A program made the position numbers and the translations under genes. A stretch of 63,235 bases of DNA, filler included, from Reticulomyxa filosa (taxonomy: Eukaryota > Protista > Foraminifera): the NCBI GenBank assembly GCA_000512085.1. It is 27 parts of 27 records of this genome, joined end to end, with 100 filler letters (N's around TTAATTAATTAA, not from the genome) between each part and the next. Parts side by side here need not be neighbours in the genome. Positions count along the whole stretch, not along the records: positions 5,027 to 8,637 come from ASPP01034389.1; 26 more parts are not named here. The stretch is one strand, 5' to 3'. This document shows positions 1 to 63,235 of this stretch, one piece after another. Within the stretch, counting starts at the first letter, position 1. Every line of letters starts with the position of its first letter. The notes under the pieces are model-generated. The model was not told where the DNA came from, made no database searches, and saw nothing but the letters and a program-made list of their open reading frames with translations.

Positions 1-1
1 C

Positions 2-541
2 TCAGAAGACAAAACAATAAAATTATGGGATGTAAATTCTGGAGATGAAATTAGACATCTTAGTGATCATTCAGGTGGTATAAACAGTGTACAGTTTTCT
101 CCAGATGGTCAAATGTTTGCATCATCATCTGATGATAAAACCATTGCTATATGGGATATACACTCAGGCAGAAAATTGAAAGAATTAAAAGGGCATTCCG
201 ATTCTGTAATGCGTGCAAAATTTTCTCCAGATGGTCAATTTATTGTATCTTGTTCTCGTGATAAAACAATTCGAATATGGGATGTAGAATCAGGAAAAGA
301 ATTAAAGAAATTAGAAGGACATTTAGATGTTGTGAATGATGTACAATATTTTTCAGATGGACAAACTATTGTATCTTGTTCAAAGGATAACACAATTCGA
401 TTGTGGAATGTGAAAGCAGGACAACAAATACAGCTATTGCGAGAACATACTTCTTATGTTACTAGTATAGATATTTCAGCAGATGATAATACAATTGTAT
501 CATGCTCTACTGATAAAAAAATAATTATATGGGGATGTTAA
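2..541 (+). CDS. WD40-repeat protein, 3' part (5' end truncated by the window)
   Basis: Frame is open from position 2 (SEDKTIKLWDVNSGDEIRHLSDHSGGINSVQFSPDGQMF...). Consecutive GH...FSPDG..IVSCS.DKTIRIWD repeats run to the stop at 541. Confidence 0.95.
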   Translation, partial: SEDKTIKLWDVNSGDEIRHLSDHSGGINSVQFSPDGQMFASSSDDKTIAIWDIHSGRKLKELKGHSDSVMRAKFSPDGQFIVSCSRDKTIRIWDVESGKELKKLEGHLDVVNDVQYFSDGQTIVSCSKDNTIRLWNVKAGQQIQLLREHTSYVTSIDISADDNTIVSCSTDKKIIIWGC

Positions 542-1094
542 AAAAAATTAACTTAATTTATAACTAATTGTGTTTTAAAATAAAGTGATGTAGAAGCTAC
601 AATAATATAAATTATAATAGTAGTCATTTATTTGCGCAAAATTTACACTTTATAGTGCGATTTTCTTGTCAAATTAAAGAAACATATTGTATCAAATGAG
701 AATTGTACTTTAAAAAAATTTGAAAAAGATAATAATTTTCAGAAAATGACAATGAAAAATCGAAATGATAGACATCATATACAATCAGTAAAGTCGATAT
801 TTGGATATTAGAAAAATAATCATTCAATCTAACTTGATATTAATCAACTGACAAATAATATTGTGTTCAATAACTGTTAATGAATGTAATGCAATCTTAT
901 CAAATGACAATATATATATAAGGTTAGACAGTAAATATCATGGTATTGCATGTACTGGAATAATAATACATTTACGAATATAATGCTTTTTTAAAGCTTT
1001 TGCGCTAGTATGGAGTGAATGTGTATAAATGCTTTGTCATTTAATTATAACTGTCTTTAGCACTGACTAATATACTCTGAAAGTGCAAACAAAA

Positions 1095-2700
1095 GCAAAG
1101 TACCTGGACAAAAATAGGTCATAGTATAAAAAGAAAAACATAAACATAATTACAATTCGTTCACAAAACACAAACAAACTAAAAATCTTCAATTAAATAA
1201 AACAATTTCAAATTTTCCTTCCAGTTGCAACAACGAACTTTGAAAGTTATTGACAACTTTGATTCTTGTCTCAGGTTCGATGTCTTGAATTGAAAATGCG
1301 GCAACAAACTCTTGATTGCTCGCCATGATTCTCGAATTTCTTGATAATGTGGATATTCAATCAGGAAATGCTCCACTGTTTCTTCTTCATCTACACACTA
1401 TTTACAATCTGGAGCATTTGATCTTTTAATCTTGTACAGGAAAGAATTTAATACTACATTACATGTAATGATTTAGCGTACAAATCTGCGCTCATGCACT
1501 TCCAATCGGCATAATACAATTTTCTCAAATGACTGCGCTTCAGTCAGGTTAACTAGATTTCATTCCATTATTCAGTGAAAAATGGATTCAGTCCATGGAA
1601 ATTCAGGAATGGAGTTGTTCGGTCTGGTCTTCTGAATAACTCAGGACTGATCGAATTCTGCTTGAAGTTTTTGCTATCTTTCATTTTCCTTTGATCCAAT
1701 AAATTTCAGGAACACCATTTTCTTCAAGTTGTTTCATTAATCTTTGACATTCTGCGATCGGAAAGTTGTAAGCTTTTGAATTGCATTTGTTGTGAATTTC
1801 ATTCACAGCAAATTTACAATTAGATAGAACTACAATTCGCTAGTCTTTGTGCTGTTTTTGCTTGCATTCCAATGCTTGTCGAATTGATTCAATCTCGCTT
1901 TCAATCATTGTGGTAATTTCTTTGATTGGAAATTTCAATTCGATCCATTATGATTGAAATAGATCTTGGATTACCAATCCTGGCTTGCAACTTCCTTCTG
2001 CAAATATAACGACTGTGTCGTTACCTAATGTGTTCAATATCTCTTGATGTTGGTCCTTTCCACCTTTCAAATGGAGACTTAATGTGAGGTAATCTTTCCA
2101 TTTGATTTAGTGGCTTATCGAAATGTTGATATTGATCTGGTTGCACCTTTGGTATTCCAATTTCAGCACAATGAATGTATGTCCTTGATAGTGTTGACAA
2201 TTCATGATTTTGTTTCCATAATAATAACCTTGGGGAATAACAATGAATCGATCATTTGTTGTCCACCATGCTTCAGCATTTGATTGTGAATACTGTCTAG
2301 TCCTTGTGCCTTGTGAGATGAAATGTATTTATATGCTTCAATAATTTCTTACTAGTGATATTCATTTAATGAAATTCATTTCACAGGATAATTTTCATTT
2401 TATCGTCTCTTTTCATTTTAATCACTGATGCAATCTCATCTTCCACTAAACCATTCGGAAGAAGTTGCAGAATATTATGAATTAGTTGAAGTAGTTTCCA
2501 AATGATTTTTATTCCAATCGTTTTCTTTCCAACACTCGCCGCACATTCTGTCCATTGTTCTAATGATTGTGGATCATTGGAATACCATTATGGCATTGCA
2601 TTTTGCCATTTTTGTAATACTTGATGAAACAATTCCCACGTATCACTACTGTGATTGCAGATGATTTGAATGGATGTAAAGTCCATCATAATATAGATGA
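1095..2700 (-). mobile_element. Degraded, internally deleted non-LTR retrotransposon (LINE with RNase H and C-terminal CCHC-like motif)
   Basis: Manual minus-strand translation gives an RT domain-0 motif KAQGLDSIHNQMLKHGG (~2270-2312) and RNase H motifs VVIFAEGSCKP, TTMIESEIESIRQALE and RIVVLSNCKFAVN (~1800-2020). It ends with LNSFLYKIKRSNAPDCK*CVDEEETVEHFLIEYPHY (~1345-1460). Many stops and frameshifts. Confidence 0.85.
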
Positions 2701-3594
2701 AAACAAAGAGTGATATTAATTGATGATCTTGCTAAAAAAAAATACTTGACTTAAAAAGTTGTTTTTTGAAGGGAATTTGAGTACCAGGCAGTTATTGGCT
2801 TCAATATTTATAGATATTTGAAGTTCATTTGAAAGAAAGTTTATTGTAGTTTGTGATTGAAGGAAAATTCTCAAAGAAATTTCCAGTTGGCAAATTTTTG
2901 CAGATTTATTGTAATCCAAGACAATAATTGGTCTTTACGCTGAGCAAAAAAATTTTTATTTTCCGGATTAGGAGACAAACACTTGCAAAAATTTGTCACG
3001 ATATCGTGGAACACTGGTATTTTGAAAATTTTTAAGAAATTTCGGGATTTCCAAGATGACAACAAATATGTCTGACTACAGCAAGTCTTTGGCAAGCAAT
3101 AAAGATGAACATCAAAAAGATTCGTCGTTGGCAACATTGCCGAATCCAAATGACACAATATCAATAAATCATCATTGGGACAATCAAAGTTAAATGCAAT
3201 GAATGATATTGACATGAACACAAATTCAAACAATGACAGACGTTATTCGTGGATTTATATGAAAAAAAAAGCAAAACGATTGAAATGAATCGGCAAGCAA
3301 AAAAATGAGACAACATTATGAACTAAATGTTGTACCAAAAAAAAAATTCATTTATATCGAGATAAACTTTTGAAAAAAAAGTTGTATTTTGAAGCAAAGA
3401 ACAACTAGATACTGCAACATCTAGCAGTATCTGAAAGAAGTTCGAAGTTAATCTTCGATTATTAACAACGATTTCGTCGTCAGCAAGATTGTGGCGAAAA
3501 CAGAAATAAAGACAAAGATACAAAGAAAATACTTTCAAACTACAAAAAAGAATTTTTTTTTTATCGTGATAAAAAATCTTTTTTACTAGTTGAA

Positions 3595-3694
3595 NNNNNN
3601 NNNNNNNNNNNNNNNNNNNNNNNNNNNNNNNNNNNNNNTTAATTAATTAANNNNNNNNNNNNNNNNNNNNNNNNNNNNNNNNNNNNNNNNNNNN
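3595..3694. other. Artificial contig-joining linker (first of 26; others start at 4927, 8638, 10114, 11226, 13609, 15166, 17800, 19111, 21263, 22569, 25258, 28918, 31756, 32856, 34098, 37201, 38313, 40900, 42001, 45562, 48323, 50765, 53320, 55324, 61202)
   Basis: Identical N44-TTAATTAATTAA-N44 block with stop codons in all six frames. Sequence character changes abruptly across each copy. Confidence 0.99.
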
Positions 3695-4926
3695 TACACA
3701 TGACTCCCGAACATCCGAATGACTATCTTTTAATCCATCAATCAAACATTGAAAAGCAATATTCAATTGTTTATCATTCCATTTATTTGAAAGTGTTACA
3801 AGTGAGTTTGCACATGACTTCTGAACACTCTTATTACTATCTTTTAATCCATTTGTCAAACATTTAAAAGTATCATCGAAATATTTTCCATTTAGATTCA
3901 CTGCAATTGCTTCAAGTAATTTTGCACATTCTCCACGCACATCTTCATCATCATTTTTATCAGTGAATATATCCATTGAAGAGTTAAAAATTTCATTCAA
4001 TTGTTGTTCATTACATTTATTTAAAATTTCTTCAATTAATTTAATGCACTTGATACGAATATTTTGATGTTTATTTTTATCATTTAACTTATCCATAAAA
4101 TAATTCAATGCAATGTTCATTTGTTTTTTATCCAATTTCTGTGCAATTTCATCAAGTAGATAAGCGTATTTATCAATATATATATTTCTCCTTTCACAAT
4201 CTAATTCACTAATTAAATAATTAAAAGCACGATCGAATTGTTTTCCAGACATTTTCACTATAATTGCCCCAAGTCCTTCTGTATAAAAATAATAATCATC
4301 TTCATTGAGCATGTCTTCTAAAGAATCGAAAGCATCATCCAATTGTTTTTTATTCCATTTCATTGAGAGTTTTCCAAGTAATTTTGCACGATTATATCTA
4401 TCTTCCTTTTTATAGGAAAATTGATTAATCAAACATTGAAAGACATTACCTAATTGCCCTTCTTTCAATTTCATTAGAAATTGAGTCGCATTATAATCAT
4501 AAAGATATGAAGGAAACCTACGAACGAAACATTGAAATGCTTTACCTAACTGTTTTTCTCCCAATTGTGATGAAATCGTTGCAAGTGCGTGTGCACATTC
4601 TTTACAAATTCTAGCTTTTCCACTCTCAAAGGCATTCATCAAACATTCAAACACTTTATTCAATTGTCTCTCATTCAATTTCAATGCTATTTTTACGATT
4701 GATTTTGCACATCTTTTATGAGTATATATATCTTTGTGAACAAGCCATCCATGAAAAATTCAAAAACATCATCCAATTGTTGTTCATTTATTTTCACTGA
4801 TATCACACAAAGTAATTCTGCACACGTTTCATTGTTTTCTTTAAAAACTTGTTTGTAACATTGGACAACAATATCTGAAGTTTCTGTTGAAATACACAAA
4901 TACTGTAATAATTTCAATCGATCTTT
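3695..4926 (-). CDS. HEAT-repeat protein fragment (PBS-lyase-like), paralogue of 45662-48322; one frameshift near 4740
   Basis: ORFs 4693-4917 and 3647-4684 join after a 1-nt shift and are collinear with the 896-aa ORF (LCISTETSD.VVQCYKQVF, CAHALATISSQLG, GLKDS...V..SC). Confidence 0.9.
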
Positions 4927-5026
4927 NNNNNNNNNNNNNNNNNNNNNNNNNNNNNNNNNNNNNNNNNNNNTTAATTAATTAANNNNNNNNNNNNNNNNNN
5001 NNNNNNNNNNNNNNNNNNNNNNNNNN

Positions 5027-5660
5027 CGAATCAATTCATTTGGATTTTTACAAGGACAAGAACTAATGGATTCATCACAACCAACCAATTCAGTATATTT
5101 TCCTCATTTGATATTTCAAGAATGGCTTGCCGCTTATTATTTGGTGAATTGCTTGTATGAATCAAATGAAACAAAAGAACATGAACAAGTATGCTCCATT
5201 TTGGTCAATCAACAACTCACTCCAAAATATTCTGCAATGATACCATTTATGGCTGGAATATTATATGGTAATATTGAAAATAAAAAAGTCCATCATGATC
5301 AGGTTTATTATATTTTTGGAAATTGTTGCATTCATCGCCACTTCAAGCTGTTCCAATTCATCAAGTGATGTTGCACATGCATTGTTTGGATGCATACAAA
5401 GCGAACATAAACAGTTCATTTCTTCCACGTTCACTTCAAACGTGTCATACAGCGCTTATTGATTGGATCAAAGTTAATAAAGGTAAATGCGATATTTACG
5501 ATGTATTACTCAAACAGAACCTGAATAGACCATTGGATAACGTGATGAAATTGTATTTACCCAATTTTCAATATCTCTTCATCATTCTGATATTCATTTA
5601 TGTATCATCGATCAAATTAAGGTAATTCAAACACAATTGAATAAAATTGATAATAATCAT
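5027..5660 (+). pseudogene. NACHT/STAND C-terminal helical region (wHTH-HD2-like) running into the start of the HEAT-repeat family; frameshifted and truncated
   Basis: RINSFGFLQG...VYFPHLIFQEWLAAYYL resembles the F.HL(T/S)FQE(F/Y)xAAxYL motif of NACHT proteins. The 3' end (5611-5657) matches the first ~45 nt of contig 45662. Confidence 0.8.
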
Positions 5661-6914
5661 CCTTGTTCGCTAGGAACTGCGCAAACAGCTCATTACTTGC
5701 TGTGTCTGCTTCTTTTGTGTTGTTTGCAGTCACCAAGTCTGTAAGTGTCGATTTTTTACAAGCTTGATCCGTTGGATATATTAGCATTTATATTATAGAT
5801 TTTTTTTTAAAAAATCGAAATTACTGGCCACTTTTTCTGCTTTTCAAAGAAGTTACTAGTATTTTTTCTTCAATTTATTCTTTTTTTTTATATAGTTCAT
5901 TTTTTTTAGGTCATTTTAAAATGGTTAATAAATAACAACATGATTTGAATGTATTTGTGAACATTTCGAAACTTTTTAACAAACTGAATAAAATGTAATT
6001 TACTTTATCAAGATTATATAAATATTCAATTATGTTACATTGTGAAAAATATTAAAATATTATTTGTTTATTGGAAATAAAAAAATAAATAATATATTAA
6101 TGAAATGATATTATAATTATTTTAAGAATGTAAATTATATTTATAAGTAATGTTCAAATCACATTAATAATACTTTTTATAAAAAGTATTATTATTTTTT
6201 AAAAGATATCAACATTTGTAATTCATAAGATTTAAAATACACTTTTCAATTTTTAATTTGTGAAAAATTTATTTATATTTGTAAAGAGATTTTCTACGAA
6301 ATTAAACAACTTTCATTCTTAAAACTAAAATAATTATTATTTGTATTTTGTCTTAGTTAATGCCAAAAATATATTAAATAGCGCTTGATTTGCACTGTTC
6401 AACAAATCTTCTTTCAATCAGTATTGTGTCAATTGATATTTCAAACAGTTTTTTTTACATTCTTCATTGTTATTGCAAAAAAGCATATCGAAAATCCACT
6501 TTACAAAAATGTTTGTTTTTCAAAAATGTAGATGACAATTTTCCAATAAATAACAACTTCAATAAATGATTTCAAAAATAATTTTTTCAAAAAAAAAATT
6601 TAGATTTATGTAAAATCAAAATAGTATAAATATTCTATTATTTTCTGTATATTAACATTTATCAAATATATGGAAAAAAAAATAATTATATAAATGAAAT
6701 GCAATTTGACTCGGGCTACAATTGGATACACTTTTATGAAATAATTAATTCAGAAATATAATTATACAACTTGATCCAATCACACACATTAAATTTTTTA
6801 TATTTTTTTTAAATAATAAAATTTATCAATATTTGAATATATGCAGTTATTTGATAATGAAATTTATGTTATGAACAATTAATTTTTCAAATTGATAATT
6901 GAAAAAGAATGCAC

Positions 6915-8637
6915 AAACAATAGTTAAAATTTCTTTTGTTGTATTAGTTCTGTTTTGTTGGTGAAATAATAACATCTGTTAAGTGGGATATCAACAAAAC
7001 AAACCAAAAGGTTGATCTATTTTCATTAAAAAAAATTAAAATATAATCATATGTGGAATGATGGAAATTCGATGATTTTTTAATTTTAGTTTCTTGTTAC
7101 ATTTGAGGAATATTGTTTTTACATATGTTGATGTTTTGATTTTTCAGATATTGAACAAATTTGATCAAATTTTCTTCATTGTCACAAAAATTTGAAGAAT
7201 TTAATTTATTGCAAATGTTCAAAATAACAATAATGTTCAGAAAATCAAGTCTTGAATTGAATCTTTGGATAATCATTGTCAAGACAGATAGAAAAACACT
7301 ACACATCAACATAATAATCACATTTACGGCATACCCAGGTTAGTAGACAAAACCTAAAATCAATTCCACAGTTGTTTTTTTTCTTTTTACAACAACTGTA
7401 ACTATCCTTGAAAACTTAAGATTGTCCAAATTCAAATATTCCAAGAAATTTCAATCAAAAGAAACATTGAATTCAATATTTTAAAAAGTATTCAAAAATA
7501 TGGATCCACTCAAATGAGTTATAATGATATTGCCAACATTTTAAGATTAAATGGCTTGTTTTAATATTTTCTGAACAATATATATGCATTTATGTTGCAT
7601 TTGAAAAAAAGATTGGATCAATTCGATATTCTCAATTATCATAACTATGACAATATAAAAAAAAAAGAACACATGAAATTAAGTGTTTCCAAGACACTAT
7701 CAAAAAACTGTATATTCTGTCAATACGTGCACAAAAAAAAGATAATGTATAATGTAAAAAAAAATGAGCAATAATTGTTACAATGTATGTAAAAAAGTTG
7801 TAATGATAAATATAAATGAATCAAAACCAAAAATTCAATAGATTTGTCATCCAAAAAAAGTACAGTTCATTCTGGTGTGTAAAAGCCACAATTAACAAAA
7901 TATCAAAACATTATATTGTAATTATTCTTTCATGCAAAAGATGTTATAAAGTATTATGTAAAAATTTTAAAAGAAGTGTTGTTCACGTAAAATTCAAATG
8001 GCATATGTAAAATCTTTTTATGTACACGATCCATTATGATAATTATGAAAAATAGTAATAATTATATGATTATAACGCCCTTGAATTTTGCAACAATTAA
8101 TCCTGTTTTGAAATTGTATTTATATATCCGATTTCAATCACCTGAATCACACTTTTTATAATATTTTCTTTTTTTTTCAAATAATAACATTTATCTTATT
8201 TGTTAATGAAATTTAGACAAAAAATTAGTAAAATTCTTTTTATTGTATTAGTTCTGTTATGTTAATGAAATAATAATAATCGTCAAGTGGAATGTCAAAT
8301 AAAAGAAAAGAAAACATTGATATCATTTCAAAAAGTATATATAATCGCATGTAAAATTAATGGAAATTCAATGTTTAATCTTAATCATTTTCTACTACAT
8401 TTGACAGAAATATAGTTGATCAAATTTGTTCAATACCCGAAGAATCAGTTTCTTCATTGTCAAAAAATGTAAATAGTTGGATTTATTACAAATGATCACC
8501 ATAGCAATCATGTTGAAAATCAAGTCTTGAATTGAATCTTTGGACAATTGTCATATTCTCCTTTTCAAAAATGTAAAGACCAGAATATAGAGAAAAGCAC
8601 TACACATTTATAGTCTTACTCAGATTAATAGATAAAA
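6915..8637. repeat. Diverged tandem duplication of a ~400-bp decayed segment (6915-7330 vs 8215-8610)
   Basis: Both copies share blocks such as ttgtattagttctgtt..gaaataataa, atggaaattc and aaaatcaagtcttgaattgaatctttgga. Confidence 0.75.
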
Positions 8638-10789
8638 NNNNNNNNNNNNNNNNNNNNNNNNNNNNNNNNNNNNNNNNNNNNTTAATTAATTAANNNNNNN
8701 NNNNNNNNNNNNNNNNNNNNNNNNNNNNNNNNNNNNNAAAAATGGAACCACGTTCTCCCTTTGTCAAATAAAAACTGGTTTATTTTTTGGAAACAGGTTC
8801 AAAAAAAATAAAAAATGACCCACAATTTTTAAAAAATAAACCCCAATCAAATCTGATTATTAAATATCTTGTTTGTCATTTTTTTTGCAACAAAATAGCT
8901 GATATATTTTATGATTGAATTTGATCATGTACATTATTAGAGATTTTTTTTTGCAATCTCAAACATTTCTACAGCCATTCAACCCTGTTCCTTTCATTTT
9001 TCTTTTTCAATGTTCATTGTGACACTTCGAACAATCTTGATCAGCTGCATTACATAAAGTTAAAAAAGTGATTATTAAAACACGTATATCATGATCAATG
9101 CGTTTCCAATAACAAGTTTGGAGTCTTTCCAAACTAACAATCCTAACCACGAACTTGTAGATAACCAAGTATCAAAGTATTAACAAAAAAAAGTTCGTTT
9201 TATCAACTGCTAACAATGTAACAATTAGTGATTTAATGATTATTATATCACTAATAATATAAATATTCAAATGTAACCACAATGATAATCGAAACTTTAT
9301 TTGTTTCTGAGCACATGTATTCGTTGGTAGATAAAATCAATTATTTTTATTGATATTGAAAACTTAACGCATAATTGGATCTGCATATTGAAAAACACGA
9401 GATATAAAAAGCAGTAATGCGAAACTTAGACCACAAATTATATTTTTTTCAATATAATTTCGACATAACCACGTTGGTGATGTCGAACTGAGAGTTCACA
9501 ATTGCATTGATGTGATTGGTCGTTGATGTGATGTGCAAATATTTGGAGATATTCTTACTGTGTAATTGAGTTTACAAGTACTGTCCATATCTTTTCAATA
9601 GTTCGCCAAACTACTTTACTTCTATGTAAATCTTCATCTTCCAAAAGTCTTCTAATTACACCATCTCTCCTTTGAGAGGTAAAACAGATATCTTGGTAAA
9701 TGGCACAATCGAGCATATTGTCGGATTTGTCCTTGAATTTCTCTATTTTTTTTGTTTATTTTTTTTTAAAAGATAAAAAAATTATATTTTTCGTTGAGAT
9801 AGAGAAACTACGAACGAATGATCAATTTTTTTTCTTTGCCGAAATTATCTTTGTTCAACAATATTGATTTACGATTTATTGAACAAACAAAACTAATAGA
9901 TTGCACACTTGTATAAAAATACGCTTGTTGAAATATGTGTGTTTATGTCATTTTCATACAGAATGAAGCCAGAAAATATCTTTTTCGGAATAGTCGAAGG
10001 GAAGGATTCAACTTTTTTTTTTAGAGTTAAATCAAAATGTAATGCTCAAAAATATTTTTTCTCAATGTTTTTTTGAAGATTGAAAAAAAAACTTTTACCA
10101 AGATGGAACCCTTNNNNNNNNNNNNNNNNNNNNNNNNNNNNNNNNNNNNNNNNNNNNTTAATTAATTAANNNNNNNNNNNNNNNNNNNNNNNNNNNNNNN
10201 NNNNNNNNNNNNNTTATAAGTTTTTTTCAATTTATGAACTCTAACCTTGAACATTTTGCAACATGCATAATACTGCGTTCACTTCTCACCATATCAACAG
10301 CTATTTACTTGTCAAATTGAGTGGCATACTTTACTGTTACACTAATTTAGTTTTTACAAGTTTATTGCTGATGTAAATTTGTTTTAGCAAAAAAGATTTT
10401 TGCTGGAATGAAACCAATAAATGTAAAAGCTTTGAAATTACGTAAGTTCAAAAATTGAACTTTTTTATTAATTACAAAAAATTTAATATTTTAATTATAT
10501 ATTCTAAACTAACAAAGATACAATTATCAAATTTTATGCAATCGAACAACAGTATAAGTCAACATATATGTAAAATTACATACTTATAACTTGAGTAGAT
10601 TCAGAAAAAAATAATAACTTTTTAAATAACACTATTTTTCATTGGTATTCACTTTTTTTTTGGACGCTGCTGTAAAATATAATAAAAACAAAACGAACGA
10701 GCGAATTTTTGAAAAAATGAGTTCTGATTTCTTTAAAAACAAAAGAATAACGGGGAGCATACTGCACCAAAGTGTTATCAAAAAATATC

Positions 10790-11225
10790 ATGCCTGGCAC
10801 ACGACATGCTAAGAATAATACTGCTTTGGGTTTTTTTACACGTGCAGAGCGTGAGAAATTGGACTGCTGGGGAGCAAAATCAGTGCGTCTAAGTAAAGAG
10901 TCAGTGAAGAAATATGACGCGTGTAGCATTTGTTTCAAAACATGTGAAATGCCGATGGTGTGTCCATATGGAGATTTGTTCTGCAAGCAATGTATCTACC
11001 AGTCACTATTACTCCAAAAGGAGAAAATAAAAGAGAGAGCAAAGATATTTGAAGAGCAGGAATTGAAGCTAAAGGTATGCATTGAAAACAACCACCAGAG
11101 AGACAGCCCATAAAAAAAAAAAAAAAAGACAAGACCCCCAAGACGAACCAAAAAAAAAAAAAAAAAAAAATGGATAAAACAAACAGACAGTGAAACAGCA
11201 AGAAACTCAGGAAAAATTAGTGAAA
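10790..11225 (+). CDS. NOSIP: Nitric oxide synthase-interacting protein homologue (RING/U-box-like), N-terminal part; intron 11075-11186
   Basis: MPGTRHAKNNTALGFFTRAER...RLSKESVKKYDACSIC...PMVCPYGDLFCKQCI matches the NOSIP N-terminal pattern. A phase-0 GT..AG intron resumes TVKQQETQEKLVK. Confidence 0.9.
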
Positions 11226-11359
11226 NNNNNNNNNNNNNNNNNNNNNNNNNNNNNNNNNNNNNNNNNNNNTTAATTAATTAANNNNNNNNNNNNNNNNNNN
11301 NNNNNNNNNNNNNNNNNNNNNNNNNATTTCTCCAAACACTATCATATGCTGCAGATATA

Positions 11360-11712
11360 TCCAAACTCAAAAGACAGTATATAATGCTAATTTCCCGAAA
11401 GCGTCGAACACTCTAAGACTAAACATGATCGATACAATCACACAAATCGCCCGTTGCCAGTAAAAGAGTTACTATCTCAGTTACCATGAGTTTACACCTC
11501 TGTACACTTAATCAACTGATGACAATATACTCAGTAAGTTTAAAATGACTTCCACATATCACAGTCAAACATTAGATGCTGAACCGACTACGAAACTTCA
11601 CAAAAATGAACTTTAACAAAAAATGTTGCCAAAGGGTAACAAAATAGTTTACAGTCACATTACATTTACAATACCACAAAATCCCAACTACTATAAAAAA
11701 ATTTTTATATCA
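11360..11712 (+). repeat. Unclassified interspersed repeat, copy 1 (reverse-complement homologue at 33712-33950)
   Basis: 30-nt exact match 11457-11486 vs revcomp 33810-33839. Collinear similarity flanks it (aatgctaatttcccgaaagc.tcgaacactct; ctactataaaaaaatttttatat). Confidence 0.85.
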
Positions 11713-12328
11713 CTACAAAAAATTTTTTACTAGTTATAATTTTATGTCTTTCTTTCTTGGTCCGGAACTTTCTTGGACTAGACGACGTTTGAAATCTTTA
11801 CTTTACTTTCAAAATCTCCTTCAAAACTTAAGATGTCGAAGTATCTTGACACTTCCAACCGCAATCTCTTCCAAAATACAACTTTTAAAGAAAAGTTAAT
11901 ATTAATGATAAATATGATATATTAATTTATTTTTTTTTACTTATTGCATAAGTTGTTGGTTTTCTTCAAAGCGTGACGCCAAAAAAATGGTATTTCTTAT
12001 TTTACTAATCTTTTTTATGTTAAATTAATTGGAATGGTACAAAAAGATTTCAACAATCTTAAAAAAATATAAGATGAGCAATTAATAACACCTTTCATAA
12101 CCCTTTTTATGTTGCACTTAGTTATGATTATGCCGTCTTTGTTTATCTGTATACATATATTTCTCCTTTGTCTGAGTTTTAAGTTTTTAGATTTAATTGG
12201 AAGCAGCCTCGAATCAACTTGAATAAATGCTAAATGAAACTTTACCGAAAGAAGACAATAAACTAAATTAAATGACCTCGCACAATAAAAAAGAGAAAAC
12301 CAAATTTCAATGCTATGTTAATTTGCTC

Positions 12329-13399
12329 TCACGTGGTTGTCATGTGGTGATCACAAAGCTGAAGATTCAGTTTGGAAAACAGGGTGCTTATATGTTGCTC
12401 CAATTCTGTTGCATTGATAGATTGGTAAAGAAAATCAGGAAGCGTTTCTTCTTCAACCAGTTTGAACTCACAGAAACCTTTTGATGGATGATTAGCAGCT
12501 CGAGGGCCTTCAATGAACAACACATAAACATTATCTTTTTCTGCAGAAACTTTAATCGAATGCAGTGCATGCCGATCAAATGTGTAAGCAAATCCTTGGG
12601 GAATTTCATCTTTTCTCTTCACTCCCAAGATACACCAATTCATTGGCTGATACGTCCTTTTTTTCCTATTATGAAACATTGGTCCGGCCATAGTGCCGTT
12701 ATTGATTTGAGCAATTGCCGATCCAAATGCATATTGCTGCGTTATAAAGTACTGGCCAGATTTGAGTTTCTCTTTCACCACGGAGTAGTTGAAATGGTTA
12801 ATAAATGTCTCAATCTCTTTTTTAGTTGTTGCACATTTAATTTCCTTGAACTCAATGTTGTGCATTTTTCCATATAAAGTCATTGACAAAAATGAAAATT
12901 GATGGTTATGCATAAGGATGCTCCCGATCACTTCCGTAACATTTTCGTGTGGATCCACAATCTGCATTGTACCATTATTCATGCTCATTACTCTTAATCT
13001 CGCCTTTTCCAATATTTCAGTCATGTTTTTTCTTTGGTTATTTCCAATCGAATTGTTCAAACTTCCTCTTTCGAAAATATAAAGTCTCACCACAAAATTG
13101 GCTGTTTTCTCTAGAATTATACTTGTGAATCCGTTTACATGAAAGTTTTTCCCAAAGATTGATTGTTGCAAAATTTTATTTCGATTTGTTTTGTTGCACC
13201 ACGTTTTTCGAATATATTGTATTGGTTGTTCGATTATTTCATTGGCCCCATTTTTATTTAAAAGTGTCAGTACCTGATATTTCATATCATTTTCTAACAC
13301 TGAGTCTACACCAAAGCGTTGTTCAGTCGTTGTGCAAATATGCTGAGTATTTGCCACAAATATTAAAATGCAAATAGTTAATGACAACAATTTCGCCAT
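12329..13399 (-). CDS. Intronless secreted protein with a probable cupin (cysteine-dioxygenase-like) domain
   Basis: 356-codon ORF from ATG 13399 with a signal-peptide-like MAKLLSLTICILIFVANTQ. Motifs VRLYIF...MHNHQFSFLSMTLYG...YTFDRHALHSI...VLFIEGP (HxH...H) fit a cupin fold. Confidence 0.65.
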   Translation of the reverse strand: MAKLLSLTICILIFVANTQHICTTTEQRFGVDSVLENDMKYQVLTLLNKNGANEIIEQPIQYIRKTWCNKTNRNKILQQSIFGKNFHVNGFTSIILEKTANFVVRLYIFERGSLNNSIGNNQRKNMTEILEKARLRVMSMNNGTMQIVDPHENVTEVIGSILMHNHQFSFLSMTLYGKMHNIEFKEIKCATTKKEIETFINHFNYSVVKEKLKSGQYFITQQYAFGSAIAQINNGTMAGPMFHNRKKRTYQPMNWCILGVKRKDEIPQGFAYTFDRHALHSIKVSAEKDNVYVLFIEGPRAANHPSKGFCEFKLVEEETLPDFLYQSINATELEQHISTLFSKLNLQLCDHHMTTT

Positions 13400-13708
13400 C
13401 TTAGTCACCAATAAACGGATAAAAATGTGAGCAAATATTCTTTAACTACAAAAAAATTCAAAAAGATTCCCCTTTTTATCTTTTCAAAAAAGAAAAAAAG
13501 AGTGACAATAACGTTCTAGATCGATATATTTCATTAAAAGAAAGTCCAATATTAGAGCAAAAACAATATTGATATTGTTTTATGACAGTAACAATACAAC
13601 ACTGGGGGNNNNNNNNNNNNNNNNNNNNNNNNNNNNNNNNNNNNNNNNNNNNTTAATTAATTAANNNNNNNNNNNNNNNNNNNNNNNNNNNNNNNNNNNN
13701 NNNNNNNN

Positions 13709-15165
13709 GGCGCTCTTGGTGGCGGCGGCAGCCTCGGCGGCCAACTTGGCGGCCTCCATCTGCTGCGCCAGGGCTTTCTGTTCGCTGATGTCTTCCTGCA
13801 CGCTGCAAAGTGGGTCAGCCGGCCGGCGCTGTCGCGCATCGGCGAGATCATCTGCATCACCCATAGCGGGGAGCCGTCCTTGCGCCGGTTCAGCATCTCG
13901 CCGTGCCAGCTGATACCGTTGCGCAACGAGTGCCACAGGCTTTGATAGGTGTCGCGGTCGGTTTCCCCCGACCTAAACAGCTGCGGTGTCTGGCCCAGGA
14001 TCTCGGCCTCGCTGTAGCCGGTCATGGCCAGCAAGCGCGGGTTGACGTACTCGATGACGCCGTTGATGTCGGTAATCAGCACCCCGGCCGGGCTTTGCGT
14101 CACCGCACGCGACATCTGCTCCAGCCGCGCCTCGCTGGCGCGCTGGGCGCTGATATCGCGGAAGTACAGCACTGCGGCCAGGTCGCCGTGCCCTTCCGGC
14201 AGCAGGTTCAGCTGATATACCACCGGGAAACTGGCACGCTGCCGACTACCGAACAGCTCCCACTGGCTGGCGCAAGACTGCCGCAACAGCAGCGCCTGCA
14301 ACAAGGGGCCGGCTCGTGATAGACACGCCCGTCCGGGCCGCTGTGTTGCAGCACTTGCTCCAGGAACTGGCCCTCCAGCTCGCCGGCGGCCAAGCCCAGC
14401 AGGCTACCAGCGGCGCGGTTGCAAAACCGATATGGCCGCCAGCGCTCAGCCCGATAATGCCGTCCTCGATCGCCCCCAGAATGGCCTGCGCCTTGGCTTC
14501 GGCATGGCTGGCGGCCAACTCGGCGCGCGCCAGACGCTCCTGTTCCAGCGCCTGCAGGGTGGCGGTTTTTTCTTCCAGGATGGACACGTAGTGCGAGATG
14601 TCCTGGATCACCGCCATCCGTTGCGACGGCGTGCCGTCGGTGTGCCAGTCGTGGCGCCCCATTTCCGTACGTGCTTGATGCGGTCGCCAAACTGCAAGCG
14701 GTAGTTCACCCGGTACTGGCCGGCGCGGTCGTCGGCGTACACCGCCAGCACGCGCGGCAGATCGTCGGGGTGCACGCGGGCGCGGAACAGGCTTTCACTG
14801 GCATTGAACGCCTCGGGGTACTCCATCAGCACCGATAGCTGGCGCGACCACGACACCTCACCACTACGCAGATCCACCATGTAATAGCCCCAGCCGCGCC
14901 ATCTGCTCGGCAGTCTTCCAGCTGCTGCTGGCGTTGCAGCAGTTTGCCGGATGCTCGAACCTTGGCCTCCAGCTCGTAGGCGTAGCTCCAAAGGCGCTTT
15001 TGCGGGCCCCGATCTGCTCTGCCATCAGGTTGAAGCTGTGCGCCAGGCGGCCGATTTCGTCGTCTTCGTTTTCCGCCACCCGCACGTGAATCTCGCCATT
15101 CCCCAGCCGGGTACTGGCATCCACCAGCGCTTGCAGCGGTTGCAGCAGCCGCTTGGCCAGCCAGA
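13709..15165 (-). CDS. Bacterial multi-sensor histidine kinase fragment (HAMP-PAS-PAS-PAS/PAC to HisKA start), several frameshifts; foreign contig
   Basis: GC-rich, no introns. HAMP (DEIGRLAHSFNLMAEQI), PAS3 (RVHPDDL), PAS (ITDINGVIEYVNP...GYSEAEILGQTP...WHGEMLNRRKDGS), then AKLAAEAAAATKSA just before the expected H-box. Confidence 0.93.
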
Positions 15166-17899
15166 NNNNNNNNNNNNNNNNNNNNNNNNNNNNNNNNNNN
15201 NNNNNNNNNTTAATTAATTAANNNNNNNNNNNNNNNNNNNNNNNNNNNNNNNNNNNNNNNNNNNNGAAGTAGCTATGAACAACAATCGTATTGTACAAAA
15301 AATCATATCAAATTCTAAGTTCTTCTAATTTCAATACTATCTATGTGTGTTTCCCCAATTTCTTTTTTGCTACAATAAAATAAGCATTTTTTTTACAAAT
15401 AGGCACAAACGAAAAAAGTATACGTGTGAAACCTTATCGTGATGCAGTAAAGTGATTGGCTATCATCAAATTGGTATATGTGGATGCGCTGTATGGACAT
15501 TTGGAATATCCATGAACTTCAGTATTACCGCAAATTCGTTTTGTAGTTATTGTAATTCAAAACAATTTTAAAAAACAAAATAGAAAGTTGTCATTGATAT
15601 ACGTTGTTTTGTGATATACAGGCTTGTCGAACTAAGTCGAAACAGTTGGCGTTTTTTGGATAGTTGCGTATTATCTAGTGGAATTATATCCAGAGAGAAA
15701 CCTTTACATTGTGCCAAAATCATTCCGCTGGGAGGAATGAGCGCGATGAATCGCCTTGTAATGCGGTGAGGCAAAGAAACATTTGTTGTGGTCTAGGTTT
15801 TGAGAACATATTCGTTGTATCTGGGCTAGTCGAGTTTCGCTTCAGCATGCAGCTCAGGTTGCCATCATATGCAACGACATACAGTATCTTTTCGCATGGA
15901 TCTACTCAACAATAAAATGTAATATTCGTACTACCCTCCAACATCGGCCCCAAATTTTTCTACACTTCTATTCTGTTGTGAGGCTGACTGTAGATTAAGT
16001 TATCAATCGCGCTCAAGTATATTCGACTATCAGTTTTTTTTCAATGTGTATGTAATGATCAAAAATATGGTGGAAAATAGTTATATATTATAACAATCGC
16101 TATTCGTTCGTTGCGCTTTATCGTGTCATCGTATCCAATAATGTCCATATATATACGGTCCAAGCGATGGGAGGCAGAAAAAATTTTTGATTATTGGTTT
16201 GTAGTTATTATTACTATTGCGCTAACAATGTACGAGCGTTAGTGCGACGTGGAATTATCGAAAGTTGTTCCTGGATCCGCAACGAGATTTTCTCATATGC
16301 TTGCACTCTTCGTATCCTCTCCAACAAGAGTCCCAGATTTGAGCCAGTGCAAGATCAAAGGTAACTCTATCGGTATTCTCAGCAATATATCATACAATGT
16401 CTTTCTACGTCTTTGTACTATAGTTGTAAACGCAGTGCGTGCTGCGAGCTGCCAATGTGCCGTTGCGATTTTGCTGTTGAAAAGTCGTGTTGGAGTGTGC
16501 CAGTTCGTCGTGTTTTTCTAATTACACAAATTAATCATATTGACAGTGAAGACAACAACAGGCCTGTCACACAAATGGCGTAAAATACTGCACACAATGG
16601 TACAGCGACAAAGACCACTGGTTGCAAGTCAAATGGAGAATAATCACTCGCACGAAAAGTGGCAAAGATAAACCCGTTGCGAATTGAAACGCATAATATC
16701 TAGACATAATCGCAAAATCAAGGTACGGAGTTTTACAACAGTAATTATAGTGCACATATCCATTAACAGTCGCAAGCGGCGCAAAATTATCGAAGATGAA
16801 TCACGACGATAGATGGCGACAAGTTCTCAAGCGTGAAGAAGGAAGAAGATATTTATTGTCAATGCATATGCATGCGAGTCTTTGTTGCAACAAGAATTGG
16901 TAGATTACGTTTTGCAGTGTTAATTTGCATCGAATGCAACAAAGGGAGTGAGTTCAACATGTGAATACAATACATGTTTGATATGTGGAAATATTATTAG
17001 ATGCGAGTATATTTAGCCATTTATTTGATTGCGAATACGGAGCAATGCAATGGTTGGATACAAACAGTTACGCGAATGTCGTGTAGCGAGTGGGCTTGAA
17101 TATTACCGTACAAAAAATTTTAGATTGTTGTCATTCTTTCGCGTGTTGGATCATATATCATCGAAGAATTTGATCGCGACAATATCTTATTTCAATTCGA
17201 GGTCATGTCATGGTCCACCTTCTTGTAAAACATTGTTATCGATTTGATTCGGGCGTATTAAAAATGTTTTAAATGGATTGCCGAAAAGAAGTGCGTAATG
17301 CAAGGGATTTATTGTTTGTAATACAGTCTACAATGCACCATTTTCGCCACATGTGTTTAATTCAACTGTTGCTTCGTTGCCGCCCCTACTTTTTTGTTGA
17401 TGCCAACGCTTGGGCAAATTATAGTTCTATTGTGTGCAAACATGTCGAATGTACATTGATATTGGTTGACCATACTCCTGGACTCACTCCCAATTTGATG
17501 AACAATCATACAACATCACGCAAAAACATTTTGGCTTTATCTATTCTCGATCAAGCAAGCAATATTAAAATTGACCAGCAGCTCAATCAAGAGAACACAC
17601 CCAATCGATATTTGCAATCCGGGGGTCTCAGTAGTCGCGTCTACTGAATATCTTTACACATTCAAACATCGCCTCCAAAACGTCATATCAAGATACGTGT
17701 GCACAATCGTTGCATATCTGGAAAGCAGTCAATTTCATTTCAAACAAATAACCCTCCAGACAACGACATAAATTCAAATTCCACATGGTCCAATATTGCN
17801 NNNNNNNNNNNNNNNNNNNNNNNNNNNNNNNNNNNNNNNNNNNTTAATTAATTAANNNNNNNNNNNNNNNNNNNNNNNNNNNNNNNNNNNNNNNNNNNN

Positions 17900-18189
17900 T
17901 TGTTAATGCTATCATTATGATGGATCATCTTTGTATCGGTATTCACGTTGATTGTATATGGGCTATACCCTCCCATTTGTTCGTTGTCTTTTTTCTCTTG
18001 TTCTGGTTGTTGCAGTGCGAGGGACTCTTTTTCCCTTGTCTTTGTGGACGTACTCAACGTTGCCATTACGCTTGTTATTGTTTTTTCAATTTCATTTCTT
18101 TTGTCTGTCACAATGCTTTCATCTTTGTTGTCCTCATTCTCATTTTCATTCTTTGGCTTGCTCCTTCGCTCAAATACTCTGGAAAACAA
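17900..18189 (-). CDS. Hypothetical low-complexity protein fragment
   Basis: Hydrophilic E/K/N/T-rich open frame running into the gap; no recognisable domain. Confidence 0.45.
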
Positions 18190-19245
18190 TGTCGCAATTT
18201 TCCTTTGTCCATTTTTTTTGTTTTTGGTTCATGTTTTTAGAGTTTTGTTTGTTTATTTGTTTATTTGTTTGTGCACATTTAGAAGGGGAGGGGGGGATCC
18301 CTTAACCTTTTTGATACTTGGTTTTTTTTGTTTTTTTTTACTTGAGGTGTGTGTCAACGCGCTCAGAATCCTCGTTATTATTCATTGATTCATACGCCAA
18401 CTGCAACTGGTCCTTTAGTCTTTTCAATGCATCTTCGCTATCAATGTTCGGCTCACTTGGGGTCATCTTTGCAATAGTGTGATGCAGTCATTTGTAATGT
18501 GATCCGCGTTACGCGGATACAAAAACAGAGGGGTGTGCAACAAGTTGCCAAGATGTAAAATTTTACCCCGTTGCCAAAAAAAAAGGACAAATTACCTTTG
18601 ACAATACCACTGCTGAACTGTTTCTTGTTGATTTCTTTTTGACAAAGCTTTTATTCTGCTCTCACTGAAGCAATGCACCAGAGTGCTAACAGAATTTTTC
18701 CTCTTTCTGGTACCTTTCCTGTTTTACAAGTCTCCCTTTACTTCGTTTTATTTCAACATGTCTTTTCTAAAAGTCTATTGAAACGCAAAAACATGACCAC
18801 CAATACTGCAATTTTCATGGAATGTATATATTTTTATTTTTCGGGCGTGTTTAAGTTTTCGAATGGAAAAAATTTACTGTCTTCAAATCTCACGATTAAA
18901 GCTGTCTCAGCTCTGAGCCCATCAATGAAAAGAAGAAGAGAACAAACATGAGTTTGTTCAAAATGAAAAAATGTCAAAAGTGAAATATGAGCCTTTCAAG
19001 GATATGATACTTGTTAGTTATTGTGATGAAAACGTGACAAAAAGTTTGTGATTAAGCAATAATTCCTTGAACAACAAGCTTCACCATCCCGTTTTTGCAA
19101 AAAAAAAAAANNNNNNNNNNNNNNNNNNNNNNNNNNNNNNNNNNNNNNNNNNNNTTAATTAATTAANNNNNNNNNNNNNNNNNNNNNNNNNNNNNNNNNN
19201 NNNNNNNNNNATACATACATACATATACACACGCATACAAATGTA

Positions 19246-21119
19246 TTATACATACTGTTGTGAGGACTTGGCATTGTCGATAGGCTTGTAATACTTTTGC
19301 GAAGTGAGCAGAGAATCGGAAGATACAATGTTTTGAGAGGTGGTCTTACTTTTGGGTGAAGTGTCTTTTTCCCAGAATGGCAACGGATAGTGGTTTTTGC
19401 CGATTTCTCGTGGTCCCAATTTCTTGGTAACCAATGGACCGTCATGGCCGTGGAGGGCTCCATTAACAATACTGCGATAGTACTGGTTTTTTTTGGTCAT
19501 TTCGTCCCTCTTTTCCTCCAAGAAATCTTTGCCGGCGTTGGAGTTGAGTCCAGGCCAGCGATACAGCCACCAATTGTGACCATCGTTATCGCTATTGTTT
19601 TCGGCCTCATTGCTTTTGATCGTCTTGAGTCTACGCCTTTCCGTCTGTTGTCGTTCATTCACAGCAAACGACGCCAGCGAGAATGAGGATAGCGAGGCCG
19701 AGGGATTGGCGTGATGAATCTCTCCAAATTGCGGTGGATTGGTAGTCCTTTTTTTTTTTTTTTACGACTTCGAATTTTCTTCTTCAAGGTTATCTTTCTT
19801 TTTTTTTTTTTTTTTTCTTTGCTGAGGGATGCAATGGACAATTGATGATCCTTCGTCTTGATGGACAGAGGGGAGAGACAAAGGGGTGAGGCCGAACAAG
19901 ATAGAGAAGGGGAATTGGATATCACTTGCGCCGATGCTGGAGTGATTCGATGATCATTGCCATTCATTTTTTCTTTTTCTTTTTCTTTTTCCTTTTTCTT
20001 TTCCCCAGCGCGTTGCAAACATTCGACCGAACTTGTTTTAGTGATGGTCGTCGTGGTCATTACTGTAATGATTTCATTCGATTTGTCATTGCTATCTTCA
20101 ATCATGGCTTTCATTGAAGTAACGGCCTTGTCCAAGTGCAAGAGATCTGCCTCGTAATCGAATAGCTTTTCTTCGTTTTCGCTGTCTCGCTTTTCCCTCA
20201 CTGTCAATGTCATCTCTGTGTCCTCTTCGTCCTTATCTCTCGCTTTTTTACTTTCGCCTTCATCATCCTCAGTCCTCATTCCCAATACCAACTGCTCGTC
20301 ATCTTCTGTCTCACTTGCTCTCCGTCCAGTTCCCATCTCCATTCCCACTGGTATTTGCACTTGTGCTGTCTTCTCTTCGTTTCCTTTGTCTTTCGTCATT
20401 GTATTTGAAGTTGCGTTTTCCATTGCTTTTTTTTCATTGTCCCCTTTGCGGGCATGTCGATCATTTCTTTCCCTTTCTTTTTCTTTTTCTTTTTCTTTTT
20501 CTTCTTCTTCTTCTTCTTCTTCTTCTTCGTTATCGTCTCTATCTTCATCTTCCTCATTATCACCTTCTTCTGCATTTCCTTGTTCCTCCTCTTGCTCTTC
20601 TTCTTCTTCTTCGTCGGGGTTGGTTTCAACAACCGCGTTCAAACGCAAGGACATGGAACTTTCTTTCGTCGAATTGTACTGATGGATGGAAGCATTGTTT
20701 TGCTCATCCACACCTTCGAGAAAGTAGTTGAGCTCGGTCACATCAATGTCGCCGAGCACAGACAGGTCACTGGAGAAGATGGATCTTTGCTCACCCTTTT
20801 GACCATTGTATGTGCTCATATATCTCCTCTTAGGGGGAGGGGGGGGGAAGAGGATGAAGACACAAGACAAACAAACGAAACACAATAAATAAACTTGTTT
20901 ATATTTGTAAGTGTAAAATCTTCGTCCAAAGCGATCGATATGAACGTGTGTGAGATCGGAATAAACCCCGAAGCGCAACTCGCAAATAATTTCCCGAGCT
21001 TTGCGGCCGTCCCAAATGGACAGCAGTTCGTGTTCTTTGATGCCATTACTGGAAGTTTTGAAAAGCCGTTCCAGCAGACTGCGAAAGCGTTGGATTTTCT
21101 TCGAATCGAACCAATCCAT
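19246..21119 (-). CDS. Hypothetical protein with a long acidic/low-complexity region; probable intron near 20830-20895 and homopolymer frameshift near 19750-19820
   Basis: The 486-aa and 138-aa ORFs connect via an alternative frame (IHHANPSASLSSFSLASFAVNERQQTERR) just after long poly-A runs. Confidence 0.7.
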
Positions 21120-21220
21120 CGGTCTTTTTTGTGAAAATGTTATAAACGCTTATGTTGGATTGACTTTTTATGTTTATATAGGTGCAAATTTTTTTTTTTT
21201 TTTTTTTTTTAAATTTACCA

Positions 21221-21252
<32 letters not shown>

Positions 21253-24200
21253 GGGGGGGGGGNNNNNNNNNNNNNNNNNNNNNNNNNNNNNNNNNNNNNN
21301 NNNNNNTTAATTAATTAANNNNNNNNNNNNNNNNNNNNNNNNNNNNNNNNNNNNNNNNNNNNTAAAATTTTTCTTGCTTGAATTGTTTTATTCTGATCGT
21401 TTTTTTTGATTTTTAATTATTTCAAATAAAAACATCATGCAAAATATTGGATCATATTTTATCCAATGATAAATTTATGATATATTATTTTCAAGAAGCA
21501 ATGTAAAAACGTTTTCTTTCAAAATAAACCACTTTTTATTGAAATAAATATTAAATTATTATCAACAAAACTAGTTGTTGCATTCAAGTATAAATGGGGT
21601 ATGTAGTGTTTTGTCTATTCTTTATTCTTTATCTGGAACGAATTTTACCCAAATCACCACCTACAGCTAAACTTTATACATTTGTTTAGTTTTTTATTCA
21701 ATAAATAGTCTGATCAATATTATATACTATTGATAATTGTTCATTTTTCTTTTATTAGATTAAAATGAAATGAAAGACAACACAAATTGCAAATATTGAA
21801 TAAATCATTTGTTAAAATGACAGTTCACACGATGATAATGTCGTTATTTATATTGCAAAATATCATTACATTAACAAAAATGAAATAAATATGAAACTAA
21901 CGACAATATATAATAATTACAATGATAACGTTGCAGTGAAATGTCAAATGAAACTTTGTCCTTCTTTTTTTTTTATAATTACAGTTGCGACAAAAAAAAA
22001 TTAGCTTCCGAAACGATTTATTTTCGTTTCATTGGAAAAAATCATTTTTATACAATCACTTTTGGTCAATGATTTGTGTTTTTTGGTGAACTCTAAACTT
22101 AACAGATGCTTTTTGATACTTATTAGACCATTTAAACACTGGAATTTTAAAATATTCTTCACAGTGCTCACGGAGAACGCTCTTTTGTATTTCTGTGTGA
22201 GTAGTCACTGCAAATCTACTGCTGTTTGTGCCTCTCCAGATTAAATTAAGAGTATCTATATCAGTCTACGTTTTGGGACATCAATAGCATCTTTTGTGTG
22301 TAATCGTTCCACTGTTGATGATACTGAGGTAAAATTTTTTACTGTGGCCGTCATTATGATACGACATTATAATAAGTATTCTTTCAAATAAAATTCATTG
22401 TTGTATTCCAGACATGTTGTGAGTCATGAATAGAAGACAAAGAATAATAATAAAAACAAAAAACTTGTTTGAATGTTGAAAAAGAAAAGTTTATATTGAA
22501 AATTGTGACCTCAACTAAAGCAAATCCAACAGTAAAACTACACCACTTCCAATCATTTTTGAAAATTTNNNNNNNNNNNNNNNNNNNNNNNNNNNNNNNN
22601 NNNNNNNNNNNNTTAATTAATTAANNNNNNNNNNNNNNNNNNNNNNNNNNNNNNNNNNNNNNNNNNNNAAGGTACCGTTTTAGGTGTCAACTTTACTTTG
22701 CATTCTACTGTACATTTTTTATAATATAATATGAACTTTTAAATCATAATAAATCATTTTTATTATAATTATAATACTGTTAATATAAAAAATTATTACA
22801 TTGTAAAATTTTTTTTTTTTTAGCTTAACATAGTTGTTAAAAAAAATTTCATTTTCAATAAAAACTAATCAATATTGCTACTTGTTAGAATTTAATTTTA
22901 AAACAAAAAATAACAAATATTACCCAATATGACGATATATGACTATCAAAGAATATGGAAGCTTGCTAGTCAATAGTATCAAGGCAATATATATTTGAAT
23001 ATTCTTTGCTAGACTTACAAAATAATCAACTTAACAAAAAACCACATTGCAACAAAAAAATAAAAGCTTTTGTTTTTGATACAAGCCCACCAAACAAAGA
23101 TGAAAAGTTTACAAAAGTTTTTGAACAAAACTACTGGCCAGCTAGTAGTTCCATCACAACAATTGGCGCTGATATATAACGTGTGAATGTACCGTATCTC
23201 TTACAAAAACTAGCGCAATTGAAGACATCATTTATTGGGGTAATGTGGGCACAATGAAAGCTTTGACAAGTTAAACTTTGTCCCTTCTTTTTTTTTTAGT
23301 ACGTGTACATGTCCCCCCGCCTTTGTTGGCTGTCTCAGTACCACGCTTTGCAATTTGCAAATCCTTGATATCTCCATCAAAAGCCAAGAAGAAGACTTCC
23401 ACTGCTTTTCGCGAGTCACTACATAATTTTTATATTCAAATATTTTACACTTAAATGATATCATTTTGATGAAATCATTCAAGTTTTGTAAATATCATTA
23501 TACATTTGTACTTTCAATTAGAAATACGTTGTAAATTCCGAAAGAGATTTTTTATTTTTAATATAAAAAAGAATTAAAATAAACCTTGCAAACACTACAA
23601 AGAATAGTAAAGCAGCACCACGTTATGGATGATACCAACGGAGATCATAATAACGCGTCAATAGTTTAATTGTCGTTTATAGTTTTCTCAGCAAAATTAT
23701 GTTTTTTCCTCTTACCCTTTCCAATCGATGAAGGTGTGGAAGTATGCTGCCGATGAAATATTACACTAAATGTAATACGAAAGGTTAATTAGCTCTTTTG
23801 AGCAAGTATCAACGAAAAAGATTGAATAAAGAAAAGGAAAACAAACTTGTGGAAATTAGTACACCGAGACACCAGATTAAAACGAGAAAAGAAAACACTA
23901 GTGAGTGAATAGTGTTAGGAAAAGTTTAACCCACCGGGAGCTCATCAGCCCCTTTAACGATTCTATCTATATAGTAGGAGCTTCTCCTCAAAGGAAAGGG
24001 TTAATATTTCGTATACGTTGAAAATTTTTTTAAAAAATAGTCTATTTTTTTTTATCGCAAAAATTGGAAAGGCGAATACAGAAACGAATAAGAACATCTC
24101 AACAGAATTGTCAAACTCAATGAATGAGACAGAAGAGAAGAAGTAATCTGTAGACAACACAGTTGTCAGTAATCCCGACGTTATGAAGAGTGAATAGCCA

Positions 24201-24652
24201 AATGCACGCGAGTTGTGTTAAAACAATGATTGACATCAAAACAATACATTGAGTCATTGGAAAAGGAAAGCATTTATAAAACGACCAAATCAAAGACGCT
24301 CGTTCCTACAAATTTATTTTTTTTTACCTTTAAATTTTTCAAACGGACGTGGCAGGGGAACTAAGGTTTTTTTTTAAAAAAAGAAAATGGAAAGACTATT
24401 ACAACTTGAAATATGAAATAGAATACTGACCTGACGCCAATAGCATTGCGAAGCATGCTTGTTACTTTTTTTAAAAAAGAGTTATCCAACAAGACGAGAA
24501 AGAGAAAAAAGGAATAATGTGAAGAGTTTTGGGATAAAAGGAACTTCGCAGTCGTTACGAGCCAAAAAACATGTTTGGAAAAGGCAGTCAATAAACATAT
24601 TTAGTCTCTGACAAAAAGTGATTGAATTTTTAAAAAACAAATAAAAAATAAA

Positions 24653-25033
24653 GGCTATGGAACAGTATACAACGGACTATCATTTCACGAAAACAAATTT
24701 GGGTGTACGAAAGGATACAAAGTGGCAATAAAACAGATCCGACAGACTTTCAAAACATAGACCGACACAAAGAGACTGCTGCGCAAGCTTCGCATCCTGC
24801 GTGCTTTGAATGGACACAATTACATCGTCAAGCTCTACGACATTCTTCTGTCATTGAGCCCCGCCAACTTTGCGACTTTATTTATTATTATTATTATTAT
24901 TATTTTGTTTTAACGGATTTTATTAACATGTCCAAACTCAAACAAATAAACAAACAACATTTGAAAGACTGTCGTGTTAGAATTCGCCGATGCTGATTTG
25001 GCCCAAATTTTCCGAACGAGACAATATTTCACG
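24653..25033 (+). pseudogene. MAP kinase (CMGC) N-lobe pseudogene fragment
   Basis: Frame absent from the ORF track: GYGTVY...KVAIKQIRQTFKT*TDTKRLLRKLRILRALNGHNYIVKLYDIL, then after an intron-like gap VVLEFADADLAQIFRTRQYF. In-frame TAG at 24758; the alpha-C Glu of LRE is replaced by Lys. Confidence 0.85.
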
Positions 25034-25384
25034 TTACATAAATTATACATATACCTATATATATGTATGTATGTGCTTATTGATTTGTATTGTAATAATT
25101 GCATTTGTTTGTGTGTATGAGAATAACAGTTTTTAGTACACGTAGCTGGTTTTGCAACTGTGTGACTTGCAACGAAGGTGATTTTTTCAACTTTTGTAAT
25201 ATTATTTATTTTCCAAATTAAAATGAAATACGAATGCGGGGGGTGGGGGAAATATATNNNNNNNNNNNNNNNNNNNNNNNNNNNNNNNNNNNNNNNNNNN
25301 NTTAATTAATTAANNNNNNNNNNNNNNNNNNNNNNNNNNNNNNNNNNNNNNNNNNNNTTGATCACTCCTCCCTTTAAAAAAAAG

Positions 25385-26156
25385 TTATAACGTTAAAAAA
25401 AAAAAAAAAACAACAAAACTTGAGCTCCAAATCAAATCCAAGTACTCCGAAGGAATGATGTCCAAGTTAAGTGTATGCCGCAGACGAGTGAGGGCGAAGG
25501 CGCGCTTAATGTCTGTGTAGGTCTGCTCGTCGCCTGTGGAGACGTACGTGGTGAGTGCGTCGAACGGACGCGGCTGGCCTTTGGCCGTGCGGATAAGCAG
25601 ATTGTTGAGCGAGTCACCCATGTCGCTCAGCACCAATGTCGTGTTGGCCGTTCTCTGCAACAGGTTCTGCGAGTGCACGTGCGTAATCAGATACGAACGA
25701 AATCCAAAGTATACCACCTCTGGCGGTGTGCATCCGTGGAACAACAACGCGTCGCTCCCTGCCAGACGAAACACCGTCGGCTCGTTGAACAAACTTGTGA
25801 ACGAAAACATCGCGTAGTCGCCCTCTGGGTTTGGAAATGGCACTTGCGAGGCTTGCGAGTTATTTATAAATCTTAACTCACCTTCTTCGGCTACATAGCC
25901 TTCTACCAATAACAGTTTTAGTACCTTTTTTTTTTAATCAAAAAAAAAAAAAAATTCTTTTGTTGCCAGAGTTATCACAAAAACAATGTTCAGTTTTATT
26001 TTGGTCCTTTTAAAAAAAATAATTCTTTTTTTGAACTCGGTCCATTTCGTCTTGTGACTGTGCTTGCTTGCATTGAAGCACGCCCTCCACTGCTGTTGGA
26101 AACAAATGAGGAACAACAAATGAAGACAACAGGCTATAGGCCAGAAAAGAGATCAT
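25385..26156 (-). CDS. Putative secreted protein of unknown function (CTPP..YFGFRSYL motif), 5' part with an intron near 25925-26030
   Basis: Exon 1 from ATG 26156 (MISFLAYSLLSSFVVPHLFPTAVEG..., hydrophobic leader). Exon 2 is the relatively GC-rich 174-aa ORF. Confidence 0.65.
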
Positions 26157-26468
26157 GGTGATTTTGTGGAGTGATTTCGTATCACCTCTAGGATTTTTTC
26201 CATGAAGAACTCTTCAAAGAACGTCACACCTTTTTTTTTTTTGAGAGAAAAAAAGAATTAGTTACTGATGTGTACTTGTTTTATGTTTTGCAAACAAATC
26301 TTTTTTTTTATTGCTGCTCTGATGCGATGGCGGAAGGTTTTGTTATGATCAAAAGAATTTTTGTTTGTGATCTTCCTTTAAAAATGGATTTATTGTGTTT
26401 TAAAGAATATAATATTGTATTTTTGGGATAAAAAATGTTGACCCTTTTGAATTTTTATTTTGCAAGAT

Positions 26469-27402
26469 TTATTTTAATTTTGCCAAATCTTCCAATGTGA
26501 TGATTTGCACTCCTTGTTGTACGAGTTTTTCATTCATTTCTTTCTCCGAGTTCTGTTGCATATCACAAGTGTTATTTAAAAAAATGGACAAATGAAACAA
26601 ATAAAAATAAATAAAAACAAAACTGGAGCAACCGAAGCCGAGCAGTCTTTGATCACAAAGGCTTTGAAGCCCAAGTTGACCCCATCGATGGCAGTGAAAC
26701 CAACACAATAGTCATAGGCAAGTCCGACGCAGTAAATTTCATCAACACCTTCCTCTTTTAAAATATCCTCCAATGCGGTTTTGCTTTTCTTGTCATTGTC
26801 TAAAAACGCACTGTAGCTATCAACACCGGGGTCCATTCCTTTCAACACGATTTTATCCGTTTTTTGTATTATTAAGTCTTTATGTATTTTCGCACCATCG
26901 CTGCCTTGAACGCAATGGTTTGGCCACATTATCTTTTTTTTTTTTGTTGTTGTTAAAAAAAAAGGGGACAAACAATTTCAAATAAAAAAAAAATTCATAA
27001 AATAAAATTTTTTTTTTTGAAATTAAACTTGGGCTTCCCCGTTTTCGAGTTTGCATGGGTGATATAATTTGGCTGTGGCGTCCCTTTTGATGTTATTGGA
27101 TAGAAAACTACTATGGCTTGGGGGGTGCCAGTCCATGCTACAACATACCACGTCAAATTTCTTCCCATATTTGGTTCGTAACTCATTGATCTGACTGACA
27201 ACTTTATCCCCTCCGTTCACTGCTAACGACCCTTTTGGGGGAATAAAGTCGTTCTGGACGTCTACTATCAATAATGCACGTTTTCTATATTAACCAGTTT
27301 TGAAAGTAAACCAAACACTAACAAAGTATACTTTTTTGTTTATTTCAATGACACAAAATTTTTTAACTTTTTTTTTGTTTTTTCGGCAGGTGCTTGAGTC
27401 AT
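26469..27402 (-). CDS. PNC1: Nicotinamidase/pyrazinamidase (isochorismatase family), 4 exons
   Basis: ALLIVDVQNDF..GSLAV..G, DWHP..H.SF, WPNHCVQGSDGA, KG....DSYSAF, VGLAYDYCV. Introns at ~27285-27368, 26933-27028 and 26553-26623; the latter two join in frame. Confidence 0.96.
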
Positions 27403-29471
27403 TTCAATTGCTTAAAATTTCTTACACTCAAGAAAACTAAAAGCAATATATTTAAAAAAGTTCAATTGAATCTTTTCGCAAGTTTTTTTAACGTGCGTTT
27501 GCTGAGTTTTCTAAGTAGGTAAGACAGCACAACTTTCAATATATTTAAATCATAATTCCTTTTACCGACTTTTTTGGTCAACATTTCACTGGTGCAGATT
27601 GGTAAACATCATCAAAAATTAAGTTAAAAAGCGACAAACAAATAAGAATTGATATATATTTTATAAAAAGTTATTAATGTGTTCCTAATACAATTCAAAG
27701 GATGTTTAAAATATTTAGTAGTGACATGTTAAGCAATAAACTCTTACTTAAAAAAACAAAACTTTAAATAAAAAAATAAATAAAATCGTAAAAGTAAAAC
27801 ATGTAAAACCACACGACATATTTACAAATGTTTACGTTCGTGACAAATTTCTTTTGTTTTTTGCTTTCATTCATGAGAAGTTCGGTGCAGTTACGTTGAC
27901 TAAATTTTTTTGAGCGAACTTTTTTAGAATAAACTTTTTGCTGGCATTATTCGAGATTGTGGTAAACGACAAACTTATTTTAATATAATTAGGTTATTTG
28001 AAGTATGTTAACACTTTTTTCGGTAATAATATCTTGCGAACAGTTTTAAGTTGAATTCAGTTTGTAATAATAATAAACATAAACTGAACGTATATCAATG
28101 AATGAAGTAGTGCTAACTAATTGATTTTGATGTGTTTTTAGCTTTATTGAGAAGAACTGAAACAAAATTATCGATAATACATGTTGTAAAATATGTATTA
28201 TTCGATGTACAAGTTTTAGTAAATTTTCCAAGATTAAGTAGTAATTGGCATCAGAAAATAGTAATAAAATAATAAAAACAAATAAAACAAGTTTTGCAAA
28301 GAAAAAATTAAAAAATTGAAAAAATCATTAAGTAAAGTATATTGCAAAAAACTACAATACATTAGTGGCAAATCTATGATATAATCGATTTTCTCAATGA
28401 AAAATAAACATTTAATCATTTTTTAAAAATATTTACAAATCTTGTAGTTTAAATGTGAAATTTGTTTTATAATAATTTTTTCCTATGTTGATCAAAAACA
28501 TTATTTTTTTAAATGATTTTTTAACATTTTGCAAGAATGCATTTAAATCGAACATGTATTGACAATAAGCAATTTTTAAATCTTTTTGCTTCTTTTTTAG
28601 GACCCTTCAAGCCAGAGATACTTTTTAAAAAGAATTAACATTGTATCTTTCGTAGTTTTTTAAAAAATTAGACAGCTTTTTTTATTGTGAAATTAAATTT
28701 AGCTTTGCAATTTTATTTTATGTAAAGTTCTTTTACTTTTTATTTTTGTTAACTTTTCATGCTTAGTTTGATAATTTTTAAAGTTATTTGTTTCAATCAC
28801 TTCAAGACAATTTTATCTTTGTTTGTATGGAAAGTCCATATTATAAGTATCTGAACGTCAAGTGAACTGAGTAATCCACAGTAGGTTAAATTTCATCAAC
28901 AACTTATTTCTTACTTTNNNNNNNNNNNNNNNNNNNNNNNNNNNNNNNNNNNNNNNNNNNNTTAATTAATTAANNNNNNNNNNNNNNNNNNNNNNNNNNN
29001 NNNNNNNNNNNNNNNNNTAAGTACAATAAAAACTTGAAGACAATCAACTTTTTAGAAATTTTGAATAAAACTTACCTCTACTAGTTGAGTTAAGGCTTGT
29101 TCATGATTGATAAGAGCTGTCATTTTGCAACTGCTTTTGTTTTTTTGCTTGGATCGTCTTCAATGATGTAAAATGGAAAAGTTTAACTTTTTTTTTTCAA
29201 GTTCAATGAAGGGACTTAAAAACATTCGTTTGTTTTGTCGATTTGAAACGTTCTTTATTGACTGAGGAAATTTTGAGAACGAAATGAAATAATGTATATA
29301 ATTGGTGTGATTGTCTGATGTTACTTCCAAGGGACCCCCACTCCAGACTCGGATGTGAAGGAGGGGGGGAAAAAAAAAAAAAAGAAAAGCGGCCTCTTGC
29401 CACTGCACACTTCAAGTATTCACAATAACAGTTGAGTGCAATTTCACAAAAACAAAGCAAAGCAAAGATAT

Positions 29472-31720
29472 TTAAGTAAAAGGACTAGGAAGGGAGTCTG
29501 AGTCCTGTTGATTATGTTCAACTTCAAATGGGTTAGTCGATGGTGCTTGAGCGTTGGCGTTGTTTTGATTGGGACGAGATTCGGCGACATTGTCTTGATT
29601 ATTGACCATAGCCTCCAAGGCAATCATACCAACATTGTCAGACTCTTTTTCGGGAATGGAGATGTCAAGATCATTGTCTTCCATGGATTCAAATTCGTTA
29701 TCATCAGGAACATTTTGCAATTTCTCATGGCTGACATTGCTCTGGTCCATATTGACAATCACCGTTTGCTCTTTGTTATGAACTTCTTCTCGTCGTTCCT
29801 CATCATGAACTGGTGGAACGATAATTTCAATTTGGTTTGAAGCTGCGGGTTTGGCATTTGCATGTTCGTCGTGGTGACTTGGCTGGATCTTTTCGAGATG
29901 TTCCGTCTCTGTATTTTCCAAAATGGATATATCTCCATTCATTAGCGTTTCCTTTGCACGCTCTTGTTCTTGTTCTTGTTCTTGTTCTTGTTCTTCTTCT
30001 TTTGCAACAGCAGCCTTTATTAACATGGTCTGGTTATCATTCGCATGCACTTTGTCGCCAACGCCGATCGCATCACTCTGTTTCCTGCCATTGTCCCTTT
30101 CGACTTTGTTGTCATGATCCACCACAAAGTCGTTTAAATTGAGCGACATGGGACGAGCCAGTTCGGCCTCGGAAATTTCCATTTCCGGGATTTCCATCAT
30201 TGTCATGTATTCTTCATCTTTGGTTCCCTCTTTTTCTTTTCTTTTTCTTTTGCATTTTTATGTTCATTGTCATTATCATTATCATTATCATTGTCATTTG
30301 CTTTCAAGTGTTGGATATCGCTATCGACAATGACAACAGAGTATTGTTGGTCTTTGGACTTATTGTTGTCGATGACGACCACCTCTTCCAATGGGGCCTC
30401 CTTTGCCTCACTTGCACCACGAGGCATGTCCAAATGCTGTTCGTTGATTATTGAGATGTTGACACGTTCGATTTCTTCGTCGTTTTGTGATGACGCTCTC
30501 ACGGTCGCATTGGGAACGGACTTGTCGTCCGACTCTGCTGTTGCTGTTGCTGTTGCTGTTGCTGCGGATTGCTCCTTCTCCTCGTCTTTGCGGTCGTCGC
30601 TGTCCTCTTTGTCGGCGTCAAACGGGGCGGCAATGTCGAGTTCCTTTGCTTTGCTTATCGAGCCGTACGCCAGACGACTCGTTATTGATACGACTTGCGT
30701 GCTGGGGTCCACCGCGTCGTGTTCGGGACTGCCTTTTGCTTTGACATCCAATCTTCGGTCTTTTAGCATTTCCATCGTTTCTGGAAGCGTCGTGTCCGAT
30801 ACCGTGGTGGCAACCGTATCTTTGCGTGCTCTCGTCGATTCGCTGCGATTCCTGTTGTTGTTGTCGTCGTCATCATCATCGTCGTCGTTGCCAGCCATAA
30901 GTCCGTCCATGTCATCTCTCTTCCGAAGCGCGTGAGAGGATAGCTGCGACACAATGATTGGAGATGCCACTGTTGCTGTCGCTGTTGCTGTGATTATTGC
31001 CGGAGTTGAAGCTGATGCTGGTGCCGATGCCGGGATTGAGGCTGGCACTGGCTTGTCTGCTCGATGAGGCGGTGCTGTCGCGGATCCGCTAATACTGCCG
31101 ACAGTCGCTCTTGTGCTGCTCATGCGTTCATGGCCTTGCTCATTGGACGCCGCCGGCATTGGCACTGCACTTGGATGGTAAGGATCCACTCTCGTTTTCT
31201 CCGCCGCTGCCGCGGGTTTATCTTTATCTTTGTCTTTGGAGTTGTTGAGCGAGCTTTGCGTCATTTGCGACTTTGAAATCTGACTGTGATATCTCTCGTG
31301 CACTTGCTCGCTTAATACCGGGATTTCAATGTCGTCGGATGAGTCACTTCCTTTGCGCTTGCTTTGCTGATTGTTGATCTTTGCTTGAGAAGGTGGTTTT
31401 TGAAATGACTTTTGTTGTTCGTTGTTATTATTATTATTATTATTATTGTTACTATTATTATTATTATTACTATTGTTATTATTGTTATTGCTATTGTTGA
31501 CATATCTCAAAGCGGTAGGCTGAACAGGTCGTGCCACTTCTTGCTGCGATCGATCTTCTGCCAATGGCAAGTTCAATCGCTGTGCCTCGATGTCATCGCT
31601 GTCGTCCTCTCGTTTTTCTCCGGCGCTGTGAGCGGTGTCTGTGTCTGTCGACATTGGCAACGCGGGCAGTGCGGGCAGCGCAGAAGGGGCGTCGTACATG
31701 TCATCATCATTCTATCGCGT
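29472..31720 (-). CDS. Large intrinsically disordered hypothetical protein (poly-N, D/E/A/T-rich); homopolymer frameshift near 30230
   Basis: The 498-aa and 244-aa ORFs abut, and the frame GTKDEEYMTMMEIP bridges them after an A-run. Confidence 0.75.
31423..31495. repeat. (TTA)n-type microsatellite encoding poly-Asn on the minus strand
   Basis: Direct observation of ttattattatta runs. Confidence 0.9.
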
Positions 31721-31855
31721 TCCATATGTTGTGTGTGTGTGTGTGTGTGTGTGTGNNNNNNNNNNNNNNNNNNNNNNNNNNNNNNNNNNNNNNNNNNNNT
31801 TAATTAATTAANNNNNNNNNNNNNNNNNNNNNNNNNNNNNNNNNNNNNNNNNNNN

Positions 31856-32855
31856 TTCCCTGCAGATCGACTCACAACAATAACCAACTATAATCACCTA
31901 AACAAAATTATCAGCTGCATGGAAGGTGGCAAAACAGCGGTGATGTATAATCTCGAAAACATACATGAAAGTTTGTATGACATGTTAAATCAAAGGTATC
32001 AAAAGAGACCCTCTGGTCAACCCTATTGTCGAGTGGCTTTGGGCAGCGAAAGCAGAGATTGCTATGTCAGTGAAAATTTTAAATTGGTTGTTATTGTTAT
32101 GAAGTCCGTCGCCTACTCTCCGGAAATGCCCATTGCGTTTTTAAACCGCTTTGAAAAGCAGCTTATTTCGTACGAAAGTTCATTGCAGCCAAAAGTTCGA
32201 GCGCACATACAAGAAATGCGAGACAAACTTAGTCAAGCGTTTGGGATGAGAGGAGGCCAATTGAGTGATCTGTTTCCTGGATTTTGTGATGATACCATTC
32301 CCTCGGCACTTTGCATATTGGCGGAGGAACAGCACGACGAGAAATATGATGAACAAAAAGTAGGGAAAAATGAAGAGACACTTAACCTCACAGACATAGA
32401 ATTGAAGATGTTAGAACTGTTTCGACCAATGTGTCGACCGGAAAAACTCATCGAATTGGCAATTCAAAAAAAATATCGTCCCAACGATGATCCAACACAA
32501 CCAGAGCATTTTCCCACTCTTGTATTATTTAAAAAAAAATAATATCTTTATATGATCTATACATATCACAAATACTTTGTATGTAACAGAAAATGACCGC
32601 TGACGGACATCACGACAAATTTGCTAAGCAAATGCTGATGGTGCTGACACTGGACTTTGAATGTAATCTTGGCAAAGAATGGCATGCAGATTTGTTAAAA
32701 GTTGAGGACTATAATAAGGCAAGCGACTTTGAGAAAGCCGTGGAAAGTTTCTTCAATCCTAAATCAAATAAAAATCGATTACTGTTGCAATATCGCTATG
32801 AACCGCAAAACCAGACACAGTTTATCCAAATCAAGCATATACTCCAAAAAGCTCA
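31856..32855 (+). CDS. RNF213/mysterin-like giant AAA+ ATPase, internal AAA-core fragment (probable intron ~32522-32590)
   Basis: FPAD....NHLNKIISCMEGGKTAVMYNLENIHESLYDMLNQRY...YCRVALGSESRDCYVSENFKLVVI...MPIAFLNRFEKQ. This parallels the RNF213 segment as I recall it (FPKD...RVKICMETG..VLLLNLQNLYESLYDALNQYY...VDLGLG...CRVHPNFRLIVI...FPIPLINRLEKH). Confidence 0.88.
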
Positions 32856-33094
32856 NNNNNNNNNNNNNNNNNNNNNNNNNNNNNNNNNNNNNNNNNNNNT
32901 TAATTAATTAANNNNNNNNNNNNNNNNNNNNNNNNNNNNNNNNNNNNNNNNNNNNAGATTGTATTGCATTCGAACGCAAGATCATCTTTAATTTTTTTTT
33001 CTTTAAAGCCTTTGCACAAAGAGAAAGATGTCAGACTACTCATTGCTTCATCTTTCACTTATCACTGATTTTGGTCATTGCCATTAAACCCAAA

Positions 33095-33630
33095 GTGAAA
33101 GTAAGTTCAAGTACCTGGATCAAAATAGGTCATGGCACAAATATTAAGAGAAAAACAAAATAATTACTTGTCAAACAAAATGGAAGACAAATTAAAATTT
33201 GATTAAAAAAAACTGTCAATCAAAATTTGTATTTTAGATTGTTTCAAGCAAATGAAACATTTAACTTTTCCTTCCAGTTGCGAGGTTTGAAAGTTCCTTG
33301 ACAGCTTTCATTCTTGTATCAGGCTCCCATGACTTGTCAGGTTCGATATCTTGAAGTTGAAATGCGATTGCTGCACACCATACATTTTTAAGTCCTTGAC
33401 ATCATCTCATTTCCTTCGTTGGTCCAGCGTCTATTCCATTGGGAAGTGAAAAATGGATTTAGGGACTGCATGTTGAAAAATAGAGCGGTTTATCTGGCCT
33501 GCAATGCAGAGCTGGTTGATCTATTTAGGCTCTGAATCTTGCACTCTTTGTCACGATATCTACTTGATTGTTCTCAGAATGACCTTTGATCCAATAGATT
33601 TCACAATAGATGAGATTTCATCTTCAACGA
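33095..33630 (-). mobile_element. Second, more deleted copy of the 3' end of the LINE at 1095-2700
   Basis: Collinear nucleotide similarity: gtacctgga..aaaataggtcat, ttttccttccagttgc, tcaggttcgat.tcttgaa and ttgatccaata.atttca occur in both copies. Confidence 0.8.
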
Positions 33631-33711
33631 GCTGATAAAATTAAAAAAAAAAATTATATATTGATAATAAGCTGAAAATCTCACAAGATTTCAAGTATCT
33701 CGAAAAACTTC

Positions 33712-33950
33712 GTAATATAAAAATTTTTTTTATAGTAGCTGGATTTTTGTGATACTGTGAGAGGTGGAAGTGCTTTTAAGCTTATAGCGTACTTGTCATC
33801 AGTTTCTCCTGGTAACTGAGATAGTAACTCTTTTACTGGAAACGGGAGACTTGAGTGAGAGAGTATCGATCATTTTTTAGCCTTAAGAGTGTTCGATGCT
33901 TTCGGGAAATTAGCATTCTCGAGGCAAATATCAGTCTTTTGTGTTTGGCA
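33712..33950 (-). repeat. Unclassified interspersed repeat, copy 2
   Basis: Reverse complement aligns to 11360-11712, which carries an extra ~95-bp insert. Confidence 0.85.
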
Positions 33951-35906
33951 GAACTCCGAAGGTCGGGTAACTTCTACTGAACTTCGGGCAAAACCAAAAG
34001 CCACTCGATGATAACAAGGCTTGTGAAGGCGATCAGAACGGCCGAGGTAAGGTGTTTTAATCCTAACCGGCTCTACTGCAAGCTTTTTTTTTTTTTTNNN
34101 NNNNNNNNNNNNNNNNNNNNNNNNNNNNNNNNNNNNNNNNNTTAATTAATTAANNNNNNNNNNNNNNNNNNNNNNNNNNNNNNNNNNNNNNNNNNNNCTT
34201 TTTTTTTGTCACGTGGCCCTTGCAAAAAATCAACTCATTTTATATTTACTTTTAAATATTAGCAACATTTAAAAAAATGACTCAAAACCGAAAAAATTAA
34301 GTAAGCAGATCATTATATCAATAACATCACTCTTATCGACTTTTAAACTGAATTAAACAAGTATTATACATATCAAATTGAAATCTTTGGTCGTTTGAAT
34401 AGTGCCCGATTTGCGGCTCGTGTTTGTTTCTTGACGTTGTTCCTCCAAGTAAACAGAAAATTTCGTCTTTCAAGTGCTAACAAGGAAACTATTCTTTATT
34501 ATCATTCTATATTCCATTACAATTTTACATTGATTAAAAATATATTTTCTATTTTGATATCAAAGAAAAGTGACAAATAACATTCTCGATTTTGATAAAG
34601 AGAAATAGCATATACCATAATTATCTTATGTGAAATATACTTTTTATTTTAAGAAAATTTCTAAACAAAAAAAATGTTACATTATTTACTTTTTGATTTT
34701 TATTTTTTAGAAAATGTAATGTAAACAAAATTAAAATAATATAAACTATTTTGTTTAAATACCAAAAACTCTTTCAAATAGAAAAATATGGTATAAACAA
34801 TTGATCGAAAAAACAAAAAAAAGATAATAATAATATTTTTTGTAAACAAAGTTATAATGAATGTCATGCTTGATAAAAAAAAGAAATATTAAAAGATGGT
34901 TTGAGACTAATTTATAAAATAAACTTTTACAAAGAAAAGAATGAATATTACTTACTACATTTTGCAAGCACAAAAGGACCTACTTATACTATCATGAAAG
35001 TAAAAAAAATTTTCTTTTTTTGCAGAAATTAACAACAAAAAAAATTACGTATAATTACTTAACTATTGTTTTTGATGAAACGAACACAAACGGGAATGAA
35101 ATCATTCTTTTTCCTCTTTCGAGACTTTTCACTTATGTAATTGAGGGAAAAAAATTACTTTTGTAAAATAGCTCAGTAATAATACAAAAATTGATCAAAT
35201 GAAAATTATATTTGATCACGTTCTGAAAAATATGCAGGATAATATGAAAAACACTACCTTCGAAGTTTGAAGATATCACTTTTTTTTTGAAAAAGTATAC
35301 GTTGTGGATTTTTATGCACGAACCTGAAATGATTAGACCAGTTTTTTCTTATTTAACTTCAGCTCTCTTACTGAAAATTTTCTTTAATAACATTTTGAAT
35401 GTCACAAATCAGTGTTCTGCTTTTAAAAAAGATACTTTTATCCAAATGTACTGACAATTAGTATTTCATCAGATCAAAAACTTATATTCAATCCTTATAA
35501 TGATATTAAATATATACACATTAAAAATTGCTTACAAAATGAACAAACAGTAATAATTTCAAGAATTTTGTAGAAAATTCGAACACAAGTTTTTTCTATT
35601 AACAAAAAAAATCCTTGGTAGGTTTTTCTACTCCAATAAATAATACTTTTTTTTTATTGCAATTTGCAAATGTATTATGCAATCCCTTTTTCGCATTTTA
35701 AGATATTTTAGTTTAGAATAACACATAAGACGGATGATATGAACCAATAATAATTATGTAATTATTTTAGAAATGGAAATGAATGCAAGGTACATGATGA
35801 AATAAACTCTAAAATAAAAATAAATATTAAAAGATTATATGTTGAATAGTATGTAATATTATATAAATAATATACTGTATATTTAAAAGTTTATATATAT
35901 TTTTAA

Positions 35907-37200
35907 GATTCTGCAGCAAGGCTCTTTGGCTATGAAAACTTTGATTCCAAAGCATTGTGAGTATACTTTGGGGAAGATGACCAGCGATTTTAAGGACCCT
36001 TTTCTCTTAATTTTCTCCAGAAAATGGAAATTCACATATGTTGAAACTTAAGTTCAGCGGGATCAGCAATTGCAAACTTTACTTTCACAGACCATGTTGT
36101 ATGTGCTCAAAAATGATGAATCGAACACTTGGTTGCGCAACGCAATTCGACGTGCATTTGCACGGTTCCAGTCCCTCACTCAAAAAAATGGAACTAGTAA
36201 CATACAAAGATTGATAACTTTATTTGAAGAATCGGCTGAGATTGTGGAATACCGAAAAGAAATCATTTCGAGGCTGAAGCAATTCTTTGAAGAAAAAGGC
36301 GCACTATCTGAGCCAATTGCGCACATTTTGAATAAAAAAAGAAATTACAAATCCTGGCAACGTAGATGCATTATCATTAGGCTGTTCCTTTTTTGAAAAG
36401 TACAAAAATGTTATCGACAGATTATTGGCCATGGTTTGCATGAATATTTTGTCAGCATTTTATGAAAATTGTTATTTCCAAGTTAATTCTTCTTTTTTAA
36501 TTAGTAGAACCTAAAGAAAATCTACATAAATCATTACACATAATGTGCACGCCAAAAAAAAAAAAAAGATATTTTTGATGTAGTTGAAAAAAATCACGAC
36601 GATTTGTCACAATTATTTGTGGAAGTTGTAAAAGATACTTCAATGGTGACAATTCCTCGGTTAACAGATGTAATGCAGAGATTAGTAAGCATCGAACCGG
36701 ATCTACGTGTTGTTAATGTCAAATATGAAGCCATGTTCCCATGGAGCCACGTATTACACAACTGGCGTCACTCCAAATTGGCCAGTATTGTTGCTCAACG
36801 TCTGGTTGAAAAATCGAACGCAACTTTCCATCAGAATGAAGACGAAAAAAAGAGTGAAAATGGGGATGAACATGAATATAAGTATCAACATGAAAATGTT
36901 GACGATAATGAAAACGAAAATAAGACTAGATTAGAAAGCCATCATAAAGTACTTCAAAGCTCCATTTTGTTGAAAATGGTAATGGATGGAAATGAAAATG
37001 CATTGAAACATTTAAATATGTGCAACGTCGAACATTGTCAAATGTATTTAATGGATGCCATTGCAGCCAAATATAATTTGAATCAGCAACGTAAGGCTGA
37101 AGTTATTGCAGACACTTTATTTTGCATGATTTCATTATCCAATTGGGAAGTATCCGTTGAGATGATTGAGGCCATCTTATACGTTTTGCCTGATTTTTTT
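35907..37200 (+). CDS. Probable RNF213-like protein, region following the AAA core; introns and frameshifts present
   Basis: Hidden frame NVDALSLGCSFFEKYKNVIDRLLAMVCMNILSAFYENCYF, then DLSQLFVEVVKDTSMVTIP and AMFPWSHVLH. Order and spacing parallel recalled RNF213 motifs DALQEAGTFR, DLWMFIFSDTMLLNIP and VPFSWKI. Confidence 0.55.
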
Positions 37201-37300
37201 NNNNNNNNNNNNNNNNNNNNNNNNNNNNNNNNNNNNNNNNNNNNTTAATTAATTAANNNNNNNNNNNNNNNNNNNNNNNNNNNNNNNNNNNNNNNNNNNN

Positions 37301-38312
37301 GTACTCCACTTCTTCACAACTCAAATGTTTTTTTCCAATTTGCAGTGTCAATCCTTTATACGTTGTGTATTTCAATTCTTCTTTTTTTTCTTCTTTTGCT
37401 TCTTCGTGGTTCTGCTTTTCACATATTATGTGACAATCTTCAAACACCCACTTTCCAATCTTTCTTACATCTTTGAATACGTGAGATGCTACTGATGATG
37501 AAATAAATGTTCTGTGCTGCGGTAGCAATTGCGAGTAATTGATTGTTAAACTGCTTTCTAATTGACTCACAAAATTGGAAGTATCATCCGGTAATTTTAG
37601 CAGTGCCATGGCCAAAGAGGTAAATGTTTCAAAGTGTACCTTCCATATGCACTCGGACATGACCAAGTGCACTTGACGTAAGCTCTCCTTCAATGGACAA
37701 AAATCTTGCTCCAATACTGTCATATCTGTCAATAATGGATTGGCTAACAATTCTGTAAGAGCTTGTTCGTTTTCATAAATCAATTTCAAAATTGCTATGT
37801 GCTTAATTGCATCCCCTACATATTCTGTGCAGTTATCGTACAATTTGGCTGCGTTTTCAATTACTACGTTTTGCTTGTTACAAAGCATTTCATTAATTGC
37901 TGCCAACTTTTCTTCAAAGTCTTGCCATGTCCTATCCTGCTTAATGTTGGATTTCTCTTTGTGATTTTTTTGAATTGTTTGTGTCGCTTGTTTCAATGCT
38001 GTCCAACCTTTATTTGCTGCTTCCAATCGGCTCGCTTTTTCTGTTTGCTCAATTTTACTTTGCAGTACTTTATCAACTTTCTCTTCTTTCATTTCTGGTA
38101 TCAATATGTCCATTTCCAATTTCCAATTTACATTTTCAAACCATCTCATATCAGCAAATTGTAATGTATTGTCTTTGATCGCCTTTGATTTTTTTTATAA
38201 AAAAAAAAATGTATAAAAAATAATTTTTTGTTGTGTGATAATTCAAAAAAAAAAAAAAATAGATAACTTTGGATAAATGCTCCCATGTTTGATTCGCACT
38301 CTCAAATACGTT
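37301..38312 (-). CDS. Helical protein fragment, possibly the RNF213-like N-terminal stalk
   Basis: Long open frame. The end (KDVRKIGKWVF...GLTLQIGKKHLSCEEVEY) weakly parallels recalled RNF213 AINQRGIYVI...LHL...YSLEEVKE. Confidence 0.45.
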
Positions 38313-38533
38313 NNNNNNNNNNNNNNNNNNNNNNNNNNNNNNNNNNNNNNNNNNNNTTAATTAATTAANNNNNNNNNNNNNNNNNNNNNNNNNNNNNNNN
38401 NNNNNNNNNNNNTGGAAGGAATTGTTGATTGATTATCAGCAAATAAAAATTCTTGATGATTTGTGGAAGTTTATTCAAAAACTTTGAAAGTATTAAATGG
38501 TGTTTAATTTAAATACATTTCAATTTATTAAAC

Positions 38534-38905
38534 ATGGTAATAAACGGACATGGAGATGAAGATGATATATTGGTAACGAGTGAGGGATATTCCATTCCGA
38601 TTAATGAAATTCGGTCATTTTTTGATTGCAATCGAATAAATTCTTTGAAAGGCTGCCCTAAAGTATTCATTATTGATGTCTACCGTGGTAATATTGTTCC
38701 TCAAAATACAGAAAACATTCCAATAAAAAGGAAAAATAATACAGAACAAAACAACATGCATAATGACAATGTCTTTTTAATGATATGGTCAACAACAAAA
38801 GGGTATCAAGTGCTGATTTGTCATTACTCTGCAAGCATGAAAAATATAATTATTTCCAAATACAAAATTGGCTATCCTTTAAGTCATATGCTAAGAGAAA
38901 TTTGA
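38534..38905 (+). pseudogene. Caspase-like (peptidase C14) p20/p10 fragment with the catalytic Cys replaced by Tyr
   Basis: VINGHG (catalytic His), F.....SLKGCPKVFIIDVYRG (expected IxACRG; TAC at 38681), then DNVFLMIWSTTKGY matching p10 D.L..(Y/W)ST..GY. Stop at 38905, apparently premature. Confidence 0.85.
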
Positions 38906-41215
38906 GAAGATATTACTGCCTTTTGAAATGATATTGTAATATTTTTTATCGAGTTTAGTTTTCTGGAATAAATAAAAAAATCATTTTTATGTTCACCAGC
39001 CATGAATTGAACAATTAACAAAATCAATTTCAATGTATTGAACAAGTCATTTTGTCAGTCCGTGGTATAAAGTTTCCTGATTGTATTCAAACCAGAAATA
39101 GGACAAAAGAGATTACTGAAAATAAAAAGGAAAAGAGAATAAATAATTCTGTTCATAACAATGAATTTTATATTAAATTTAATGAAACAATAATAGTTGA
39201 ATAAAAACATTAAAAAAACAGGATGCACAGAACAACGTGAAATAAAAACAACACAACCACAATATAATCTCTTTCAATATCATTTTTGCACACAATACTT
39301 AAAATTTTTTTTTTAATTCTGAAATTGTACATTTTGTAACATTCCAAGGTCGTGGTATATACGTTTGCTTCTGCTGGTGCGGCAATAGCAGACCTTGCAA
39401 TAAGATCGAGACTCGATGATAATGCAATCAAAGCGTCTTTGGCAACCAATGCAAGCAGCGAAGAAGAAATAGAAGATACTCTGATACAACAGTGGCTCCA
39501 AGACTAGACCATGGCATCGATATCATCTCAAGTGCTCGATAACGACAATGGCGACGAAATGGAGCCAATAGTAATGGAAATAGATTGGAAGTCAGCATTT
39601 GTTACCTTGTTTTTATTTGTATTTAATATAATGACTTTGTCGTTGTTTAATGTTGAGCTATCGTTTTGTCTCAAGCACGATCCTTCATTCTTTATCGAAG
39701 CAATGTTGGTTCTCTTGTCTTCATCTGTACTTGTGTCTATGATGACGACTTTATGTATTTTGCGAGATGGAATAATCATTGAAAATACAGGTCATCATTT
39801 ATTTGCTATTACTGCAAGGATGAGACTTGTATTGATAATTTGCACGGATTGTGAGAAGATGGACATCATTTTCTTGACTCAGATGAGCCTTGGAAAGATT
39901 CACCAATTTGCGTTTGATTGATTGGAAATTGTACCACCGATATTGTAGACTGACTAATATTGTATTACGATCTAACTTCTTAATGTATCTTTCACATTGA
40001 CAGTACTCGCTGTTGCACATTTTATTTCCTGGATATCGTTTGCGCACCAAATTTTTAAAATAATTTTATAATGCCTCCATTCTCACCAAGACAGCAATAT
40101 TTGCTTCAACATTTCTGTGCGTCATCCTCTTCTCCATTTGCAGTTCCACTATCTGCACCACATGTGGACTTAGCGTATTTAGTTCTTGCAAAAACAACAA
40201 ATAATAAATTAATTCAAATTGTTTAGAAAAAGACAAAAAATAATCAATATTCTTTTAACTTTAATCTTTTTTCAAGGGTATTCGAATCAATAAAGCAAAT
40301 CATTTCCTGCTACTTGACGATAACCACAGTTTTTATCACCAATCAATTTGCAGTAATATTTTCCACCAAATCAACACGAAAATCATATCAATTGTACCTT
40401 CCATGCATCTTTGGTGTGGAGTTACATACTCATTATCATAAATGCATGTAAAAGGATGTGACCAAAATTGTGCATTGATGAGTTGGAGTGAATAGTGAAA
40501 GTAATATGTACCAATCTGAATATTGTTGCATGATTGTAAGCACATAATAATTCATTGTCAATTGCGTTTCTTTTCCATACATATCATCCATAACCACTCA
40601 AATTCTTGGTGAAACAGATTTATTGTGTTAATTTCCTTTATTCGCATTATCTTTGCATCTCTCGATAATTTCACACTTCATTGTCAGTTATTATATTCTT
40701 GATATCACAATCCTATTGGTCCACTTTTTTGCTTCTTTTCTTCTCCTTTGATGTACTCTTCTCATCTTCCTTTTTCTTTCATTACAAACCTACAATTAAA
40801 TGATCCATGTTCACATTGTCTTAGTCAAAACATTTCACAACAACTGAAAATATGATAAAAAATAACATATACCTTCAAATGAAGCTGTTATCCTTCGTGN
40901 NNNNNNNNNNNNNNNNNNNNNNNNNNNNNNNNNNNNNNNNNNNTTAATTAATTAANNNNNNNNNNNNNNNNNNNNNNNNNNNNNNNNNNNNNNNNNNNNA
41001 ATTCGAGTGTCTTTTCGACGTCTTACAAGTTGACCTTCGATGCATTTATATACAGGTAAATCACATGGATAGAAAGACCAAATGGAAAAAAAAATTGTTT
41101 ATGAAAAAAAAGTGAGGTTTACGTATACCAATAGATAGTAAGTGGAAGGATTGATTGCAAATAGATTGATTTGATTTAAAAAGCATATTTTTAAAAAAAC
41201 AAAAATAATATTGTA

Positions 41216-41990
41216 TTGGAAACTGGCGAACTAACGATTATAAGGACACTGCCATTGCAAACTATGTCAACAATCAGGAACAAGTATAAGATCCAAGACA
41301 TTGTTCGCAATAAACTGTTCCTGGCACCACGTCTCCACCAACACCGAGCTCAGCCAATACTATTTGCAGCTGTAGCAAATTTACTTTTTCAATACTTCGC
41401 TGCCCAAACTTCGCCAGCAATTTTGAAATTATTGTCCAAAACTGCAATGTTAAGTTATTTTTTTTACTTCTTTTTTTAAAAAACCAAACAAACAAAAAAA
41501 TTTGTATAAATCATACGATAATGCAGGTCCAAAATTACTTTCAATGATGTGGTGCCGTTTATAATTGGGACATGAACAGACGACAATGGAGACTTTAATG
41601 GTCAGACCAGTTGCAATTGCTGTTACAGCAAAAAGGCAATCGTCATCGTTTAATTGCGCAGTCCATGCTTTTAAGATGATAGAAGCGCTGCTGGCGCAAA
41701 TGAGAAACGGTCATAACGCTTCTGACGAGCAAGTATATTGCAAGTCGGTCGTGATGACCATTCTCTTTTACGCAAGTCAGCACTCCTTTCTCAAATGTGT
41801 GGACTTCAATGTCACTTAAGCTGTCAGCACAAATTTACACACAAATTAACATAAAATTGCTCGCTTGCATCCACACATTCATCTGGCTCCTAGCTGTGTG
41901 AAAATGATCTGTTACAAACTTCCAAATAATGACAAGTGGCTATCCCAATACAATATGTCGACGATATCATGTGATGCTGCCAAGTTATCT
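41216..41990 (+). pseudogene. Fragmented hypothetical coding region
   Basis: Several short protein-like + strand frames separated by intron-like A/T tracts and stops; no recognisable domain. Confidence 0.3.
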
Positions 41991-42100
41991 TTGTTTTTTT
42001 NNNNNNNNNNNNNNNNNNNNNNNNNNNNNNNNNNNNNNNNNNNNTTAATTAATTAANNNNNNNNNNNNNNNNNNNNNNNNNNNNNNNNNNNNNNNNNNNN

Positions 42101-43618
42101 CAGAGACAGAAGCAGAGACAGAAGCAGAGACAGAAGCAGAGATCGAGATAGAAACAATGACAAAGATAAAAACCAAGACAAAGACCAAAAAAGAAAACAG
42201 GACGTAAAAATGGAAGAGAAATCGAAAGTGGACGAAAGTGACAAAGACAAGCAACAGAAGAAAGAAGACGACGAAGAAAAGTCGAAAGAAGGCGACAAGA
42301 AGAAGAAGAAGAAGAACAAGAAGAACAAGAAGAAGGGAGATGAAAAGGACGAGAAAGAAATGGACGTGGAAGAGGGCCCGGCAATACCGGTGAACTCATT
42401 GGTAGCCCGTGCGCGTGAAGTGAACAAAGAGAACGTGGTGTCACTGTTGAGAGAGTTTTCGTATTTGAGCCAGTGCTACTCGTACATTCGCAAGAAGCTG
42501 CTGGACTTTAGCGATCGCACGCGCGACACGGAGGAGCGTGTATCGCAGCTGACAACTCTGGGCTTTTCGCGACATGAGGCACTGGTGGGACTGCGTCAGC
42601 ACCAGAGCAACGTGGCTTTGGCAGCCGAGTGGCTATTCGAAAACAAGGAGCAATGCGCGAACATGACCGCGACGGACCCGAAGGAGGCCGCCACGATCCC
42701 CGCGGAGGCAAAGCACATTATCGCTGAAAGCGCGCCCTTGGAGGATGTATTATGGTGGTATGAGGAGTTGCACTCGGTAGAGGCGGAGGCGGAAGTATTA
42801 AGTCGTCTACAAAACGCCTTGGAACATGAAGGTCAGGTAGTATTCAGTCCTGACTCGCAACGCAGCAACTATGGCAAAATTATGGAGCGACTCTTGTCTT
42901 TTCGACAACAAAAGTTTAGCTTCGCCGATACGTTGATCCCCCATGCCGAAAAATTGCTCAAGTCTTTGCGCGTTCCCAAGTCGGCCAATCTTCGCTGCGC
43001 TGTGCTCGGTGATGCCAGCGGCAGCATGGAGGTGGCTATCAAGTCGGCGTCCATTATCGCTTCTTTGCTTAGTGTCGCACTCGACGCTGATCTCACCTTC
43101 TTCAGCGATCATCCTTTCCCTCCTCCCGTCACTCCGCGCAATGTCAAACAGACCATTGAGGTCGTCGAAAAAGTTGAGGCCAGAGGCGGTACTTGCATGG
43201 CCAGCGCCTTGCATAAGTACTACCAAGAAAGACAGGTCATTGACTTGTTCATCTTAGTCAGCGACGAAGGCGAAAATGAAAAATACAATGGCCATTGGTT
43301 TCATGAACTGTTTCAAAAATATCTTACTGAAGTCAACAACAATTGCAAATTGTTCTTGGTCTCCTTTGTCAAAGTTGGTGAAGACGGCACAATTATGCAA
43401 CGTCTTCGATCCGCAAACTTGACGTGCAAACAATTCAGATTGCATCCGGAACACCCCGACACCAGCAAATTTGATAGTCTGCTTGGCATGGTCACTCTGA
43501 CACTTAGGTTATTCAAGAAAGTTTTGACACCGTGTTGGACTTTGTTGTCGCTAATCATGGATACTCCAAAAACGATGGCGCCTTAGTCGCAGATGTCATT
43601 TTTTCTTATATCAAATGA
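42101..43618 (+). CDS. UBA domain + TROVE-like/vWA (MIDAS) protein, 3' part
   Basis: UBA: VSQLTTLGFSRHEALVGLRQHQSNVALAAEWLFEN. vWA: AVLGDASGSM (DxSxS), GGT, LVSDEGEN. A likely late frameshift gives ...VIQESFDTVLDFVVANHGYSKNDGALVADVIFSYIK* (TGA 43616-43618). Confidence 0.85.
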
Positions 43619-44086
43619 TCGAAACAATCATACCTTTTCAAATCACTATTTTCCTCTTTTACATTTTTTTCTTGGATAAATGTGTTTTACTTTGCTTTGT
43701 TAAAAAAAAAAAAAATTCTTTTTTGAATGTAGTGGGGATTCTTTGTAATTTTTTCCGGCGTGGAAAAAGTTTATTCCTTTTAATGAAACATAACCAACTT
43801 TTTTGAAATATTTTGTCTACATCCTGCTTGAAATTTGTGATTCGAAAGTAAAACACAAAAATATGAACTTTTGGGTTGAAGTTAGAAAACAGGACCAAAA
43901 AAAAAAAAGCGTATATTTTTATATCAAAGTAAATTCTATTACTTAAAATTTTCAAGCAACACATACAATCTACAAACATCTTTTGTTAATAAAAGTGGAT
44001 AAAACAAAACAAAAAAAACGAAAAGAAATAACACCTGGTGTCACTATTTATTGAACTGTTGACAGTAGAAAAATGCAGCGAATCTC

Positions 44087-45561
44087 TCACAGCAAATTGA
44101 TATTTGGGAGCAGAGGTTCAATAATGATTTCATCCTTAATTTCATACTTTTGTTCTAGGATGGAAACTTTGGTGTTTTCAGATATCCAAACAAATAGTAC
44201 GATATCGTCGGCGGAAATGCTGATATGTTTGGTTTTTGATGCTCGGAACCACCCTTGAGGAAAATGGCCCTCTAATATTCCTCGTATTGTGTCTAGTCGG
44301 AGAAGGATAGTATCATTGACCTTCCACAGTCCTTTTGGATTCGAGTAATTGGACTCCACAACAACAGAGCCTTTCCATACGCTTCCTTTATTAAATATAA
44401 TCCCACATTCGGAATTTTTGGGTAAGTTAACAGTGAGACCAGAATGCATGGTGTTCAATGAAGGTCTAATGCTTTTCACAGCCTTTTTGGAACACCAGCC
44501 AACCGCAAAATGGGGAGTAGTGGTATTAGCAGCGTTGGGATCATTGAACTGAAATTTGAGTTTCCATTCGGCCATCAGCCCTTTCAAAGGGTGAGATTTT
44601 TTGGGGCTTTTGTGATTTTTGATTGCAAACTTTCGTCTTTTGTTGACACTTATTGCATCGACAAACTGAACCATACGATCGTCATGACTGCTGTTGATCA
44701 CCGTCATTCCATTGTCTTGCACTTTGACTTTTCCTTTTTGCTTGAATGAAAGTTCTATGCATCACAATGGCATGCATGTACAAATATAATAAATATATAT
44801 ATATATGTACATATATATATATATATATATATATTACATGCAACGTATACCTATATACATATATGTATATCAATTCATGAAAATAAACTGAAAGGAGATG
44901 TGAGCAAAGGGACAGGAACACTCCATTGCCCCCAACCAAATGTGTTTTTTCTTGAATGCGGACAAGATACAAGGCACCAGGTACCAGTCCATCCAAATAC
45001 AAAGCATTGTCTTGGTTTGCATCGACGTCTGCTTTAGTTGCCTTGCGAAGATGAGACAAGGACGACCGCGAATTGGAGCTGTGACGACTCCCGGACAAGC
45101 CCGATTTCCAGTCCAACTCCTCACTTCCAGCAACGACAGTGGAGACATAGTCAAGAAACCGTTCCTGCGTCTTGCTAAACACCGACGTGAGCATCGATAG
45201 CAGCCCCGCGTTTTGTTGCGCCGTTTTCGTCAGCAGCGACTGGCCCTCATTTATCAGCGGGTGGAACATCTTGTCGCAATGGATGCGACAATAATCCACC
45301 GAAAAGTGCGTCGGCACCAAGTTCGGGTGCACCGATCGCGAAGAGTACCAAGTGATCTGGTTTCCCCAAACAAATTAAAAAAAAAAAAAGGGGGGGTAAA
45401 ATAAAAGAAGCGCAAAGTGTACAACTTCACCCAATCTAAAAAACAAATAAACTTTGGCAAGGTCATATCCAGTGTCCAACACTTTGACAATTGGTGGAAA
45501 TGGTTGATCGCAGTTGTCAACTTTGAATGATCCCAAAATCTATAATATATATACATATATA
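44087..45561 (-). CDS. FN3-like + SPRY/B30.2-like protein, 3' exons
   Basis: FN3-like PTHFSVDY...LYLDGLVPGALYLVRIQ. After an AT-repeat intron, SPRY-like EWKLKF...FAVGWC...WKVNDTILLRLDTIRGIL. Confidence 0.55.
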
Positions 45562-45661
45562 NNNNNNNNNNNNNNNNNNNNNNNNNNNNNNNNNNNNNNN
45601 NNNNNTTAATTAATTAANNNNNNNNNNNNNNNNNNNNNNNNNNNNNNNNNNNNNNNNNNNN

Positions 45662-48322
45662 ATCAAATTAAGATAATTCAAACACAATTGAATACACTTG
45701 ATAATCGGAAATTAATAAAAGATCGATTGCATTTATTAGAGTATTTGTGTATTTCAACAGAAACTTCAGATGTTGTTGTCCAATGTTACAAACAAGTTTT
45801 TAAGAGATACGATTGGATGTCCGCAAACTTACTTGGTGAGATATCAGTGAAATTGAATGAACAACAATTGGATAATGTTATTGAATTTTTCATGGATGGA
45901 CTTGTTGACAAAGATCAAGATATTCATGAAAGATGTGCATTATTAATTGCAAAAATAGTATTGAACTTGAATGAGAGACAATTGAATAAAGTGTTTGAAT
46001 TTTTGATGAATGCCTTTGAGAGTGAAAAAATTACAATTTGTGATAAATGTGCACACGCACTTGCGACGATTTCATCACAATTGGGAGGAAAGCAGTTGGA
46101 TAATGCATTCCAATATATCATTCATAAGCTTCCTTCGAATTTTTATTCTTATAATAGGCCTCGATTTATAATGAAATTGAAAGAAAAACAATTAGATGAT
46201 GTTTTTCAAATTTTGATTAATCGATTATCTGATGAAAAGGAAAATGAATATTATCGTAACAAATGTGCAAAATTACTTGCAAAACTCTCAATAAAATGGA
46301 ATAGAACACAATTGAATGATGCTTTCAATTCTTTAAAAGACATGTTCAATAAAAATTATTATTGGAGGTATGAAGCACTTGAGATAATTACAGTGAAACT
46401 GTCTGGGAGACAATTCGATAATGCTTTTAATTATTTCATATTAAATTGTAAAGAGGATTATAAATATTATCTACTTGATGGAATTGTACAGAGATTGGAT
46501 GAAACACAAATGAATATTGCATTGAATTATTTTATGGATAAAGTAAATGATAAAAATGAACATCTAGATATTCGTTTCGAATACATTCAATTATTTAAAA
46601 AAATTTCAAACAAATGTGATGAACAACAATTGAATAAAATTTTTAACTGTTCAATGCATATATTCACTGATAAAAGTGATGATATAATTGTGCGTGTGGG
46701 ATGTATAAAATTACTTGAGATAATTGCAGTTGATCTAAATGAAAAATATTTCGGTGATACTTTTAAATGTTTGAAAAATGGATTAAAAGATAGTGATTAT
46801 TTTGTTCGATGCTCATGTGTAGAATCACTTGTAAAAATTTCAAAGAAATGGAATGATAAACAATTGGATATTACTTTTCAATGTTTGATTGATGGATTTC
46901 AAAATATAAATGGATATTATTGTGATACATCCAGAGATTTACTTAAAAAAATTGCAATAAAATTGAATGAAATACAAATCGATTCTATTTTCACACGTTT
47001 GGTCAATGGGCTCAAAGGTAACAATGAAAAGAATCGAAAATTGTATGTAGAATCTATTGGATTTCTTTTAATGAAATTAGATAAAAAACAATTGGATGAT
47101 GTTTTCGAATGTTTGAATGGATTAAAATATGAAAATGGGTGTATTCGTGAATTATGTAGAAATTCACTTGAAACAATTTCAACAAAATTGGATGATAGAC
47201 AATTGGATAGAGTTGTCAGTGCTTTCATTCATGGGTTAAAAGATAAAAATAAACATGTTCGTGGATCATGTGCAAAACCACTTGGTATAATTGCAATAAA
47301 AGCGAGTGAGAAACAACTGGAAAAAGTCGTTAACGTTTTGATGAGCGGATTAAAAGGGAAAGATAAATATGTTTGTCAATCATGTGCAGAATCACTTGGA
47401 GTAATTTCAGAGAAATTGGATGAGAAACAGCTAGAAGATGCAATTAATACTTTGATCGATGGATTGAACGCTAGCAATGAATGTATTCGTAAATCATGTG
47501 CAAAATCGCTTGGAGTAATTTCAACAAATTTGACCGATAAACAACTGGAAGATGCAATTAATACTTTGATCGCTGGATTGAGCGATAGCAATGAATATGT
47601 TCGTGAATCATGTGCAAAATCACTTGGAGTAATTTCAACGAATTTGATTGGTAAACAACTGGAAGGAGTGTTCAATGCTTTGCCAAATGAGCAGAAATTT
47701 AACCACTTTAATTCATATAAAAAAACGCTTAAAGAAATTTCAACGAAATGGAATGAAAAACAATCGGAGAGGATTTTCAACGCTTTGATATTTGTTTCCA
47801 AACATTCTTTCAATAAAAGCAACGACAAATTTGAAGATAGATTATTGGTGGAATTACTTGAATTAATATCAACGAAATTGAATGACAAACAATTGTATTT
47901 ATTGGTGATACATTTGTTGAAAAGAGCAAAAAAGAGATATATATATTATCTAAATGCATTGTCAAAAATTTCCGAAGATATGTGGAAACGTGCAACAATT
48001 GGTGGATTGAAAGAACATATGCAGATGATCAAAAAACAAAATATGCGGCAAAGATTGTTGAGTAATGTGAATAAAACAATAGAATTGTTGGCCTTCAGTT
48101 TGATGATATTCAATCCTCGCATTCAATTGAACTGCAATGATGATAATATAACTTTGGATGATTTGAACGAATTAATCAAGTATTGTGATAAACAAGCTAT
48201 TGAATGGAAATTTCCAACTCATCAATTAAAATGGAATAATAACAATAATGATAGAGATATTCCATATCCTTGTTTAAATGATGAAATTGAACAAGTTTCT
48301 AATGATGAGAATGCATACAAAG
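45662..48322 (+). CDS. HEAT-repeat solenoid (~38-aa units) of the NACHT-HEAT family; internal fragment
   Basis: Uninterrupted frame of ~880 codons with repeats xQLxxxFxxLxxGLKDxxxxVRxSCAxxLxxI. Paralogous to 3695-4926 and contiguous in sequence with 5027-5660. Confidence 0.93.
47422..47649 (+). repeat. Two near-identical 114-bp tandem HEAT units
   Basis: EKQLEDAINTLIDGLNASNECIRKSCAKSLGVISTNLT / DKQLEDAINTLIAGLSDSNEYVRESCAKSLGVISTNLI. Confidence 0.95.
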
Positions 48323-48631
48323 NNNNNNNNNNNNNNNNNNNNNNNNNNNNNNNNNNNNNNNNNNNNTTAATTAATTAANNNNNNNNNNNNNNNNNNNNNN
48401 NNNNNNNNNNNNNNNNNNNNNNGCATAATATTCCAATGCGATGTGTTCGTTGCACTAAAAAAGTCTCGTTATTCAAAAAGTACAGACCTGAAAAAGCTAT
48501 CAGCTTTGTGTTGTAAATAAGTGACTCATCCTTCAAAACTTTTCGCACTTTTTTCAACAGTAGCTGAAGGGTTTGACAAATTCTAGAAAAAGATTTTCAT
48601 CAAGGTTGGGAGTCAAATTTCTGTTATTAAG

Positions 48632-49700
48632 ATGATCCATTATATTATATTGGGAGTGTTTCTGATCTGCCCACGTCAATTAATAGCGTCATTGCAAGAT
48701 GCAAGAATAGTAGACGGTACCCCAACCGACGGTAAAACTTTTCCATACATGGCATCGTTGTATACAGAAAAGAAAAATAGCAAAATAAACTTTTGCGGCG
48801 GTGCATTGATCAAAAGTACAAATCCAGCCATTGTTTTAGTATGTATTTTTTTTTTTGTACACCCCAAAGCGATAAAAAAAAAAAAGAGGAATAGATAGTG
48901 TGCATGACCATATCAAACAAGGGCATTGCGTTGGTATTTGAAATAGACAGCAGGACATTGTTTATATGGCGATGAAAAAAATGATGTAAGAGCCAAAAAT
49001 CCAGATTACACAATGAAAGCGGATATAAGAAGAACAAGCTTGAAAGATGACGAAGAAACAGGATATGAGTCATTGATATGGAAAGACTTGTACATCCACT
49101 CCAAGTTCAATGCAACCACCTTAGAAAATGATATTGGCTTAATTCTTATGGAAAATGCTAATCTGGATACAAAGCATATGGAGGAGGCCCAACCGCGACA
49201 TTGTAATACGCAGACATTGAGGTGACCGACTTCGATATTTGTTCCAAGTACATTGCCTTATGAGTCTACTATTACACTTCGAAGGGCGCTAATTACACAA
49301 AAAATTTCAACTACAGTCTTGTCGATTGGGACTCTGTTTCCTATACTTCAACTGGCTCTTATCTTTTTCCAGGTTTTTTTTTTTCAAAAAAAAAAAAAAA
49401 AAAAAAAAGAGTACTCTTCGGATCTGTGTCATTTGATTGCTAAACACATGTACATACATATCCACATAAATAAAATAAAACAGTAAATGTATATATTGTA
49501 TGATAGGAATGCTTTGTGCATATGATCGCAAACGTGATGCTTGTCAAGGTGCCTTATTTTTGTTGGTGTTTTGTTGCAGCCTTTGTCTCCTGTTTGTTTG
49601 TTTGGCCGGTTTTGTTCTGTCCAACCAAGCAGTGGGGGGGGGGACCTTTGCTGAAAGGGCATTCCAATAATGGCAAACAAATTTGGATCGTGTCATGGTA
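48632..49700 (+). pseudogene. Trypsin-like (S1) secreted serine protease, decayed
   Basis: Signal peptide, R|IVDG activation site, FPYMASL, FCGGALI, TLENDIGLI (Asp102) and degenerate GGGPL..QIWIVSW. No intact TAAHC or GDSGG; stops present. Confidence 0.8.
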
Positions 49701-50062
49701 TGTGTATTTTGCAATTGACTGCCATTATTCAAATGCATTCACTGATTTTTTTAAAATTCTTTTCTTTATACACAAACATATATATGTATATCTGTATATA
49801 CACATATACATATATGTGTATATATGTCACAGGGGATTTGAATAATAATAATGACAACAACACCAAAAAATAAACAATGTTCCAACAACGTGTTATCAAT
49901 GGAATCTTAACGTTGACTCATTTCAATTTTTTTTTTTTTTTTTTCCAATCCTTCCCTTTCTTCTCTCCTTGCACTTTTTCTCACAACTTGCAAACATAAA
50001 CTCGCATTAGTAACGAATGATACCATAATCAAAGCAGGCGAGATTTAAACCGTAAAAATAAA

Positions 50063-50179
50063 ATGGATTATGCGTTGCAAGACACAACTGACAGAATTGC
50101 TCATGTTGCACATCTTGGCGGCTATATAAGTGGTGCCTATTTCTATTTCCTTGGAAATTGTTCTCTTATAAACCCCTAG
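50063..50179 (+). pseudogene. Isolated rhomboid protease C-terminal fragment (TM6)
   Basis: DRIAHVAHLGGYISGAYFYFL contains the AHLGG catalytic-His motif. No upstream rhomboid exons recognised. Confidence 0.6.
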
Positions 50180-50864
50180 TGTCCAAAGTGGAAAATACAT
50201 AATTCAAATACCGTATTGGGCAAAAAAAAAATTTTAATTTTGGGCGTTAAGGAGGACAAAAAATTTAGTGAAGGGTTCCAACAACCTTCAAAATTAATAA
50301 AAAAGAAAGTAAAGCAAAAATCATGACTCCAATTTTAATCTGTGTTTTTTTGGTTGGAAAAGTGCAAGAAAAAGTGACCACTGAATGTTTTTTTTTTTGT
50401 TCAAACGAACTTTAACTTGTAACTGGATGTTTGACAAAAATATATTTAAGCTTTTTGAAATTTTATATTTTCAATATTTTTTAACAATTTGCGAAGGGTT
50501 AACTAGTTTTGCAGTTATGAAATATTAATTATTTTTTTGGCCCTAGGAAAAGTTGTTCGTGATTGGTTGCTGTACAATTAGCTCAGCAAAAACTCAAATA
50601 TTTAAATTCAGATTATGTTTTACAATACGTTAATTATATTTTTATTTGTTCGTTTTATTTTCAATAAAATATTATTGTTATAATCCTCAAATCGCGTAAA
50701 CAAAGATTTTGATGTTGACAATAATTTCAAAATAAAATATCAATTTTTGTTTTTAAGTATTTTTNNNNNNNNNNNNNNNNNNNNNNNNNNNNNNNNNNNN
50801 NNNNNNNNTTAATTAATTAANNNNNNNNNNNNNNNNNNNNNNNNNNNNNNNNNNNNNNNNNNNN

Positions 50865-51747
50865 CTAATGTCAATGTCAATGCCAGTGCTAATGCTAATG
50901 CTAATGCTAATACGAATGCTAATACGAATGCCAGTGCGAAAGATAGCAAGGATGAATTTGGATTTGGACAATGGGAAACAGAGAATACGGATGATGAAGA
51001 TGACGACAATGGGAATGAAAATGAAGATGATACGTCGTCGTCACGCCGCCCTCGCAAAAGAAACCAAACTGAAATGAATAAAGAAGAGTGGTGGAGAATT
51101 ACCGCCAATGGCAGCATGCCTATTAACAAAAAGCGAAAAGGCCTGTTTGGTCTGTCCATTGAAGAAATGGAAAATCAAAAGGATCGCGACATTTGTTGGC
51201 AAGATTATGGTCTGCCGAATGATGATGACCACAAGCGTGGCGTCCCTTTGGTCCAATATCAACAAGACGAAAATGACGACTCTTCCATGCAAGAACACAT
51301 GCTCGACACTATCACCTCGTATCAAATGGCCAGACATGCCAACAAGTTATTTTTTTATTCATTTATTTAATCTTGCTCATTAAAAAATTCATACCAAAAA
51401 AAAAAATATGTATACAAATTAGGCCTAAAATTGAAATAAATTTGAAACGAGACAAAGAAATAATCAAAAAGGAAGAACAAGTTGCAAAAGATGAAATAAA
51501 AAAACACAAAGAACGAGACAGAGAGTTAAATATGACGTTTGAAGAGAGATTGTTCAATAAAAAAATGAAAGAAGAAGAAGAAAAAAATACTCAGAGATTT
51601 AATGCTTTGGAAAATTTGAAAAGCGAGCAGGAAACTTCCGCCAATGACGCCAATAATTTGCTTGCATCCTCTACAGTTGTTCAATTCAAAAAAAGAAAAC
51701 ATTTTTACAAAAAAGCACCTCTTGACGCTGCAATCACGGAGGCTTAA
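50865..51747 (+). CDS. Hypothetical protein C-terminus (acidic region + coiled coil, ends VVQFKKRK); intron ~51346-51422
   Basis: Continuous frame NANANT...DEFGFGQWET...MARHANK, then PKIEINLKRDKE...EA*. Confidence 0.65.
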
Positions 51748-54700
51748 TCCTTGTGTTGTTTGCTTTTATTTCTCTCCATTCCAATTTCTCGTACCATTTT
51801 TTAAAATGTTATTTTGCCGAATATCGTCTTAAAACGGCTCATCATATTTTTCTATCCTTCTATTATTTCATTAGCAATTCAACTTTTTTTCAGTTGAAAT
51901 AATTTAATTATACTCTTTGTTGACATTTCCCTTCATTTTTTGCCTGTCACTCTCAAGTTTATGAAAAAAGTTGCTTTTCATCGTGAGGGAAAGCTTGTGA
52001 TTGTGTTTGTAAGGAAAGGATAGGAAGTAGCTTAATTTTTGCAATGAAAAGGAAATAAGTAGTTACAAAAAGATTTATTTATCAACAAAATATTTTTTTT
52101 CATTTTTTGAAATTATTAGAAAAATTAAACAATATTTGTATGGTTTTCTACAATTTTATTAAAAACCAAATACAAATACATGTTTGAACTTTCCACGACG
52201 AGTAGATATTATTTAAAAAAAGAATTTTGAATAAATGTTGATTTTTCATGAATAAAATGCATGAATGCCATAGTGGTTCATTTTAGAGATCTTTTTAGCT
52301 GTTGACTGTAGCATTTCATTAAAAAGACCATTTGCTTCTTTTCATATTTGCAAAGATTAAAAAACTATTTTTAATTCCGTGACGATCAAGTGAACCAGTT
52401 GTGACAACTGGCCAAAGGGACCCGATATTTTAGATAAACTTTACAATATCAGTTAGATTGAATCCTTTTTTATAGCTAATGGACAAAAGTTTATAAAAAT
52501 AACAATGAATTAGATAAAAAATATTTAAGATTTGCCAGGTTTACTTCCAAAGAATTTTTCCTAATAGTGCTAACCTACGCGAAAAAGTTTTTTCTTTGGA
52601 CGATAGTGTTACTTTATTTCATGGCAATTCTTTTTATTAAGTCTTTTAGGTTGATAATTTGCCAACCTTGAAATGAATGCGTCTTTCTTATGCACGCCAA
52701 AGGCAGCACTTCGAACTTTTCGAAAGAGACAATCACAATGTACTTTAGTTATTTGATTGCTCAAATAATTTTGGTATTTAATTTTTTTATTTTTCATGTT
52801 TTTACTTTTCGTAATTTTAAAGTTTACTTGCTGGCATGTTAAAAAGTGATAAGGTAGGCGGTTGGATAAGTTGTGCTGTCAAAAGTACAGCTATCCTTTT
52901 GTTAACTCTTAAAACTGTTAAAAAAAATTTGATATTACATTCTCAGCAATGGAAGTTGCATAAGTATTAAGTTACAAGCTTTCGTAGGCTAGATGTAGTC
53001 TCTATTCAGTTTTCCCTATTTAGATTTCATCAACAATGTATTTGTATTCATTATTGTACAGTCAACTTTTTGTCTTTTAAGCTTTAAGCTATTTCTTCAT
53101 TTGCAGAGTTCACGATAAATAATACAACTTTATCGTCGTTTATGAAGGAAAAGTATTCATTAACTGTTGTTATACTCTGATCAGGTCACATTTCGAGTGT
53201 CATTTCATTATTCGAATACTTGTATTCATTATTTTATAGTCAACTTTTTACCTCACATTTTTTTAAGATTTAAGCTATTTCTTTGTTTGCGAAATAATCG
53301 TCGTTGTAAAAAAATTAAANNNNNNNNNNNNNNNNNNNNNNNNNNNNNNNNNNNNNNNNNNNNTTAATTAATTAANNNNNNNNNNNNNNNNNNNNNNNNN
53401 NNNNNNNNNNNNNNNNNNNCAAGAAGAAATAATCACTACTCCAAAAAAGGAATTTTCTGACAAGGCTGTAGTTTGTTTGTCCTTGAAAGAAAGACATTAC
53501 ACATATTGACTGGAAGTATATCATTGTTTTTATAATTGTTTTCAATGATTATTCCTAGAAGTTTCCAAATATTTTATCAACAAAAATCAAAAATGTCGCT
53601 TGGTGTCGATTATTGTTTTTTTTTCTTGAGTGGCAATTGTCATACTTTGTATTTATAATGGGTGTGACTAGAAAAAAAATATATCGTCTTTGAAAATGTA
53701 GTAGCCACGTAGGAAAATGATTGTTTGTCTTTGTTTACTACTTGGCACTACACAAACAAGTTTTGCAAAAAAAAAAACAGTAGGATGGACTGGTCATGAA
53801 GTTTAATGGTTTGATTGCGCCTTTTAAGTAAGTCTGTCTTCAAGTAGTTTTTTGATAGATATGACCCCTTTTAGCGTCCCAACTTTAACCAAAAAATGTT
53901 TCAGTGCATCAATTATATTCATAATTGTAAACAAAATTATTTCATGATACTTGCTTCAATTTTTTTGTCAGTTTGTCCAAAAAAATAAAAATTATGTTGA
54001 ATAGAAGAATCAGCAAAAAGGATCCAGTCCAAATTTTGTTATATCTATGATACTGTTTTTTACGCAATGTTGCATTGTGTTTTTTTTGTCATCTTACATA
54101 ATGGTTCCAATTTTGAAACCCAGAAATCTCATTGTTGTTTTTCATTTGTGACAGTTTCAAAATGGAACTTTTTCCCTTTTTTATTGGATGACTTATGTAT
54201 TGACATGAAAATAAAAAATAAATGGTGATAAGACCACAATAATCAGTCATCATATCAAATTTCGCATCAAGTATTTTTTTAAAAGTAAATAATCTTTGAT
54301 ATTTAAGCATCTTTAATTTTGTGGGTCATTTTATTGAAATTTGGATCATTTTTTAGTTTTTTTGAAAATGACCCAGCTTTGTTATTAAAAACTATTTTTT
54401 AAAAAAATTTAGATTAATAATGTGATCTATTTGCTGTATTTTGATTTGTTTTTTGAAATAAAGATTATATCAAATTATCAATCAAAACAATGGGTTACAA
54501 GGGGGAGCTTAATTCCAGTTTTTTTATTTTCGAAGATGTAATGTTTATCTTTTAAGGACAAACCACAAGCCTCTCATACCTGTTTGCTCTTGTTAAGGAA
54601 TAGCGAGGATGTTTTTTGTAGCTACAAGTGAAAGTTTGAGTTTTTGTCGTTAATAGTAACTTCTTTTTAGTTGACATTAAAAGTTGAGAAGATTGAATAC

Positions 54701-55423
54701 AATACAATCAGGACTATCACATCTTTTGTTTTGGAGAATCTTTGAGTACATTTAATGTATTTTATCATCCCCAAACAACTATTTTAAATTATTTCTTTGA
54801 ACTGTTTTTATTGCTCACTTTAAAAAAAAACAATATTCAAACGATTTGGAGAAGAGTTATTATTATCAGTGCTTTCAGTTGGAAAAGGGTACTGTCCTCT
54901 GTGATAATAGCATAAGTTTGTGAAATGTCTGATACGAATTTCATATATAAACGAGCAAATAAATTTTGCAAGACATTGGCACAAAGAAATACATACATTG
55001 GCAACTTGTTTTTGACATTTTCTAAAAGCAAATCATTTGCTTCGACATTAATTATACCTTTTAATATCAAAAGTTATATATTGAATGACATTAATTTCAT
55101 ATTCAAAATAACAGCAAGTATTTCACATAATATAGAAATGCGTTTGTTTTTGAATTCGCTTTCTTGTTCGTAGAAAGTACATTGTTATTGGAAAAACAAC
55201 AATGGATCACAAATAAGCAGAATAAAAAAAGGGAACTATGCTTATCATTGCCGTTCCATTTTAATTACTTTTTTTTCAAACTGAATGACAAAAATAGACA
55301 ATATCATAATCACATAAGATGTGNNNNNNNNNNNNNNNNNNNNNNNNNNNNNNNNNNNNNNNNNNNNTTAATTAATTAANNNNNNNNNNNNNNNNNNNNN
55401 NNNNNNNNNNNNNNNNNNNNNNN

Positions 55424-55464
<41 letters not shown>

Positions 55465-55519
55465 TCTTATCCATTTTCTCAACTAGACGTAAACCAGGAC
55501 TCAATTTCTTGCATTTGCT

Positions 55520-56130
55520 TACTTTTTGCATAATTAAGTTGTTGCGAAGAATAGTACTCTCTTTGCTCGTCTTCGGTCAGCCATGGCTTGTCAAAGTTTG
55601 TGCAGGCCAATGCTTTTGCAGTTCACGAGGAGGTACGATCAATACGCCAAAGGATGTTGTAAACAATAGAGTTGGGATGGCTCCGGTTAGTGCATTTTCA
55701 ATTGAGTCGTCGCAAATCAGTTGCATTTGATATATAGAGCCATCACGTTCAATTTGCTGTTTGAATAGAGGGTCTCCATTCTATACACATCCAAAGACAT
55801 ATACATTCCATCATCCCCCTCCCCCCTCCTCTTCCCTCTTTAAAACGCTTTTCTGCTCTTTTGTACACATAAAAACTCCTATTGATGTTTTGTGTTTCTC
55901 CTTGCCCAATAATTCCACTTTGTGTTTGTGGCAATACAAACACGTAACTGCACTCCAACATCCAATGTGTCCGTTTTTGAATGCAATTAACAATATTGCT
56001 CTTTTGTCAACCATTATCCATTGCAGACCTACGATGCTGTCTCGCAATTTTATTTTTGCCTTCTTGTCACCTTTAATGACGACGGTAGACAAACCAGAGT
56101 AGAGTTGCACATATGCCAATTGAGTCAAAT
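55520..56130 (-). pseudogene. Fragment of a possible beta-propeller protein
   Basis: Beta-strand-like SIVGLQW..AILLIAFKNGHIGCWS. The downstream exon contains a stop. Confidence 0.3.
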
Positions 56131-56626
56131 CATGATTTAACGCCTTTTTTTTGTTTTTGTTTTTTAGTCATCCGTTTTTTGCCAGGAACAAATAAATAAA
56201 TAACACATGAAATATTGTATCGGAAGGTATTTGATAAGGTAAATGCTCAAATCTGACTGTTGAGTGCATGTACCGAGCCTCACAAAGTAATAAATTGATT
56301 TGTGACAGAGGGGCGCTTTGAAAAAAAAGTGTGCAACAGTTTCTTGTCGCGGAAAACTTTCAAGAAAAAAGCACTGTTCCTTCCAGAGTGAAAGTACAAA
56401 AAAAGAATACATTTCATCGAGAATATTTTACAGAAAAACAAGCATTTTCTCCAGTATCATTGACATTAATTAGGAAAAACGGTTACATTGATTTATTCAT
56501 AACAAGCCGTGAAAATGTTAGCCGTATATTAAGAAAAATTCAAAATATCTTTGCATAATTGTTGTATCAAATCCAATTTTTTTTAAAACTCGTTTGTTTG
56601 CACTCATAAAGTTATTTAAATTGTTT

Positions 56627-57810
56627 TCAATTACCTTCAACTGACAAGTCTAGATTTTGTTGAATCTTGCCACAATTGTAGATTTGGGTCTCAAGAAAAT
56701 TTTCTATTTTATTAGGCTTGGATATATTATCGTTTTCGTCAAAGTAAGAGTCCCTTTTAACTTTTTGAGACGGAAACAGAAGAGGTTCCGGTGATGATCT
56801 GAAAAACAAACAATCATTTTGAAGGACGACAATATTTTAATGTAAAACTAGCTTTTTTTCCAAACTGAAAAGTTGGATTCGGAAACGTAGCATACGATGT
56901 TTGAGCTGCAAAATTATTGTCAAATACAAACTGTTCATTCATTTGGTTTTTTGTAGATGTCAAAATGTCACTCATAGTATCTAATCGTGCACGTAATCTG
57001 CAAATTAGTGCATTTTGCTGTGCAGATATCTCATCACCAACATAGAAAGATGCTGAATTATTGTGGTTAAATATTTTGTGCTTACGGGATATGTCCTGGT
57101 TGGACCCCGAAGAGGTTTTTTCTGAAAACAGTGCATTTTGTTTTGGACTCAAGCTTTTGTGATCATTGTCACATTCATGCTCATTTAAATCTCTACTATC
57201 CTTTTCATAGTGTGAAGTGTTGTAATTATTTAAGCAGTTATCAATTTCAACGACGGAAATTTCTTTCTTTGGAGTTGTGCTACCAGTAGATCTGCTTATT
57301 CATCACATAAAAACTTTTTCAGCAAATTAAAAATGCTTAGCAGTTAAAATAAAATACAAAATTTTAACTTTGATTTTAAAAACGAATGACTTGGGCCCGA
57401 GTAAGTTGTTTGTGTAGAGCGGCAAATTCTTTTTCTTGCCTGGCTATTTTGATTTTTTATTAATGATTCATATTTACTTCGATACCACAGTAATGTTGTT
57501 TCTAGTTGTTCCAATTTTTCCCCAGCATATAGAACGATTTTCTTCAGTTCATTTTGCAAAAATTTTACTTTTTGTTGATAACCTCCCTATAGATATGTTT
57601 CTTCTTCTTTGACCCAAGTAAAAAACAAAACAATCAATGGGAATAAACTTTGATCTCGTCGTTTTCTGATCGAAGTAATTGATATTTTTCAAGCAATCTT
57701 CCGTATTTTTTTTGCCAATCATTGCGGATATTATTGTTATCAAAAGTTTTTGGTGGATTTTGACACCGCTTTTTTGGAGCGGTTGTTTTGCTTTTTGATT
57801 TCATTTTACC
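56627..57810 (-). CDS. Multi-exon hypothetical coiled-coil protein (possibly a pseudogene)
   Basis: Successive minus-strand protein-like frames (WQKKYGRLLEKYQLLRSENDEIK; LQNELKK..LEQLETTLLWYRSKYESL; LRARLDTMSDIL) separated by short AT-rich introns. Confidence 0.5.
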
Positions 57811-60542
57811 CAATCGAAAAAAGCGGTAATAAATTAATGTAAAGTAATTCTGACGTGAATTGGTCATAACCAAACAATTCTTCATAAAAAAAAGATTTTG
57901 TTTTTCGTTGCTTAAGGCGCCTGCCTTAAGTTAACATTGTGTCAGTTCGCCTTCACTGGTCAATGGATTGATTCCATTCGGTGTGTGCAAAGTGCAAAAA
58001 CTGAACATTGCACTTGAATTGAGATTTGTTATATAATTGTAATGTAACTTTATATTTGAATGGTTTTGTGTTTTTAATGGTCATATTTGTGTTCTCTACA
58101 ATTGACTAAACTACTTTAAAAAAAACAAAAGGGATTAGAAATATTCCATCATTACATTTGGGCTCACATTAGTCTTTTTTTCAAACAAGAATTTTATGTC
58201 GTTAAAGTTGTTTTTTGATATAATAGAACAGTCATAAATATTAGATTCTTTCATGTTTTTTTTAAAAAAAGAAAACATTTTCTAATTGATTCTAAATTAT
58301 ATAATCAACATCAGATTGATAGTCGTCACGTGTTCTGAATTATACAATCAAAAATTTTATAAACTTTAATTTATACAAAAAAAAAAATGAAAAAAACGAA
58401 ACTTTCAAAACGTATAACAATTCCAAATTTCTTTTCTATCAACCAGGAAACAAATAAATTTTCACATTCTTTAATGTCTAGGAAAGCATAACTTCAAATA
58501 GTGTCTTTGCTGATATCAATATCACCATTTGTCGATGCTCGTGAGCTGTTATAACAAAAAAAACTTATGTCAAATTTATAATCATACGTACAAAGAAAAA
58601 AAATGCGAAATAGCGTTGTGAAACAAAACTTTTCAAAATAATGCGAATTATCAATTTCATACATAATTACAATTGCTTTCCATCACTGCCTGTATCAAAG
58701 TAAAATAATAATTTAATCACCTTTTCTTTATTCATGCTGGAACGTGTTTGTATCAGTTCTTCACTAATTTTCAATACAAAGTGATCACTTTTACTTTGTT
58801 TCCCTTTTATGTGCCCTTTGTGCTTGTTTGAGACCTTCATCAATCTGAAAAATAGGCAAAAGCATTTCGTCAATATAATACTTTTTTTCCACAAGCCGAA
58901 ATTGTTCCATATAGAAGCACTAAAAATGTTTTGTTAAAACATTCTTTTTTATTAAAAACAATTTTTGCATTCATGTAAGTATTTTTTAAAAAAAGTGTAA
59001 AATGCGATTTGGATTAACATACTTTAGCAAACAGCACGCGCTTGTACATTGAAACAGAAAGTGACTAATAAATTAAGTTGGCAATATATCAAAGTTTGAT
59101 ACATATACATTATCAAAAAAGAATATTCATGCGCTTGCTTACGGTCCACTGCTATTGCCAAGTGATCGAAAAAATGAATAGAAATCCTACAAACAGCATT
59201 TTCCATAATATACTATAAACACTAAAGACAGTGAAATTGATTATGACTATCACGAGCCTAAGTACAATTCTGAGACTGATATCGATGTTGATTATCTGCA
59301 AAATGAAAAGCGAAAAGAAAGATTAAATCAACGACTGATATTAGTACATACGGAGCCTTCGTCAGTAACAATTCTATTTATATACTATTGAATGTGGCTC
59401 TTGGTAAGAAAATTCAAAAACTGAACAAACCGAATGTCGACAACCTATCCATTGAACATTTTGTTCATAATGTCTAATCAGTCACATGCAATCTCGTATT
59501 TATCGCTTTACACAAACTCCATACAATCAAGGAAAAGCACAAAGACAAAAAAGGTAAAATTGATATTTATTTAATGTATTTTTTTAAAAGTATACTAGCT
59601 GTTACAATGGATGGCACTTATCTTGATAATTCTGTTATCATCAAAATATCTATTAATTGATCATTGTTTGTGCCCTTTTATATTTGTATATGTATGTTAG
59701 AAACAACTGTAAAAAAAAAATACTTTGTCTGTGTTTAGGTTCAAATGTTCGATTCAAAAGGTAAACGAATTTTGTTTTGCACGTCAAGTGAGAAGTTTGG
59801 ACAAGAAAAATTTTGTACGATGAAACTGATTTAGGGTTATATCAATAAATGTCAAAAGTGTTTTATTTTAAGGAGGTGAAGTAATATATATTAATTTTTT
59901 TTAATACATTGAAGGGATGTTTGTGTTTTTTGTATTTCCATTATATAATTTTTTTCTCACAATGTTAAGTTGAATGTCTTTTCAAAAACACAAAGGAGTG
60001 GTATCATGAAAAAACTATCTTGTTGCAAATTGCATGACGTTTAGATATTACAAAAATATTGTAAGTTGGTTTTCTTTGTGCAATAAAATTTTGCCGATTA
60101 ATTGTTGATTTTAATCTTTATAGATTCTTTGGTGTGGCTGAGCCTTTATTTCATTTAACTCTAGGACAAATATTTATGTTGAACATCAAAACTTCTGTAT
60201 TTTAACCAAAACAATATCTGCACTTCAGAATAGACAACTGTCGGTTTTTACAAGCAGTGATGTTCTGCTGTTCAATAATATTGAAACTTTAAAGGTGCTT
60301 TTAATTGAAATATTTACACTCACCCAAAGCTTCAACAGACAAGAACAACAGCATGCAAGAGCAATGTGCAATATAAAAAACAGACAAATCAAAAAATACA
60401 AAGAAAAGAAAAATTCTTGCAAATTTCAAACAATACATTGTCTCAAGATGCGTTGTTTTTTTTTGGGCAGGGACAATGCGGGGAATAAGGAAATTGAGTT
60501 ACAATCAATTCATTGTTAACAATGAATTAAGAGAAAGTTTAT

Positions 60543-61201
60543 TCATTCTTTGTTTGAAGCATTGACCAGAATTTTGCGTAAAACTTCCAACTCTGTCATG
60601 TTTGCTTGAGCAGAAAACTCATTCAATTTTTTCATTAATACTAACGGTTTCATATTCTCAAGTTTTTGATTTATCAGATTTTTTTGGTGCTGTACATCAC
60701 CCAATGGCATTTCAGCAAACACCCAAAACAAAGGAAGACTTTGCAAGTGCATTCAACGAGAAATGGAAAAACAAGAAAATTTGGGAGAAAGGATATATGA
60801 TATAATATATATATATATATGTATATGTACATATACATATAATAACTTCAGCTAGTCGTTCTTTTTTTTTTGTGCAATGACTTTTCCATCTCAACAATTT
60901 GTTCTCTCAATGAATTGGGATCGTCTTCCGAATCAATTCCAGCTTCCTTAGTTTCACTTTGGGTTAAAATATACCTATTACTGCCAGTGTTTGCTTTTGG
61001 TATTTGCGTTTTAATATTGGTGGCAGATTGTGCATCAGCACTGTCATTCGAAATAACGGCTGCAGATGTTTCCAGTTTAACAACAATATGTTGTTGTTGC
61101 TGTGGCTGTGGCTGTGGCTGTGGCTGTTGTTGTCTGGAGTTGTTGGAGTCATGAAGATTGAGAGTGAGAGTCAAGTTTGTACTAGAATCGGAGTTTGGAT
61201 T
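60543..61201 (-). CDS. Hypothetical protein C-terminus (Q/P-rich + coiled coil)
   Basis: ORFs 60848-61174 and 60543-60752 are separated by an (AT)n-containing intron. Confidence 0.55.
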
Positions 61202-61317
61202 NNNNNNNNNNNNNNNNNNNNNNNNNNNNNNNNNNNNNNNNNNNNTTAATTAATTAANNNNNNNNNNNNNNNNNNNNNNNNNNNNNNNNNNNNNNNNNNN
61301 NAAAAAAAAAAAGCAAT

Positions 61318-61930
61318 ATTCCCTGGAACCGGGACAGTAATAGGATCAGTGGTCGGTGGCATTTGTGGGAGCATAGGGGTGGGGAAGCTTGTGAACGATA
61401 AGTTTGAGGACTGGTGGCGAGGGTATAAAATAGTTCATGTGAGTGAAGACGACGCCCAAGACTTGGTGCACGTGTCGCTGCAATACTTTGGGTATTCGCC
61501 CGCCGATTTCAAAGATGTCGACATTGTGAACATTGATGGCGTCACACAGCGATACAAAGAGTATGCGCGTGTATATCATCCTGACAAAGGTGGAACCAAA
61601 GAGGAATGGGTTGGACTGGTCAATCACTTTGCCATCTTATCCAATGCCATTCGAAAAAGAGATAGAGTTTTTTTTGTTCTAAAAAAAAAAAAAAAAAAAA
61701 AAGGGGTTATACCACATACATAAAAAAAAAAAAAAAAAATTGAACTTTCAAACTTTATGCTGCTTGCTCAAAATAGATGCTCCCCAATAATCAGAAAGGG
61801 TCGGAGGAACATCGATAAAAAGGCAATTGGAAGAAACCCATGCCTTACATGCTCAAGAGAAAAGCGAGCTGGAAGAACGCATCTCTCAATTAGAAGCGCA
61901 AAACAGTATCCTCACTCAAAAAGCCAAAGT
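61318..61930 (+). CDS. Glycine-zipper + J-domain (HPD) + coiled-coil protein fragment
   Basis: FPGTGTVIGSVVGGICGSIGVG (GxxxG zipper); RYKEYARVYHPDKGGTKEEW (J-domain helices II-III); downstream coiled-coil exon 61827-61930. Confidence 0.75.
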
Positions 61931-62419
61931 TAATCTTTTCTTTTTTTTTTTTTGTATGTTATGTGTATATTATCTCTTGGTTTGTACAGAATTCTCAATT
62001 GGACGACTTTCAAGATATTGACTTGTAAATTTATATTGACACTTGTCCGTTTTCTTCTTTTTTTTTTTTTGCAAACCTCTTTTTTTTTTTGGAATGACTA
62101 AAGAGGTGTTGGTTTTTTTTCCTTTTATGTGTTCTATTCCTTATCAACCATTATTTGCTTTAGCCAATGGATTTTTTGAAATCAGCTACACCGTTAATAT
62201 TTTTCTTTTGATGATCTTACCTTGCAGTGCAAGTCTTTAACACTATTCCTTCACAATCTCGGCTGCAACTTAGCAGTGATTGCCCTAGTACCAATCGCCC
62301 TCTGCCCCTTGCAGACAAATCGAGACTTATTTAAAAAAAAAAAGGAAAGGGGTAACACCATGAACATAAATTTTGTTCCAGCTCGTCCAACAAATCAGTA
62401 AAATTAATTAAAAGAAGAA

Positions 62420-63221
62420 ATGCCACTTTTGATTGGGAAGAAAAGTCTTTCATATCATAAGGTATTTGATCTTTTATTTTGCTAAACCAAGCAAAAAAAA
62501 AAACCAATTGTGGTTGACACAAGGACCTAGTGAAAGATTTGACGAGCAAGACATCGAATCCTTGGCAAAATGAAGAGATTGAGAAGTTGGAAAAGGAGTT
62601 GATGTTAAGAAACGATTTGATAACAGAAAAGAGCGTGATTGTATTGCAAAACGAATGTGCAAGCATTTCCACACTCGTTGCAAAGCAGTATGATTCCATC
62701 GGCTCAGTGTTTGCCACCACATGCAACATTATATTTTTCGTGTTGAATCAGAGCACAAAAAAAATAATGTGCGTGCATTTAGGTTTGTTCTTTTTTTTTT
62801 TTTTTTAATTTAAAAAAAAATATGTATATATGTATATGTATACGTAATGAAAAGATGAGGGGGTAAAAAGTGACAAAAAATGCATGGAAACATTGCTGAC
62901 GAAGCATTTTTCGGCCAAAGAACGCGAAGGTGGAGAAATTGGAATGTACATAGTGGGTGGTTACATGGACGAGAAGAACACGTCGCAACAAGTGACACAA
63001 GAGATTCTGAAGCAATTGATAAACACGTCTCCAGAAAAATGCAATGTGACTTTGAAGTTGCTTTACACTGGAATATTAAATACTGAATACAAGCTGTCCA
63101 ATCACAAAACGCCACTCAAAATACCCATCCCAAAAATCCAAAACTGTGCCATGACTTTCGCCCTGTCAAACTCACTCCACTTTTTACCTTTTGCTTTTAA
63201 TCATATCACTGGCAATAACAG
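62420..63221 (+). CDS. NTAN1: Protein N-terminal asparagine amidohydrolase; exons 62420-62461, 62524-62782, 62855-~63221; 3' truncated
   Basis: Spliced translation: MPLLIGKK...VIVLQNECA...IGSVFATTCNII...CVHLDEG...MYIVGGYMDEKNTSQQVTQEIL...LNT. This matches recalled NTAN1 MPLL / GSDDATTC / HCDG / HLVGGFSD motifs; splice phases are consistent. Confidence 0.88.
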
Positions 63222-63235
63222 TTGTTTTTTTTTTT

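Follow-up and report, generated by a model that had tools for sequence, protein, structure and literature searches.

This locus raises the question of what kind of gene the NACHT-like fragment at the start of contig 5027 belongs to, and how the HEAT-repeat contigs in the same window relate to it. The window, i.e. the whole stretch of Reticulomyxa filosa DNA that was analysed (63,235 nucleotides), consists of 27 small contigs with N spacers between them. In the original prediction, an NLR-like receptor family was reconstructed from contigs 5027, 3695 and 45662. Compared as sequences, these contigs are three different paralogues. The layout of their family is a NAIP-like NACHT, HEAT repeats, ankyrins and a predicted cysteine enzyme; we consider it somewhat probable that intact members are single-chain sensor-effectors of NLR type (sensor-protease), the 5027 copy being a truncated pseudogene.

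The NACHT fragment of contig 5027

The predicted NACHT C-terminal signature was present (YFPHLIFQEWLAAYYL at ~5096-5143, frame 1 of contig 5027). The 5' edge of the contig falls inside the gene, and the copy begins downstream of the Walker A/Walker B/sensor-1 region. The end of NACHT HD1, the winged-helix region (HETHS) with the motif FPHLIFQEW and the start of HD2 lie at 5027..5287 (+), where the first 87 codons are identical to residues 442-528 of the NACHT protein P0019 (PF05729, E 2.5e-19) at 85 of 87 positions. HD2 continues in another frame at 5284..5577 (+; tblastn with P0019, 89/106 identical) and ends at 5565..5654 (+), where the family homology stops. Relative to P0019, the copy is frameshifted twice, near 5287 and near 5570, contains an in-frame stop at 5296-5298 and lacks 8 codons. 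Scanned alone against Pfam, the fragment gave NLRC4_HD2 only, below the cut-off (E 0.023). One DNA sequencing run compared with contig 5027 returned short pieces only.

The rest of the contig (5655..8637, no strand assigned) is AT-rich (contig GC 0.24) and lacks the HEAT part. P0019 matches the contig as far as ~5657-5757; past 5800, the window's own gene model P0018 was the sole match among 128 proteins, and ~3 kb after the fragment are without family match, P0018 aside. No C-terminal repeats follow NACHT in the 5027 copy itself. This copy is a truncated, HEAT-less pseudogene with two frameshifts and a stop. P0019 is its 98% sister; it retains Walker A and Walker B, carries His at the position of the sensor-1 Arg and is truncated at the same point, so that loss of the HEAT part probably preceded the 5027/P0019 duplication.

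The last ~45 nt of the fragment had been predicted to match the start of contig 45662. The match is real: 5611-5654, within the end of HD2, is identical at 41 of 44 positions to 45662-45705 (the opening 44 nt of contig 45662), against 24-28 of 44 for the best matches obtained when contig 5027 was shuffled 30 times. Identity falls to 13, 9, 7 and 10 of 30 in the successive blocks that follow, and 3 kb of unrelated sequence comes after; the stretch is therefore taken as paralogy at the HD2/HEAT junction and not as an assembly overlap. A single misassembled gene divided among the three contigs was ruled out, since the match is only 93%, other sequence follows it for 3 kb, and contigs 3695 and 45662 encode one and the same stretch of the protein.

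The HEAT contigs

Family matches were found in exactly 3 of the 27 window contigs, the number given in the original prediction. Contigs 3695 and 45662 are paralogous as proposed (82.6% identity across 1216 nt), and both contain HEAT and HEAT_2 above the Pfam cut-off. Contig 45662 holds an 886-codon frame (45664..48321, +), uninterrupted at 29% GC and ended by the contig edges, with ~20 HEAT-repeat lengths and a linker (HEAT E 6.5e-22); it is 66% identical to P0001 over 99%. The contig cuts fall after HD2 and just before the ankyrins. Within this frame, 4.7 tandem copies of a 114-bp (38-aa) HEAT unit, 75% alike, were found at 47144..47682 (+) and represent an internal repeat duplication. The second paralogue (3695..4926, -) covers the first ~9 HEAT repeats and has a 1-base frameshift near 4745.

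Family size and layout

Three length-bounded protein searches, covering proteins up to 2000 aa, were performed with the HEAT frame (17 matches of 7993 candidates), the winged-helix piece (27 of 33) and the tail domain (90 of 1900). Every match was from R. filosa, and some members are already named NACHT NTPase or HEAT-repeat protein in public annotations. The tail-domain profile matches 101 of 128 proteins, with a median column depth of 53 and a maximum of 65. Copy number was counted from database proteins and not from DNA; the resulting ~50 or more divergent copies are a floor, because the database entries are clustered at 90% identity. The predicted large expansion with pseudogenised copies is thus borne out, two of the three window copies being frameshifted.

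The family order is a short N-terminus, NACHT, HD1/WHD/HD2, 13-25 HEAT-repeat lengths, a linker, ankyrins and a ~350-aa domain. NACHT and HEAT were both above cut-off in at least 6 of 31 scanned gene models (Pfam, five families among the matches listed). The proposed order of NACHT followed by HEAT is therefore seen within single gene models (6/31), with superstructure-forming repeats C-terminal to NACHT as in NLRs; it does not apply to the 5027 copy, which has no HEAT solenoid. Some copies have one more domain beyond the tail domain, of alpha/beta type and ~110 aa long (P0033 ~1860-1970; P0042 ~495-606; also P0046, P0047, P0050 and P0054), with pLDDT about 66-91.

Walker motifs had been expected in the longer members. 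Among the 17 models of at least 1000 aa, P0009, P0022, P0023, P0030 and P0034 each combine Walker A and Walker B with the sensor-1 and WHD motifs; with PF05729 above cut-off, these five have the features of a NAIP-like N-NACHT. The HETHS motif FPHL[TI]FQEW[LF][AS]A was found in 21 of 128 proteins and in the window; it agrees with the published consensus FhHxxhQE[YF]hxA, with Trp where the consensus has Tyr/Phe. None of the 17 models carries all motifs from Walker A through Cys: P0033 is without Walker A, P0026 is without sensor 1 and P0034 ends before the Cys. As contig ends truncate some models and others seem to have been predicted around frameshifts, the intact gene is a putative one, put together from overlapping members.

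The N-terminal effector expected in the original prediction is absent from the gene models, and the candidate effector is C-terminal instead. In nine of ten models, the stretch ahead of the NACHT-leading helix is 10-90 residues long (10-40 in seven); the tenth, P0009, was missed by the helix pattern and has Walker A at residue 122. No Pfam effector family was among the matches listed for the N-terminus, where upstream exons may have escaped gene prediction. The gene models thus differ from the canonical tripartite NLR layout, which has an N-terminal effector. A PADLOC scan gave no meaningful match, and no PADLOC model fits the long members.

The tail domain

In P0033 numbering, the candidate catalytic residues of the tail domain are His1667, Asp1685/Asn1686, Gln1785 and Cys1791. 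Among covering sequences they are conserved in 54/58 (His), 49/51 (Asp), 49/52 (Asn), 45/47 (Gln) and 45/50 (Cys), and His-Asn-Cys is kept in 25 of 31 spanning copies; 16-30% of tail-domain columns equal these candidates in conservation. In sequence and model, His, Asp/Asn, Gln and Cys follow the CE-clan order on the expected secondary-structure elements. The Gln-x5-Cys spacing is what we take to be the oxyanion-hole pattern of CE-clan proteases.

The tail alignment had no match among Pfam and PDB sequences. A tail model was built from 9 sequences (pLDDT 57). In a wide fold search it matched AnkH at rank 7 of 48,161 (Z 5.1, rmsd 4.8, 209 aligned), and in a second fold alignment with 992 chains the top 6 were AnkH (Z 5.1), LegA15/AnkD (4.6, 4.4, 4.3) and MCF (4.4, 4.3); Z 5.1 is inside the background range stated by the fold tool. 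Foldseek with the tail-domain model gave no E below 0.001. An ankyrin plus tail model was then built from 77 sequences (pLDDT 78). In it, His306 is just ahead of a strand, the following strand ends with Asp324/Asn325, and a helix that comes after a long loop contains Cys425, an arrangement that agrees with the AnkH description in the accessible part of PMC6712400. The Cys region has pLDDT <50 in both tail models, so that the geometry of the triad is unsupported by them. When the ankyrin-containing model was used for fold searches, all of the matches listed were ankyrin or designed-repeat proteins.

Profile comparison (hhalign) with 5 AnkH homologues gave a score of 18.4, which is not significant (40 block shuffles, 10.5-22.8; reversed, 21.7). 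P0052 and P0049 had no match to the AnkH equivalog NF043023 at E <=1, three bacterial homologues scoring 570-802 bits. The top entry from the viral fold library, a giant-virus protein with the name ubiquitinyl hydrolase, did not reach significance (E 0.053). The Atlas gave leads only: a YopJ cluster (0.78), a ShET2/Toxin_15 cluster (0.79), two clusters without a name, of which one (0.87) is mostly eukaryotic and the other (0.94; 239 aa) is 54% bacterial, and a cluster of 149 aa, again mostly eukaryotic (TM 0.51). Tail-domain pattern scans of genomes, metagenomes, viral contigs and plasmids, sensitive to close relatives only, found nothing, and a low-sensitivity search of 5 related bacterial genomes did not find the domain.

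With weak Z matches and a profile score within the shuffled range, a CE-clan-like fold of the modelled tail is likely, not established. Its predicted cysteine-enzyme chemistry is less certain than the fold. According to the accessible parts of two reports, AnkH had no protease activity in vitro (PMC6712400) and LegA15 turned out to be a GTPase (PMC9757750).

Divergence across the domains

Mean identity to P0033 was 0.60-0.64 for the NACHT module (9 and 17 sequences), 0.32 for HEAT (28 sequences; repeat-register differences contribute to this low value), 0.54 for the ankyrins (28 sequences) and 0.66-0.67 for the tail domain (49 and 43 sequences). HEAT regions are thus far more divergent than NACHT or the tail domain. 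Between the window HEAT copies 3695 and 45662, dN/dS was 1.73 by counting (336 codons) and 1.64-2.57 in four likelihood models (331 codons); tested against 1, these gave p 0.073, 0.053, 0.0008 and 0.0001, i.e. a significant excess in two of four. Internal HEAT repeat units gave 0.60-0.94. As dN/dS above 1 comes from a single pair, one member of which is frameshifted, it is suggestive only. These values are suggestive of a variable sensor in the HEAT region.

Bacterial relatives

Scanning bacterial genomes with a pattern yielded 43 loci; those that matched best come from Legionella, Legionellales and other Gammaproteobacteria and are 22-25% identical. Matching metagenome loci number at least those listed. 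Most of the scanned bacterial loci are NACHT-HEAT proteins, some with kinase, ankyrin or OTU domains farther on. A quick tree was made with 74 NACHT regions and a careful tree with 41 of these, chosen by hand. Loci that failed the motif filter, e.g. L014, were excluded, and the rows comprised no fungal, rickettsial or other protist N-NACHT. Both trees join the 10 R. filosa rows with Gammaproteobacteria. In the careful tree, R. filosa and 9 Legionella/Gammaproteobacteria NACHTs form one branch with 99/98 support; the tree is unrooted and composition differs among rows. The single animal-type NACHT-LRR included (L044:1696-4404, a single frame on a metagenome contig) falls just outside this branch.

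Kinship of the R. filosa NACHT with Gammaproteobacteria NACHT-HEAT proteins is thus supported by an unrooted tree, and the suggested link to bacterial NACHT-HEAT proteins is supported to that extent. Horizontal exchange of the NACHT-HEAT core with protist-infecting Gammaproteobacteria, in either direction, is likely on these sequences.

The nearest NACHTs found (bacterial NACHT-HEAT loci L001-L006, L008, L009, L011 and L014) mostly have a short N-terminus, as in R. filosa, and they share the habit of C-terminal additions: HEAT, kinase, ankyrin and OTU protease for L005, and HEAT, kinase and ankyrin in the next ORF for L006. Their tails, which are kinase or OTU domains or lack annotation, in no case match the tail domain of R. 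filosa, and identity is 22-25%. The tandem NACHT-HEAT genes L005:1-5562 and L006:5434-12689, which carry kinase, ankyrin and OTU protease domains at the C-terminal end, are a bacterial counterpart of the tail-effector layout. OTU, pentapeptide repeats and NACHT occur in L003:2230-9540. AnkH homologues (L077, L079, L083, L085 and L096) were found in five uncultured Legionella/Legionellales/Gammaproteobacteria genomes, the same ones that carry NACHT-HEAT relatives.

Comparison with known systems

HEAT in the place of LRR, WD40 or TPR, the layout given in the original prediction, is not new: in the accessible part of PMC12258605, N-NACHT/HEAT is the usual N-NACHT layout of Sordariales fungi, occurs in Rickettsiales and has a patchy distribution that is under debate. 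As described there, the fungal and Rickettsiales proteins have, like those of R. filosa, a NAIP-like NACHT, an F-h-H-x-x-h-Q-E motif and then HEAT, and the fungal ones (Sordariales, Entomortierella) show a similar lineage-specific expansion, with up to 26 in E. parvispora. Their sole canonical N-terminal domain is sesB-like in that account, whereas R. filosa has no N-terminal effector. Unlike them, R. filosa has C-terminal ankyrins, a predicted Cys enzyme and ~50 or more copies, and its motif is QEW instead of QE[YF]. Already known, then, is the NAIP-like NACHT with HEAT; new, as read from the gene models, are the C-terminal ankyrins and the predicted cysteine-enzyme domain, without an N-terminal effector. 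According to the accessible part of bioRxiv 10.1101/2022.07.19.500537, C-terminal effectors are infrequent among bacterial NACHT proteins, whereas this is the common layout in R. filosa, a eukaryote.

Legionella AnkH/LegA3 and LegA15/AnkD resemble the R. filosa proteins in having ankyrins, a helical part and a His-Asp/Asn-Cys domain (accessible parts of PMC6712400 and PMC9757750). The motifs look alike (GHa, D/NRg and GNC in AnkH; GHxxHC, DNRW and QxxxxNC in R. filosa), and AnkH/LegA15 are the best fold matches, yet they have no significant sequence or profile match to the R. filosa tail. They also differ in lacking NACHT and HEAT and in their Asp/Asn-to-Cys spacing (66-71, against ~105 in R. 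filosa). In the same sources, the activity of AnkH is unproven and LegA15 is a GTPase. Among solved structures, NLRP3 was the top sequence match (E 2e-11), and HD2 is also similar to animal NLRs; these (NLRP3, NLRC4/NAIP) have an LRR sensor and an N-terminal death-fold effector, unlike R. filosa.

No description of the R. filosa NACHT family was found in literature searches whose scope lay mainly outside subscription journals; the species genome paper may mention it. In the accessible NLR literature, Reticulomyxa appears only as a caspase outgroup, and Reticulomyxa with NB-ARC gave only apoptosis papers at listing level. No literature was found for foraminifera, innate immunity and NACHT together. 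The accessible parts of 10.64898/2026.04.11.717937 and PMC13581612 have no bearing on the family.

Proposed mechanism and alternative explanations

In STAND proteins, a repeat solenoid keeps NACHT ADP-bound as long as no ligand is present; once a ligand is bound, nucleotide exchange drives oligomerisation. In an intact R. filosa member, the variable HEAT solenoid would bind a non-self or altered-self ligand, by which the ADP-bound NACHT would be freed. Nucleotide exchange and oligomerisation would then render the C-terminal domain active, and this domain would cleave or de-conjugate a target via His1667, Asp1685/Asn1686, Gln1785 and Cys1791 (P0033). The C-terminal Cys domain is proposed as the output because the models have no N-terminal effector. 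That a solenoid can return a C-terminal effector to the usual position has been argued for bacterial NACHT proteins (accessible part of bioRxiv 10.1101/2022.07.19.500537). The family may have an immune or allorecognition role, as suggested in the original prediction. It is a real but minor possibility that a foraminiferan fused a NACHT-HEAT receptor and an AnkH-like ankyrin-protease, both acquired from Legionellales that infect amoebae, into an inverted NLR whose enzyme is at the tail, now present in 50 or more copies with diversifying HEAT sensors.

The same NLR-like receptor might bear a tail that shares the protease fold without being a protease; it could hydrolyse GTP like LegA15, transfer acyl groups like YopJ, act as a deamidase or only bind partners. 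This is unlikely, given that conservation is 90-96% for each of His, Asp, Asn, Gln and Cys and that the Gln-x5-Cys spacing presumably fits the CE-clan pattern. What speaks for it is the 6 of 31 spanning copies without the full His-Asn-Cys set, the YopJ and ShET2/Toxin_15 leads of the Atlas, and the place of LegA15/AnkD among the nearest folds, LegA15 being a GTPase that needs its Cys and hardly its His (accessible part of PMC9757750). The frameshifts in two of the three window copies, the duplication of the truncated form itself (P0019) and the lack of a complete intact model among the 17 long ones could also mean that the family is mostly dead, i.e. a horizontally acquired gene that was amplified in a repeat-rich genome and is decaying, with HEAT divergence due to drift and repeat slippage. 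We find this improbable: drift alone would not hold NACHT and tail at 60-67% with HEAT at 32% (repeat misregistration widens this gap), the 886-codon frame is uninterrupted at 29% GC, and birth-and-death with many pseudogenes is the usual pattern of NLR families.

A non-immune regulator, such as a nucleotide-gated scaffold for fusion, trafficking or development of the multinucleate network, would suit the HEAT and ankyrin repeats, which are generic scaffolds, and the lack of a PADLOC model for the long members. It is nevertheless very improbable, as a conflict system would better account for the many copies, the varying number of repeats, the hypervariable sensor region and the pseudogenes. 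Least probable of all is that the genes come from a co-assembled bacterial endosymbiont or contaminant and encode Legionellales-type effectors. The nearest NACHTs are indeed from Legionella and other Gammaproteobacteria, the 886-codon frame is intronless and the window contains a bacterial-looking contig of 65% GC. Against such an origin, identity to the bacterial relatives is only 22-25% with ~50 or more divergent copies, and the 5027 copy is flanked by 3 kb of 24% GC without a long ORF. GC3 (0.19-0.23) is near that of a host WD40 gene (0.14), though other host ORFs have 0.32-0.61, and low-sensitivity searches did not find the tail domain in genomes, metagenomes, viral contigs or 5 related bacterial genomes.

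The sensing of intracellular bacteria or non-self cytoplasm by protists is a largely open field. If the sensor-protease reading is true, Rhizaria would have a large set of NLR-like proteins in which variable sensors are combined with a candidate enzyme in the same chain, a directly testable case beyond animals, plants and fungi. The N-NACHT/HEAT layout is extended to another eukaryotic supergroup and tied to Legionellales-type bacteria, and a ~350-aa domain without a Pfam family is defined. Should the fusion into an inverted NLR also be true, Rhizaria would have made an innate-immune or self/non-self system from parts of their own pathogens.

Other features of the window

A caspase-domain fragment was found at 38513-38902 (+; PF00656, E 9e-10); by eye, its usual catalytic Cys motif appears to be replaced. 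At 31856-32539 (+) there is an AAA fragment with a weak AAA_9 match below cut-off, which we presume to resemble RNF213-type proteins. The contig at 13709-15165 has 65% GC among contigs of mostly 24-45% GC; by eye it carries a PAS-like bacterial sensor fragment, and it is probably a contaminant. C-terminal WD40 repeats at 2-538 (+) are followed by a decayed element at ~1200-2900 (-), which has DNA in common with contig 32956 and resembles a non-LTR reverse transcriptase/RNase H. Ordinary host genes are represented by an isochorismatase-family fragment (26579-26977, -) and a NOSIP zinc finger (10751-11110, +).
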